Position numbers and translations under genes: made by a program | NCBI GenBank assembly: GCA_002269645.1 | Contig: NIVC01003208.1 | Coordinates: forward strand, 47,215-111,214 | DNA from: Macrostomum lignano | Lineage: Eukaryota | Reading direction: 5' to 3' | DNA length: 64,000 nucleotides | The notes under the pieces: generated by a model | What the model saw: only the letters and a program-made list of their open reading frames with translations | Told to the model about the DNA's origin: nothing | Databases searched by the model: none | In this document: positions 1 through 64,000 of the stretch, in pieces | Position numbering within the stretch: position 1 is the first letter of the stretch | How the letters are laid out: each line of letters opens with the position of its first letter

Positions 1-600
1 TGACCGAATCTGGGTGACCGAATCTGGGGATCCGGGTGACCGAATCTGGGGATCTGGGTGACCGAATCTGGGGATCCGGGTGACCGAATCTGGGGATCAG
101 GGTGACCGAATCTGGGGATCTGGGTGACCGAATCTGGGGATCCGGGTGACCGAATCTGGGGATCCGGGTGACCGAATCTGGGGATCAGGGTGACCGAATC
201 TGGGGATCTGGGTGACCGAATCTGGGGATCTGGGTGACCGAATCTGGGTGACCGAATCTGGGGATCCGGGTGACTGAATCTGGGGATCTGGGTGACCGAA
301 TCTGGGGATCTGGGTGACCGAATCTGGGGATCTGGGTGACTGAATCTGGGGATCTGGGTGACCGAATCTGGGGATCCGGGTGACCGAATCTGGGGATCTG
401 GGTGACCGAATCTGGGTGACCGAATCTGGGGATCCGGGTGACTGAATCTGGGGATCTGGGTGACCGAATCTGGGGATCCGGGTGACCGAATCTGGGGATC
501 TGGGTGACCGAATCTGGGGATCTGGGTGACCGAATCTGGGGGTCTGGGTGACCGAATCTGGGGATCCGGGTGACTGAATCTCGGGATCTAGGTGACTGAA
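1..600. repeat. 22-bp minisatellite (TGACCGAATCTGGGGATCYGGG) in an RNF19-like intron
   Basis: Direct tandem copies visible, with occasional 13-bp truncated units. Confidence 0.95.
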
Positions 601-677
601 CCTGAGACACCTGTGACCGGATCTAGGGATCCGGCATTTAAGTCAGATTAACACGGCGCTGAGATATTGAGACTCAC

Positions 678-2454
678 CTGCCACAGGATCTTTTTCTTGC
701 GGGACCAGGGCTTCTTGCCCCAGAAGGTGCAGCCGCTGGGACTGAGGTAGTGCAGGTCGGTGATCTCCTTCCTGCACAGCCAGCAGAACTCGGTCCCGCA
801 CAGTTTGCACTTCATGTGGTTGCAACTGCCGTCGTTCTCCTTGGAGATGTAGGTGGCGCAGCGGGGGCACTGCTTCACCTCGGCGGGCGGCTCCGAGCTA
901 CTTGGCGCCAGCAGCACCTCCGGGTTGTCGCGGGCAGCAGCGTACAGCTCAGCCTTCTGCCGCTCGATGCGGGCCTGCTCGCAGGTGCTGGTGGGGTGCC
1001 ACTCGCTCTTGCAGTGATAGCAGAAGCTTGTGCCGCACACCTCGCACTCCAGGCGGGGGCAGCTGGCGCAGTCGCTGGCGATGACCGCGTATCTGGGAGG
1101 CGATTCGGCATGACCGCTGATGACGACTGAAGCTTATTATGACCGACTTTACTATGACCCCACCAGTCTGAATTTAGATTAGCACTATGACTCAATCTAT
1201 TGGCTTCATGACCTCAATCTATTGGCTTCATGACCTCAATCTATTGGCTCTATGACCTCAATCTATTGGCTCTATGACCTCAATCTATTGGCTCTATGAC
1301 CTCAATCTATTGGCTCTATTACTGAATCTATTGGCTCTATTACTCAATCTATTGGCTCTATTACTTAATCTATTGGTTCTATTACTGAATCTATTGGTTC
1401 TATTACTGAATCTATTGGTTCTATTACTGAATCTATTGGCTCTATTACTCAATCTATTGGCTTTATGACCTCAATCTATTGGTTCTATTACTGAATCTAT
1501 TGGTTCTATTACTGAATCTATTGGCTCTATTACTCAATCTATTGGCTTTATGACCTCAATCTATTGGTTCTATTACTTAATCTATTGGTTCTATTACTGA
1601 ATCTATTGGTTCTATTACTCAATCTATTGGCCTATTACTCAATCTATTGGCTTTATGACCTCAATCTATTGGTTCTATTACTCAATCTATTGGCTCTATG
1701 ACCTTAATCGGTATGCAAGTATGCAAAAATCTGGCGGGACAGCACAGCATCACCGAGCCGCTCACTTGCAGTCGGGCGCGGGGCACCAGCGGCAGTCGGG
1801 GTCGGCGGCCAGCACCCTGCGCAGGGTGAACAGCTCGTATTTGACTCGCAGCTCCTCGCTGACGATGGCGTTCACGTCTTCCGGATGGAGGCGGGCGCTG
1901 CAGCTCAGACAGGCTGCTGGGAGGCCCTCCAAGATGGCCAGTCGCAGCGCCGTGGCCAGGCATGGCCGGCAGGCGAAGTGGCCGCAGTCGGTGATCATGT
2001 CCGGGAACTGTCCCACCGGCAGTCGTTCGGCGCACACCGGACACTCAGCCAGACCGTCCGCGTCCGCCGCGGCCGCAGCGGGTGTCACAGTGACGGCCAC
2101 CGTCGACGAGGCGGAAGTTCCGGCCGCGCCGCCAGCGGCGCTGGAGTCGCCGGGCTGCTGAGAGGAGCGCCCTACTGGCTGTCGCACCGAGGAGGCGGCC
2201 GAGGAGCACTTCGGCTTGCGGCCGCTGCTCCCGCTGCTGCTGCTGCCGCCGCCACTAAAGAAGTTGCCAACCGCGTAGAGCACCGAGTTGGGCCTCCGGC
2301 GCTGCTTCAAGGAGCCGCCGCTGGGGCCGCCGACAGTCTCCGCCGGGGCAGCAGGGGATTTGGTTCTGGACAGCATGGACTCTGCTGTGAAAGATGCTGG
2401 AATAAGCGGCACATGAGAGTCAAGGCACTGCCTAACAAAGCTCGGACGCACCAT
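678..2454 (-). CDS. RNF19: RBR (RING-IBR-RING) E3 ubiquitin ligase, RNF19A/B (Dorfin)-like; 5' exons only, gene continues left of the window
   Basis: Exons 2454 (or ATG 2376)..1766 and 1092..678 with GT-AG junctions (DCK|YAVI in frame). RING1 [42 protein letters not shown]2 [21 protein letters not shown], followed by [25 protein letters not shown], which I recognise as the RNF19 signature. Confidence 0.9.
1187..1700. repeat. 21/22-bp minisatellite (CTCAATCTATTGGCTCTATGAC/TA) in an RNF19-like intron
   Basis: Tandem copies visible inside intron 1093-1765. Confidence 0.95.
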
Positions 2455-3021
2455 TGCGTTGAGAATTAAGCACTAATTATTGATATTGAGCCCTGAGTAG
2501 TGGGAACTGAACTTGGAGCATTTAGCAGAATGAGCATCGAGTCTGATTCTGATTAAACTCGCCAGTCTCGCTGCTATCGGCGCACTATGTATGCATTAGT
2601 ATGCATTCAGGGCGATAAATTTTGTCAATCACAAAGAACCGAAATCTATTATAACAAATGATAGCTAATTTTATAAAGCAGGTGGCAGCTAACAAAATTG
2701 AAGCGTCTCAAACACGCAGCGTAGACAGCTGGGGTGGGCAGTCAGTTAACTCTCAAACGAGGCCAACTGGTGTGATGAAGAGCAAAGCAGCTGAGCCCGC
2801 CTCGCTTCTGTGCACTCAAACACAGCACGCAAAGTGAACAGTGCTCAGGGGCAGAGCGCCTCAGACAATGAACAGCAGCAGCCAGTGCAGGTACGGAGTG
2901 AAGTGCAGGCCCAATGCATTAAATTAAACAGCATACAAAAACTGCATAACGGGTTTAAGCCACAAGAACGTAACTTCAGTCTCAGACGCCTCTCAACCTC
3001 GTCGGGGCTCGAGTAAAGATC

Positions 3022-3035
3022 GTTACCATAGCAAC
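3022..3035. promoter_or_regulatory. RFX X-box (GTTACCATAGCAAC)
   Basis: 14-bp match to the X-box consensus GTYNCY-AT-RGNAAC, 40 bp upstream of ATG 3076. Confidence 0.6.
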
Positions 3036-3075
3036 GCACCGGGACGGCAGTTCAGGCTGTGAAGCGGGACAAAAA

Positions 3076-3613
3076 ATGCCAGATAGTCCTCGGCAGGAGG
3101 GCGACGATGATAGCAAGCAGGTGAGACTCAGTGCTGCTGCTCAATGTCCTATCAGGACACGCACTGCAGATTTGCATGCAATTTCTACTCGTGTCACAGC
3201 AGGGCCGTGGAGAAAGCGCGCGCCAACCGGGCGGAGCGCAAGGCAAAGAGCAGAGGAGGTCCAGGCCGCGGTCTCCCTACAGACAGCAGGGGCCCACGGG
3301 CAGCTGGGTGGATCCCTACACCAAGCGGCGCAGGTCGTCCCTAGCCTTCAAACGGATGTCTCAGGAGGAGATTGACGCCATCGTGCAACGGCTGCGCCAG
3401 CCGACGGTGTCCAGCACCGGGGCCAAGGAGCAGCGGGACAAGGAGGAGAAGGACAAGCAGGAGCGCAGGAAGTCGGCGGGCCAGCGGACGGACGAGGAGA
3501 GGGCAAACATCGCGCAGCGGCTGTTCAGCGCCAACACTCGAGCTTGGAAAGCCAGAGGGGAGAAAAATCTCAATACAAGAGTGCACTACAGCACAGACTT
3601 CACCATCATCTGA
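3076..3613 (+). CDS. small basic uncharacterised protein (~134 aa), probably two exons
   Basis: Exon 1 3076-3120 ends CAG|GTGAGA. The in-frame exon 2 probably starts at 3254 (weak acceptor) and ends at TGA 3613. Contains two similar motifs, SQEEIDAIVQRLRQPTVSS and TDEERANIAQRLFSANTRA. Confidence 0.55.
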
Positions 3614-3699
3614 CTGAATTGTCAATGACAGACTATAGAAGTCCCTGTATTTTCTTGTCATGCCAATCCAAAAAGACTTGATGTGCTCACAATAAACAA

Positions 3700-6600
3700 G
3701 CATGTGTAAGCTGCCCATTGTGAATGTAGTAAATAAGGAAGTTGACAAACTGATCAAATTTTCTGAGCACTGAATATAATTTCTGACCTTGATATAATCT
3801 AATTAAACAGGATGCAATGAGACAAAGAAAAAGCTAAAGATTATCTGATAATCTAATCTAAATCTAACTCCTGGAAGACAAGACATTATTTACAAAATCT
3901 ATTGTTTTGCTTCTCATATTCAATGCTAAAAGGACAATGCATGAAGTCTGATATTTTAGACAATAGACAAAATTTATTGGTTGGATAAAGGTTGGATCAA
4001 AAAGACTGTCTTCAGATTTATTATAAATAGACCTACCTACTAACAGACCATTTTAGTCTCATATGGACTATAATATAACTAAGTAGATTTAACAACATCA
4101 TAATAAAATATTAGAGCAGCTGGTCTAACAGGTAGAAAATGGTTATTTGTAGACTCATAACACAGTCTCGTGCAATATCTATAGTCATCAATAGTCTATG
4201 GTTTGAGTAGACCAACACATGATGCCATAGACTAGTGAACATTAATGAAAACTGTCTATGGGCCAAATCAATTTATTTTTCAAGAAGGCAGCAATTAAAC
4301 TTGCATACTCCCAAAAATTGGCAAAATAGATAAAATCAAGTATATCAATCATTTAATTATTTATATTGGAAGACAAGACTGGCAAAGAACTCAACAAGTG
4401 CTTATAAGCAAAGTATGATCCCAATGTGCCATCAACTGAAAGTTCTAAACTTCTTAACTACCAAGAATAGGATAAGTTATGACCTATACTTAGGCTAAAG
4501 CCTATATCTAGCTAAGACAAAATGACTCAATATGAGTTCACATCCTTAGTTGTCATAGTATGAAATTATTATGACTGTCATTAGTGACTAGTATGTATTA
4601 AGCTCTTGACTTGCTTATATTCCACTATCAATATCTAGAAGTAGCATCAAGACAAGCCACCCATAGAATGCTACTGCTATATAACAATATGCTAGTGCTC
4701 TGACCACATATAGTAATTGCTGTCATTTGCAACTAAGCAGCTTAACAATCCTGCTTATAGTCTAGACTTTGACCTTAGTAGTAGTATAATAATTAAAAAA
4801 TAATAAAAATGAGATAAATACTAAAATACTTACAAGTGGTACAAGATGCAAAACAAAGACCTAATTTTCAACATAAGCTACTGTTGTGCCTAGGTGCACT
4901 TGTACCAATGAGCAATCTCTGGCTCTTGGTCAGGTGGGCCAGGCATTGCACTCTAAACCCTCTACTGCATTCATATAACTCAACCAATTTCATTATGTCT
5001 AGCTATAGTATATTTTTTATTAAGCCCTGATTGGCTAGATTGCCTATCCTACATCCCCAATTTACACAAATTATGATTTGCTATTGATATGCATATGCAT
5101 GCAATTATGCTAGCCAATCTGTGGTTAGAAAAAGCTTTTTATGGTTCTAATCCTTAATCTTAAAGGTTTGGGGTGTGAGTTGAATGAAAAAATAAGTGAA
5201 TTTAGGCCTACTTACTATATTTAATTTAGACATGTCAGACTACTTGATAGTAGTCCTTAAATTTTTATCAATAAACAGATAAACTTAAAGTAAATTTAAG
5301 TAAAGCAAGGAATTTAGCTTTAATCAATTATCATATAGTCCATTTTAATTTTTACCATACTATGTAATTACAGACTAGCTGTCATGTTAATGAAATGCTA
5401 TGTATAAAGATATATAAGCAATTATTCTATTAGTAATAAGGTCACAGTATATAGCTTCCTAAAACATAAAGCTTTTACAAGACTCTAGCTTGAATGTTTA
5501 CCCTCAAAAATAAAGGTAAATAAAATACTAACTAATATATTTTTCATATGACAATTTTTGATTTTGTTTGCTTATATACTTGATTTATTTAATTAGTTGG
5601 TTTTGCCTATCTATATATTTTTCTAAGTTTTTTATGCAGCTTACAATTAGAATTTCTTATACAATGGTATTAGCTATACTAGAAATGTATATACTTTAGC
5701 CAAGGTCTATTTTTTACTTGCAAACCCTACCTATGTTTCCTTTTAGAAAGTTACTGAGTTCATGGGCAGATAAAAAAGCATTGGCCAGCTAATGCACCCA
5801 TGGTAAAATATTAATAATATTAATACTTAAAGCCTATTTATCTACTAAGCATATTTTAATTGTGGTTGTCAATGTACCTTATTGGATCAAGTGAGCATAA
5901 TAAGTAGTTTACTTATTTTACTATTCCATTTAACCAAAAGTGCTGACCCAACAAGAATCAGTTTGACTCAGATAAAATCTAAGTAGATATCAAGTATTAT
6001 ATTTCATTCATATTTCAAAGCAGTCTAGACTGATAAAATTGATAAGGTGTTCTTTTTAACCATTAAGGACAGTTAAAAAATAGAATTTTAAAAAGGAATC
6101 TATTTTGCTTATGCACTTACTGTTTTGCATTTCCTACACAAAAGAAGAGGCTATTTTACATATACACTTACTTTTTTGCATTTTCTAGTTCTATACTTAT
6201 GAACCCTCTACTAATGCTCAAATATTTTAAAGAATTTCTAGTATATTTATAAAAGCATTTTTGGTATTTTTTATTCACTTTTTTATTTTTTATCAGTTTG
6301 TAGCACTGTTGGATAGACAATTAAAGCTACTTAATAAAATTTATTATACAGAGAGATTATACAAAATAGATTATCAAGAGTCTGATTTGTTACGTTTATA
6401 GACTTTAAAAAATCAGCTAGTGCCATAGCTCTAGGTCTTTAGATTAGATTTAATTATTTGCTACATAAGAATTTTTAGCTTGTGCTAGGGGTGTTCCCAT
6501 ACAATACACAATACTACCGCTGTAACCAAAGTTGTCGTAGGGCTTACTTCTGTCCTCCAACTATCCCACAGTTAAGCCACCAAAGTTGTGACAGGCCTTT

Positions 6601-9600
6601 CAGCTTTCTCTAGAAATTATCCTACTAATTGCCACCAACTGTGACAGGTGTATTTCTTCTTACTAAAATTTCTATTACTGACACTAAATTCTGCCTTAAT
6701 AATTCTAACTGTTTTCTTAGAATATTTTTCTGGGTATCATTCTCGTAGTATTTGGTCTGGTAGCGTTCTTAGTATATGGTCTGGTAGCATTCTTAGTATA
6801 TGGTCTGGTAGCGTTCTTAGTATATGGCCTGAGCGGTCTTACTAGTATATGTACTTTCTCTCTCCAGTCTGGGCATTACCGAGATTAGAGGGTCACAGCG
6901 ATCACTCTTAATACTGCTTTTGCATGAACTCCCGATTTTTCTCTCTCTATTCTTTAGTACACTTTCTTTGAAACACTCTTAGAATCTCTTACTGGTACAA
7001 TGAATAATGCTTTGAAGATCTGAGAACATGTATTATTGAACTAGCTATAACGATTTAATTTGCAAGAGCAAGTTGACTTCTTCTTCCCTAAACTTTGCTC
7101 CTATTTATACTAATTGTGACGAGTATATTTAAACAAAAGGCTATTATTCCAGAACATTTAGAAAAGTAAAACAACATAAAAAATTTTACACGTACATTTG
7201 AAATAAAGCCTTTCTAGGAAACCCTACCATAAGCAAGTGCTTTTCATAAAAAAATATTTGCAACCTAAAAACACATTTGGATATAATTTTTATCACTATA
7301 TATGATCATGCTCCAAATCATTATGCTTTGATTCATAGAGACAAGATTGATAAGCAACCACTAATGCAAGCAGAAAAATACCAAATTGTCCCAACTAATG
7401 AATACTAACATAGGTAGAAATATTTGCAGAATCATCAAATATATTCTACAAAATAACAGGCCTAGTAGTATATATCCAGTGCTTCCTAGTAAGACTTTAT
7501 TTGAACATATGTTGAAAGTCATTCCTTGCTAGGCTGCTTCTACTTTGCAGTTAAGAAATACCAGGTACAACATTTAGACACTATTAGAACCTGTCTTCAA
7601 TATTTAGAAAAGCAGGTTTGCAAGCTTAAAGGCTTCATTGAAAATTTCTAGCTAAGCAAGAGAGCTTATAAATCTTATTTGAAATATTATTGTATTGTAG
7701 ATATTCAAGGCTTATGTTGAAAACCACACCTTGCCCATCTTTTGCTCTTTAGTCAAACAAGATGAAATTTAGATGCTAATAGAAGTTTCCTTAACATATG
7801 GAAACAAAAGTTTGCAAAGTTTAAAATGAACCTTTTCTTAATACAAGTTTTTACCATGCATTTCATATTATATTATATTAAATTTCATATAAAAGTATAT
7901 TCTTTTTGTAAACATTTATAGTAATGTTTTATTTTTTCTCCATTTTATCTATAAATAAAGTTTTAATAAGAAAAATTTATCATCACTATAAAATTTTTTG
8001 TCACTTTAAATACATATTGATAATTGACTTATGTTTTTTTCTATGAAATTTATTCCAAAGAACTTTATTTGAAATAAATTTTAATTTTAAAATAGGTCTA
8101 TAAATAGCAATAAAGTCTTAAAAAAACTGCCAAGTTTCTTTTAAGGGCCTAACTTGTCTTTAATATTTATCAATTTTCAATGATTTCATAGACAAGAATA
8201 TAAATATATAAGGGTCTTATTAAGTGGGCAGTTGTGATGCCTAAAGTAAAAAAGACATAGACCCTATTTGATTTCATCTTATATAGATGATTTCTGACAA
8301 AGTTCAAGGCTTAATTTTTTTAAACAACTCATTGAGATGCTGATTACTTATATGCTTATACCCAGTCAACCTAGCTAATTTGGCTAGGTAGCAAGAGGTC
8401 TAGCCAAGTTAAGTTGCAAAATGCTGACCCAAAAAAATTATATGAAAAAGAGGAAAAAAGCAAGAAAAGAAAGAAAAACAAAGGTAGAGAAAGAGAAAAA
8501 AGGGAAAAAGGCAAAAACAGAGACTATATAAGTCAAAGTATTACTCTGAATCATTCATGCCCAACACCCGTCCAACCTGTCTGAACTAGACAGGTGAAAT
8601 GGCTGCTGGCCAAGGTAAGTCACAAAATCGAAAACGCAAAAACCAAAAAATTGGGAGAAGAAAGAAAGGAGAGGAAGAGAAAGGGAAAAGAAATGAGGGA
8701 GAAGAGAGAGGGGGGAAGAGGAGAAAGAAAGAAAAAGAAAAGAAAAGAGAAAAAGGCAAGAAAAGTCATATACAAAGTGAAAATTAAGTTGCAATCGGGA
8801 GGAACTAAGTCGCAATCGAGAGGAACTAAGTCGCAATCAGGAAGAACTAAGTCGCAATCAAGAGGAACTAAGTCGCAATCGAAAGGAACTAAGTCGCAAT
8901 CGAGAGGAACTAAGTTGCAATCGAGAGGAACTAAGTTTTTTTAAGCATTTTTTTCTGTAGGTTTAATTTAAGTTTGTTTAAAATGAAAATATTCGTAATA
9001 TTTGAAAGAATTTTTGTACAAAAAACCTTTCTTAGAAAACTCTACTCCTGAAAACCGAATGACCTTTTTTTAGGAGGAATTTTTGGTGTACATTTTAGGG
9101 AATTTTTTTGTTTTTGGTGTACACTGGCGTACATTTAGCTGAGATAGGATTCTTGTTCCGGCATACACTACTACACAATCCAAACCGTGGTAACCAATAA
9201 GCCTAACTACCTGGTTGGCAGTTAGAAAGTGATAGCCATCTCTTGTCTACACTTTTAAAAAACATGCCACCACCTTTTTACTGGAGAGACTGAGTGGCCA
9301 AAAAAGTTTTAAAATGATATATTTTGCTTTGAACAAACTTAATTGTTTTATTTTTAATATTTTAATAGCTTATTGCTATTGCTATTTGCTAAACAAAAAG
9401 CAAACTAAAACTAAAGGCATAGGCCTAGGCCTGTCTACACATGGCCATTAGCTGGCATAAGGAGAAAAAGCTCAACAAAAGCATGTTTTGACTTTGACTC
9501 GCTTCATACCATAGACATAGTGGCATAGTCCATAACCAGATTAGGTCTAGTTTTTGAAACTTTATTAACTCCTATATAGCTAGTGTAATATGCAACCACT

Positions 9601-9650
9601 ATTTCTCTTTGAAGCTTGTATATGAAAGTTAGTCAGGGGTTGTCATGTAA
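3700..9650. other. AT-rich, strongly CpG-depleted block of unknown origin (decayed element or pseudogene?)
   Basis: By eye only about 2 CpG in 3700-6400 and none in ~7200-8560. No long ORF. Contains a 24-bp repeat (~6753-6845), a purine run (~8450-8780) and a 21-bp repeat (~8790-8935). Confidence 0.6.
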
Positions 9651-9970
9651 TAAATATACTTAATCCGTTAATCGTAGGCCAACAATGACGCGACGGACGT
9701 CGAGTCGGTCGAAATCGGAACCTTCGAGTTCGAGGAAATTAAAATTCAACAGTTTCTGAGTTGTGATTCAAATGCGCGCCACAACGGAATGTATTTAAAA
9801 GAGCTGCCAATCAAACTTTTAGTATAAAAATTATATTTAAAGAAAAGCTAATTTGATTTTTATTTATAGGTAAAAATAACTTTAGGCAAAACAATAAAAC
9901 TGTTCTGTTTAATCGATTTCAGAGGCTGATGCATACAAATGCTAACCAGGGACTACTACAACGTGACTTA

Positions 9971-11306
9971 CATGAACTACGTCCAGTCAGTCGCTCTTTA
10001 CGGTGCCAGCGCCTGGATGACCATCGCCTCGGAGAGCTGCTGCAGGGAAGTCGAAACCGTTCACAATTCGGCGGCCAGAGTTATCACCGGATGCTGCCGC
10101 TCTACGCCTACCAACGCTCTTCTTGCTGAAGCCGATATGCTCCCCCTCCCGACCCTCGCTAAGGCTGCGGCCGCCAAACTCTTCGAGAGGGCCGCTCGGC
10201 AACGCCAACCGACTCCTCTCTCCCGCCTCGCGAACAAGACACCGCCTCGACCGCGCCTTCGTGCCCACGGAAGACAGGGCGCCTTCCGTCAAGACTGGCG
10301 AGGTAAGGCTATCAACGCCTCCACGGACGCTGGCCTTATCGACGCCCCACGCGCCATGGATACCCTCGCCCCGCCACCCTGGTCTGATACGTCCAAAGTG
10401 TCCATCTCTTGGAACACGCGAAGACCAACTCGAGCAGGGAGGACCCGCCTCACATCCGTTAGACCAACTCCCGGCTGCGGACGTCGAGATCTGGACGGAT
10501 GGCTCGACCAAGGACGGCACCCACGGCGGCGGCGCCGGAGCCGTCATTGTCCAGAACCGGACCGTGGTGGACAGGATCACCGGCCCGGCCGGAATCATCA
10601 CCTCCTCCTTCCAGGCCGAAGAGGGAAGCCCTCCACCTCGGCCTTGCAGCGGTCCTTCGGATCTACTCTAACCACATACCCGACCGCATCAGGTGTCTCA
10701 CCGACTCCCAGGCGCTTCTCCGCTCCCTCCAGCAAGGCCCTGCGAAAGCGCGCTCTCCGGGCTGCTGTACGATCTGGGAACTCCTCGTCTCCATCTCGGC
10801 CTCCACGCACGTAGATCTTCAATGGGTGCCAGGACACGCTGGGCTCCGCCTCAACGACCTGGCTAAAATCAGCCTGGCCGCGGCTAAAGCGGCGATCGAT
10901 CGATCAGCGAAGTCCCAATTCACCGCGGTCTACCGAGCGGACCCGCACTGCATCACTCACCGCCTAACCACCGGGGACGACGCCAAAATCAAGAGATCTC
11001 TCCCCAGACATGACGAGATCTCCCTCGCCCAACTCCGAACTGGTCACTCCCCCTTGCTCCAGCAGTACCGTCACCGCATTGGCCAAGCCGACAGCCCTAC
11101 GTGCCCGCACTGCGGCGAAGCCGATGAGGACCTGGAGCACCTGATCAAGGTTTGCCGCTCTCACCAACAGGCCAGAGACCGGCACCTTGGCGAAAACCCG
11201 AGCCTCCAGACGCTCAGCAACATCAGCAGGCAGGTGATAGACTTCTTGAAGAAGGTCGGGGCTCAGACCCGCCCCCCGGACTGACCGGCCGGAAATAACA
11301 ACAACA
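9971..11306 (+). mobile_element. 5'-truncated non-LTR retrotransposon (I-group-like: RT C-terminus, RNase H, CCHC finger, (CAA)n tail)
   Basis: RNase H motifs EIWTDGS, SFQAE, TDSQAL and WVPGHAG; C-terminal CPHC..EDLEHLIKVC; tail AATAACAACAACAAC; 13-bp TSD ACAACGTGACTTA at 9958-9970 and 11307-11319. Reading frame is split across ORFs 9939, 10123 and 10499. Confidence 0.9.
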
Positions 11307-13964
11307 ACAACGTGACTTATATCTCAGTGCATGTTTGTTTATTCACCGAAATATTGTAATCTTGATTAAAAATAAACAAAGTTGTTATTAGGCCGTTTCC
11401 CGCGTCCCTAGTATTAAGTAGTCCGGCCCTGACCGCAAAGCGTCGGATACGCGTCGGACCCCATACGGATAAATACGGCAAGCTGAAGGAGCGCCTGCTC
11501 GGCACTTTTAGCCTCGCCCGGCAGCAGGGAGCCAGCCGCTTGCTCCGCGGGTCCGGCTTGAGGATCGCCAGACGTCCGATCGAGTGGTGGCCCTGCTAGG
11601 CGAACACCGGCATTGCCTGCTATTCGAGTGGACATCCGGATGGCGCTCGCTTCCGCCGACTTCGAGGACCCCCCGGGCATTTGATGCAAATAATTGAGCT
11701 CAGTGCATGATTTTGTCTACACAGTTATATGCATGTGGATGTGCTAGCGTATCTTCCCTCAAATCATAGTAAGTTTTGTTCAACGTTTGAATCAGCTACT
11801 AGTTGTTTGGCTAGGTCAAATAAAAAATTCAAATCCAAATAAGGACATCGACATGGATTGGCCAAGGGCAGGAAAATTGTACTTTCTATTGGTTTCGATC
11901 AGAGGCAGATCATCTGTCATGCCAAATTTGCTAGCTGAAATATGTGAATTTGATGTAACCGCCCTTGAGATGACCGTCCGCTCCGCGGGGAGGCGAACGT
12001 ATGACCCTAAGGGGCAATGACCGTAGGCCGCATATGACCGGGCAATGACCTGACGGACCTCTAGCACCAAACTTTCCCGTCCACATGATTGGTAGCTTTG
12101 TAGCGCTTTCGTGACCAGAGGGCCAAGGACCAACATGGACCCCACCTGTAGGTGCAATAATTGGTCACTCGGTCATTGTGACCGAGCGGCTGCCACCACT
12201 CTATTTGTCCTGGCGCATCTAGAGCCCCGTCTGGATTGGTTACCAGGGGATTTAGGCTAACAGGGGAGACGCACAGGGACTCTGCTTGGGGCATATTCGG
12301 GAACTCTGGGCTTAATCTGGAGGATTTCTCAGCAGGGGATCCTTTGTGGTTGTGAACGGTTTCAATTACTAAGAGTAGTGTGAGACGAACATGTACTAGC
12401 TATAGTTTAGATTGCTCAGGGCGAAGGGACGCGTAAGCATGGGGTTGCAACGTTCCTACTGCCATTCTGTGCCATGACCCGCTAATTCCCTCTACTGCAC
12501 GCACACACAGGCGGGCTTTGCGCGGGGAGAGGCCATTAGCTTACCCAAACTTCATTATGCTTTGCCGGAGAAAAGGCTCAACAAGCCATGAGGGAAATGA
12601 TGGTGAAGATGTGAAAAATGAGGAGTTTAGTATTAAAGGTTAGTAACTAGGCCCTTAGGCAAAATACAATAAACAGGCAATTAGGCGGCTTCACTATTGA
12701 GTAAAAATACAGCAAAGATACGGTAACACAATTGGCTCAGCTCTCTAATCAAGCAATGGGAAATAAGCAAACCCCGGATAAGCAAAGACAATTAAAGCAC
12801 AAATTACTTTAATAAATAAGTAACTTTAATTAGTGAGTACAGGAACTCACCGGCAGCTGCACAGTTGATGCTGGAGCGACGAGGCGCTGATGTAGCTCAG
12901 TTGATGCTGAGGATGCTGGGCGGTATCAGACCGCGGGCCGGCAGATGAGCTCGCCTGGGGAGCTTGGGAACTTGGCGGTATCGGACCGCTGGCCGGCAGA
13001 TGAGCTCGCCTGGGGAGCTAGGGAACTTGGCGGTATCGGATCGCGGGCCGGCAGAGATTCGTCCTTGACGAATGGGGGGTCAGATCAACGTCTGACGGCA
13101 AGTCCAAAGATAGGACGATGAGAAAACCTTCTGATGATTCTCACGCCGAAAATCACTTCCTTAAATAGTCATCACAACCGCCACTCCAAGGTCGTTTCCA
13201 TGATTCCCTCTCTCTGATTGGCTGCCGGGAAAATGACGTCAGAATGAGCCATGATGAGAAGCATGAGAACGGCATAGCAACATGAGAAATGGGAAAATTG
13301 CGCAATCCGGAGGAGGGGTGGGGGATAATGAGCACAGCGGGGGTCGAAGAAGTGTTGCGCAAGCAAACATTGAAAACAATGGGATTCAGACCGAGAACAA
13401 AGGAAATGGAAATCGGGGATAATTGGGGAGAACCGAGAACAATAGAAAAGTGGGTGTCACATGAGAAATCTTGAGAAGAGAACAATAGCATGAGAAAAGG
13501 ATGCATGAGTCATCGGGGTGAAGGAGGGGTCAGAGGCCTTGCGTCACCGCTTGGGATTCTAAAAGGAGATGGGGCGACGGTGAGCACAAGCATTACTGTA
13601 AGTAAGCACGGGATGAGAAGGGGACAGCGCAAGAAAAACGGGCTAAAACATGGTGAGAAAGATGAGGAATGCGAGTAGTAATGATACATGCGTGGGGCGC
13701 GTGAAAAATGGGGAAGGCAGACGAGGTGCACGAGAAAAGGGGGCTCCGGAAAGGCGCGTGTGGCTGAGTGGGAGACGGAACCGAGACAGCAGGGGGACGC
13801 AACGGGAGTCAGTTGGTCTGGTTAGGGACCTGGCCCAGTCTCTACAGCTCCGCCCGGTGGGTCAAAGGAGATCTGGGAGATTTCGAAAAATTTCCCTCAC
13901 CAGATCCCGCGACCAGAGCGTGGTTACATCAAATTGTTATACTGTACAGCTTCATTGATAAGCT

Positions 13965-14240
13965 GAATGCTATCTGGGGGATGCTTGCGGTCTGGGGGAT
14001 GCTTGCTATCTGGGGGATGCTTGCTATCTGGGTTATGCTTGCTATCTGGGGTTGCTTGCTATCTGGGGGATGCTTGCTATCTGGGGGATGCTTGCGGTCT
14101 GGGGGATGCTTGCGGTCTGGGGGATGCTTGCGGTCTGGGGGATGCTTGCGGTCTGGGGGATGCTTGCTATCTGGGGAATGCTTGCGGTCTGGGGATGCTT
14201 GCATGCTGTCTGGGGATGCTTGCATGCTGTCTGGGGATGC
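13965..14240. repeat. 18-bp minisatellite (CTGGGGGATGCTTGCTAT)
   Basis: Tandem copies; source of the spurious ORFs at 13768-14386. Confidence 0.9.
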
Positions 14241-14588
14241 TTGCTCTCTTGGGATGTTTTCTTTTTAGAGGGAATGTCTGTTGTTTTTTGAAGGCTTTAT
14301 TTCGCTGTCTATTTGTTACTTGTAAAGAACAAAGATTCTATCCAGATGTCCCCCATCGGGGGGGGGGGGCGAAGATTGCTAGTTGATAAGCTGAATTTCT
14401 CAATTTTATTGTCACAGAGTTTTATTCCTGGGTTTGGCAACAGCAAATAAGGCAGACTGGCAGCGCAAGAGGCCTGCAGAGTTCATTGAGACTTATCGTT
14501 TCTCAGAAAACATTTTTGCAACTTCATACGAGTACCCACGGTCAAATGTGACCCTGCTGAGAGCAAAAGCGGAAATTATTGAGTTTCT

Positions 14589-17377
14589 TTAAATAGTGAT
14601 CCAGCGAAAGATGATGAACCCCGAAGGCTCGACATTCGCCCCGATGGCCTGATAATTTTGGCGGCGTCTTCGAGCCTGCAGCCACAGGGCGATGAAGCCA
14701 GCAGACAGCGGAACCAGCAACAGCAGCCACAGCAGCTGCAGCTTGCTGGGCGGTCGTTGGCCCGACGGTATCGGAAAGAACTCGTCGGTGCCACCGCTCG
14801 GCATGGCGCAAACAAAGTTGCGCGACATCGAGTTGCCCTGCGTCATTGTTATGAAGTATTTTGCAGTCAGCCAGAGGTAGGCAGTGCGCTCGTCGCGGCC
14901 GCAACCTCTGCTCGACCAGTGGCTTGGCGGCGGATTGCTTATCATGGTGTCGCATTGGATCCAGTCGGCTGATTCTCTGCCAAGCCAAGCGGTTTGTAGG
15001 AACCCCGTTTTCTGCTGTGCTTTGACACGGCTTTGCCAAAGAATGCCAAAAAGAGAAGGGAGACAGGAGAGAGAAGGGAGACAGGAGAGAGAATGGAGAC
15101 AGGAGAGAGAAGGGAGACTTAAGAGAGAGAAGGGAGACAGGAGAGAGAAGGGAGACAGGAGAGAGAAGGGAGACAGGAGAGAGAAGGGATATAGGAGAAA
15201 GAAGGGAGACAGGAGAGAGAAGGGATACAGGAGAGAGAATGGAGACAGGAGAGAGAAGGGAGACAGGAGAGAGAAGGGAGACAGGAGAGAGAAGGGAGAC
15301 AGGAGAGAGAAGGGAGACAGGAGAGAGAAGGGCAGGAGAGAGAAGGGAGACAGGAGAGAGAAGGGAGACTTAAGAGAGAGAAGGGAGACAGGAGAGAGAA
15401 GGGAGACAGGAGAGAGAAGGGAGACAGGAGAGAGAAGGGAGACAGGAGAGAGAAGGGAGACAGGAGAGAGAAGGGAGACAGGAGAGAGAAGGGATATAGG
15501 AGAAAGAAGGGAGACAGGAGAGAGAAGGGATACAGGAGAGAGAATGGAGACAGGAGAGAGAAGGGAGACAGGAGAGAGAAGGGAGACAGGAGAGAGAAGG
15601 GAGACAGGAGAGAGAAGGGAGACAGGAGAGAGAAGGGAGACAGGAGAGAGAAGGGAGACAGGAGAGAGAATGGAGACAGGAGAGAGAAGGGAGACTTAAG
15701 AGAGAGAAGGGAGACAGGAGAGAGAAGGGAGACTTAAGAGAGAGAAGGGCAGGAGAGAGAAGGGAGACAGGAGAGAGAAGGGAGACAGGAGAGAGAAGGG
15801 AGACAGGAGAGAGAAGGGAGACTGGAGAGAGAAGGGATGCAGGAGAGAGAAGGGAGACAGGAGAGAGAAAAGGGAGACAGGAGAGAGAAAAGGGAGACAG
15901 GAGAGAGAAAAGGGAGACAGGAGAGCGAAGGGAGACAGGAGAGAGAAGGGAGACAGGAGAGAGAAGGGAGACAGGAGAGAGAAGGGAGACAGGAGAGAGA
16001 ATGGAGACAGGAGAGAGAAGGGAGACTTAAGAGAGAGAAGGGAGACAGGAGAGAGAAGAGGGACAGGAGAGAGAAGGGCAGGAGAGAGAAGGGAGACAGG
16101 AGAGAGAAGGGAGACAGGAGAGAGAATGGAGACAGGAGAGAGAAGGGAGACAGGAGAGAGAAGGGAGACAGGAGAGAGAAGGGAGACAGGAGAGAGAAGG
16201 GAGACAGGAGAGAGAAGGGAGACAGGAGAGAGAAGGGAGACTTAAGAGAGAGAAGGGAGACAGGAGAGAGAAGAGGGACAGGAGAGAGAAGGGCAGGAGA
16301 GAGAAGGGAGACAGGAGAGAGAAGGGAGACAGGAGAGAGAAGGGAGACAGGAGAGAGAAGGGAGACAGGAGAGAGAAGGGAGACAGGAGAGAGAAGGGAG
16401 ACAGGAGAGAGAAGGGAGACAGGAGAGAGAAGGGAGACAGGAGAGAGAAGGGAGACTTAAGAGAGAGAAGGGAGACAGGAGAAGAGGGACAGGAGAAAAC
16501 CGGAAAAACAATCGTGACTTTTTCATAAAAATGAAACTCGTGACTCTCAAATAAGAGCTTTGAGAATCTTCAGCTCACTTTCTAAGGATGCATAGCGAAA
16601 TTCCAATCACAATATACTAAATCTCTAATTGCTGCAGCAAATAGAAAGCAGAGAAGCTCACATGTCTAGCGGAGTGCCGTCAAGCCAGTAAAGCTTTCCG
16701 GGCCCAGCCGTAGTGTTGTCCGTCAGTCCGATCCACACAGGATGGGGGAACCTGAACCGCTCAGCCAGCTCCTTGACGCTGCGAATTCCAGCGCGTTGCA
16801 GCAGCGGCAGAGTGAGCAAGTTCGACCTCATGTTGTTGCATTTGGCCTGACATTGGCTGAAGTAGCCCCGCCCTGCAACCCCCTGCCCCGAGCCCGACGA
16901 GATGCAGACGTCGCCGAGACTCGTCCATCCAGGGGGGCAGCCGGTGAATCGGGTGAACTTAAGGCAGTAGCCATGCAAGTTCAGGTACGTCAGAGATCGG
17001 GTGAGGAAGTGCGCAGTCAGGGAGCTGGTTCGCGTGATCATGATGTAATGATTGAAGTCGACTTCATTCTGCATTAGTGTGCGGTTTCCGTCCCGGATCA
17101 CAAAGTTGTGCTCGTTTGAGTCGGCGTAGTTATACAGCATTTCGATCATGTACAGCGAGCCGGAGGTGCGGTTAGGATCGCTGATCACGAAATTGCAGTC
17201 CATATTGGGAGACACGTAGCGCCTGTGTCCATATGTGAAGTACAGTGTGAAGTCGGAGTCGGTGATTTCGACTGGCTCTGCCGACTTGCTGCAGTAGAAG
17301 GTCTTCTGAGACAGCACTGGACTGCTCACAAACAGTAGTGAGAGAAGCAGGTGGGACCAAACACGGGCTGAATTCAT
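14589..17377 (-). CDS. type I membrane protein with signal peptide, CUB-like domain, C-type-lectin-like domain and TM (367 aa)
   Basis: Exon 1 17377..16662 (MNSARVWSHLLLSLLF.., Y..NMDCNFVI, CPPGW..CQAKC..VWIGLTD..LYWLDG) ends AT|GTGAGC. Exon 2 14976..14589 follows CAG in frame (LDI-ESADWIQC..W...C...RNFVC) and has the TM LLWLLLLVPLSAGFIALWL plus a basic stop-transfer ARRRR. Total 1104 nt. Confidence 0.8.
15053..16495. repeat. 18-bp purine minisatellite (GGGAGACAGGAGAGAGAA) filling the CUB-CTL intron
   Basis: About 80 tandem copies visible. Confidence 0.95.
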
Positions 17378-18774
17378 CTTTCTATTGGAAACTTTCCGCT
17401 TCTGATGCTGAGGTAGAATCGCTGAGGGGCTGCAAGGAACAACTGTAAGGTTTAGCGCCAAAATAGCACTTATACCCTGCACAGTTCAGTGCAGAGAGGC
17501 ACTAATTACTCAGCAAAGGGTTCAGAGATCCACCAGAATAGGCTGCACAAACCCAAGGAGCGGTAAGCGAGGCGAGGCCACACTAAAGCATAAGCAGATG
17601 TACAGATAAGGTAAGTAAGATAGTAGAAGCCCACAAATAAGTGAGACAATAGAGGCCCACAGTGAGAGCAGCAGCGCACAAGACTACAACAGCCTCCATC
17701 CATTCCAGACAGAAGACAAAGGCGAGGCGGCGAGGGCAGGCAGCCGGACAGGATTAATGAGCACCGGCAAGGGGTTGGGCCGGAGTAGCGGGCGCACCCA
17801 AGGCCGGCGGCCAACCCGAGGAGGGTAGCAACCGAGAGGGTCAATCCCTCCTTAGTGCATACTATGCATGTTAAGTCATGGAAAAAATATTATCATTGAA
17901 TGCAGATTCTTTCAGTGTTTTTGCATTTATTTCACAGTTTTTTGTACAAATGTGTTTCCATCTTGCTTAGTACCATGTCGGGAGACTACTAAGTATATTT
18001 TATTTTAAAAATCTATTAATTAGGCTTTAATTAACATAACTTAAAGAACAATATTGAACACCCAGACTCAGAATTATTTTTTTGGAATCTACTTTTGTCG
18101 TCCTATTTATCGCCTTTTGACTCTATTTATCTGATCTTGGGCACAGAACCAGGGGCATCTATACGAGCGTACCTGTACGTCCGCGATAGGTTCCAGATCC
18201 GTTCCACAGTAACAATAAATATAAGTGCTATATCAATATTAATAGTCATATTTTGAGTCCTAAATGTCGATTTCAGAAACTTGCCAGACTAAAACTTTGT
18301 GTGTTCTTCGCATGAAACTAATTTCTAAGACTTCTGCATCGTGTAAACCATGCATTACAAATCTGACATGAATGAGGACTAAATTATTTGCCTCCTGTGA
18401 AAAAAACTACTCTTCCACGGTTTTTTGGAGCTGAGGCAGGCTACATAAACTTAGTATTCAGCTTCAAATAAAATTTGCACATTTTATCCGTGTCCTTCCA
18501 CTTAAAGTAGTCTGTGGTGGATCCGCGAGCCGACCTGCAAAAAAAGCAAAAAGGATTAAAGACTGACCTCCCCTAATCGCTCCAAATCAATCAGGGCACA
18601 ACTACTAAGCCTAACCGACTTACCCTCGCCACCGCAGCAACACGCTGGTTTGGTGTTTAAAACTCCGGAAATCTGTTGCATCCACTGCTTATGAACACCC
18701 GCAGTCGCTAACCACGCGAAAACTCAGCCCACCGGCGACAGGTACGAGGTTTTGGGAAACTATAAGACAAGGCA

Positions 18775-19020
18775 AGACGTCACTAAGACTCGTCCACTCA
18801 GGTGGGCAGCCGGTAAATCGGATGAACTGGAGACTGTAGCCAACTACGGTCAGGTCCGTCAGAGACCGGCGAGGAAGTGTGCGGTCAGGGAGCTTGTTCG
18901 TGTGATGCATTTATGGAAGCTGATGTCATTCTGGATCAGTACGCGGTCTCCGTCCCGAATCACAAATTCCCCACTCGTCTACGCTGTAGTTACTCGTAGC
19001 GAGCCAGCATGTTGATCATG
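18775..19020 (-). pseudogene. decayed partial duplicate of CUB-CTL exon 1
   Basis: SLTDLTVVGYSLQFIRFTGCPPEWTSLSDV aligns with SLTYLNLHGYCLKFTRFTGCPPGWTSLGDV (16900-17150). Frameshifted, with no start or downstream exon seen. Confidence 0.75.
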
Positions 19021-19144
19021 ATCTCTGATGCTGTGGTAGAATTTGCTGTAGTGCTGCAGGGAATTTTATAATAACAGTAATACTGTCATTACTTATGGGG
19101 GAAAAATAGTTCTTATACCCATAGATCACTCATTAGACACTCAG

Positions 19145-19860
19145 AGACACTCATTACTCAGGGCAGAGAGACACTCATTACTCAGGGCAGAGAGACACTC
19201 ATTACTCAGGGCAGAGAGACACTCATTACTCAGGGCAGAGAGACACTCATTACTCAGGACAGAGAGACACTCATTACTCAGGACAGAGAGACACTCATTA
19301 CTCAGGGCAGAGAGACACTCATTACTCAGGGCAGAGAGACACTCATTACTCAGGGCAGAGAGACACTCATTACTCAGGGCAGAGAGACACTCATTACTCA
19401 GGGCAGAGAGACACTCATTACTCAGGGCAGAGAGACACTCATTACTCAGGGCAGAGAGACACTCATTACTCAGGGCAGAGAGACACTCATTACTCAGGGC
19501 AGAGAGACACTCATTACTCAGGGCAGAGAGACACTCATTACTCAGGGCAGAGAGACACTCATTACTCAGGGCAGAGAGACACTCATTACTCAGGGCAGAG
19601 AGACACTCATTACTCAGGGCAGAGAGACACTCATTACTCAGGGCAGAGAGACACTCATTACTCAGGGCAGAGAGACACTCATTACTCAGGGCAGAGAGAC
19701 ACTCATTACTCAGGGCAGAGAGACACTCATTACTCAGGGCAGAGAGACACTCATTACTCAGGGCAGAGAGACACTCATTACTCAGGGCAGAGAGACACTC
19801 ATTACTCAGGGCGGAGAGACACTCATTACTCAGGGCAGAGAGACACTCATTACTTAGTGC
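19145..19860. repeat. 24-bp minisatellite (CACTCATTACTCAGGGCAGAGAGA)
   Basis: About 30 near-identical copies. Confidence 0.95.
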
Positions 19861-20269
19861 GGAGAGGCACTCACTGCGCCCATTTACTTGCGAAGTATCT
19901 TAATGATAAGACAGATATCTTAATCATACAATAAAAATGCGATACAATTTGACTATACAAACCAGACGTTTAAAATATCAGGGTTTAATTGCTGTGCATC
20001 GAGTTTTAAACAGAGCAGCAGGGTGCGAGAGAGAGATGGGCAAAAGCAGTTTCGGAAGAGACTGACCGATGTTCACCGATGCACATTTCCAGTGCCCAGC
20101 CGCCATCAGTCACTGAAGCTAAATATAGGGGCTTGAAGCATTACATTGCATTGCATTCCTCGTAGTACGATTTTGGCATTATTATTTGATTGGTGTCAAG
20201 TACTCATTCTTATCCACTAATAGCTTTGTTGCCTTATCCATCTCTGTGCACCGATTCCTGGATCCTACG

Positions 20270-20520
20270 CTTTCCCGAGTTCCCCAAATGACACGATTCC
20301 CCGAGTTCCCCAAATGACACGATTTCCCTAGTTCCCCAAATGACACGATTTCCCGAGTTCCCCAAATGACACGATTTCCCGAGTTCCCCAAATGACACGA
20401 TTTCCCGAGTTCCCCAAATGACACTGATTCCCCGAGTTCCCCAAATGACACGATTCCTCGAGCTCCCCAAATCCTATGATTTCCCGAGTTCCCCAAATGT
20501 CATGATTCCCCGAGATACCA
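20270..20520. repeat. 26-27-bp minisatellite (TTCCCGAGTTCCCCAAATGACACGAT)
   Basis: Tandem copies visible. Confidence 0.9.
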
Positions 20521-20639
20521 AATCCCAAGATTCATCGACACTGAAATCTCATGATTGCCAAAGTTCTGCAACAAATAAAAAAAAACTGATTGCCCTGCCT
20601 AATAGGCAGATGTGCAACCGACAGCTCAGCCGCAGCTAT

Positions 20640-20860
20640 TGCGCGGCGCATCTGAAGGCTGCGTACGGCTGTTCTGTCCAAGGACTGGGGGGTCGCCACC
20701 CACCCTCAATTACCTCAGCTAATGCTGGCACCCATTTTACAGCTGGGTGAACTGAAGCAATGCAGAGTGAAGTGTCTTGCTCAACGACACAAATTTGTTC
20801 CGAGTGGGTCGAGAATCGAACCTCCGACCTTCCAGTCGTGACTCCGACGTTCCAACTAAA
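20640..20860 (+). mobile_element. possible CORE/MIR-like SINE or L2-type 3' fragment
   Basis: CCCATTTTACAGCTGGGTGAACTG..GTGAAGTGTCTTGCTCAACGACAC..GAATCGAACCTCCGACC resembles the widespread CORE-SINE/L2 tail consensus. Judged from memory, no search run. Confidence 0.45.
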
Positions 20861-21067
20861 ATCTTTAACCCTAAAATCCTGAGTTCCTCAAATCCAAAGA
20901 TTCACCGAGTTCCTTAAATCCCACAATGCCCCGAGTTCCCAAATCTTCCGATTCTTCAATTTTGCCACAATCTCCCATTTCTCAGAATAATCTTATTTCC
21001 CCGACCATCCAAAATCTCAAGATTTTCTGACTTCGAAGATCCTACAATACCTACAATTAGTCTCCCG

Positions 21068-21366
<299 letters not shown>

Positions 21367-21746
21367 CAATTCCAGTTATAATTGAGATGGCTTTCTCTAC
21401 CCATTATAGATGCCTCTGCACCTAGTACATATCTACATTCATTTTTTATATCAATAGATACCAATATCACTTTGTCTTACGACATTCTTACAGGTGAAAC
21501 TAGAGAAAGAGCCTCTAACATATTGTAGTGAAGGTAAATTATCAATATGTAAGTCATTAAGCATACATGTATAAAGCACAATGGATCAAAGCATGCAGTC
21601 ACGCAAATAGTACTCAAGTGAGCTTAGGTAAATTATCCTCAGTGCGTTTAGATTTAGAATACAGTCTCGCTGCGGCCTGTTTACAGTGCACTGTACTGAG
21701 CTGTCAAACAATCTTATGTAGCAATGAATTGCAGTCCGTGGCGGGC

Positions 21747-22232
21747 TCATAGCTCCTCGCCGAGGTCGCAGATGCTCTCTGCAATCAGCCGGTAGGACAC
21801 CCGGCCGTCACCATCGGCGGGAAATGTGTTCAACAAGGCGTCGAGCTCCTCGTCCGTCAGCGGCTCGCCTTTGGTGGTGAGCAGGTGGCGCAAATCCTGC
21901 ATGTTGATGTAGCCATCGCCGTTGTGGTCCAGCACCTTGATGGCGTCCGCGAGCTCCCCCACGGAGCCCTGCTCCTTGGGGTAGCGCAGCATCACCTGGT
22001 AGAACTCGTCAAAGTCCATCGTGCCGTTGCCGTCCGTGTCCACCTCGGCGATGAGCTTCTGCAGCTCGGACTCGGTGGGCAGGCGGCCCAGCGCGCGCAT
22101 CACGGCGCCCAGCGTGTCGTTGTCGATGTTGCCGTCGCCGTACTTGTCGAACAGGGAGAACACGTCATTCCACCGCGTCAGCTCCTCCTCGCTCACCTCG
22201 GGCTCGTCGGCCGGGTTCGTGGCAGCTGCCAT
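21747..22232 (-). CDS. calmodulin-like / myosin-light-chain-like EF-hand protein, single exon (161 aa)
   Basis: EF loops DKYGDGNID, DTDGNGTMDFDEF and DHNGDGYIN, plus a degenerate fourth loop (ADGDGRVSY). Calmodulin-like spacing (LGAVMRALG..PTESEL, GEPLTDEE). Confidence 0.9.
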   Translation of the reverse strand: MAAATNPADEPEVSEEELTRWNDVFSLFDKYGDGNIDNDTLGAVMRALGRLPTESELQKLIAEVDTDGNGTMDFDEFYQVMLRYPKEQGSVGELADAIKVLDHNGDGYINMQDLRHLLTTKGEPLTDEELDALLNTFPADGDGRVSYRLIAESICDLGEEL

Positions 22233-23545
22233 GTGGGTTGAGACTCGCTGGGGAGAGTCTGCTTTCAGGAGACCGGCTGGTGCTCAGGACTGAGCGGTGA
22301 GAGCTGGGGAGTTGGGGAGCTCAGAGATGAGGCGGCAAGGCTACGCGGTCAGAAAATGGGATTGCCAAGAATCCACAAAACACGCTGCGGAGAACAAAAT
22401 AAAGAAGAGCGGGGGCCGGGAATGAGGGACCGGGGTGTCTGGGGAGGAAAACAATGCGCTTGGACTGGCAACAAAATTTGAGCGCTAAACTGCTCTGCCC
22501 CGTCTCCCCCCCCTCCATCGCTTCTTGTTGCCCCTGACAACTTGAGTAGCCTCGCGCATCCAACCCCAGCCCTCACAGCAGCAAGCCGCAGCAGCAGCAG
22601 GCGTGGCCGCGACCCCGCCAATGCCGAAGCAACTCTCAGACTGAGGTGCGGCGCGCAGGGCTGCATCAAATTGGCCATTCAAAGACTCAAGATGAGGGGG
22701 GGGGCAGAGAGCAGAGAAAATAGCAAGTTGGCAACAATATGCTCACTGCGCTCTGTCGGACACAAAAAGGCTTGCTCAAAGAGAGAGAGAGACGCTGTTT
22801 GAAGATTCAGTTTAAAGTAGAGACCCGCACAATGCCGAGACAGCCGCGTCTCTTCCTGTCCTCTCCCAGCGCAGACCGGCCTCTGCCTTGAATAGGCCAG
22901 CAGATGCCGCTCCGGCGTGTCTCACAGCGGACAAAGCCAGTCCCATCAACCCCCACCCTTCCCTGGGCTCTCTTGCAAGCTTTTGCCTGCAACCCCGTGT
23001 AGCAGCCAGTGGCTACTGATAGTAGGCACTTCAGTCAGTACCACTCGAAATGAAAATTAAACAAGCAGAAACCATGAAAAGCTTTGCGATGCATAAATCA
23101 GGGGATGCCTCATTAACAGGGTCCTGAGGGCTTAATGAGTCATGTGTCGGCATTATTATTATTTGATATCAAAATTAAAAAGCCACGAGCGGTCGGTATT
23201 AACAGCAATAATATATGTACTAATTACAAACGCTAAAAAAGCACTGTTACATGTCGAAATTGATTGTACCTGTAAAAAGTTGAAAAATTGCATTGCTAGG
23301 AAATAAAACGAGTTAATGCAAATTGGGACTGGCAGCAGAGCAAGGTTAGCGAAAAATCTATCCGTCTAAAAATCAATTTACAAACAAATAAAACCGGGCC
23401 TGTGCAGCCTCAGCTGGCTCATATTAGAGAAATATTATAAACTGCAGGGCATGTGTACACGGGCCGAACTTCAGGGAACAGAATAAACTCTATTGACCAG
23501 CAGCAGAGATTAAACGAGGCCGAATCAATCAATCTCAGCCTGCCG

Positions 23546-25149
23546 TCACAGCCGCCGCTGTCTGCTGGAGAAGGCGTTCGCCCGTCGAAGCAGCGGTGCC
23601 GTCCTGCGGACTCGGCGAAGCCGCAGTGCTGAGCCGCCGCAGCCTTCGCCGATGCTCCTCGCCGTGTCATCGTCACCATCGCCTACAGGCGGGGAGACAA
23701 CGGCGACCACGGTGACATCAGCGGCGGGGCTGCCGAAGCCGGGCGGCGGCGTCAGGACCAGCGAGCCGGGGCGACAGCCGCTCAGCGAGGATTCGGTGCT
23801 GGACGGCAGCAGGGAGGACTTGTAGGACGAGGCCGAGGAGGGCGACTGGTTAGTCGGTCCGACCCGGCGGAGGCTCCAAGCCGGCAGTCGGTGCCGCAGG
23901 CGCAGTCGACGCGTCGAAGGCGCCGACGGAGGAGGCGGGGGCGGCGGGGCGGTGGAGTTGCGGACAGCAGCGAGGAGGTCGAAGTCGGCGTGGCGACCGA
24001 GCCGACGAGTCGGAAGCTGCTGGCGGCACTGCTGAAGTCGAGGCCGGCGAGGTCCGGGTTCACCGGCGCGCCGCCCACGAGGCCGCCGCTGGCCAGGGGG
24101 CTGCAGCGGCTGTTGTGCAGCAGCGGCGAGTTGACGGCGAAGCTGCCAATAGACGGCGACGAAGACGCTGGCGAGAGGAAGTCGCTGACCCGGCCGGCTT
24201 CCGTGTCGACGGTGGTGCTCGGCGACGGTTCGGCCAGCAGGCGGGCGAGCAGCTGGCGCGAGTAGGGCGGCATCGCCGACTCGCCTGGCAGCTGGGCGTC
24301 CGGCTGCGGTTGAGCTGCCGCCCGTTGGTGCGGTGTTGAAGAGGCTGCAGCCGGGGCCGTTGCCGTAGCCGCTGTTGACGGCACCGCCGCCGAGCTCTGG
24401 AGCGTCAGGCGAACTTCGTCGCCAAATAGTTCTCTGGTGCTGTCGCCAACACCGGTGCCGGCGCCACGGTCTCTCGAAGGATCCGCCGGAGTCGCCGATG
24501 CCACAGCGGCCGACCGGGCAGCCGCTGAAGCGGCCGCGGCCTCGATCTCCGCGGACACGTTGTACCAGTCGATGGTCTCCGACCGGTTTAGATCAGAACC
24601 CGACGTCGCAGCCACCGCAGCTGCCGCAGCTGCCGCAGTGACATCCGGTGAAAAGTCGGCGGCAGCCACGCGCTGGCAGAAGTCGCAGTCGCAATTCTGC
24701 CGCCGCTCGCCGGCGGACTCTCCGCTGTCCGGCCGAGTTGAAACGGACGAGTTGGCGACGGAGAAGACGACAGACCCGTCCGCGGCTGCTCGAGCACCGC
24801 CTCGATTCGCCCCGCCGCCGAGCACGAGCGAGTCGCCGCCGCTGCTGGCGATGCCGCTCAGAGATGGAGAGGCCGAACTGAAGAGCAGTGGGTGGACGGT
24901 CTCGTACAGCTGGTCGCTGAGCAGCTGCGGTCCGGGCCTGGTGTGCCCGGCCACAGCCCGGACAGGTGGCAGGTAGTACAGCGGAGCATGCGGTGCCCTC
25001 GCCAGCCAGGAGGTCGCGGTGGAAGCCGACGCTGCCTGAGTGGCAGTTGCGACGGCTGCGGGTTCGGAGTTGCGCTTAGCCGCCGGGCCACCCCGGAGAC
25101 GATCCCTCAGGGCCACCAGCGGGTGCCTCCTCAGCCGGCTGTCCTTCAT
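23546..25149 (-). CDS. large Ser/Ala/Pro-rich low-complexity protein of unknown function, with a probable single-base frameshift near 23852
   Basis: 455-codon GC-rich ORF from ATG 25149. A -1 shift near 23852 continues the same composition (NQSPSSASSYKSS..PLLRRANAFSSRQRRL*) to TGA 23546. No recognisable domain. Confidence 0.5.
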
Positions 25150-26283
25150 GCCTATCTGATTCAGTTGGTGCTTGTGGCCTGCGATTTGATTTCAGCTGAG
25201 GGCGCACCAAAGCGGGCCAGAGTTAGTGGGGGACTGCAGTTCTGCGAATATAGCAGAAGGGGTGCTGAATTGGGGGTGAGAGGGGAAGACTTTTATGGCG
25301 TGGCTGGGCTGTGCAGAGGGGCAGAGAGGACGGGCGGACAGAGGGGGAGAACTGATGTACATTGCCAGTTGTACAGACAAGCAAACGCTTGCACAAAACT
25401 TCATTTGAATTTTAGCCTATTTGCAATTCAGACCTGACTGTGTTACTTATCTAAGCACTCCTACGACCTTCATGCCATCGTTAATGAGCCACACTCAGTC
25501 ACTTTTGACCGGCGAATGTACAAAGCCATTAAAATCGAAGCGCAAGTCGCGGCGGTCTGTCATTCCTTATGGAGGCGCAGCAAAACTGATACGATTCTTA
25601 GAAAGCTAATCAGAAGTCAACCGAACGATAAAGTTTTTAATTCGTTGTCCTTGAAGTTTATCAGTAAAGCCACTTGCATTCCTTATAGCTATGCTTATAG
25701 TGTGGAGCCGTATATTATAAACGTGATGCAATTCTGCATCGGCAGCGGGAATGCCTCTAGAAGCAAACAGACATGCAGAAGCCATCCGGGTGGCAGCTCT
25801 GAAGGGGCGCTGCGGCTCCATGCCTGTTTAGAATTCGTATCGCAGTCTCCCTGGACAGAAGCAGATATATTTGACATTGTTCCCTCTATTCTGCTATATG
25901 TTGAAACGCAAGCCCCCCTTGCTGTGCAGCCTCCCAATGCGCCAATCAATAAGCAAAAATGCATCTCCCACATTAGGAAGTCTGTTATCCCCCATCATGC
26001 AGCTTCATCAAATGCTTTTGAGAGCAGCAGCCCCCCCCCCCTGCGCCTGCCCACCGGTCTCAGCTGCTGGTAGACAGCGGCAACAAATGGGACCTGCTGG
26101 ACAAACTCAGGCTTTTTCATTCCATTTGCTTTTTTATCATCACAATTGCAGATATCCCCGCTGACCGCGCATCCCACTGGCCCTCTGCCCCACTCCCCGC
26201 TCCCTGGCTCTTGAGAACTAGCCGATGCCAGTAGCTCAAACAGCTGCTCACCCTCTCCTTGGCCCGGACCCAGCCCTGACCGG

Positions 26284-26297
26284 GTTGCTATGACAAC
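26284..26297. promoter_or_regulatory. X-box-like motif (GTTGCTATGACAAC)
   Basis: Fits the relaxed RFX consensus; ~105 bp upstream of ATG 26401. Confidence 0.4.
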
Positions 26298-26400
26298 AGT
26301 GTAGCTAAACAAAAGCCCCAACTTAAGCCGTCTCTCTAGAGACGTGGGCGAGAGACACCCATTCTGCTATCTGCATCAAAGCGAAAAGTCACTGACTGGA

Positions 26401-29400
26401 ATGAGCTCGCCCGACCCCATTGCTGTCCGTAAGTCTTAAAGCCGCAAGTAGCATTTTCATAATTCGTGACTCCTACGACGTTCTGGGACTCACTGATGAT
26501 TCAGATGAGATTCTGAGAATCACTGATGATTCAGATGAGATTCTGAGAATCATTGTTGATGATTCAGCTGAGATTCTGAGAATCATGGATGATTCAGATG
26601 AGATTCTGAGAATCATGGATGATTCAGATGAGATTCTGAGAATCATGGATTATTCAGATGAGATTTCGAGACTCACTGATGGTCCAATTGAGGAGACTCC
26701 GGGAGTCACTGATCCGGTTAAATGGACACTGAGAGTCAGTCACTGATATAGACTGAGGCACTGACAGTCACAACTGATCCAACCGCGCATCCTCCTCACC
26801 TTCAGCAGCTGGCCGCTGGATTCTGCCGCTGGTGCTGCTGACGGCGCTGCTGCCCGCCTGCTGCCGGGCAGAGAACAGCGCAATGTGCGCGACGCCGGCC
26901 AGCGGCTGGGAGTCCACCTACCTGTCGGACATCGGAATGTGCGTGTACACCCAGGATTTTGCCACCCGCGCCAGGTTCGGCTTCGCCGACAGCCAGGCGA
27001 ATTGCGCGGCCGCCACGAGCACCACGGGCCTGGCCAAGCTGGCCGAGCCGCACACGGAGCAGAAGCAGATCCAGCTGCTCAACGCCATGCTGAAGAAGTC
27101 GCTTGGCTATTTGCGAATCTGGACTGGGGCCTCGTGCGATGGTGAGTCGGGGGCTTGCGGCCTCCTGTGATGGTGAGAGGGGCTTGGGGTCTCGTGTGGT
27201 GAGAGGGGCTTGGGGACTCGTGTAATGGTGAGGCGGGCTTGGGCCTCGTGTGATGGTGAGTCGGGGGCTTGCGGCCTCCTGTGATGGTGAGGGGGCTTGG
27301 GGTCTCGTGTGATGGTGAGAGGGGCTTGGGGTCTCGTGTGATGGTGAGGGGGCTTGCGGCCTCCTGTGATGGTGCGGGGGCTTGGGGTCTCGTGTGATGG
27401 TGAGAGGGGCTTGGGGTCTCGTGTGATGGTGAGGGGGCTTGGGGTCTCGTGTAATGGTGAGGGGGCTTGGGGTCTCGTGTAATGGTGAGGGGGCTTGGGG
27501 CCTCGTGTAATGGTGAGGGGGCTTGGGGTCTCGTGTGATGGTGAGGCGGGCTTGGGGCCTCGTCTGATGGTGAGGGGTGGGGGTTCACAGCCTATTCGCG
27601 GCGCCTGCATCCCCGTCAGTAGTCAGTAGAGTATTTTTTGCTCAGAGACTTCCCCACCTCACCCGCTACCATTTTCCGCAGTCGCGAGCTCCCGCTTCGT
27701 CTGGTCGACTGGAAGCCCCGTCACGCCGCTGGTGGCCTGCAGCAGCGCCACCGCCCGACTGTACTTCAGCGGCGAACCGACCACTGACTACTCTTCCTTT
27801 GTGTCCAGCTTCGTTGGAACCACAAACCTTAGCCTCACCTACGTGCAGTTGTGCGAGTATGGAGGTGAGCCATGGGAGACTCAGCGATTGGGCGGAGTCG
27901 CTCCTCTTTTCCGGAAAATCACGGCCAGTCAAGCTCAAGCGTTAAGCCATATCCCATCAAGCCTATTTCCATCAAGCGTTAAGCCATACCCTATCAAGCC
28001 TTATTCCATCAAGCGTACAGCCTACCCCAGTCCCCAACAAGCGTTCAGCCCCGTCTCATCTTGCGCACAGCTCGAACGCCGCCCGCCCCGACCACTCAGC
28101 CCCGCAGTGCGACCCATTCACGGTCAGCAGCTATAACAACGCCACCATGCGGCTCAGCGCCACCGCCTACGCCAACCGGACGGTGCGCTTTAACTGCGCG
28201 CCCGGTTTCTACCGGCCCTCGGAGATCGTGCTGGTTGGCGGCGCTGTGGACAAGACCGCCACGGCTTCCAACAACCTCTTCCACTGCAACTTCGTGCCCG
28301 GAGGCACCGACGGCCGCGGCACCGCCAGCTTTGTGCAGGTCGGCAGCATGCTGCCGCTAGAGCAATGCCAGCGTGAGTTTCCCGCGCTCCACGGATGCTC
28401 TGTCTGGGTGGTGTCCAGGGACAAGCGCTGCTAAAGCTGGCGGTGCCGAAGCTGCTGCAGTATCTAATTTGTCCCAAACTAAAGTACATGAATAGGCAGG
28501 GCAGAGCGTTGCTAAGCATAAAACCCGAAAGTAGTGGACAAAACTTTACCTCCAATATATTTGGTAATCTGGTAATTCTCGCTCGAAAAAAGTCCCGCTA
28601 GTCATACTCTCGTATCTCGATGTGCAGCCAGCAACGCTGCCCTCTTCTTAGCATTGATGAGAAGTTGGAAAGCAAGAGCGAGGTGCTGTTTCTTGGTGTC
28701 AAGTCAACGGTTTAGTGCCTTTAGCTCATCAAACTTTCCAGTTGCATTTACTTCATCACAAACATTCGTTAAGGCAATGTTACCTTAAACAAAATTTCTA
28801 TCTCAAAATAAATGACGCGCAGGTGGTTGCGCTTCTAATAATCCTCCTTGATAGCCTGAATCTCTGGGTCGCCGATAGGTCAGTCGGTCGTGTGTCTTCT
28901 GTCAGTTGCTTCTCCTCAGTCCCCAGTGTGTCATGCTTAAGTGTGTCTTCAGCATGACAAACTCGTGATGCTACTGCTGTCAGTAGGAACTAAACCACCT
29001 TCTGTCCAACCACCTCAAACCCATGCAGCTAGCAGCTGCCAGGGCTGGGTGCTGCTTAACCAGACCATCATCCAGGATGTGGAGGACTACAAATCGGGCG
29101 TGGAGGCTTACCGCAACTACAATTTTGGCGAGGTCATCCCGCTGCAGTGCAAGCGCGGCTACGTCAGCGTCACTGACGAAATGAGCACCTCTGCTCAGCT
29201 GGTCTGCGGCCAGAGCGACCTGAACCCCAGCCTGGGCATGTGGACTCCCGCCACTCTGGTGGTGTGCACGGGTGAGTCTGACCTTCCCAATCTGACCTGT
29301 CCAATCTGACCAGACCCGAACTGACCAGACTGGAACTGACCAAGCATTCTGCGCTATCCGCCCCTCTGCAGCCATCCGATGCAAGGGCGTCATGCCTTTC

Positions 29401-32400
29401 TACGACTTCACCAAGATGACGGCCTACAAAGCCTTCAACCGACTCAAGGACCGGTCCTTCACCTCGGACGAGAGCAACCGCTTCCCCTACTACCCGAACG
29501 AGGTGTCCCTCCGCTGCCGGCACGAGGGCAAATTTTTCATGGACCGCACCTACGACAAGGCGCTGAAGTGCGACCTGCCGAACAACGGCACCAACACCAC
29601 TGCCGTCTGGTTCCCATTCGGCGGCACCGTGCTCAGCAAGGACATCATGGACTGCAAACGTGAGTCCCCACTTGCGTCTTCTTGAAACAGTCATTTTATA
29701 CTACTCGCTAGGTAGTAGTGTTGGAGGCTTACCGATAGTTACTAACCTAAACTGAAACAACTAGATCATTCTGGTGGTAATGCACAAAGCCTTAACTGAA
29801 TCAACTAGATCATTCTGGCGGTAATGCACAAAGCCTAAACTGAATCAACTAGATCATTCTAGTGGTAATGCACAAAGCCTAAACTGAATCAACTAGATCA
29901 TTCTGGCGGTAATGCACAAAGCCTAAACTGAATCAACTAGATCATTCTGGCGGTAATGCACAAAGCCTAAACTGAATCAACTAGATCATTCTGGCGGTAA
30001 TGCACAAAGCCTAAACTGAATCAACTAGATCATTCTGGCGGTAATGCACAAAGCCTAAACTGAATCAACTAGATCATTCTGGCGGTAATGCACAAAGCCT
30101 AAACTGAATCAACTAGATCATTCTGGCGGTAATGCACAAAGCCTAAACTGAATCAACTAGATCATTCTAGTGGTAATGCACAAAGCCTAAACTGAATCAA
30201 CTAGATCATTCTGGTGCTAACCAAACACCCTCCCCACCTCGCAGCCATCACCTGCCTGACCAAGGAGATCGTGCTCCTCACCCAGCAAGAGCATGTGCTC
30301 GTCTACCTGCTGCAGTCCAACTTGAACGAGACGCTGATCATCACCAATCCCGACGACACCGTGGCCACGACCACCGTCTTGGACTTCGCCACCACCACGG
30401 AGTTCGACTACGGGGCTCGGGTTCGATTCACCTGCCAGAGCGGCTACCAGATGAACGCGCCGGGCGAGGGAGGACATGCGAAACTGGTGAACTCCACTGA
30501 AGTCAGCTGCATCAGCACCGGCACTTGGAGCTTCAGGATCTCATCCTGCATCAGTGGGTGCTGCACCAGAGCTCAACCTCTGGAATCCACACTGCCACTC
30601 ACTCCAGCCCAGTGCCACTCACTCCAACCCAGCGCCACTCACTCTAATTCAGCGCCACTCGAATCCAATCCAGCGCCACTCCAATCCAACCCAGGGCCAC
30701 TCCAATCCATTTCAGCACCATTCCAATCCAATCCAGCGCCACTCCAATCCAATCCAGTGCCAACCCAATCCAATTCAGTGCCACTCTAATCCAATCCAGT
30801 GCCACTCTAAACCAATCCAGTGCCAACCCATACCAATCCAGTGCCACTCTAATCCAATCCATTGCCAACCCAAACCAATCCAGTGCCACTCTAAACCAAT
30901 CCAGTGTCACTCTAATCCAATCCAGTGCCACTCTAATCCAATCCAGTGCCACTCTAAACCAATCCAGTGCCAACCCAAACCAATCCAGTGCCACTCTAAT
31001 CCAATCCAGTGCCACTCTAATCCAATCCAGTGCCACTCTAATCCAATCCAGTGCCACTCTAATCCAATCCAGTGCCAACCCAAACCAATCCAGTGCCACT
31101 CTAATCCAATCCAGTGCCAACCCAAACCAATCCAGTGTCACTCTAATCCAATCCAGTGCCACTCTAATCCAATCCAGTGCCACTCTAAACCAATCCAGTG
31201 CCAACCCAAACCAATCCAGTGCCACTCTAATCCAATCCAGTGCCAACCCAAACCAATCCAGTGCCAACCCAAACCAATCCAGTGTCACTCTAATCCAATC
31301 CAGTGCCAACCCAAACCAATCCAGTGCCAACCCAAACCAATCCAGTGCCACTCTAATCCAATCCAGTGCCAACCCAAACCAATCCAGTGTCACTCTAATC
31401 CAATCCAGTGCCAACCCAAACCAATCCAGTGCCAACCCAAACCAATCCAGTGTCACTCTAATCCAATCCAGTGCCAACCCAAACCAATCCAGTGCCACTC
31501 TAAACCAATCCAGTGTCACTCTAATCCAATCCAGTGCCACTCTAATCCAATCCAGTGCCACTCTAAACCAATCCAGTGTCACTCTAATCCAATCCAGTGC
31601 CACTCTAATCCAATCCAGTGCCACTCTAATCCAATCCAGTGCCACTCTAATCCAATCCAGTGCCACTCTAAACCAATCCAGTGCCAACCCAAACCAATCC
31701 AGTGCCACTCTAATCCAATCCAGTGCCAACCCAAACCAATCCAGTGCCAACCCAAACCAATCCAGTGTCACTCTAATCCAATCCAGTGCCAACCCAAACC
31801 AATCCAGTGCCAACCCAAACCAATCCAGTGCCACTCTAATCCAATCCAGTGCCAACCCAAACCAATCCAGTGTCACTCTAATCCAATCCAGTGCCAACCC
31901 AAACCAATCCAGTGCCAACCCAAACCAATCCAGTGTCACTCTAATCCAATCCAGTGCCAACCCAAACCAATCCAGTGCCACTCTAAACCAATCCAGTGTC
32001 ACTCTAATCCAATCCAGTGCCACTCTAATCCAATCCAGTGCCACTCTAAACCAATCCAGTGTCACTCTAATCCAATCCAGTGCCACTCTAATCCAATCCA
32101 GTGCCACTCTAATCCAATCCAGTGCCACTCTAATCCAATCCAGTGCCACTCTAATCCAATCCAGTGCCACTCTAAACCAATCCAGTGTCACTCTAATCCA
32201 ATCCAGTGCCACTCTAATCCAATCCAGTGCCAACCCAAACCAATCCAGTGTCACTCTAATCCAATCCAGTGCCACTCTAATCCAATCCAGTGCCACTCTA
32301 ATCCAATCCAGTGCCACTCTAATCCAATCCAGTGCCACTCTAATCCAATTCAGTGCCACTCTAATCCAATCCAGTGCCACTCTAATCCAATCCAGTGCCA

Positions 32401-35261
32401 CTCTAATCCAATTCAGTGCCACTCTAATCCAATCCAGTGCCACTCTAATCCAATCCAGTGCCACTCTAATCCAATCCAGTGCCACTCTAATCCAATCCAG
32501 TGCCACTCTAATCCAATCCAGTGCCAACCCAAACCAATCCAGTGCCAACCCAAACCAATCCAGTGTCACTCTAATCCAATCCAGTGCCAACCCAAACCAA
32601 TCCAGTGCCAACCCAAACCAATCCAGTGCCACTCTAATCCAATCCAGTGCCAACCCAAACCAATCCAGTGCCACTCTAAACCAATCCAGTGTCACTCTAA
32701 TCCAATCCAGTGCCACTCTAATCCAATCCAGTGCCACTCTAAACCAATCCAGTGTCACTCTAATCCAATCCAGTGCCACTCTAATCCAATCCAGTGCCAC
32801 TCTAATCCAATCCAGTGCCACTCTAATCCAATCCAGTGCCACTCTAATCCAATCCAGTGCCACTCTAATCCAATTCGGTGCCACTCTAATCCAATCCAGT
32901 GCCACTCTAATCCAATCCAGTGCCACTCTAATCCAATCCAGTGCCAACCCATACCAATCCAGTGTCACTCTAATCCAATCCAGTGCCAACCCAAACCAAT
33001 CCAGTGCCAACCCAAACCAATCCAGTGCCACTCTAATCCAATCCAGTGCCAACCCAAACCAATCCAGTGCCACTCTAATCCAATCCAGTGCCACTCTAAT
33101 CCAATCCAGTGCCACTCTAATCCAATCCAGTGCCACTCTAATCCAATCCAGTGCCACTCTAATCCAATCCAGTGCCACTCTAATCCAATCCAGTGCCAAC
33201 CCATACCAATCCAGTGTCACTCTAATCCAATCCATTGCCAACCCAAACCAATCCAGTGCCACTCTAAACCAATCCAGTGTCACTCTAATCCAATCCAGTG
33301 CCACTCTAAACCAATCCAGTGCCACTCTAATCCAATCCAGTGCCACTCTAATCCAATACAGTGCCACTCTAAACCAATCCAGTGCCACTCTAATCCAATC
33401 CAGTGCCACTCTAAACCAATCCAGTGCCAACCCAAACCAATCCAGTGCCACTCTAATCCAATCCAGTGCCACTCTAATCCAATCCAGTGCCACTCTAATC
33501 CAATCCAGTGCCACTCTAATCCAATCCAGTGCCAACCCAAACCAATCCAGTGCCACTCTAAACCAATCCAGTGTCACTCTAATCCAATCCAGTGCCACTC
33601 TAATCCAATACAGTGCCACTCTAAACCAATCCAGTGCCAACCCATACCAATCCAGTGCCACTCTAATCCAATCCAGTGCCACTCTAATCCAATCCAGTGC
33701 CACTCTAATCCAATCCAGTGCCAACCCAAACCAATCCAGTGTCACTCTAATCCAATCCAGTGCCAACCCAAACCAATCCAGTGCCAACCCAAACCAATCC
33801 AGTGTCACTCTAATCCAAACCAGTGCCAACCCAAACCAATCCAGTGTCACTCTAATCCAATCCAGTGCCAACCCAAACCAATCCAGTGCCAACCCAAACC
33901 AATCCAGTGTCACTCTAATCCAATCCAGTGCCAACCCAAACCAATCCAGTGCCAACCCAAACCAATCCAGTGCCACTCTAATCCAATCCAGTGCCAACCC
34001 AAACCAATCCAGTGTCACTCTAATCCAATCCAGTGCCAACCCAAACCAATCCAGTGCCAACCCAAACCAATCCAGTGCCACTCTAATCCAATCCAGTGCC
34101 AACCCAAACCAATCCAGTGCCACTCTAAACCAATCCAGTGTCACTCTAATCCAATCCAGTGCCACTCTAATCCAATCCAGTGCCACTTTAAACCAATCCA
34201 GTGTCACTCTAATCCAATCCAGTGCCACTCTAATCCAATCCAGTGCCACTCTAATCCAATCCAGTGCCACTCTAATCCAATCCAGTGCCACTCTAATCCA
34301 ATCCAGTGCCACTCTAATCCAATCCAGTGCCACTCTAATCCAATCCAGTGCCACTCTAATCCAATTCAGTGCCACTCTAATCCAATCCAGTGCCACTCTA
34401 ATCCAATCCAGTGCCACTCTAATCCAATTCAGTGCCACTCTAATCCAATCCAGTGCCACTCTAATCCAATCCAGTGCCACTCTAATCCAATCCAGTGCCA
34501 ACCCAAACCAATCCAGTGTCACTCTAATCCAATCCAGTGCCAACCCAAACCAATCCAGTGCCACTCTAAACCAATCCAGTGTCACTCTAATCCAATCCAG
34601 TGCCAACCCAAACCAATCCAGTGCCAACCCAAACCAATCCAGTGTCACTCTAATCCAATCCAGTGCCAACCCAAACCAATCCAGTGCCAACCCAAACCAA
34701 TCCAGTGCCAACCCAAACCAATCCAGTGCCACTCTAATCCAATCCAGTGCCAACCCAAACCAATCCAGTGCCACTCTAATCCAATCCAGTGCCACTCTAA
34801 TCCAATCCAGTGCCACTCTAATCCAATCCAGTGCCACTCTAATCCAATCCAGTGCCACTCTAAACCAATCCAGTGCCACTCTAATCCAATCCAGTGCCAC
34901 TCTAATCCAATCCAGTGCCACTCTAATCCAATCCAGTGCCACTCTAATCCAATCCAGTGCCACTCTAATCCAATCCAGTGCCACTCTAATCTAATCCAGT
35001 GCCACTCCAATCCACCAAATCCGCTGACCCTCAGAGCAAACGGAGGCCCTGCAGCTTACTGGTGGCGGGGTTCGCTACGTCCCTCCGGCCCAGGAGGCCG
35101 CGGGCGCCCAGTCGCTGGGCGTGGTGGTCATCATCATCCTGATCGCGTTCTTCGGCACCATCTTAATCCTGGACCTGGCCACCATCGCCAGAGACGTGAA
35201 GCTGCTGCGGACGAACCTCAAGCGGATCAAGCTGAAGGTCCAGCTGAAGAAGGCCAAGTAG
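26401..35261 (+). CDS. type I membrane protein A: signal peptide, C-type-lectin-like domain, four Sushi/CCP-like modules, TM, basic tail
   Basis: Eight exons, all phase-1 GT-AG, joining in frame: 26401-26428, 26806-27141, 27682-27864, 28100-28372, 29029-29271, 29372-29659, 30245-30553, 35035-35261. Sushi-like patterns VRFNCAPGF, IPLQCKRGY..W..C and VRFTCQSGY..C..GTWS..SC. TM GVVVIIILIAFFGTILILD. Confidence 0.85.
26490..26670. repeat. 30-bp minisatellite in intron 1 of gene A
   Basis: GATGATTCAGATGAGATTCTGAGAATCA units. Confidence 0.9.
27131..27580. repeat. ~29-bp minisatellite built from the exon 2 end plus donor of gene A
   Basis: Unit CTCGTGTGATGGTGAGRGGGCTTGGGGT resembles the junction CTCGTGCGATG|GTGAGT. 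Confidence 0.9.
29745..30213. repeat. 44-bp minisatellite in intron 6 of gene A
   Basis: AAACTGAATCAACTAGATCATTCTGGCGGTAATGCACAAAGCCT, about 10-11 copies. Confidence 0.95.
30640..35005. repeat. 4.35-kb 21-bp satellite in intron 7 of gene A
   Basis: About 207 units, mainly CCAATCCAGTGCCACTCTAAT and CCAATCCAGTGCCAACCCAAA. Confidence 0.97.
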
Positions 35262-35399
35262 CCTCCGCTGCGAAAAAAGCTTACTGATATCGAGAACAAT
35301 GAAACTCAATAATAGTAAACATTTTTGAGCCCTGATTCCATGATTCATGGGATTTTCATCAATAGGATAATTTAATGCTATTGGGTTTTTGTTGGGATC

Positions 35400-35720
35400 T
35401 GCTGTTGTGATCAGCTGTTGTGATCAGCTGTTGGGATCAGCTGTTGTGATCAGCTGTTGGGATCAGCTGTTGTGATCAGCTGTTGTGATCAGCTGTTGGG
35501 ATCAGCTGTTGGGATCTGCTTTTAGAATCTAACAATAAATTAGCTCGTATAATGCTCCTGTATCTAAAAATAACGCAAATCTATAGCATGAAACTTTTGC
35601 ATTCTACTAGAAGTTTGATCCACTGCCATGGAACTGCCATGGAACTGCCATGGAACTGCCATGGAACTGCCATGGAACGCCGTGGAACTGCCATGGAACG
35701 CAGAGGAACTGCCATGGAAC
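35400..35720. repeat. 13-bp (CTGTTGTGATCAG) and 11-bp (CTGCCATGGAA) short arrays between genes A and B
   Basis: Arrays at ~35400-35520 and ~35623-35720. Confidence 0.85.
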
Positions 35721-36612
35721 GGCGACCTCACAGTCTTTGCCCAGAAAATTTGTATTCGTTAAAAATTATTGAAGAAAATCTGTTCCGAGTTCACGCGTCA
35801 AAACCCTGGAGCAGTTTTAGCGGCCTCAACAACTTGCTTTATGGAATGCCTCCGTTTATAAAGCCAACTCCGTCGGAAATTAATCCGGCAATGATTTCCG
35901 CATAAATACAGTTTTGAGACTCCCACAGTTTGACTTTGACATCGCATGGCTCTGCGCTTAAGTTTGCCAAACTGACTCACTCACTCACTCTTTCCCTCTC
36001 AAAAGTTGATGAAGGAAGCGAATTGCAAAGTTCTGGAGTCTTCCCGCTTTTCACCTCCCTACTTTGCAAATGAGGAAAAAAAGTTTTTTCAAGCATTTAC
36101 TGGCGGATTCTCTCGCAGAAGGCAGCAAAAAGCAATACGAGGCATGCAAGGGATGCAAGGAGGAGGCCCTAAGCTTGGCATTGATGAGGCAAGGAGGCTG
36201 GACGCAGGCGGAGGCAACCCTGGGACAAAGGGGAGGCTGAGTCGCCTTGTCTCCCGCGTCATGTCAGAAAATTTCCAGCCAGCGACTCCGCAGCAAGCGG
36301 GGGCTTCAATTCAATAATTCATCGCGTGTCTTCGGAGTGCCTCCGAGACTGGAGACTAAGTGCCTCCCCCTGCCGCTCCGCCACTGCCGCCCCTTCGCCC
36401 CTTCACCCCCCGGTTGCTAGGGAAGCTTCTAAATCGAGAGAGCTTTTTTGCCAGCGATTGTCATTTATTTACCTGCTGACGCGCTGGTGACGGGGGTGGG
36501 GGGCGCCACTGCCTGCTGCAGCTACGCCGCATTTAGTTTGGCACTCTGGCTGGCCGGCTCTCTGGCTTTGTCCGATAGAATCTTCTCTGCTGCCACCGGC
36601 TTCTCCAAGCTA

Positions 36613-39600
36613 ATGGCTTCAATGAGGCTTCTGCTGCTGGCTTTTATGGGTGAGTAGCTGACGGAACTGTTTGGTCTCGGTGGGTGAGTAGCTGACGGAA
36701 CTGTTTGGTCTCGGTGGGTGAGTAGCTGACGGAACTGTTTGGTCTCGGTGGGTGAGTAGCTGACGGAACTGTTTGGTCTCGGTGGGTGAGTAGTTGACGG
36801 AACTGTTTGGTCTCGGTGGGTGAGTAGCTGACGGAACTGCTTGGTCTCGGTGGGTGAGTAGCTGACGGAACTGTTTGTCAGGTACAGCAATGGGTCAGTT
36901 GCTGGAATTTCAGGTACAGCAATGGGTCAGTTGCTGAAATGTCAGGTACAGCAGTGGGTCAGTTGCTGAAATGTCAGGTACAGCAGTGGGTCAGTTGCTG
37001 GAATGTCAGGTACAGCAATGGGTCAGTTGCGGGAATGTCAGGTACAGCAGTGGGTCAGTTGCTGAAATGTCAGGTACAGCAGTGGGTCAGTTGCTGGAAT
37101 GTCAGGTACAGCAGTGGGTCAGTTGCCCACTTATCGGGTTTATGTGTAGTTGAGGATCAGGTTCCAGGTTGTCAGGCGCAGCACTAGCTGAGGCCGCAGT
37201 CACTCAGAGCCGCCGTGTCCCGCAGGCTTGGCCTGCCACCTGGTGAGGGCCGCCAGCTCCTCCTGCCTGTCCGCCAGCCCTGGCTGGCAGATGCGCTACG
37301 AGCAGGACCTGGGAGTCTGCCACTATTTCCGCGCCGCGGGCAGCCGGCAGCAGGTGAACTTCAGCACGGCCGAGAGCTGGTGCAGAGACGCCACCAGCGT
37401 GTCGAACTTGGCCAGCATTCGCCTGGTGCGCCTGAGCACCGACCAGCAGCGAACCCTGGTGGTGCGCGCCCTGACTCAGGTCGGCATCGGCTACAGCAAC
37501 CTTTGGACCGAGGCCCAGTGCAACGGTGAGAGACCTGGCCGAGCCTTCATCGGGTTAATCAGTTTGTCAGTTTGCGGGGGCTTCGGGCATAATACTAGTA
37601 GCTCGCAATTGCAAGAGGGCTGTGGGTGCCCAGGAGCAACATCGCGACATCGTCATACAACCAGCGCGCTGAGGCAATTCTAGCCATTCCGCTGACACTC
37701 GGTGGAATGTACACTCTGTGGCTCTTGAGCTGCTCCGCCCCTCATCAGGTTGTTGGAGTGGACGGAAACCAGGAATTTCCCCACTGTCTGTCAATTCCCG
37801 CAGGCTCGACAAACCGCTACTCCTGGGGCACCAGCAGCGAGGTCACCGAGCTGAAATCGGTGGCCTGCAACAGCTCGCTAGCCGTCAAGTTCACCGGACA
37901 CGTCATCCCCGCCGCTGACGGCAGCTACAAGGTGAACAGCGTCTTCTCGGCCGTTACTCTGGACAACCTCGGCACCACCGTGTGCGAGTACGACGGTGAG
38001 TATACGCTGTGTGACCCGGCTTCACGAGTTCTTCTTGTGTATCACAACACCCACCTGCTCAATTAACGACCCGAGTAATTCACCATCTTCACCAATTCAA
38101 CTACATCACAAATTCACCCAAATCGCCAGTTCACCCAAATCACCAATAGGGGGGGGGGGGGTTCGAGGTTTTCGGGGTTTTGCACAATTATAAATTTTAA
38201 GTCGTTAATTAATGTTCAGCCAGTTCTGAATCTATGCAAAATGCACAATGCGAACAATTTACTGTGACCTTCAGATATATGTAGGTTGTATATTTGGGCA
38301 AGTGTATGATGTGTGAGTGTATCGAATTGAATTACAAAGCTGTACGCATGGGAAAAGCAGAACAGAGTTTTTTTCGCTAGCTTTTTGTCTGCTTGCCAAG
38401 GTACTCGTACGCTCGTATGACTTGAATGCACAAAAACTTTTTACTCGTCAAAAGCACTTATGACTTCATTTACTTATTATTTAACGTGAGATAAGGAAAG
38501 GAATTACCCAAAGCCAACATACTTTTCCAGGAATCGGTGGCGTAAGCGCTTTTTCCCTCAGGGACTCTAGCAATTGCATTTAAATTTCCTGAACGGTTGA
38601 AAATTTATCATCATTTGCATATTTAAAGAATAATAACGCTGTGTTTTGCGTTGGCGCCCAAACTGTTTCCAATTAGAGTAAAATACAAGAAGCGATGTAT
38701 TGTAACCAAATAGCGTATTTATTCAATAAAATGGTTGACGAAATCATTGTCAAAAAGTTAGGGGTTAGGTTTCGGGTTCGGGTCGGATTTCGGTACCGGG
38801 TTCGGGGTTCGGGGTTTGAAAAAATGTTCGGGTCGGGGTACCGGGTTTGGGGTGCACCCGAACCTCGAAGAAATTGCCGTCCCGAACACCCCTAATCACC
38901 AATTCACCCACGTCACCAATTCACCCACGTCACCAATTCACCCACGTCACCAATTCACCCACGTCACCAATTCACCCACGTCACCAATTCACCCACGTCA
39001 CCAATTCACCCACGTCACCAATTCACCCACGTCACCAATTCACCCACGTCACCAATTCACCCACGTCACCAATTCACCCACGTCACCAATTCACCCACGT
39101 CACCAATTCACCCACGTCACCAATTCACCCACGTCACCAATTCACCCACGTCACCAATTCACCCACGTCACCAATTCACCCACGTCACCAATTCACCCAC
39201 GTCACCAATTCACCCACGTCACCAATTCACCCACGTCACCAATTCACCTAGCTTACCAAAATTCCTTAGTCTGCGGGAATAGGCATTAAGTGTCAGCCAC
39301 AGATACTATATAACTAGATAGGTCACTCCCTATCTCGCTGTGGGGACCAAAAATGATACTACTACTACTATAAACATTTTTCACTACTGATGGCTGGTCC
39401 TAAGAGTAGTGTGAGAGTAAATTAACCGAGTGACCTATCTAGTTATATAGTATCTGTGGTGTCAGCTCAGGTCCCTGTCACATCGATAACGCCCTGCGAC
39501 GAAATATGATTAAATCAGCTGTCCAATGTATTCACCGATTAAACCTCCTGGATGGGGCAGAGCAGCTTAGCGGCCACATTAATTTGGGGCTTGGGCTCGA

Positions 39601-42600
39601 AAACTGGTCGGAGGCTGATGCGCGATTCACAACCCACGAGGGGCAACCCTTATTAGAAATTAGGAAGTCAGGGTCGCTGTACACCCTGTGTGAGCTGTGT
39701 GAGAGTGCGTGCCTGCGTACAGTATCTGCGCGCTTGCATGTGCTCACGAGTCAGCGGAATAAGCAGAATTCCCTCAGCGCGCTGGTTGTGGGATAATGTC
39801 CAGGCGTTGCGCCAGGGTGCCCACAGCCAACTTGCGATTGTGCATGCATAACCCTTCTGGATCCGCAGTTCCTCGCTGTGACATGTCCACCGCGAGCAAC
39901 TTCAACTGGACTCGGATGCAGCCGGACGTCGATCCCATCGCCGACGGTCGGATCGTCAAGGCGGCCTGCGCCCCGGGCTTCTTCAGGACCAGCGAGGTGG
40001 ACGGAACGCCGGACAGCCTGATCAGAAACCGCTACCGCTGTGACCACGTCAGCAGTGCCAGCAGCATTGGCACGGCGAATCTGGTGGCCATGAACAACAC
40101 CGTTGTGGACCATTGCAAGCGTGAGTGAGGCCTGGGATATTTGTGCTTGCGCACTCTTGCAAGCGTGAGTGAGGCCTGGGATATTGGTGCGTGCGCACTC
40201 TTGCAAGCGTGAGTGAGGCCTGGGATATTGGTGCGTGCGCACTCTTGCAAGCGTGAGTGAGGCCTGGGATATTGGTGCGTGCGCACTCTTGCAAGCGTGA
40301 GTGAGGCCTGGGATATTGGTGCGTGCGCACTCTTGCAAGCGTGAGTGAGGCCTGGGATATTGGTGCGTGCGCACTCTTGCAAGCGTGAGTGAGGCCTGGG
40401 ATATTGGTGCGTGCGCACTCTTGCAAGCGTGAGTGAGGCCTGGGATATTGGTGCGTGCGCACTCTTGCAAGCGTGAGTGAGGCCTGGGATATTGGTGCGT
40501 GGCACTCTTGCAAGCGTGAGTGAGGCCTGGGATATTGGTGCGTGCGCACTCTTGCAAGCGTGAGTGAGGCCTGGGATATTGGTGCGTGGCACTCTTGCAA
40601 GCGTGAGTGAGGCCTGGGATATTGGTGCGTGCGCACTCTTGCAAGCGTGAGTGAGGCCTGGGATATTGGTGCGTGGCACTCTTGCAAGCGTGAGTGAGGC
40701 CTGGGATATTGGTGCGTGCGCACTCTTGCAAGCGTGAGTGAGGCCTGGGATATTGGTGCGTGGCACTCTTGCAAGCGTGAGTGAGGCCTGGGATATTGGT
40801 GCGTGGCACTCTTGCAAGCGTGAGTGAGGCCTGGGATATTGGTGCGTGGCACTCTTGCAAGCGTGAGTGAGGCCTGGGATATTGGTGCGTGCGCACTCTT
40901 GCAAGCGTGAGTGAGGCCTGGGATATTGGTGCGTGCGCACTCTTGCAAGCGTGAGTGAGGCCTGGGATATTGGTGCGTGCGCACTCTTGCAACAGTGGGA
41001 ACATCAATGATTTCTAAGACCAATAGTGCATAAAATTTTACAACAGCACAGAGATTTGTACATCGCTGTGACACGCCAACCCCTTCGCGCTCCAGCCATG
41101 AGCTGCCAGGGCAGCGTGCTGCTGAACCTCAACCTGCAGGTGGACTTCAAGGAGACGTACCGGAACCGGATCGACCCGAACCGCGAGTACCTGTTCGGCG
41201 AGTCCATCCCGGTCGAGTGCAAGACTGGCTACGTGAAGATCACCAACCGCACGGACATCAACTCCACCATCGACTGTCGTCAGAACGCGCTGAAGCCGAA
41301 CGAGGGCCAGTGGGACCCCATCTTCTGCACCCGTGAGTCCGGGGACTGGATCAGATCTCAGATTTTCTATCATCCTACTATTAGGCAGTATTATAGGATT
41401 CAGTAGATTAATAATAATTTCAAATAGACAAAAACTGAAACATAGCTCATAGAAAACCAATGTTGAGCAAGTTAGCTACATCGCTCATACACTGCCAGTA
41501 GCCAGGAATGCACTCCAATAGCCAGAAGCAGTCAGAAAAGTCCCACAAAATAGGCGCAGACAATAATATCTTTTGGGAAATTGCCAAGGACGGTGAATCG
41601 CCAAAAAACTTCCCTCCTCGCAGCCGTCGGGTGCAACAAGTCGGCAATGTCAGGCGCCTACGACTACAACACCATGCAGATGTACAAGGCCTACGACCGG
41701 CTCAAGGACCGCACCTACACTTCGTCCGAGACGCACATGTTTCCCTACTACCCCAACACCGTGTACGTGCGCTGCTCCACTCCCGGCCAGTTTTTCAGGG
41801 ACCGAAAGTACGACAAGACCTTCCAGTGCAACTTGGTGCCGAACAGCACCATCGAGGCCACGTGGAGCCCCGTGGAGGGCACTCTGGAGTCCTCCATGCA
41901 GTGCCAGCGTGAGTTTGGGGCCCTTGGCGGCCGCTCTTGGCTGCAAAGTTGTCCGAAGCAAAAGTCCCAGGACGAGCTTATAAAGCTTGACTCCCATAAG
42001 CCGCCCCTTTTCTCAAGAAGGCTCAAAAGATTGAAATACTCGCTGGTCTAGCGATTCCAGCTTTTACGAGTAGCAATCCTTGAAGCCCGGGTGGCTTTTT
42101 AAGCACTCGCGTACTCTTGAGCTTAGGGCTCAAGCTTGAGATACAACTCGATCCTCATTCGAGTCCAGTTAGGTACGCACTTCAGTACGCACGCACTCTG
42201 CACCCGCAGCTATAACGTGCCTGACAAACGAGCTGGTGGCCATGAGCTACCGAGCAACAATTCAGGATTACCTCACCAAAGGCAACTTCAACTCTAGCGT
42301 CACCCTCACTGACGACACCGGCCTGGAGACTAAAGTCCCCTTGAAGGATTTCCTCTCGGCGTCCGAGTATAAGTACACGGTGTCCGTTCGATTCGACTGC
42401 CAGAGCGGATTCGCCATGTCGACCGTGAATGACACCACCGGAAAGTTCATGTCCGTGAGCAGCATGCAGACCAGCTGCAGCTCCGTCGGCTCCTGGAACA
42501 AAATAATCAGCGAGTGCATCAGTGAGAATCTGACAATCTGTCCCTGCAATGCCGGGGATCTTGATTCTGAGATGACCATGATTGAAGATTGTGAATTGTG

Positions 42601-42985
42601 ATGAATACAGCGTCAAAAAATGTTTTTGTCGTGTGAATTCCTGTTTCCTGGAAACTCACCAAATTTCTGTTTCCTGGAAACTAATTGAATGCCTGTTTGC
42701 TGGAAACTAATTGAATGCCTGTTTCCTGGAAACTCATTGTGAATACCTGCGTTCCCCGCAGAGATGTCCGCCGCCATCGACGCCACCTCGGGCAAGAAGT
42801 TCGTGCCGGAGCCGAAGGAGGCCGGCTCGGCGCAGTCTCTGGGCGCCACCGTCATCGTCATCCTGGTGGTGTTCTTCACGCTGATCGTGGTGCTGGATAT
42901 CGCTACGCTGTCCCGTGACATCAAGCTGCTGAAGCAGAACATCCGGCGCCTGAAGCTCAAGGCCAGCATGAAGAAGAACGACTGA
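36613..42985 (+). CDS. type I membrane protein B, tandem paralogue of gene A with the same architecture
   Basis: Eight phase-1 exons: 36613-36649, 37226-37525, 37804-37995, 39869-40120, 41096-41332, 41624-41908, 42210-42521, 42762-42985. Exon-by-exon similarity to gene A (MYKAYDRLKDRTYTS..FPYYPN vs AYKAFNRLKDRSFTS..FPYYPN; AQSLG..LDIATLSRDIKLL vs AQSLG..LDLATIARDVKLL). Confidence 0.85.
36648..37105. repeat. 34-bp donor-containing array (36648-36875) followed by a 32-bp array (36877-37105) in intron 1 of gene B
   Basis: GGGTGAGTAGCTGACGGAACTGTTTGGTCTCGGT and GTCAGGTACAGCAGTGGGTCAGTTGCTGAAAT units. Confidence 0.9.
38147..38894. mobile_element. non-autonomous hAT-type element (748 bp)
   Basis: Ends TAGGGG..GTTCG / CCCGAACACCCCTA; 8-bp TSD ATCACCAA at 38139-38146 and 38895-38902; subterminal TTCGGG(G) motifs; no transposase ORF. 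Confidence 0.75.
38895..39248. repeat. 17-bp minisatellite (CACCAATTCACCCACGT)
   Basis: About 20 copies right after the hAT element. Confidence 0.95.
39297..39459. mobile_element. 163-bp MITE with perfect 32-bp TIRs and a 6-bp TSD
   Basis: CCACAGATACTATATAACTAGATAGGTCACTC at 39297-39328 and its exact reverse complement at 39428-39459; TGTCAG flanks both sides (39291-39296, 39460-39465). Confidence 0.85.
40114..40990. repeat. 44/42-bp minisatellite containing the exon 4 end plus donor of gene B
   Basis: TTGCAAGC|GTGAGTGAGGCCTGGGATATTGGTGCGTGCGCACTC, about 20 copies. Confidence 0.95.
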
Positions 42986-44282
42986 AGCAGCGATTGATTT
43001 GACTTGAAGCGGATGTTTGAGAAGCTGAGAACTCACTTGGCCCTTTATCTACTAACCCTCAGGTGCGCCCAAATCGAGTCGAAATATTTTGAGTCGAGTC
43101 GAGCCAGATTTTGCGAACGAACAGCTGAAGGATGAAACATCTTCAAAATATGCACTTTAGCTTTGCTGTCGTGCCGAATTCGATGTACTTTTATTTTTTC
43201 AGTTTTTTCTCTTAATAACAATCGCAGATTCTAAACTCTTAAGGCTTAAATCGATACGCTTATATGCTACTCTTTTCTAAGCAGTTGAAAATTTCGGTAA
43301 AAATGCTGTTAAAACTGTTGTAACTCTGTCGTTAGAGGAAATTTTGTCACACTAAATTAGTGTCTAATTAGTTAGACGATTAGGTTGAGGTTAGTTTTAG
43401 GGTTAGGCGTAGATTGCCTCTAGTTACAGGCCATAGTTATTAGCCTTTAGATTTAAGCGTCTTGATATAGTCTCTAGATATAGCTCGTTGCCTCTAGATA
43501 CAACCTCTATACATAGCCACTAGAGTTAGGCCTTTAGATCTATCTATCTGGCCTCTAGATATAGCCTAGATATCGGCTCTAGATATAGCCTTCAAATTTA
43601 GCCTCTAGTTATTATGGCCTCTAGTGGAGTGTTCAGTGCATTAGTATTGACGCAAATTAATGTCAACTAATATCTAAAAGTCTCTCATTAAAGTTGCCCT
43701 CTAAGATTTTCACCATGCCGCTCTTGTAATTGATTTTACAAGAAGTTCAACCGTTTCGAAATGGCGCGAGCAGGCCAGTCTTATCAAATAAAGTGAATCG
43801 CGCTGTCTGTCTCATTTTAACTCGTATGGCTCGTGCTTCGCCTTCTGTTCGCCCCAAGCGCAGTTGGCAGAGCCCTGCGGGACCAGGCTGATTGCTAATA
43901 TTGGCTTATCTGGGCCCACGTGGCTCTCCGAGTGCTCAGATTATTTTCACCTGCTCGATTCTCTTATCAACACGGACTGCTGGCGTGCAGCAGCAGCAGC
44001 TTTTGACTCTGCGCTTCGAACAGCGGCCCCTCCACCCCCGAGCCTCCCTGCTGATAAGCCAATCTGTAAACCCCGCCCTGCAGTCACGCTTTGCTCTGCT
44101 CACTCGAGCTCCACCCCGCTCTCCCTGATCTCCTACTTCTGCTGCTGTTTCTTAAAAACCGGAGACCCGCAAAAGGTGCGCAGTGTGCCGGGCAGCCCCT
44201 GCTAGCAACTGAGCTTAGAGTATCGCATTGTAACTCCAGTGACGGGCAGAGACCGAGAAAAAGCAGGCCTGCAAGAAAGCCA

Positions 44283-54037
<9,755 letters not shown>

Positions 54038-54550
54038 CTGCCAAAAACCATCATGACAGAAAGCCCAGAAGATTAATTAAACCGCACTAGCAAAGACCCA
54101 TACCTGTGATTGAGCGAATACTCCTGAGCATTGTACAGACAGGTGTCACCCATGTGCTATTTGAGTGCACTGGGTATATGAAGATCATTCATTGATTGGC
54201 GTTGCATTGCTACCCTTTAATACGAGCCTCGTTTATTTTTCCAATGACAGAGCGCTGAGGCGGTTCAAATATTGAAATTATTTTAATTTAAATTACACAT
54301 TTAAACAATATTAGCGGTGGAATTTTTGCGGTAATCACATATACCCCCATCATACTTTATATTTATGTATTTTATAAACAATTTACGGTTTCAGAGTTAA
54401 ATTTCTTTACTTACATGTATAGTAAAATTTGCTCACGTTGAATGCCTTCTGTTGCCATCGAAGTCTGCTACGAGTATTATGTGATGAATATACTACTGAG
54501 TAACTCAAAGTATTCAGTAGTATTGGTGCAAATCTTTTTTTATAGTGGAT

Positions 54551-55301
54551 GATGATGGGATATTTAATATTAGATCAATATCTGGATGATGGGATCTCTA
54601 ATTGTAGGTCAATGCCTGGGTGATGGGATCTCGAATTGTAGATCAATAGCTGGATGATGGGATCTCTAATTGTAGATCAATACCTGGATTATGGGATCTC
54701 CAATTGTAGGTCAATACCTGGATGATGGGATCTCTAATTGTAGATCAATACCTGGATGATGGGATCTCTAATTGTAGGTCAATGCCTGGGTGATGGGATC
54801 TCTAATTGTAGGTCAATACCTGGATGATGGGATCTCTAATTGTAGGTCAATGTCTGGGTGATGGGATCTCCAATTGTAGGTCAATGCCTGGGTGATGGGA
54901 TCTCTAACTGTAGATCAATACCTGGATGATGGGATCTCTAATTGTTGACTAATACCTGGATGATGGGATCTCTAATTGTAGGTCAATGTCTGGGTGATGG
55001 GATCTCTAATTTTAGGTCAATGCCTGGGTGATAGGATCTCTAATTGTAGATCAATACCTGGATGATGGGATCTCTAATTGTTGACTAATACCTGGATGAT
55101 GGGATCTCTAATTGTAGGTCAATGTCTGGGTGATGGGATCTCCAATTGTAGGTCAATATCTGGATGATGGGATCTCTAATTGTAAGTCAATGCCTGGATG
55201 ATTGGATCTCTAACTGTAGATCAATACCTGGATGATGGGATCTCTAATTGTTGACTAATACCTGGATGATGGGATCTCCAATTGTAGATCAATACCTGGA
55301 T
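54551..55301. repeat. 34-bp satellite (GATGATGGGATCTCTAATTGTAGRTCAATACCTG) abutting the Polinton-like left end
   Basis: About 22 copies; the last unit is cut at CTGGAT|AGTAGTAG. Confidence 0.93.
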
Positions 55302-55390
55302 AGTAGTAGGGCGAATTATGATACTGCCGCACTAGCACTGGCGAGATAGGCGGCAATGCAAATGTACAGGGAAAAATACACTGCGGAGAT

Positions 55391-55672
55391 ATGAGCCCTA
55401 TCTCTGTGCATTGGGGACGGCTAAGCACTGCAGAGATATGAGCTCTATCTCTGTGCATTGGGGACGGCTAAGCACTGCAGAGATATGAGCTCTATCTCTG
55501 TGCATTGGGGACGGCTAAGCACTGCAGAGATATGAGCTCTATCTCTGTGCATTGGGGACGGCTAAGCACTGCAGAGATATGAGCTCTATCTCTGTGCATT
55601 GGGGACGGCTAAGCACTGCAGAGATATGAGCTCTATCTCTGTGCATTGGGGACGGCTAAGCACTGCGGAGAT
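55391..55672. repeat. 47-bp self-complementary subterminal array (6 copies)
   Basis: ATGAGCTCTATCTCTGTGCATTGGGGACGGCTAAGCACTGCAGAGAT, bracketed by a 39-bp direct repeat starting at 55318 and 55684. Confidence 0.9.
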
Positions 55673-56014
55673 AGAGGCGATTCATGATACTGCCGCACTA
55701 GCACTGGCGAGATAGGCGGCAAAAAGGATATAGGAAAAATACACTGCGGAGAGGATCCTATCTCTGTGCATTGGGAACGGCTAAACATTGCAGAGATAAG
55801 AGGGGTGGCCAATCTCTGTGCTCTGTGTTAGGGTAAGGTTATAAAGTTTTACAACTGCACAGAGGACGGCTGGTGTTGCTTACCTGGATAAGGGGACGGG
55901 GGGATACACTAATTACAGCCGGTAGCCTCTATAACGGTAAAGTAATTATTACCTGAGCATGGCTGGATGTTCATATACGATATGATAAGGAGAGGGCATG
56001 CATGTACAAATTAC

Positions 56015-56074
56015 TATATAAGCAGCCACGCAAGTACAAATAAACAAATAGACAAAAACAAAATTGTATAAAAG
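56015..56074 (+). promoter_or_regulatory. two TATA-box-like motifs upstream of the first element ORF
   Basis: TATATAA at 56015-56021 and TATAAAAG at 56067-56074; ATG at 56125. Confidence 0.45.
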
Positions 56075-56124
56075 GATTTTTAAAAACCTTACTACTTCTA
56101 AAAAACAACTCTTTCTCTTTCAAA

Positions 56125-57382
56125 ATGAAAACTTTTAAAAGTTGTCATAGAGACCTCTATGAGGTCTGTATAAGCTGCGAAGTGTGCCTGCTTGGAGGCG
56201 TGTCCCAAGACACCACGAGAATGAGAACTGTCTGGTCTCATGCTGGTTGGCATGCGACCAGTGCGGCACCGTCGAAGCTCTGCAGGAGGGAAAAATTCCA
56301 GCATATCATCGAGGACACAGGATCGTCAGCGATGACAAGAAAAAGCAAGAAAGTAACCGCTGGAAAGTAATCCGCGCCATCAAAAGAGCAACGAGAGAGA
56401 AAAGAAGATCCAGCAGAAAAAGGGAGCCAGCAGGAGTCTGCTATCAGCTCACTTGAGTCAAGTAATTGACTCTACATTGAAGAGGATGAGGCCAAGCGGG
56501 TCTTCAGCAGCTGCAGAATTTGAAGTTGAGCTGTCTGCTGGAGTCGAGGCTGCTGGAGTCGAGGCTGCTGGAGTCGAGGCTGCTGGAGTCGAGGCTGCTG
56601 GAGTCGAGGCCGCTGGAGTCGAGGCTGCTGGAGTCGAGGCTGCTGGAGTCGAGGCTGCTGGAGTCGAGGCCGCTGGAGTCGAGGCTGCTGGAGTCGAGGC
56701 TGCTGGAGTCGAGGCTGCTGGAGTCGAGGCTGCTGCTGTCATAAACTTCATAGAGGAAGATGTCCTGGATCAGTTCCTCAGGGAATTCAACGCTGGTCAG
56801 CAGCAGCAGCAACCTGTCTCTTCGGTTCCGGTGATTGCTGGAAAACAACTTCATCTAATTGAAGACGACCACGAAATGGAAATCCTAGAAGAGGAGGGCA
56901 GCGACAATGAGTCGCATAATGCAATCGTGCCACCTGCAGCTCCAGCCGCCCCAGCTGCTCTGGCCGCCCCAGCTGCTCTGGCCGCCCCAGCTGCTCTGTC
57001 CGCCCCAGCTGCTCTGGCCGCCCCAGCTGCTCTGTCCGCCCCAGCTGCTCTGGCCGCCCCAGCTGCTCCAGCCGCCCCAGCTGCTCTGGCCGCCCCAGCT
57101 GCTCTGGCCGCCCCAGCTGCTCCAGCCGCCCCAGCTGCTCTGGCCGCCCCAGCTGCTCCAGCCGCCCCAGCTGCTCTGGCCGCCCCAGCTGCTCTGGCCG
57201 CCCCAGCTGCTCTGGCTGCCCCAGCTGCTCCAGCCGCCCCAGCTGCAGCCTCTACAATTCCAGCTTCTCAATCCGAAACTCCACCCGTGCCAGCTGGAGT
57301 TGCCTTCTTTCTGCCTCCTGTCGGCGGGGCTGGGTACGAGGTAACGATTTTCGAAAATCGTATTAGAATTGTGCCGCTGTGA
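56125..57382 (+). CDS. element-borne protein with a Cys-rich (CxxC..CxxC) N-terminus, basic segment, (AGVEA)n and acidic/(APAA)n low-complexity region; reconstructed across two -1 shifts
   Basis: ORFs 56125, 56184 and 56453 join if one base is restored at ~56185 (CC) and ~56402 (A-run). The 56453-57382 part is an uninterrupted 309-codon frame. Confidence 0.45.
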
Positions 57383-58267
57383 CTAAGCAATTTTTGTACT
57401 TTTTTGCTTTCTGTGTGGAGTGAGAAATCTACCCATTTATTGCAATTATTGCTAAAACTTTATTTCAACTAGCTTTTTAAAGTTGAAAGTAGGTACATTA
57501 ATTAATGATTTGATCATCTCATAACTCTGTATTCGCTTCTAGGAATCTTGCTTATAAGTTTTCAGTTTTCATTTCCAAATTAGTTTTAAAAAAAGCTCGT
57601 AGCTCGTAGTGGCAACCAATATTTTTTTGGTATCCGAGGTAAAAAAAATTATTTGAAAAGTAGGTGAAACATTATACAGTTGAATTTAACAAATTAAAAT
57701 CAACATAACATACTTTCAATAAATTGGTGATGGTTTCGTATGCTTGGTGCGATTGATTAGGTATAATTTTCTTTCTACTGCTTTGACGCGGTGTTTCCTC
57801 ATTCTTTAATTATTGAACTTTTCAGCTATATTTCTGCTTCTAAACTCTCGTCTGTATTTTTAATTCATTGTTCCATGCATTGTTTATTGACTATGATTGC
57901 ACCATGTGAATTCGATAATTTTTTAAAAAAATATATACATATAATGTCAGCATTTTTCCACTCGGTGATTGGTTTGTTAATTAACTATTGGCTTCATTTT
58001 GCATTTTTTACCGATTGAGTCTGCGTAGGAGGCAAATAGAAACGAACTTTTACGAATAGGGATCAATAGAATATGCATGCAGAGAGCTAGCTTAAGGGAG
58101 AACCAAAAAAATATAACCAGCATCTACTAGCTTGTAAGTGTGGATATTGTACCAGTATTGCAGCAATAAAGACTTACGAAAAAGATTTCCAATATTCACT
58201 CCCAGTTGCTTATGACACTCAGTTGCAGCCAGTAAACACTGTCAGCTTTTAACTGCTTGCCTTTTCT

Positions 58268-61200
58268 ATGGTTGAGCACTCCTGGATGGAGCAGGAGAAT
58301 GACCACTCATGGATGGAGAATGACCACTCATGGATGGAGAATGACCACTCATGGATGGAGAATGACCACTCATGGATGGAGAATGGCCACTCGTGGATGG
58401 AGGATGACCACTCGTGGATCGAGTATGACCACCCTTGGGTGGACCATGACGTCAGCAGCGAGTCAGCAGCCAGCAGCGAGTCGGCAGCCAGCAGCGAGTC
58501 GGCAGCCAGCAGCGAGTCGGCAGCCAGCAGCGAGTCAGCAGCCAGCAGCGAGTCAGCAGCCAGCAGCGAGTCAGCAGCCAGCAGCGAGTCAGCAGCCAGC
58601 AGCGAGTCAGCAGCCAGCAGCGAGTCAGCAGCCAGCAGCGAGTCAGCAGCCAACAGCGAGTCGGTGACTGATGCACACCAAGGTAAGTGCCTTTATTTAT
58701 CCTTTTCAACTTACTTAAAAATTTTCTTATCAATGCGATGTATATTATGCAGTCTAAAATTTTAGTCCAAAGAATGGGAGAAGGGGAGATAAAAGACTTT
58801 ATACCGGTAGGGTTGTACATGTATGCTTGGGTACAGACGTTTAGTTTAGTATCTTTGATATTTGAAACTATAGGCAGCAAAAAACAAAAATATTATCCTA
58901 AAACCACAAACCAGGTTCAACAGTCAGCTTCAGCAGAGTTGCCCAAGCCTATGATCAATCACTGGAAATACTGAGGCTCAGATCGAGTCACCCAGACACG
59001 CTTCCGTCAGAATTTTTTGTCCAAGCTGGAGACAAAATTATTGAGGCAGTTCAGCAAAGAATTTCAAGACATCATTACAAAGTTCAGCTAAAGGCGAATA
59101 TTCGAATGGTCCGAATAAGAGATGGGGAGATGCTTGCCGAAGAGGACAGATGGATAAGCTGTAAAATGCAGGCCCTAGACCTAGGTGGTGAAGCAGGCCG
59201 TTTAAACAACTGGTTGATTGAGCAGGAGCAGGAGTTGGAGAGGATCTGTAGTATGATTAATACGAACGGCAGTGGCTGGACAATTAAACAAATTAATTTT
59301 CTAGACATCAACCTTGCCAGGTACAATCCAATTCGATTTCGCCAGGGCAGAGCCGTTAGATTCAATCTTCCTGCCAGTTTGAAGAACAAAAAGGCTGTTA
59401 TCAATCCACCGAGCACAGGCAAAGACTGTTTCCTGTACGCCTGTCTCGCTGCACTGCACAGCGCCGATCCGAAAGTTCAGAAATCGCCCAACAGAATATC
59501 CTCTTACGATGAATGGTTGCGTGAGCTGGACTTTGCAGAAATCTCCATGCCAGTGAGTGTCGCTGATATCGATCGCGTCGAGTCTAACAATCCAGGAATT
59601 TGCATTTCTGCGTTCTCTTGGCAGCAGGGCAGTGTGACTCTTCTCCGTCGCCGCAAGCATGAGTCAGATGACCGAAGACACCTCATGCTTTTGCTAGTTA
59701 AAGACAGCTACGGATCGGAGCACTGGTGTGCAATTACTAATTTTGACAGGTTAATGAACAGTCGTAATGGTCCCGCCATGAGGAAGTGGTGCACGAAATG
59801 TTTAACATCATTTTATAGCAACGAGAGGCTTCAAGAGCACAGGAACGAATGCAGCATTACTGCAGAAAATCCTGTCAAAGAAACGCTTCCAGTTCCAGGA
59901 CAGAATGAAATAAAGTTCCGAAACTGTCAAAACACTGTCAGTCCACCATTCGTTGCCTATGCCGACCTGGAAGCCATTTTGCGAGCGAACACAGACCCTG
60001 CTAACCTGATCTCAAAGCATGAACCATGTGCAGCAGCTTTTCTTGCAGTGCCTCGTGAAGGCATGACAGGACCTCCGCTTAGGCCAGAAGGAGACATGTA
60101 CAAGGTCTTTTGCAATGCGGACCCTGATGAGTGTATCCTTGGTTTTCTCAAATCTCTTGAAAGCCTGGCTCAGGATATATTTCACTGGAACCAGAAGCAT
60201 AGCCACCAGCCGGCTGACCGATCATCCGCGACCGTCATGGATGATTTCAATTCTGCTGAGGTATGTCACTACTGCAAGAAGAACTTTAAAAGTTCTACAG
60301 ATAAACATTTTGACCACGATCATTTAAATGGACAGTACAAAGGTGCAGCATGTCAAGAATGCAACCTGCGAGCACAGCTCCGACGCCGGTTTCTGCCCCT
60401 GGTTTTTCACAACTTAGGCGGCTACGACCTTCATCTTCTACTTTCCACTGCGCTTGGGAGCATGAAAAATTGGAAACTTAGTGTTGTTCCGCAATCATCC
60501 GAGCGATACTTGTCACTAAGGGCGGAATTCCCTGTTGCAAGTTACGTAAAGAACGGAAAAGTTGTGCCAATCATGTTTACAATTCAGTTCATCGACTCGC
60601 TCTGCTTTTTGAAGGGAAGTTTGTCCAATTTGTTTGCTAATCTTCCCGAAGCTGAATGCAAGCTGACAATGCAAATGCTTGAGTCAAGACCACATCTTTC
60701 AAGAGAGCTACTTCGAAAAAAAGGGATTTTCCCATATGATTACCTCACAGGATTTGAGATTCTCGAGCAGTCGGTTTTGCCACCTAAAGATGCTTTTTTT
60801 AATCGACTTTCCGATAGGGGAATTTCCGACGACGACTACAATAGAGCAAGAGCGGCATGGGCGGCATTTCAATGCAAAAGTTTGAAGGATTATATGCTCG
60901 CCTATCTTGAAATGGATGTAAGGCAGCTGGCTGACATTTTCGAGACATTCCGACAGGCCAGTCTGAAAGAGGACGGATTGGATCCGGTACACTACTTTAC
61001 TACTCCTGGTTTGTCTTACGACTCAGCTCTAAAGTCGACTGGAGTGGTTCTAGAGCAGCTGACTGATGCTGACATGTATCATCTGTTTGAGAAGGGAATA
61101 CGAGGAGGCATGTCCTTCATTAATGTGCATTGCGTCAAAGGTAATAATCCTAGCTTGCCAGGTTATGATGATCAGCAAGAGAGTGTAAGCCTCATGCCGA

Positions 61201-62560
61201 TCGATATGAACAACTTGTATGGCTTTGCCCTGTCGCTTCCGCTTCCATGCAGGGAATTCAGGTGGGTACCGGAACAGGAAATCCAGTTCTGGGACTCCAA
61301 TCGGTTTCTGTCACTCAATCCAGAAGCCGAGATCGCCTACCTTGTTCAACTCGATCTAGAATACCCAGCTGAGATTCACGATTCGACTCAGGAGTTACCG
61401 TTTGCACCTGAAAAATCAAAACCACAGCCAGATCAATTCTCGCCGTACATGGCCGAACTATGGAAAGAGATTGCTGAACAGCGAACTGGCAATGCTGAAG
61501 CTAAGTTTCAAGCAACGGAGAAGCTTCTACTCACCTGTACCGACAAGGATTCTTACGTAGTTCACAGCACCGTTTTAAGATTTTACCTGCAACACGGAAT
61601 GCGGATCAAGTGCGTCAAAAAAATGATTTCGTTCAAGCAGGAAAATATTTTCGCGCCGTACATTGCCAGCAACAATGAAAAAAGAGCTTTGGCAACTTCC
61701 GAGTTTGCTAAGGATTTTTACAAATTGAAAAACAATTCTCTCTTTGGAAAAACTATGGAGAACGTTCGAAAAAGATGCGATGTTCGAATTTGCACTAACC
61801 AGACTCAAGCAGAAACTTGCGCCTCTCGACCAAACTGTGCCGCATTCTCGATTATCAATGAGTCGTTGAGCATTTTTCAGCTCAAAAAAGATAAAGTCAC
61901 GCTTGACAAGGCCATTTTCGTTGGCAGGCAGTTCTCGATCTCTCTAAGATGGCCATGTACAGCCTACTATATGACAGGCTCCGACCGCTGTTCTGTCATT
62001 CAGACGGTTCCAGAGACATGATGCTTTGCGGAGGTGATACTGACTCATTTTTTCTAGCTTTCAAGAATCATGATTTAACATCGGAGGTAATCCGAAGCTT
62101 AGAGAGGAAAAAATACTTGACACATCCAACTATTCTCGAGACCATCCGCATTTCTCTGAAGAGTTAAAAGGAAAGCTGGGCTGCGTTAAAGATGAATCTG
62201 CTGGTGGAATTTACCAGGAGTGGATTCTTTTGCGTCCAAAACTTTATTCGTTTCTCCCTGCCGAGAATTCGAGTGCAAAGATCAAGAAAACTGCCAAAGG
62301 CGTGAAGCAGTCAGTAGTAAGACAGCAAATTTCGCATGCGAACTATGTCGACGCGTTCGAGTCCAAGCAAGAGCAGATGGTTGCCATGACAGCGATTGTT
62401 TCCAAGAAACACGAAATCTTCACGTCGGTCATGGAGAAAGAAGCCTATCGGTGTGGGAGGATAAGCGAGTGTGGCTTAGCAGTAATCGAAGCCTGCCTAC
62501 GGACACTATGCGCTGACGCCCGCATCCCACGATCAGCTGAAGCGCATCCGACTGGTCTAG
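58268..62560 (+). CDS. protein-primed family B DNA polymerase (DNA_pol_B_2, Polinton type) with endonuclease VII insertion; probably spliced
   Basis: Motifs AYADLEA (ExoI), CHYC..DHDHLNGQYKGAACQECN (EndoVII), FHNLGGYDLH (ExoII), YLEMDV (ExoIII), IDMNNLYG (A), KLKNNSLFGK (B), GGDTDS (C), LRPKLY and TAKGV. Probable exon 58268-58682, intron 58683-58923. Four -1 shifts at ~61925, 62110, 62438 and 62498 restore FVGQAVLDLSK..LDTSNY..KRSLSVWEDKR..LPYGHY to TAG 62560. Confidence 0.9.
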
Positions 62561-63141
62561 TGCGGGTGTTTAACAGACTGTTTAGTACTTTTTCTTGCTT
62601 TTAGAGTTGTTAAATTGCCAAATTCTGTTTTAAATGTAGTGACTTGCATGTAGTAACTTTTACAAATTTGTATGCTTGGCTAATTGCGCTAGATTTAGCT
62701 TGTCAATTTGTTTTTGCGGCGTGAAATATTGATATCAATTTAAGTTTTACTTTTTATAAAGCTGTGGCAAGTGCGCTCATACAATATTAATTCATTTTTG
62801 TTTGCTTTGTGTACTACTTGTTTAAAATGTGTTTTTGGTTTTTATCTGACATAAATTGTTCCTGTAAATTCAATCAGCGTTTTAATCATATTTTCTCTAT
62901 CACTTTTCTATTTCTCTTCTCTCGGTGCACATCGTTTGTTATAACGATGGTAGTATTGTTTACTTTCGGATTTGATATGCGTTTTGCGATACTTTTGGTG
63001 ATGGGCTAAATACGTTTTTGAAGTGTTCCATAGCTGTCTGCCTGGGAAAATGAATGTAAAGAATACTAAGTTTATCCTTTTATTCACTTTTCACTAATCA
63101 TTGAAATATTTGCGGCAAATTGCTTGACTTGACTTTTATTT

Positions 63142-63713
63142 TTATTCAATGGAAAGAACTACATTGAGTAGACGCATGCTATCGGTATGCAACTGATTCA
63201 AGGACCGAGCTCCACTGAGAACAAAAGAGCCGCTGTGAAAAAGCAGACATTTACAAAAGTTTAAATTGAAAATTAAAGCAGAAAAGGATTCTGGTTCATA
63301 TTCGCGTTTGGGATAATTGATTTTAACATTAATAAGGAAAGTGCGGAATGAACTGGGAGCTGTCCATGAGCAGTAATAGTTTTAATTCGAACAAAATTTT
63401 TGTTTGATGAGGCAGCAGTTGACCGGCACTCTCCGATGCAGCATAGCCACGAAGCGACGGGCAGCCCTTTTGGCGTCTGCGTGGGTCTTGGCACCGCAGA
63501 TGCTCAGTTGCCCAGTAGGGTAGAGTAGGAGAGTCACTCTGGGACTTCGCATCCGCTTGATGAGCACCCGGGCCAGACGGGCCGGTAGATCACATGAGCC
63601 ATGCTGAGAGCCAGTTCCCGTAGAGGCAGCTGAGCGCCCCTGCCACCATCCAGTCTCAGATCTACTCCGCCAACCAGATTGGTCACTCTTAGGGCTGTAG
63701 CTGGTGGGCTCAT
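63142..63713 (-). CDS. divergent TATA-binding-protein-like protein (two TBP repeats, no N-terminal extension, intronless), split by three frameshifts
   Basis: Repeat 1: LRVTNLVGGVDL..HVIYRPVWPGVLIKRMRSPRVTLLLYPTGQLSICGAKTHADAKRAARRFVAML. Repeat 2: VRIKTITAHGQL..NAEYEPESFSALIFNLNFCKCLLFHSGSFVLSGARSLNQL..VLSIE*. Both match the TBP pattern NIV..YNP/YEPE.F..R.P....LIF.SGK....GAK. AATAAA overlaps the stop. Confidence 0.85.
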
Positions 63714-64000
63714 TTCGATCGTCAACTTCTTCACCAAATCTGCTTCTGCCAACTTTACTGCTCGTGTGCCACGGACACTGCTCGCTTCTTAAGTTGATGC
63801 AGACTTTGGCTTAAGCCAACTGTAGTGCAGGCAACGAATTTCTCACTGCACAGCCAGTATCTGAATCTTCAGTCGAGGGTGCTCCCAAATCTTCTAGTTA
63901 TAAACGCTGTCTTCCAAGCAGCTCAGTCAGAAAAGACTTCCTTTCCCCATTTGACCAGATCGACCACTGGCAATGCTCAGAATGTCTTCCGCCAGTTCCA

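Follow-up and report, generated by a model that had tools for sequence, protein, structure and literature searches.

Which kind of DNA begins where a short satellite ends in the genome of Macrostomum lignano, and what do its genes suggest about the way in which it is expressed? In the window, i.e., the whole stretch of 64,000 nucleotides that was analysed, the last letters of a 34-bp tandem array are CTGGAT (55296-55301), and AGTAGTAGGGCG starts at 55302. The original prediction placed here the left end of a Polinton/adintovirus-like element, and this reading stands: the polymerase (pPolB) encoded further inside is of that type by sequence and fold, the end motif is a published one, and the DNA left of the junction is that of the host. 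Positions 55302-64000 are very probably the leftmost 8.7 kb of an adintovirus-type Polinton/Maverick integrated in a short satellite of the Macrostomum genome (Table 1). Such an end is in itself ordinary, and integrase-linked M. lignano pPolB loci have already been tabulated (PMC10748475). Transcription control in animal Polintons is little known, and a TBP-like gene adjoining the polymerase is therefore of interest.

Table 1. Features at and to the right of the satellite (positions of the window).
Feature	Positions	Strand	Basis or remarks
Host 34-bp tandem array, presumed insertion target	54551..55301	.	22.1 copies
CTGGAT, predicted as the left copy of a 6-bp target-site duplication	55296..55301	+	left flank sequence
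(AGT)2AG motif at the putative left terminus	55302..55309	+	motif match at array edge
Subterminal region, probably left TIR	55310..55860 (right border approximate)	.	47-bp array and 134-bp duplication
TATA-like box upstream of ORF1	56015..56021	+	sequence match; second box at 56067
ORF1, three frame pieces	56125..57382	+	CxxC pairs and a basic patch, followed by an acidic part with AGVEA/APAAL repeats
Predicted upstream pPolB exon coding for acidic tandem repeats	58268..58682	+	inferred from sequence
Predicted GT-AG intron of pPolB	58683..58914	+	232 nt, 32% GC, phase-compatible; alternative acceptor 58923
pPolB	58915..62516	+	domain matches, predicted fold, motifs
AT-rich (34% GC) convergence region	62517..63141	.	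poly(A)-like signals and possibly a short, broken ORF, all on the minus strand
Intronless TBP-like gene of 190 codons with two repeats	63142..63713	-	five frame pieces, intact relative P0001

The junction and the putative left end

To the left of the junction lies ordinary intron-rich host DNA, in which the last exon of an M1 aminopeptidase gene is located ~0.5 kb before the array. Polinton genes or a second element were sought there in 111 non-repetitive frames of at least 90 aa, which contained host domains only (RING/IBR, EF-hand, Sushi and M1 aminopeptidase), and 163 relatives of the polymerase used as queries gave no match elsewhere in the window. The right edge of the array is sharp, the last unit being identical to the array majority at 33 of 34 positions and the next 34 nt at only 12. 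Because the left edge is almost equally abrupt (29/34, then 11/34), this sharpness was dropped as evidence of insertion. The satellite had been predicted to stop mid-unit at CTGGAT; it does end at these letters, but "mid-unit" weighs little, as the phase of the unit is arbitrary and the left edge is similar.

As predicted, an AGT-repeat end follows the satellite: AGTAGTAG, the commonest published Maverick end motif, (AGT)2, stands directly after the array and exactly at the junction, and AGTAGTAGGGCG has no other match in the window with up to one mismatch allowed. Of 96 array edges in the window, 55301/55302 alone has a Maverick end motif no more than 3 nt away; by chance, ~0.03 such motifs would be expected exactly at the edge and 0.23 at up to 3 nt from it. 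Taken singly the motif is weak evidence (p about 0.03-0.2), and it is therefore persuasive only jointly with the pPolB gene 3.6 kb inside. The subterminal arrays that had been described are also found, namely a 47-bp array (55379-55673, 6.3 copies, 98%) framed by a 134-bp duplication (55310-55442/55676-55802, 86%). WGATAR sites are enriched in this region (11 sites), but mostly through one repeated unit, and were given no weight. Sites of AGTAGTAG or CTACTACT at 4777 and 39359 were discarded, with no viral gene nearby, and Rfam gave no match in 54000-64000.

There is a very slight chance that the true left end is instead the AGTAGT at 54516, in which case the 34-bp array would belong to the element's terminal repeat or to an older element and CTGGAT would not be a target-site duplication. 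This AGTAGT, 35 bp ahead of the array, is the only other one on the plus strand of 52000-59105, and the array itself is found at one site only in the window; against it, the motif forms one side of a perfect 10-bp hairpin, and the DNA around it is AT-rich like that of the host (29-36% GC), whereas at 55302 the motif is longer, (AGT)2AG, and the 50% GC duplicated block begins directly after it, at 55310. With the left end at 55302, the window closes 8,699 bp into an element of a type that measures 13-25 kb, and the right side lies beyond it. Polintons/Mavericks typically carry terminal inverted repeats of 100-1,500 bp and are flanked by a target-site duplication of 5-8 bp, mostly 6 bp; for Mavericks, a length of 6 bp is given in PMC8097293. 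The right end would be expected to read CTACTACT, closing with ACTACT, then CTGGAT and the 34-bp array, with CTGGATGATGGG as the junction if there is a target-site duplication and GATGGG if there is none.

The polymerase gene and the ORF upstream of it

The pPolB call was confirmed at several levels. The protein matches PF03175 (E 2e-12, above the cut-off) and PF02945 (E 9e-6). With E values of up to 1e-30, 2,720 representatives were recovered. It combines a terminal-protein (TP) fold, an OTU protease, an exonuclease with an endonuclease VII insert and polymerase motifs, with Exo I-III and Pol A-C all located. In the predicted N-terminal model (pLDDT 91.9), residues 12-139 resemble the Y-family little-finger fold (best Z 8.3, rmsd 3.1, 108 aligned) and residues 150-278 resemble OTU domains (Z 7.1, rmsd 3.8, 106 aligned), the folds to which the TP and vOTU assignments correspond (PMC11161782). 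The Ser, Cys and His residues are conserved in 69, 70 and 69 of the 70 aligned sequences, respectively, and the N-terminal part is, by alignment and model, a TP domain and a vOTU with intact catalytic residues. The best viral fold match is a protein of Drosophila-associated adintovirus 2 (E 2.5e-19), and in a tree of 23 sequences the polymerase clusters with a named pPolB of M. lignano and with two unnamed pPolBs (support 1.0). An endonuclease VII insert is linked to the Beta adintovirus polymerase class. This class has been described as an OTU-PolB divergent from the PF03175 archetype (PMC8502044). It is with that description that the window polymerase was compared, and its weak PF03175 match (47 bits) may agree with it.

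The first ATG of pPolB is at 59106, yet the TP domain starts at ~58917, so the start of the protein is not at this ATG. Judged from the sequence, the gene is probably spliced, which is a warning that ORF-based annotation clips the TP domain of such polymerases; in contrast, the intact ORFs of vertebrate Mavericks are described as intronless (PMC8097293). The C-terminus of the polymerase is frameshifted. Upstream, the predicted TATA-led Cys-rich/acidic ORF is present with all its parts: TATA-like boxes, an ATG at 56125, CxxC pairs at 56167, 56176 and 56253, and an acidic, repeat-rich frame of 341 codons reaching 57382, its three pieces appearing to form one gene. ORF1 is similar in position and make-up to the adintovirus "Oncoid" or E1A-like regulators. 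The hallmark of Oncoid genes is LxCxE or CR1 beside paired CxxC upstream of PolB, of which the CxxC pairs and the position agree; LxCxE and CR1 are absent from all plus frames of 55900-59100, where frameshifts could conceal one. Homologue searches with ORF1 returned none, Pfam gave no family beyond repeat noise, and the best Atlas score (0.76) was at chance level.

No integrase was detected among the 14 frames scanned in 56044-63810, and no DJR major capsid, penton, packaging ATPase or maturation protease was found in the window. In the portion of Supplementary Table 3 of PMC10748475 that was considered, the integrase is downstream of the polymerase in 21 of 30 M. lignano rows, in 16 of those at 4.7-10.4 kb, and thus mostly beyond the reach of this window. 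It is conceivable, though unlikely, that the DNA is Polinton-derived and not a clean integration, with no matching right TIR or target-site duplication. It might then be what is left of a truncated or rearranged element, a MELD-type virus that lacks an integrase, or a join made at the satellite during assembly. The polymerase and the TBP-like gene together contain at least seven frameshifts, 96% of vertebrate Maverick loci are degraded (PMC8097293), animal MELD viruses without integrase exist, and M. lignano assemblies are repeat-rich and difficult; in those same 30 rows, the TIR filter was passed by 21 and failed by nine (PMC10748475). However, the end motif lies exactly at the junction, the integrase-less MELD viruses of Hydra and spiders have no OTU in the polymerase whereas the OTU is intact here, and the near-absence of substitutions relative to the intact protein P0001 (see below) is at odds with old decay. 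The integrated Polinton remains the preferred reading.

A TBP-like gene converging on the polymerase

The convergent "TBP-like genes" of the original prediction are indeed TBP-like and convergent on the polymerase, but the plural was wrong: the possibility of several genes was rejected as the five frame pieces, from 63713 to 63142, tile one intact relative end to end. This relative, the M. lignano protein P0001, matches at 185 of 190 residues. The four frameshifts (near 63570, 63420, 63395 and 63300) are all in the same direction and accompanied by almost no substitutions; from this pattern they are more likely sequencing-consensus or read errors than decay, and the element copy may therefore be young. 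Since no inverted copy of the left end occurs between 56130 and 64000, the TBP-like gene would lie inside the element, unless this copy of the element is truncated.

P0001, P0003, P0005 and P0006 each contain two PF00352 stretches, and the model of the protein (pLDDT 80) matches the solved TBPs listed with a Foldseek E of 1e-12, a TM of 0.58-0.72 and 20-28% identity; as modelled, the protein has the two-repeat saddle fold of TBP. Three further intact relatives are 72-75% identical. Among 8,000 candidates scored in a profile search, only six family members and two distant TBPs (26-27%) were recovered. A prokaryotic origin was discarded after four GTDB pattern matches, none confirmed, by a method that reaches close relatives only. 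We take certain TBP residues to intercalate DNA or to contact TATA, and read these positions from alignments with the E. cuniculi and Pyrococcus TBPs. The protein departs from the canonical set of four intercalating Phe and two Asn, having Pro (with an adjacent Trp), Tyr, Phe and Phe at the former and Asn and Thr at the latter. With Pro at a Phe position and Thr for the Asn of the second repeat, TATA binding is not assured. The altered residues are identical in all four full-length family members, as are both Glu of the acidic C-terminal stirrup, which presumably contact TFIIB. In addition, the name of an M. lignano TBP-like record ends in g17, and in that annotation, which is RNA-based, common prefixes denote 95%-identical clusters; this suggests a transcribed multi-copy gene.

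The linkage to pPolB was seen at one locus, and this counts among the arguments for a rapidly evolving paralogue of the host or separate mobile cargo beside a truncated Polinton, or for a gene without a role inside the element. The three named relatives are all annotated as M. lignano proteins, the Atlas clusters nearest to the gene are TBP/TBPL families of the ordinary eukaryotic and archaeal kind, and in fold searches cellular TBPs (E about 1e-12) are better matches than viral ones (best E 2e-9). Yet the gene is intronless among intron-rich host genes, apparently multi-copy, and convergent on the polymerase across 626 bp of AT-rich spacer, an arrangement like that of two-module Mavericks, and the retention of the same substitutions by three full-length relatives that are about 70% identical implies selection. 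We consider these explanations improbable, albeit less so than those raised above for the element as a whole, and favour a divergent TBP that is cargo of the element and possibly a late-promoter factor. Its role as an element-specific promoter-recognition factor for virion genes, proposed by analogy, has somewhat less than an even chance; alternatively, the protein may compete with host TBP or act at the element ends. More tentative still is the full proposal, in which Polintons of a Macrostomum lineage would encode a TBP of their own, conserved, transcribed and altered in its DNA-binding face, that redirects host RNA polymerase II to the late promoters of the element.

Proposed mechanism and relation to known systems

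In the Polinton family, a retroviral-like integrase inserts the element with a 6-bp target duplication, and an integrase encoded further right would have inserted this one, duplicating CTGGAT. The short terminal repeats of adenovirus and phi29 let the primed polymerase slide back; the AGT repeat would likewise allow slide-back, so that the very end is copied. The conserved Ser of pPolB would prime DNA synthesis on linear ends and the vOTU would free the terminal protein (inferred from PMC11161782). Expression would start from an early left module, consisting of the TATA-led zinc/acidic regulator and then the probably spliced pPolB, and would be opposed by a module converging on it from the minus strand, in which the divergent TBP gene comes last. 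This TBP would recognise virion-gene promoters, like the herpesviral TBP mimics. If true, a dedicated TBP under selection would point to virus-like expression in stages and not to plain transposition, and together with a spliced pPolB to an integrated element with an early/late programme like that of adenoviruses. M. lignano permits knock-down and transcript mapping, and a viral cycle in animal Polintons would then be directly testable in a transgenic-ready model animal.

With Polintons/Mavericks (adintoviruses; PMC8097293, PMC8502044, PMC10748475) the element shares the (AGT)2 end, a pPolB with TP and vOTU near the end, an accessory CxxC gene upstream of the polymerase and two converging modules. 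It differs from them in the TBP-like gene adjoining the polymerase, and the ATPase does not directly follow the polymerase, as it does in the first module of vertebrate Mavericks. For two M. lignano assemblies, 175 and 78 integrase-linked pPolB loci are tabulated (PMC10748475), counting integrases within 20 kb and possibly including those of retrotransposons. These loci, of class pPolB1, are given in the rows considered of Supplementary Table 3 by coordinates only, with no gene content, and the window polymerase is likened to them, without class assignment, by host genus, the long pPolB and an integrase usually several kb downstream.

Our search, which covered sources other than Repbase and most subscription journals, found no report of a TBP in an animal Polinton or of Macrostomum Polintons, and three surveys contain no mention of TBP or TATA. 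For animal Polintons, the virus-type transcription factor found reported is VLTF3, which was described from coral elements. Figure legends mention TBP-like genes for non-animal MELD viruses (PMC8502044; bioRxiv 10.1101/697771), which, as far as these legends go, resemble the present element as midsize linear DNA with a TBP homologue. Also related in concept are KSHV ORF24, which reads a variant TATT late promoter (PMC6590836), and the TBP-like proteins of giant viruses, in which, as in the window protein, a TBP fold is combined with altered DNA-contact residues. KSHV and giant viruses are far larger, whereas the window TBP is a compact 190-aa two-repeat protein of predicted function, whose identity to the viral fold matches listed does not exceed 20%.

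Left end of the element and its junction with the satellite

The element that fills the last part of the window, 55302-64000, resembles a Polinton in its workings and is very probably one, known here from its left end. A divergent TBP carried as cargo and a protein-primed family B polymerase (pPolB) that is probably spliced make it a variant of known Polintons. The end structure is textbook. As originally noted, a 34-bp satellite ends at CTGGAT and is directly followed by AGTAGTAGGGCG, a motif without a second match in the window even when one mismatch is allowed (see the table). Satellite units match their own majority at 29-34 of 34 positions, against 12 of 34 for the first 34 nt past the junction. 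PMC8097293 describes vertebrate Mavericks as ending most often in (AGT)2 and as having target-site duplications of 6 bp. The window has 96 array edges, and as a control each was checked for the three published end motifs within 3 nt; the only edge with a match was that of the junction, at 55301. By chance about 0.03 such matches would fall exactly on the edge, and 0.23 no farther than 3 nt from it; the motif is therefore persuasive only with the polymerase beside it.

Table. Coordinates of the features of the element and the adjoining satellite
Feature	Position	Strand	Description
34-bp array	54551-55301		22.1 copies (repeat finder)
CTGGAT	55296-55301		last bases of the 34-bp array
134-bp block, copy 1	begins 55310
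47-bp array	55379-55673		between two copies of the 134-bp block
TATA-like boxes	56015 and 56067		upstream of ATG 56125
ORF1	ATG 56125 to 57382		three frame pieces: CxxC pairs, basic patch, acidic repeat region
Predicted in-phase GT-AG intron	58683-58914	+	before the pPolB terminal-protein domain
TBP-like gene	63713-63142	-	single gene; frames tile P0001

That the element was inserted at the satellite edge is supported by the end motif at the junction, but the left edge of the array is almost as sharp as the right one and a second AGTAGT lies at 54516, which weakens this part of the case. The second copy belongs to a perfect 10-bp hairpin (54490-54523) in AT-rich surroundings, whose arms carry ACTACT and AGTAGT. 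The hairpin stands 28 bp ahead of the satellite and may be either a rival end or a small element of unrelated kind.

Inside the junction, the subterminal arrays and the TATA-led Cys-rich/acidic frame (ORF1) were found as originally noted, and no inverted copy of the subterminal region was detected in the remainder of the window. In position and make-up ORF1 is similar to the adintovirus 'Oncoid' genes located upstream of PolB, as portrayed in PMC8502044, although unlike these it contains neither an LxCxE nor a CR1 motif; a homologue search with ORF1 returned no relative. Between ORF1 and the polymerase gene, an imperfect 31-bp inverted repeat (74%; 57601-57631 and 58102-58132) flanks an AT-rich stretch of 470 bp, the pair being due to chance or to an old small insertion.

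The protein-primed polymerase and its predicted intron

The pPolB placed inside the left end by the original prediction is borne out. Its long frame (first ATG at 59106) matches PF03175 and PF02945 in a domain scan and contains Exo I-III and Pol A-B, while the next reading frame holds Pol C; 19,262 relatives were found at E <=0.001 among 1.84 billion representatives (top identity 48%). In a structure model of 58917-59786 built from a 70-sequence alignment (pLDDT 91.9), the first domain resembles Y-family little-finger domains (Z 8.3) and the second OTU proteases (Z 7.1), both scores being middling; these are the same two folds that PMC11161782 assigns to Polinton pPolBs. The putative priming Ser is kept in 69, the protease Cys in 70 and the protease His in 69 of the 70 aligned sequences. 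The top viral fold match is an adintovirus protein, and a tree of 23 sequences, with 22 of 163 relatives picked from the top matches, groups the polymerase with a named M. lignano pPolB (support 1.0). Its low score against PF03175 would be in keeping with the Beta class that PMC8502044 describes.

The terminal-protein fold starts 63 codons ahead of the first ATG, and 46 of the 163 relatives extend in alignment upstream of this ATG, just three of them to the left of 58916. The sole plus-strand AG/GTRAG donor in the element lies at 58683, and the earliest in-phase acceptor that leads into an open polymerase frame is at 58914; the 232 nt between them have 32% GC, against 60% and 45% on the flanks. 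Judged from these sequence features, an intron ahead of the terminal-protein domain is probable, and it would put an acidic tandem-repeat stretch (58268-58682, a predicted exon) before pPolB. A Cys-containing frame (58091-58252) is located upstream of this predicted exon.

A divergent TBP-like gene

Where several TBP-like genes had been proposed, there is a single one, whose frames cover 185 of the 190 residues of P0001, an intact M. lignano TBP-like protein, across four frameshifts, and which matches the M. lignano protein BOX15_Mlig021525g17 almost residue for residue. This match identifies the host as a Macrostomum flatworm, probably M. lignano. These four shifts and three others at the polymerase C-terminus all have the same direction, and substitutions are very scarce, so that errors in the read consensus are a likelier cause than decay. 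Six members of the TBP-like family were found: three from M. lignano, two of them partial records, and three intact proteins with 72-75% identity. The protein contains two TBP repeats and a TBP fold, shares 20-28% identity with solved TBPs among the matches listed, and is not nearer to viral TBPs in fold comparison. Compared with TBPs of solved structure, Thr replaces Asn in the second repeat, where both Phe and the acidic stirrup are retained, and in the first repeat the Phe positions are occupied by Pro (beside Trp) and Tyr; all four full-length members share this pattern. If these Phe, Asn and acidic-stirrup positions have the roles that we presume for them in TBP, the protein would probably still contact TFIIB and DNA and may prefer a non-canonical box. 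That it is a late-promoter factor is a tentative proposal, less likely than not.

The gene is located 8.4 kb from the element end and 626 bp from the polymerase stop, within the 13-25 kb length span stated for Polintons in PMC10748475; its linkage to the polymerase was observed at this one locus. According to PMC5730564, M. lignano annotation is RNA-based with one prefix per 95%-identical cluster, so the 'g17' in the protein name suggests a transcribed, multi-copy gene. Downstream, a possible short broken ORF (62800-63045, minus strand), one scanned frame of which had no Pfam match, stands behind a pyrimidine-rich acceptor-like site. Upstream, short coding-like frames on both strands (63790-64000) run off the window end and are probably the next element gene.

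Known systems and the host flank

TBP homologues appear in figure legends on non-animal MELD viruses (PMC8502044; bioRxiv 10.1101/697771), VLTF3 is reported in coral polintoviruses (PMC11131425), and a TBP mimic of KSHV acts on TATT late promoters (PMC6590836). Our literature search turned up no paper that treats Macrostomum Polintons or a TBP carried by an animal Polinton, and by term counts two 2026 preprints mention neither TBP nor TATA. For two assemblies, both of which PMC11589783 names as M. lignano, Supplementary Table 3 of PMC10748475 records 175 and 78 pPolB1 loci linked to an integrase. Among 30 of these M. lignano rows examined, 21 pass the terminal inverted repeat filter and 21 have the integrase, by a loose criterion, downstream of the polymerase, at a distance above 1.5 kb in 20 of the latter. 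This usual position well downstream would explain why the window lacks an integrase. The tabulated loci are of class pPolB1, to which the polymerase described here may or may not belong.

The DNA to the left of the 34-bp array is host. A scan of 111 non-repetitive frames of this flank matched RING/IBR, EF-hand, Sushi and M1 aminopeptidase exons. The introns of the M1 aminopeptidase gene (44070-54037, plus strand) are packed with many differing short tandem arrays, and what we take, by a C-terminal motif, to be its last exon ends near 54037. The RING/IBR exons (651-2472, minus strand) are RBR ubiquitin ligase-like, and the EF-hand ORF (21750-22283, minus strand) is calmodulin-like. An AT-rich island at 4000-9900, with 28-35% GC compared to about 50% elsewhere in the window, is devoid of long frames.

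What the first reader, a model, noticed from the sequence alone, without database searches (positions are those of the whole stretch)
63142..63713. A Polinton-like element carries its own divergent TATA-binding protein
Seen in sequence: minus-strand frames join into a ~190-aa intronless two-repeat TBP core lying convergent to the pPolB gene. Compared with yeast TBP numbering from memory, the TFIIB-binding stirrup YEPE (E186/E188) and repeat-2 F190/F207 are kept. Repeat-1 F99 and F116 become W and Y, N69 is kept and N159 becomes T, so DNA preference may be altered. Established: TBP homologues occur in nucleocytoviruses, mirusviruses and nimaviruses; I do not know TBP as a standard Polinton/adintovirus gene. 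Inference: the element may redirect host Pol II/TFIIB to its own promoters or act as a TBP decoy, which would be a self-contained transcription-initiation module in a virus-like transposon.
Basis: partly seen in the sequence, partly recalled or inferred. Interest (0 to 1): 0.92.

Follow-up and report, generated by a model that had tools for sequence, protein, structure and literature searches.

The report
Polinton TBP with its own promoter
A virus-like jumping gene in a flatworm carries its own remodelled TATA-binding protein, and most of its capsid, packaging and integration genes sit behind a shared non-standard TATA-like box, which suggests that the element switches on its own late genes much as some herpesviruses do.

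Summary
The window ends inside a Polinton (terminal repeat from 55302, pPolB, convergent TBP at 63142-63713). The window copy has frameshifts, probably assembly errors: 17 of 20 near-identical copies have one 190-aa frame that folds as TBP (pLDDT 89, TM 0.82). Other copies show a complete 16.5-18 kb element with integrase, capsid, protease, ATPase, PC4 and 6-bp target duplications. The TBP is under purifying selection across eight subfamilies, and a second family (39% identical) has it too. All 16 relatives keep the TFIIB stirrup but share a rewritten DNA-binding face. New here: a strand-specific box, [CT][TA]TAAGAA, precedes 8 of 11 genes of the capsid arm, is kept in a second subfamily, and its core recurs in the distant family. 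Best reading (0.55): a late-gene initiation factor reading this box, like herpesvirus vTBP with TATT. Binding is untested. Subfamilies also swap arms at a junction inside the TBP gene. A published figure legend labels a TBP in a related virus, and this scan noted Polinton TBPs in two other genomes; I found no paper describing the gene or box.

The parts
63142..63713 (-). TBP gene of the element: 190 aa, two repeats, no N-terminal extension, no intron; this copy is frameshifted near 63569, 63422, 63397, 63303
   Evidence: Pfam; uninterrupted in 17 of 20 copies; fold
63786..63793 (-). CTTAAGAA box, 80 nt upstream of the TBP start; the window's only copy of this word on the minus strand
   Evidence: kept in 11 of 11 family-1 loci examined
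63382..64000 (-). 3' part of the upstream gene ('EXO', 283 aa in other copies; nuclease-like label recalled, no database hit) whose frame runs over TBP repeat 1 for about 110 codons and stops where repeat 2 begins; cut by the contig end
   Evidence: no hit
63360..63400 (-). Approximate junction (TBP codons about 105-117) at which subfamilies change from 95-98% to 57-74% DNA identity: arm exchange inside the TBP gene
63135..63146 (-). Two AATAAA words at and just after the TBP stop, candidate poly(A) signals
   Evidence: sequence shows it directly; function inferred
58902..62560 (+). [quoted passage not shown]
   Evidence: PF03175 E 2.1e-12, PF02945 E 9.2e-6; end
58253..58682 (+). Repeat-rich upstream exon apparently spliced to pPolB (GT-AG joint 58680 to 58913)
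   Evidence: one contig in 1 of 4 runs
56357..57382 (+). Repeat-rich open frame of unknown function on the pPolB arm
   Evidence: no hit over cut-off
56015..56074 (+). Two canonical TATA boxes (TATATAAG at 56015, TATAAAAG at 56067) at the start of the pPolB arm; candidate host-TBP (early) promoter
   Evidence: role inferred
55302..55673 (+). Left terminal inverted repeat, begins AGTAGTAGG, at least 372 bp with an inner 47-bp tandem array
   Evidence: matches the far end of 4 of 4 other copies; flank pairs

Best explanation
The gene is a fixed, old core gene of a complete Polinton (integrating double-jelly-roll virus-like element) of a macrostomid flatworm, and works as the element's own late-gene initiation factor. 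Steps: (1) SHOWN: an intact two-repeat TBP under purifying selection in two distant families. (2) SHOWN: the TFIIB stirrup is invariant while the DNA-facing residues are changed alike in all relatives. (3) SHOWN: a strand-specific box, [CT][TA]TAAGAA, lies shortly upstream of integrase, putative minor capsid, basic core-like, major capsid, ATPase, ORF112, EXO and TBP genes, while the two terminal promoters (PC4 gene, pPolB arm) carry canonical TATA boxes. (4) INFERRED: host TBP fires the canonical boxes first (PC4, pPolB arm; the TBP gene itself in family 2, the EXO-TBP unit in family 1, whose box overlaps TATATAAG or TATTTAAG). (5) INFERRED: the element's TBP then binds the TAAGAA box, recruits host TFIIB and Pol II through E186/E188, and turns on the integration and virion genes, with positive feedback on its own gene in family 1.
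For: Fold: pLDDT 88.9, best Foldseek hits all TBPs, TM 0.78-0.83. Selection: pN/pS 0.08-0.31 in repeat 1 for 27 of 28 pairs (one pair 0.75 on 6 changes) and 0.19-0.48 in repeat 2 with saturated silent sites. Residues in 16 of 16 element-type rows: kept N69, V71, L114, E186, P187, E188, F190, F207; changed F116Y, V122S/T, T124C, Q158K, N159T, V161T/S, V203K; P191 lost in 16 of 16. PMC12529657 (passages) says the P191 equivalent favours T at box position 1, and the box mostly has C there; PMC1636458 places V203/L205/I194 at position 2, where the box mostly has T. Box: arm A 8 on the coding strand, 0 on the other, all within 150 nt of 8 of 11 starts; arm B (74% DNA identity) 7 against 1, before 7 of 11 starts. 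Chance that any 8-mer does as well in A: P 0.003; same word tested in B: P 0.0016. 7 of 7 alignable sites kept at 7/8 or 8/8, against 37% of all 8-mers; the eighth lies in unalignable DNA and is present in both. Core TAAGAA is kept before EXO in 11 of 11 loci although flanks differ. Distant family (capsid 41%, ATPase 42%, TBP 39%): TAAGAA 6 against 0 by strand (1.1 expected), before 5 of 10 genes, P 0.016 with the word fixed beforehand; its TBP gene has a canonical CTATAAAAG about 54 nt upstream. Genome background of CTTAAGAA: 11,223 per strand in 764 Mb, against 6 in 7.6 kb.
Against: No binding, start-site or knock-down data. Box-to-ATG distance is spread from 12 to 149 nt; 12 nt before the ATPase in arm A and before the capsid-minor gene in family 2 is too short for a TATA-like site unless a later ATG or the second box is used. 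Protease, ORF230 and PC4 genes lack the box in both subfamilies. In family 1 the TBP gene has the box and no canonical TATA within 120 nt, and the EXO frame covers its AUG, so first expression is unexplained. PMC1636458 says wild-type TBP can take a G at position 6, so the TATAAGAA form common in family 2 may be readable by host TBP. Absence from the pPolB arm is weak (0 seen, 1.6 expected). Arms A and B are relatives, not independent tests. Only 7 of the 16 DNA-contact positions in the table of PMC12529657 are identical and the F99 wedge is replaced, which could mean weak DNA binding rather than new specificity. PMC4893493 notes that EBV BcRF1 binds TATA and TATT alike in vitro and needs partners.
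Confidence: 0.55

Rival explanations
1. Generic booster: the protein is a TAF-free spare TBP that raises initiation at any TATA-like site of the element; the TAAGAA box is a weak TATA variant or an initiator-like motif read by host TBP or by another element protein (PC4-like, EXO, ORF230).
For: Wild-type TBP can take G at position 6 (PMC1636458); the box overlaps canonical TATATAAG before EXO in arm A; spacing to ATG is loose; the core resembles the baculovirus late TAAG start motif (recalled).
Against: A generic booster would not need the same seven substitutions on the DNA face in 16 of 16 relatives; the common form CTTAAGAA departs from TATA at positions 1 and 2, where the changed residues P191 and V203 act.
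Confidence: 0.22
2. Decoy or host modulator: the protein titrates TFIIB (or TFIIA, NC2, Mot1, Brf1) or sits on host promoters to dampen host or defence transcription, and the box has another cause.
For: The stirrup is invariant while the F99 wedge, N159 and P191 are changed, the pattern expected if the protein surface matters more than TATA binding.
Against: The substituted DNA-face residues are themselves invariant across families 39% identical, and F190, F207, N69, V71 are kept, which means constraint on the concave face; a decoy does not explain a box confined to the element's own genes; a strong inhibitor in more than 100 germline copies would be costly (inference).
Confidence: 0.12
3. Non-transcriptional or split role: the saddle bends DNA for packaging, replication or integration, or a frameshift at the EXO stop makes an EXO-repeat 2 fusion (a nuclease fold with one TBP domain, as in RNase HIII; recalled).
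For: The EXO frame ends at the first strand of repeat 2 in 10 of 11 family-1 loci, and repeat 2 travels with the pPolB arm.
Against: Repeat 1 is under purifying selection in the TBP frame and not in the EXO frame (ratios 0.96-4.3); in family 2 the EXO stop lies elsewhere (codon 130 or 91); the TFIIB stirrup is kept.
Confidence: 0.07
4. A captured host TBP retrocopy, pseudogene or assembly artefact without function.
For: The window copy is frameshifted; 3 of 20 copies are broken.
Against: Only 29% identical to host TBP; grouping with host TBP rejected, p-AU 0.03; purifying selection; two families, each multi-copy.
Confidence: 0.02

Closest known systems
Beta/gamma-herpesvirus vTBP (EBV BcRF1, KSHV ORF24, CMV UL87) with the TATT late promoter (PMC12529657, PMC4893493; passages read)
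   Same: A viral TBP-fold protein with a more polar DNA face (V122 and V161 positions polar in both) paired with a variant TATA box before structural genes; early genes keep canonical TATA.
   Different: ORF24 is a large multidomain protein that lacks the TFIIB acidic residues, binds Pol II itself and needs five viral partners; it keeps all four phenylalanines and P191. This protein is a bare 190-aa core with clear Pfam similarity, keeps E186/E188, loses P191 and F99, and no partner complex is evident. Binding is shown there, only inferred here.
Polintons / Mavericks / adintoviruses (PMC4028283, PMC10748475, PMC8502044)
   Same: Size, terminal repeats, 6-bp target duplication, pPolB, integrase, protease, ATPase, double-jelly-roll capsid.
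   Different: TBP and PC4 are not mentioned as Polinton genes in the six Polinton papers searched by term, except the label 'TBP' in the Fig. 5 legend of PMC8502044 (which genome carries it could not be seen). The transcription factor reported in some polintoviruses is VLTF3 (PMC11131425).
Cellular TBP / TRF2 and archaeal TBP (PF00352)
   Same: Two-repeat saddle (TM 0.82 to 1mp9), stirrup EPE, N69, F190, F207.
   Different: 24-27% identity; no N-terminal tail; rewritten DNA face; forms its own clade among short unnamed divergent TBPs. The host has its own canonical TBP and a TRF2-like gene, each on 3 contigs.
TBP homologues of large DNA viruses (nucleocytoviruses, nimavirus wsv303, mirusviruses, halovirus HJTV-2)
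   Same: Virus-encoded TBP fold (mirusviruses seen as a search listing only).
   Different: Structural matches are weaker than to cellular TBP (TM at most 0.73, identity at most 20%); those viruses are several times larger, and many carry their own RNA polymerase (recalled).

Membership tests
Polinton/Maverick | Protein-primed family B polymerase | tested here: met
   PF03175 E 2.1e-12
Polinton/Maverick | Retroviral-type (rve) integrase | tested here: met
   PF00665 E 1.7e-13 in a sister copy; not in the window, which ends at the contig end
Polinton/Maverick | Adenovirus-like protease | tested here: met
   PF00770 22.6 bits against cut-off 21.3
Polinton/Maverick | A32/FtsK-like packaging ATPase | tested here: inconclusive
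   P-loop protein at the expected place; Pox_A32 only E 0.034, under cut-off
Polinton/Maverick | Double-jelly-roll major capsid protein | tested here: met
   ESM Atlas score 0.98 to PF21738 DJR-like clusters (recognition value under the tool's 2300 mark, so a lead of medium weight); no direct Pfam or PDB sequence hit
Polinton/Maverick | Minor capsid (penton, PX) | tested here: inconclusive
   269-aa gene one gene away from the capsid gene, the position given in PMC4028283; no Pfam hit
Polinton/Maverick | Terminal inverted repeats 100-1500 bp, element 13-25 kb (PMC10748475) | tested here: met
   At least 372 bp; 6 contigs with both ends around a TBP copy, 16.5-17.9 kb
Polinton/Maverick | 5-8 bp target site duplication | tested here: met
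   Perfect 6-bp duplication in 3 of 6 complete copies; none in the other 3, two of which share one right flank
TBP family (PF00352) | Two-repeat saddle fold | tested here: met
TBP family (PF00352) | Four intercalating phenylalanines | tested here: not met
   F190, F207 kept; F116 is Y; F99 is P (or W by a shifted register)
TBP family (PF00352) | Acidic TFIIB stirrup E186/E188 | tested here: met
   16 of 16 rows
TBP family (PF00352) | Binds and bends a TATA-type site; recruits TFIIB | not testable with these tools
   No DNA-binding tool; the complex predictor was not available
Orthologue of host TBP (recent capture) | Groups with host or animal TBP | tested here: not met
   29% identity; p-AU 0.030 and 0.028 under LG+G4 on 50 of 173 rows, long-branch caveat
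TRF2/TBPL1 | Groups with the host TRF2-like protein | tested here: inconclusive
   Free tree separates them, but holding them together is not rejected, p-AU 0.27
Herpesvirus vTBP (ORF24/BcRF1/UL87) | Large protein with Pol II-binding and extra DNA-binding domains, no TFIIB stirrup, six-member viral complex | tested here: not met
   190-aa core with stirrup; works like it at most, is not a member
Herpesvirus vTBP (working likeness) | Variant TATA box before structural genes, canonical TATA before early genes | tested here: met
   sequence pattern only

The most novel reading that the evidence does not exclude
Animal Polintons run a true early-to-late programme with a one-protein switch: a bare TBP whose DNA face has been re-specified to read a private box, while host TFIIB and Pol II are still used. 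Each Polinton lineage would carry its own matched TBP-box pair (TAAGAA here; an unchecked note of this scan reports TATAAAC in another genome), a natural series of altered-specificity TBPs. The two halves of the saddle are exchanged between subfamilies at a fixed junction, so the half that travels with the capsid arm stays matched to that arm's promoters.
Probability: 0.38. Interest if true: 0.88.

Novelty: new variant of a known kind. Interest (0 to 1): 0.74.

Why it matters
How Polintons control their genes, and whether integrated animal copies have a staged viral cycle, is open; PMC8097293 says their particles have not been seen (abstract). A conserved element-encoded TBP with a matching box makes the question directly testable with one small protein and one 8-bp word. 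It would be the smallest known virus-like element with its own initiation factor, an independent origin of the herpesvirus late-promoter strategy that, unlike it, seems to keep TFIIB. It would also give natural altered-specificity TBPs, of use for understanding TATA recognition. For genome annotation: a flatworm with well over 100 PF00352 hits has two host genes, the rest being element copies.

Tried and rejected
Expression: no RNA holder listed on record; 20 of 24 listed runs hold the stretch but RNA is only a guess. Contigs of 4 runs cover the TBP gene, which cannot tell RNA from DNA or rank genes; only the one GT-AG joint in pPolB in run X1 points to spliced RNA. Context of relatives outside this genome: 4 scans of viral contigs (none; one search gave 14 loci, none of which matched Polinton genes) and 1 of metagenomes (13 loci at 24-39% identity; the 6 I read held archaeal, protist or unrelated genes). 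So the neighbours of P0004-P0006, P0011, P0016, P0161, P0162 and of the short divergent TBPs are unknown (all cluster look-ups gave no organism). Identity of the EXO protein: no hit in Pfam, PHROGs or PDB, and its single-sequence fold failed (pLDDT 35). Origin of the TBP: unresolved. Rejected: host-gene or pseudogene reading; the TAC array at 49916-50850 as an element end (it lies inside the host aminopeptidase gene); canonical TATA at 56015-56074 as the special target; the overlap frame as a conserved protein (its amino acids are not conserved). In one search the printed arm-A null used a threshold of 6 against an observed 5; one search repeats it correctly and is the one cited. Supplements: the one file of PMC8502044 was cut when stored and gave 0 hits; figures are not held; preprint supplements are closed; Repbase-type annotations were not searchable. 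Any of these may name a Polinton TBP.

Full report
THE OBSERVATION. The minus strand at 63142-63713 encodes a two-repeat TBP in pieces. Two pieces pass the PF00352 cut-off alone. The window is the last 64 kb of its contig. The same 700 bases match 40 of 40 scored places at 96-100% (146 candidates). Of the 20 best, 17 hold one uninterrupted 190-aa frame; the window copy and two others do not. The 17 frames are only 2 distinct sequences, at most 4 bases apart, so this subfamily spread recently. The window copy differs from a sister by 16 gap openings and 4 mismatches in 2.4 kb, and contigs of all 4 runs laid differ from it at the break sites. The breaks are therefore probably consensus errors. 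An uninterrupted natural copy (P0002) scores PF00352 E 7.9e-25, folds at pLDDT 88.9 and matches TBP structures at TM about 0.8. A 99% identical protein is labelled Macrostomum lignano by NCBI, and so is the host TFIIB; the host is taken to be this flatworm.

THE ELEMENT. The window holds the left arm: terminus AGTAGTAGG at 55302, a repeat of at least 372 bp that matches the far end of 4 of 4 other copies, two canonical TATA boxes, and pPolB (PF03175). Other copies show the right arm, all on the TBP strand: PC4-like (PF02229, E 5e-8), integrase (PF00665), a 269-aa putative penton, a basic 125-aa protein, a double-jelly-roll capsid, protease (PF00770), P-loop ATPase, ORF112, ORF230, 'EXO' and TBP. 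Six contigs have both ends around a TBP copy, 16.5-17.9 kb apart; 3 of 6 have a perfect 6-bp duplication. This meets the description in PMC4028283 and PMC10748475 (passages). TBP sits at the centre, where the two arms converge. The host has its own TBP and a TRF2-like gene, each on 3 contigs (12 of 150 scored PF00352 rows); the other rows look element-type, and I read 26 of those loci.

THE GENE IS OLD AND SELECTED. Eight subfamily representatives give pN/pS 0.08-0.31 in repeat 1 (27 of 28 pairs) and 0.19-0.48 in repeat 2, where silent sites are saturated. A second family, 39% identical in TBP, has about two dozen near full-length matches at 81-100% and the same gene order (integrase 56%, capsid 41%, ATPase 42%). 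Relatives at 72-76%, 52% and 31-36% exist in unnamed assemblies. All form one clade (support 95-96) among short, unnamed, divergent TBPs, apart from host TBP, TRF2 and archaea (the second tree uses 50 of 173 rows). A recent capture of host TBP is rejected (p-AU 0.03); a TRF2 link is not (0.27). The origin is unresolved.

THE BINDING SURFACES. Yeast numbers were carried over through host TBP. In 16 of 16 element-type rows the stirrup E186-P187-E188 and F190, F207, N69, V71, L114 are kept; F116 is Y, V122 S/T, T124 C, Q158 K, N159 T, V161 T/S, V203 K, and P191 is never kept. Of the 16 DNA-contact positions tabulated in PMC12529657, 7 are identical. The changes are fixed across 39% divergence, so the face is re-specified, not decayed (inference). 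That paper says the P191 equivalent favours T at box position 1; PMC1636458 puts V203, L205 and I194 at position 2 and notes that wild-type TBP tolerates G at 3 and 6. The link of N159/V161 to the central bases and of V122 to position 6 is recalled from crystal structures.

THE BOX. CTTAAGAA occurs 6 times in 7.6 kb of arm A, each within 120 nt of a start codon; the genome rate is one per 68 kb per strand. The wider form [CT][TA]TAAGAA occurs 8 times on the coding strand and never on the other, before 8 of 11 genes; in arm B (proteins 52-83% identical) 7 against 1, before 7 of 11 genes. PC4, protease and ORF230 lack it in both; PC4 has TATATAAG in both. With random anchors, the best 8-mer does as well in A with P 0.003; the same word in B has P 0.0016, though A and B are 74% identical. 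Seven of 7 alignable sites are kept at 7/8 or better against 37% for all 8-mers, and the integrase site is present in both arms in unalignable DNA. In the distant family the core TAAGAA occurs 6 against 0 by strand (1.1 expected), before the penton-like, basic, capsid, ORF112 and EXO genes (5 of 10, P 0.016), four of them at matching places; there the TBP gene has a canonical CTATAAAAG. The pPolB arm has none on its coding strand (1.6 expected; weak). Against a simple promoter reading: distances run from 12 to 149 nt, several sites lie in the coding end of the previous gene, the family-1 TBP gene has the box itself, and TATAAGAA may be host-readable.

TWO FURTHER FEATURES. First, subfamilies are mosaics with the junction inside TBP. 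Five subfamilies are 95-98% identical up to about codon 105-117 and 57-74% after it, with pPolB tails 46-54% identical where held. Trees of the two halves disagree: two subfamilies with the A-type left half group with B types in repeat 2 (support 100/99). Polymerase displacement by recombination is reported for nematode Polintons (PMC10748475); a junction inside a TBP gene I did not find. Second, the EXO frame runs over repeat 1 and stops at the start of repeat 2 in 10 of 11 family-1 loci; it is open in the same phase in one of two family-2 copies to codon 130. Chance of no stop under synonymous shuffling is 0.003-0.017 in family 1 and 0.12 in family 2; its amino acids are not conserved. It may damp TBP translation from EXO messages or shorten a 3' UTR; this is unexplained.

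MECHANISM AND RIVALS. Best reading (0.55): host TBP fires canonical boxes early; the element TBP then reads the TAAGAA box and, through the kept stirrup, brings host TFIIB and Pol II to integration and virion genes. Rivals: generic booster with a box read by another factor (0.22), decoy (0.12), non-transcriptional or fusion role (0.07), dead gene (0.02). No binding or start-site data exist here; the complex predictor was not available; expression evidence is one spliced joint in pPolB in one run whose RNA status is a guess.

WHAT IS KNOWN. The working analogue is the herpesvirus vTBP with TATT (PMC12529657, PMC4893493; passages), but this protein is no member of that family. TBP in large DNA viruses is known. 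For Polintons, PMC8502044 (section 10 read) and its preprint (passages) list 'TBP' only as a figure label; PMC10748475, PMC8097293, PMC11161782, PMC11131425 and 10.64898/2026.06.19.733378 have no 'TBP' or 'TATA' in the main text. Ten searches found no paper on a Polinton TBP or its promoter; subscription papers, Repbase and figures were not covered. This scan noted Polinton TBPs in two other genomes (unchecked).

VERDICT. Real, intact, selected and part of a complete Polinton; new variant of a known kind; interest 0.74.

Noticed in passing
window 44070-54036 (+): Host aminopeptidase N (Peptidase M1) gene in many exons separated by minisatellite introns; the Polinton is inserted about 1.3 kb after its stop, just behind a 34-bp tandem array.
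   Followed up: partly
L054:7331-8101 (-), L090:6688-7449 (-), L063:1509-2201 (-): PC4/Sub1-like gene in both families (PF02229 E 5e-8, 4e-6, 0.016). First gene of the capsid arm with a canonical TATA in family 1; convergent to TBP in family 2. Could be a coactivator for the TBP or the single-strand binding protein for replication.
   Followed up: partly
window 63360-63400; L002, L036, L037, L057-L064: Arm-exchange junction inside the TBP gene, near the midpoint of the element (about 8.1 and 8.4 kb from the ends); GC falls from about 60% to 30-45% at the same place.
   Followed up: yes
window 63382-63713 (-): Upstream frame kept open over TBP repeat 1 for about 110 codons without amino-acid conservation; its stop lies within an ATTAAA word in most family-1 subfamilies.
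   Followed up: partly
window 60255-60371 (+), pPolB residues 452-490: Endonuclease VII-like stretch inside pPolB (PF02945, 25.9 bits over cut-off 23.6).
   Followed up: no
L095:212-772 (+), L091:2022-2582 (+): Family 2 has a 187-aa Cys/His-rich gene weakly like the N-terminal part of pPolB (E 1e-6) behind a canonical TATA, upstream of the integrase.
   Followed up: no
L091:6099-7243: A second, retrotransposon-like integrase fragment interrupts this family-2 copy between ORF230 and EXO; absent from L095 (label from the look of the sequence).
   Followed up: no
proteins P0085, P0092, P0082, P0116, P0042, P0041, P0146: A radiation of short (169-189 aa) unnamed TBPs on 1-13 kb contigs; several share T at the N159 site, and P0085/P0092 also Y at F116. 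Possibly TBPs of other Polintons; context not found.
   Followed up: partly
L021-L032: Host TBP and the TRF2-like gene are both intronless over the core and each present on 3 contigs.
   Followed up: no
window 10463-11284 (+): Weak RNase H and zf-RVT hits, probably a non-LTR retrotransposon remnant.
   Followed up: no
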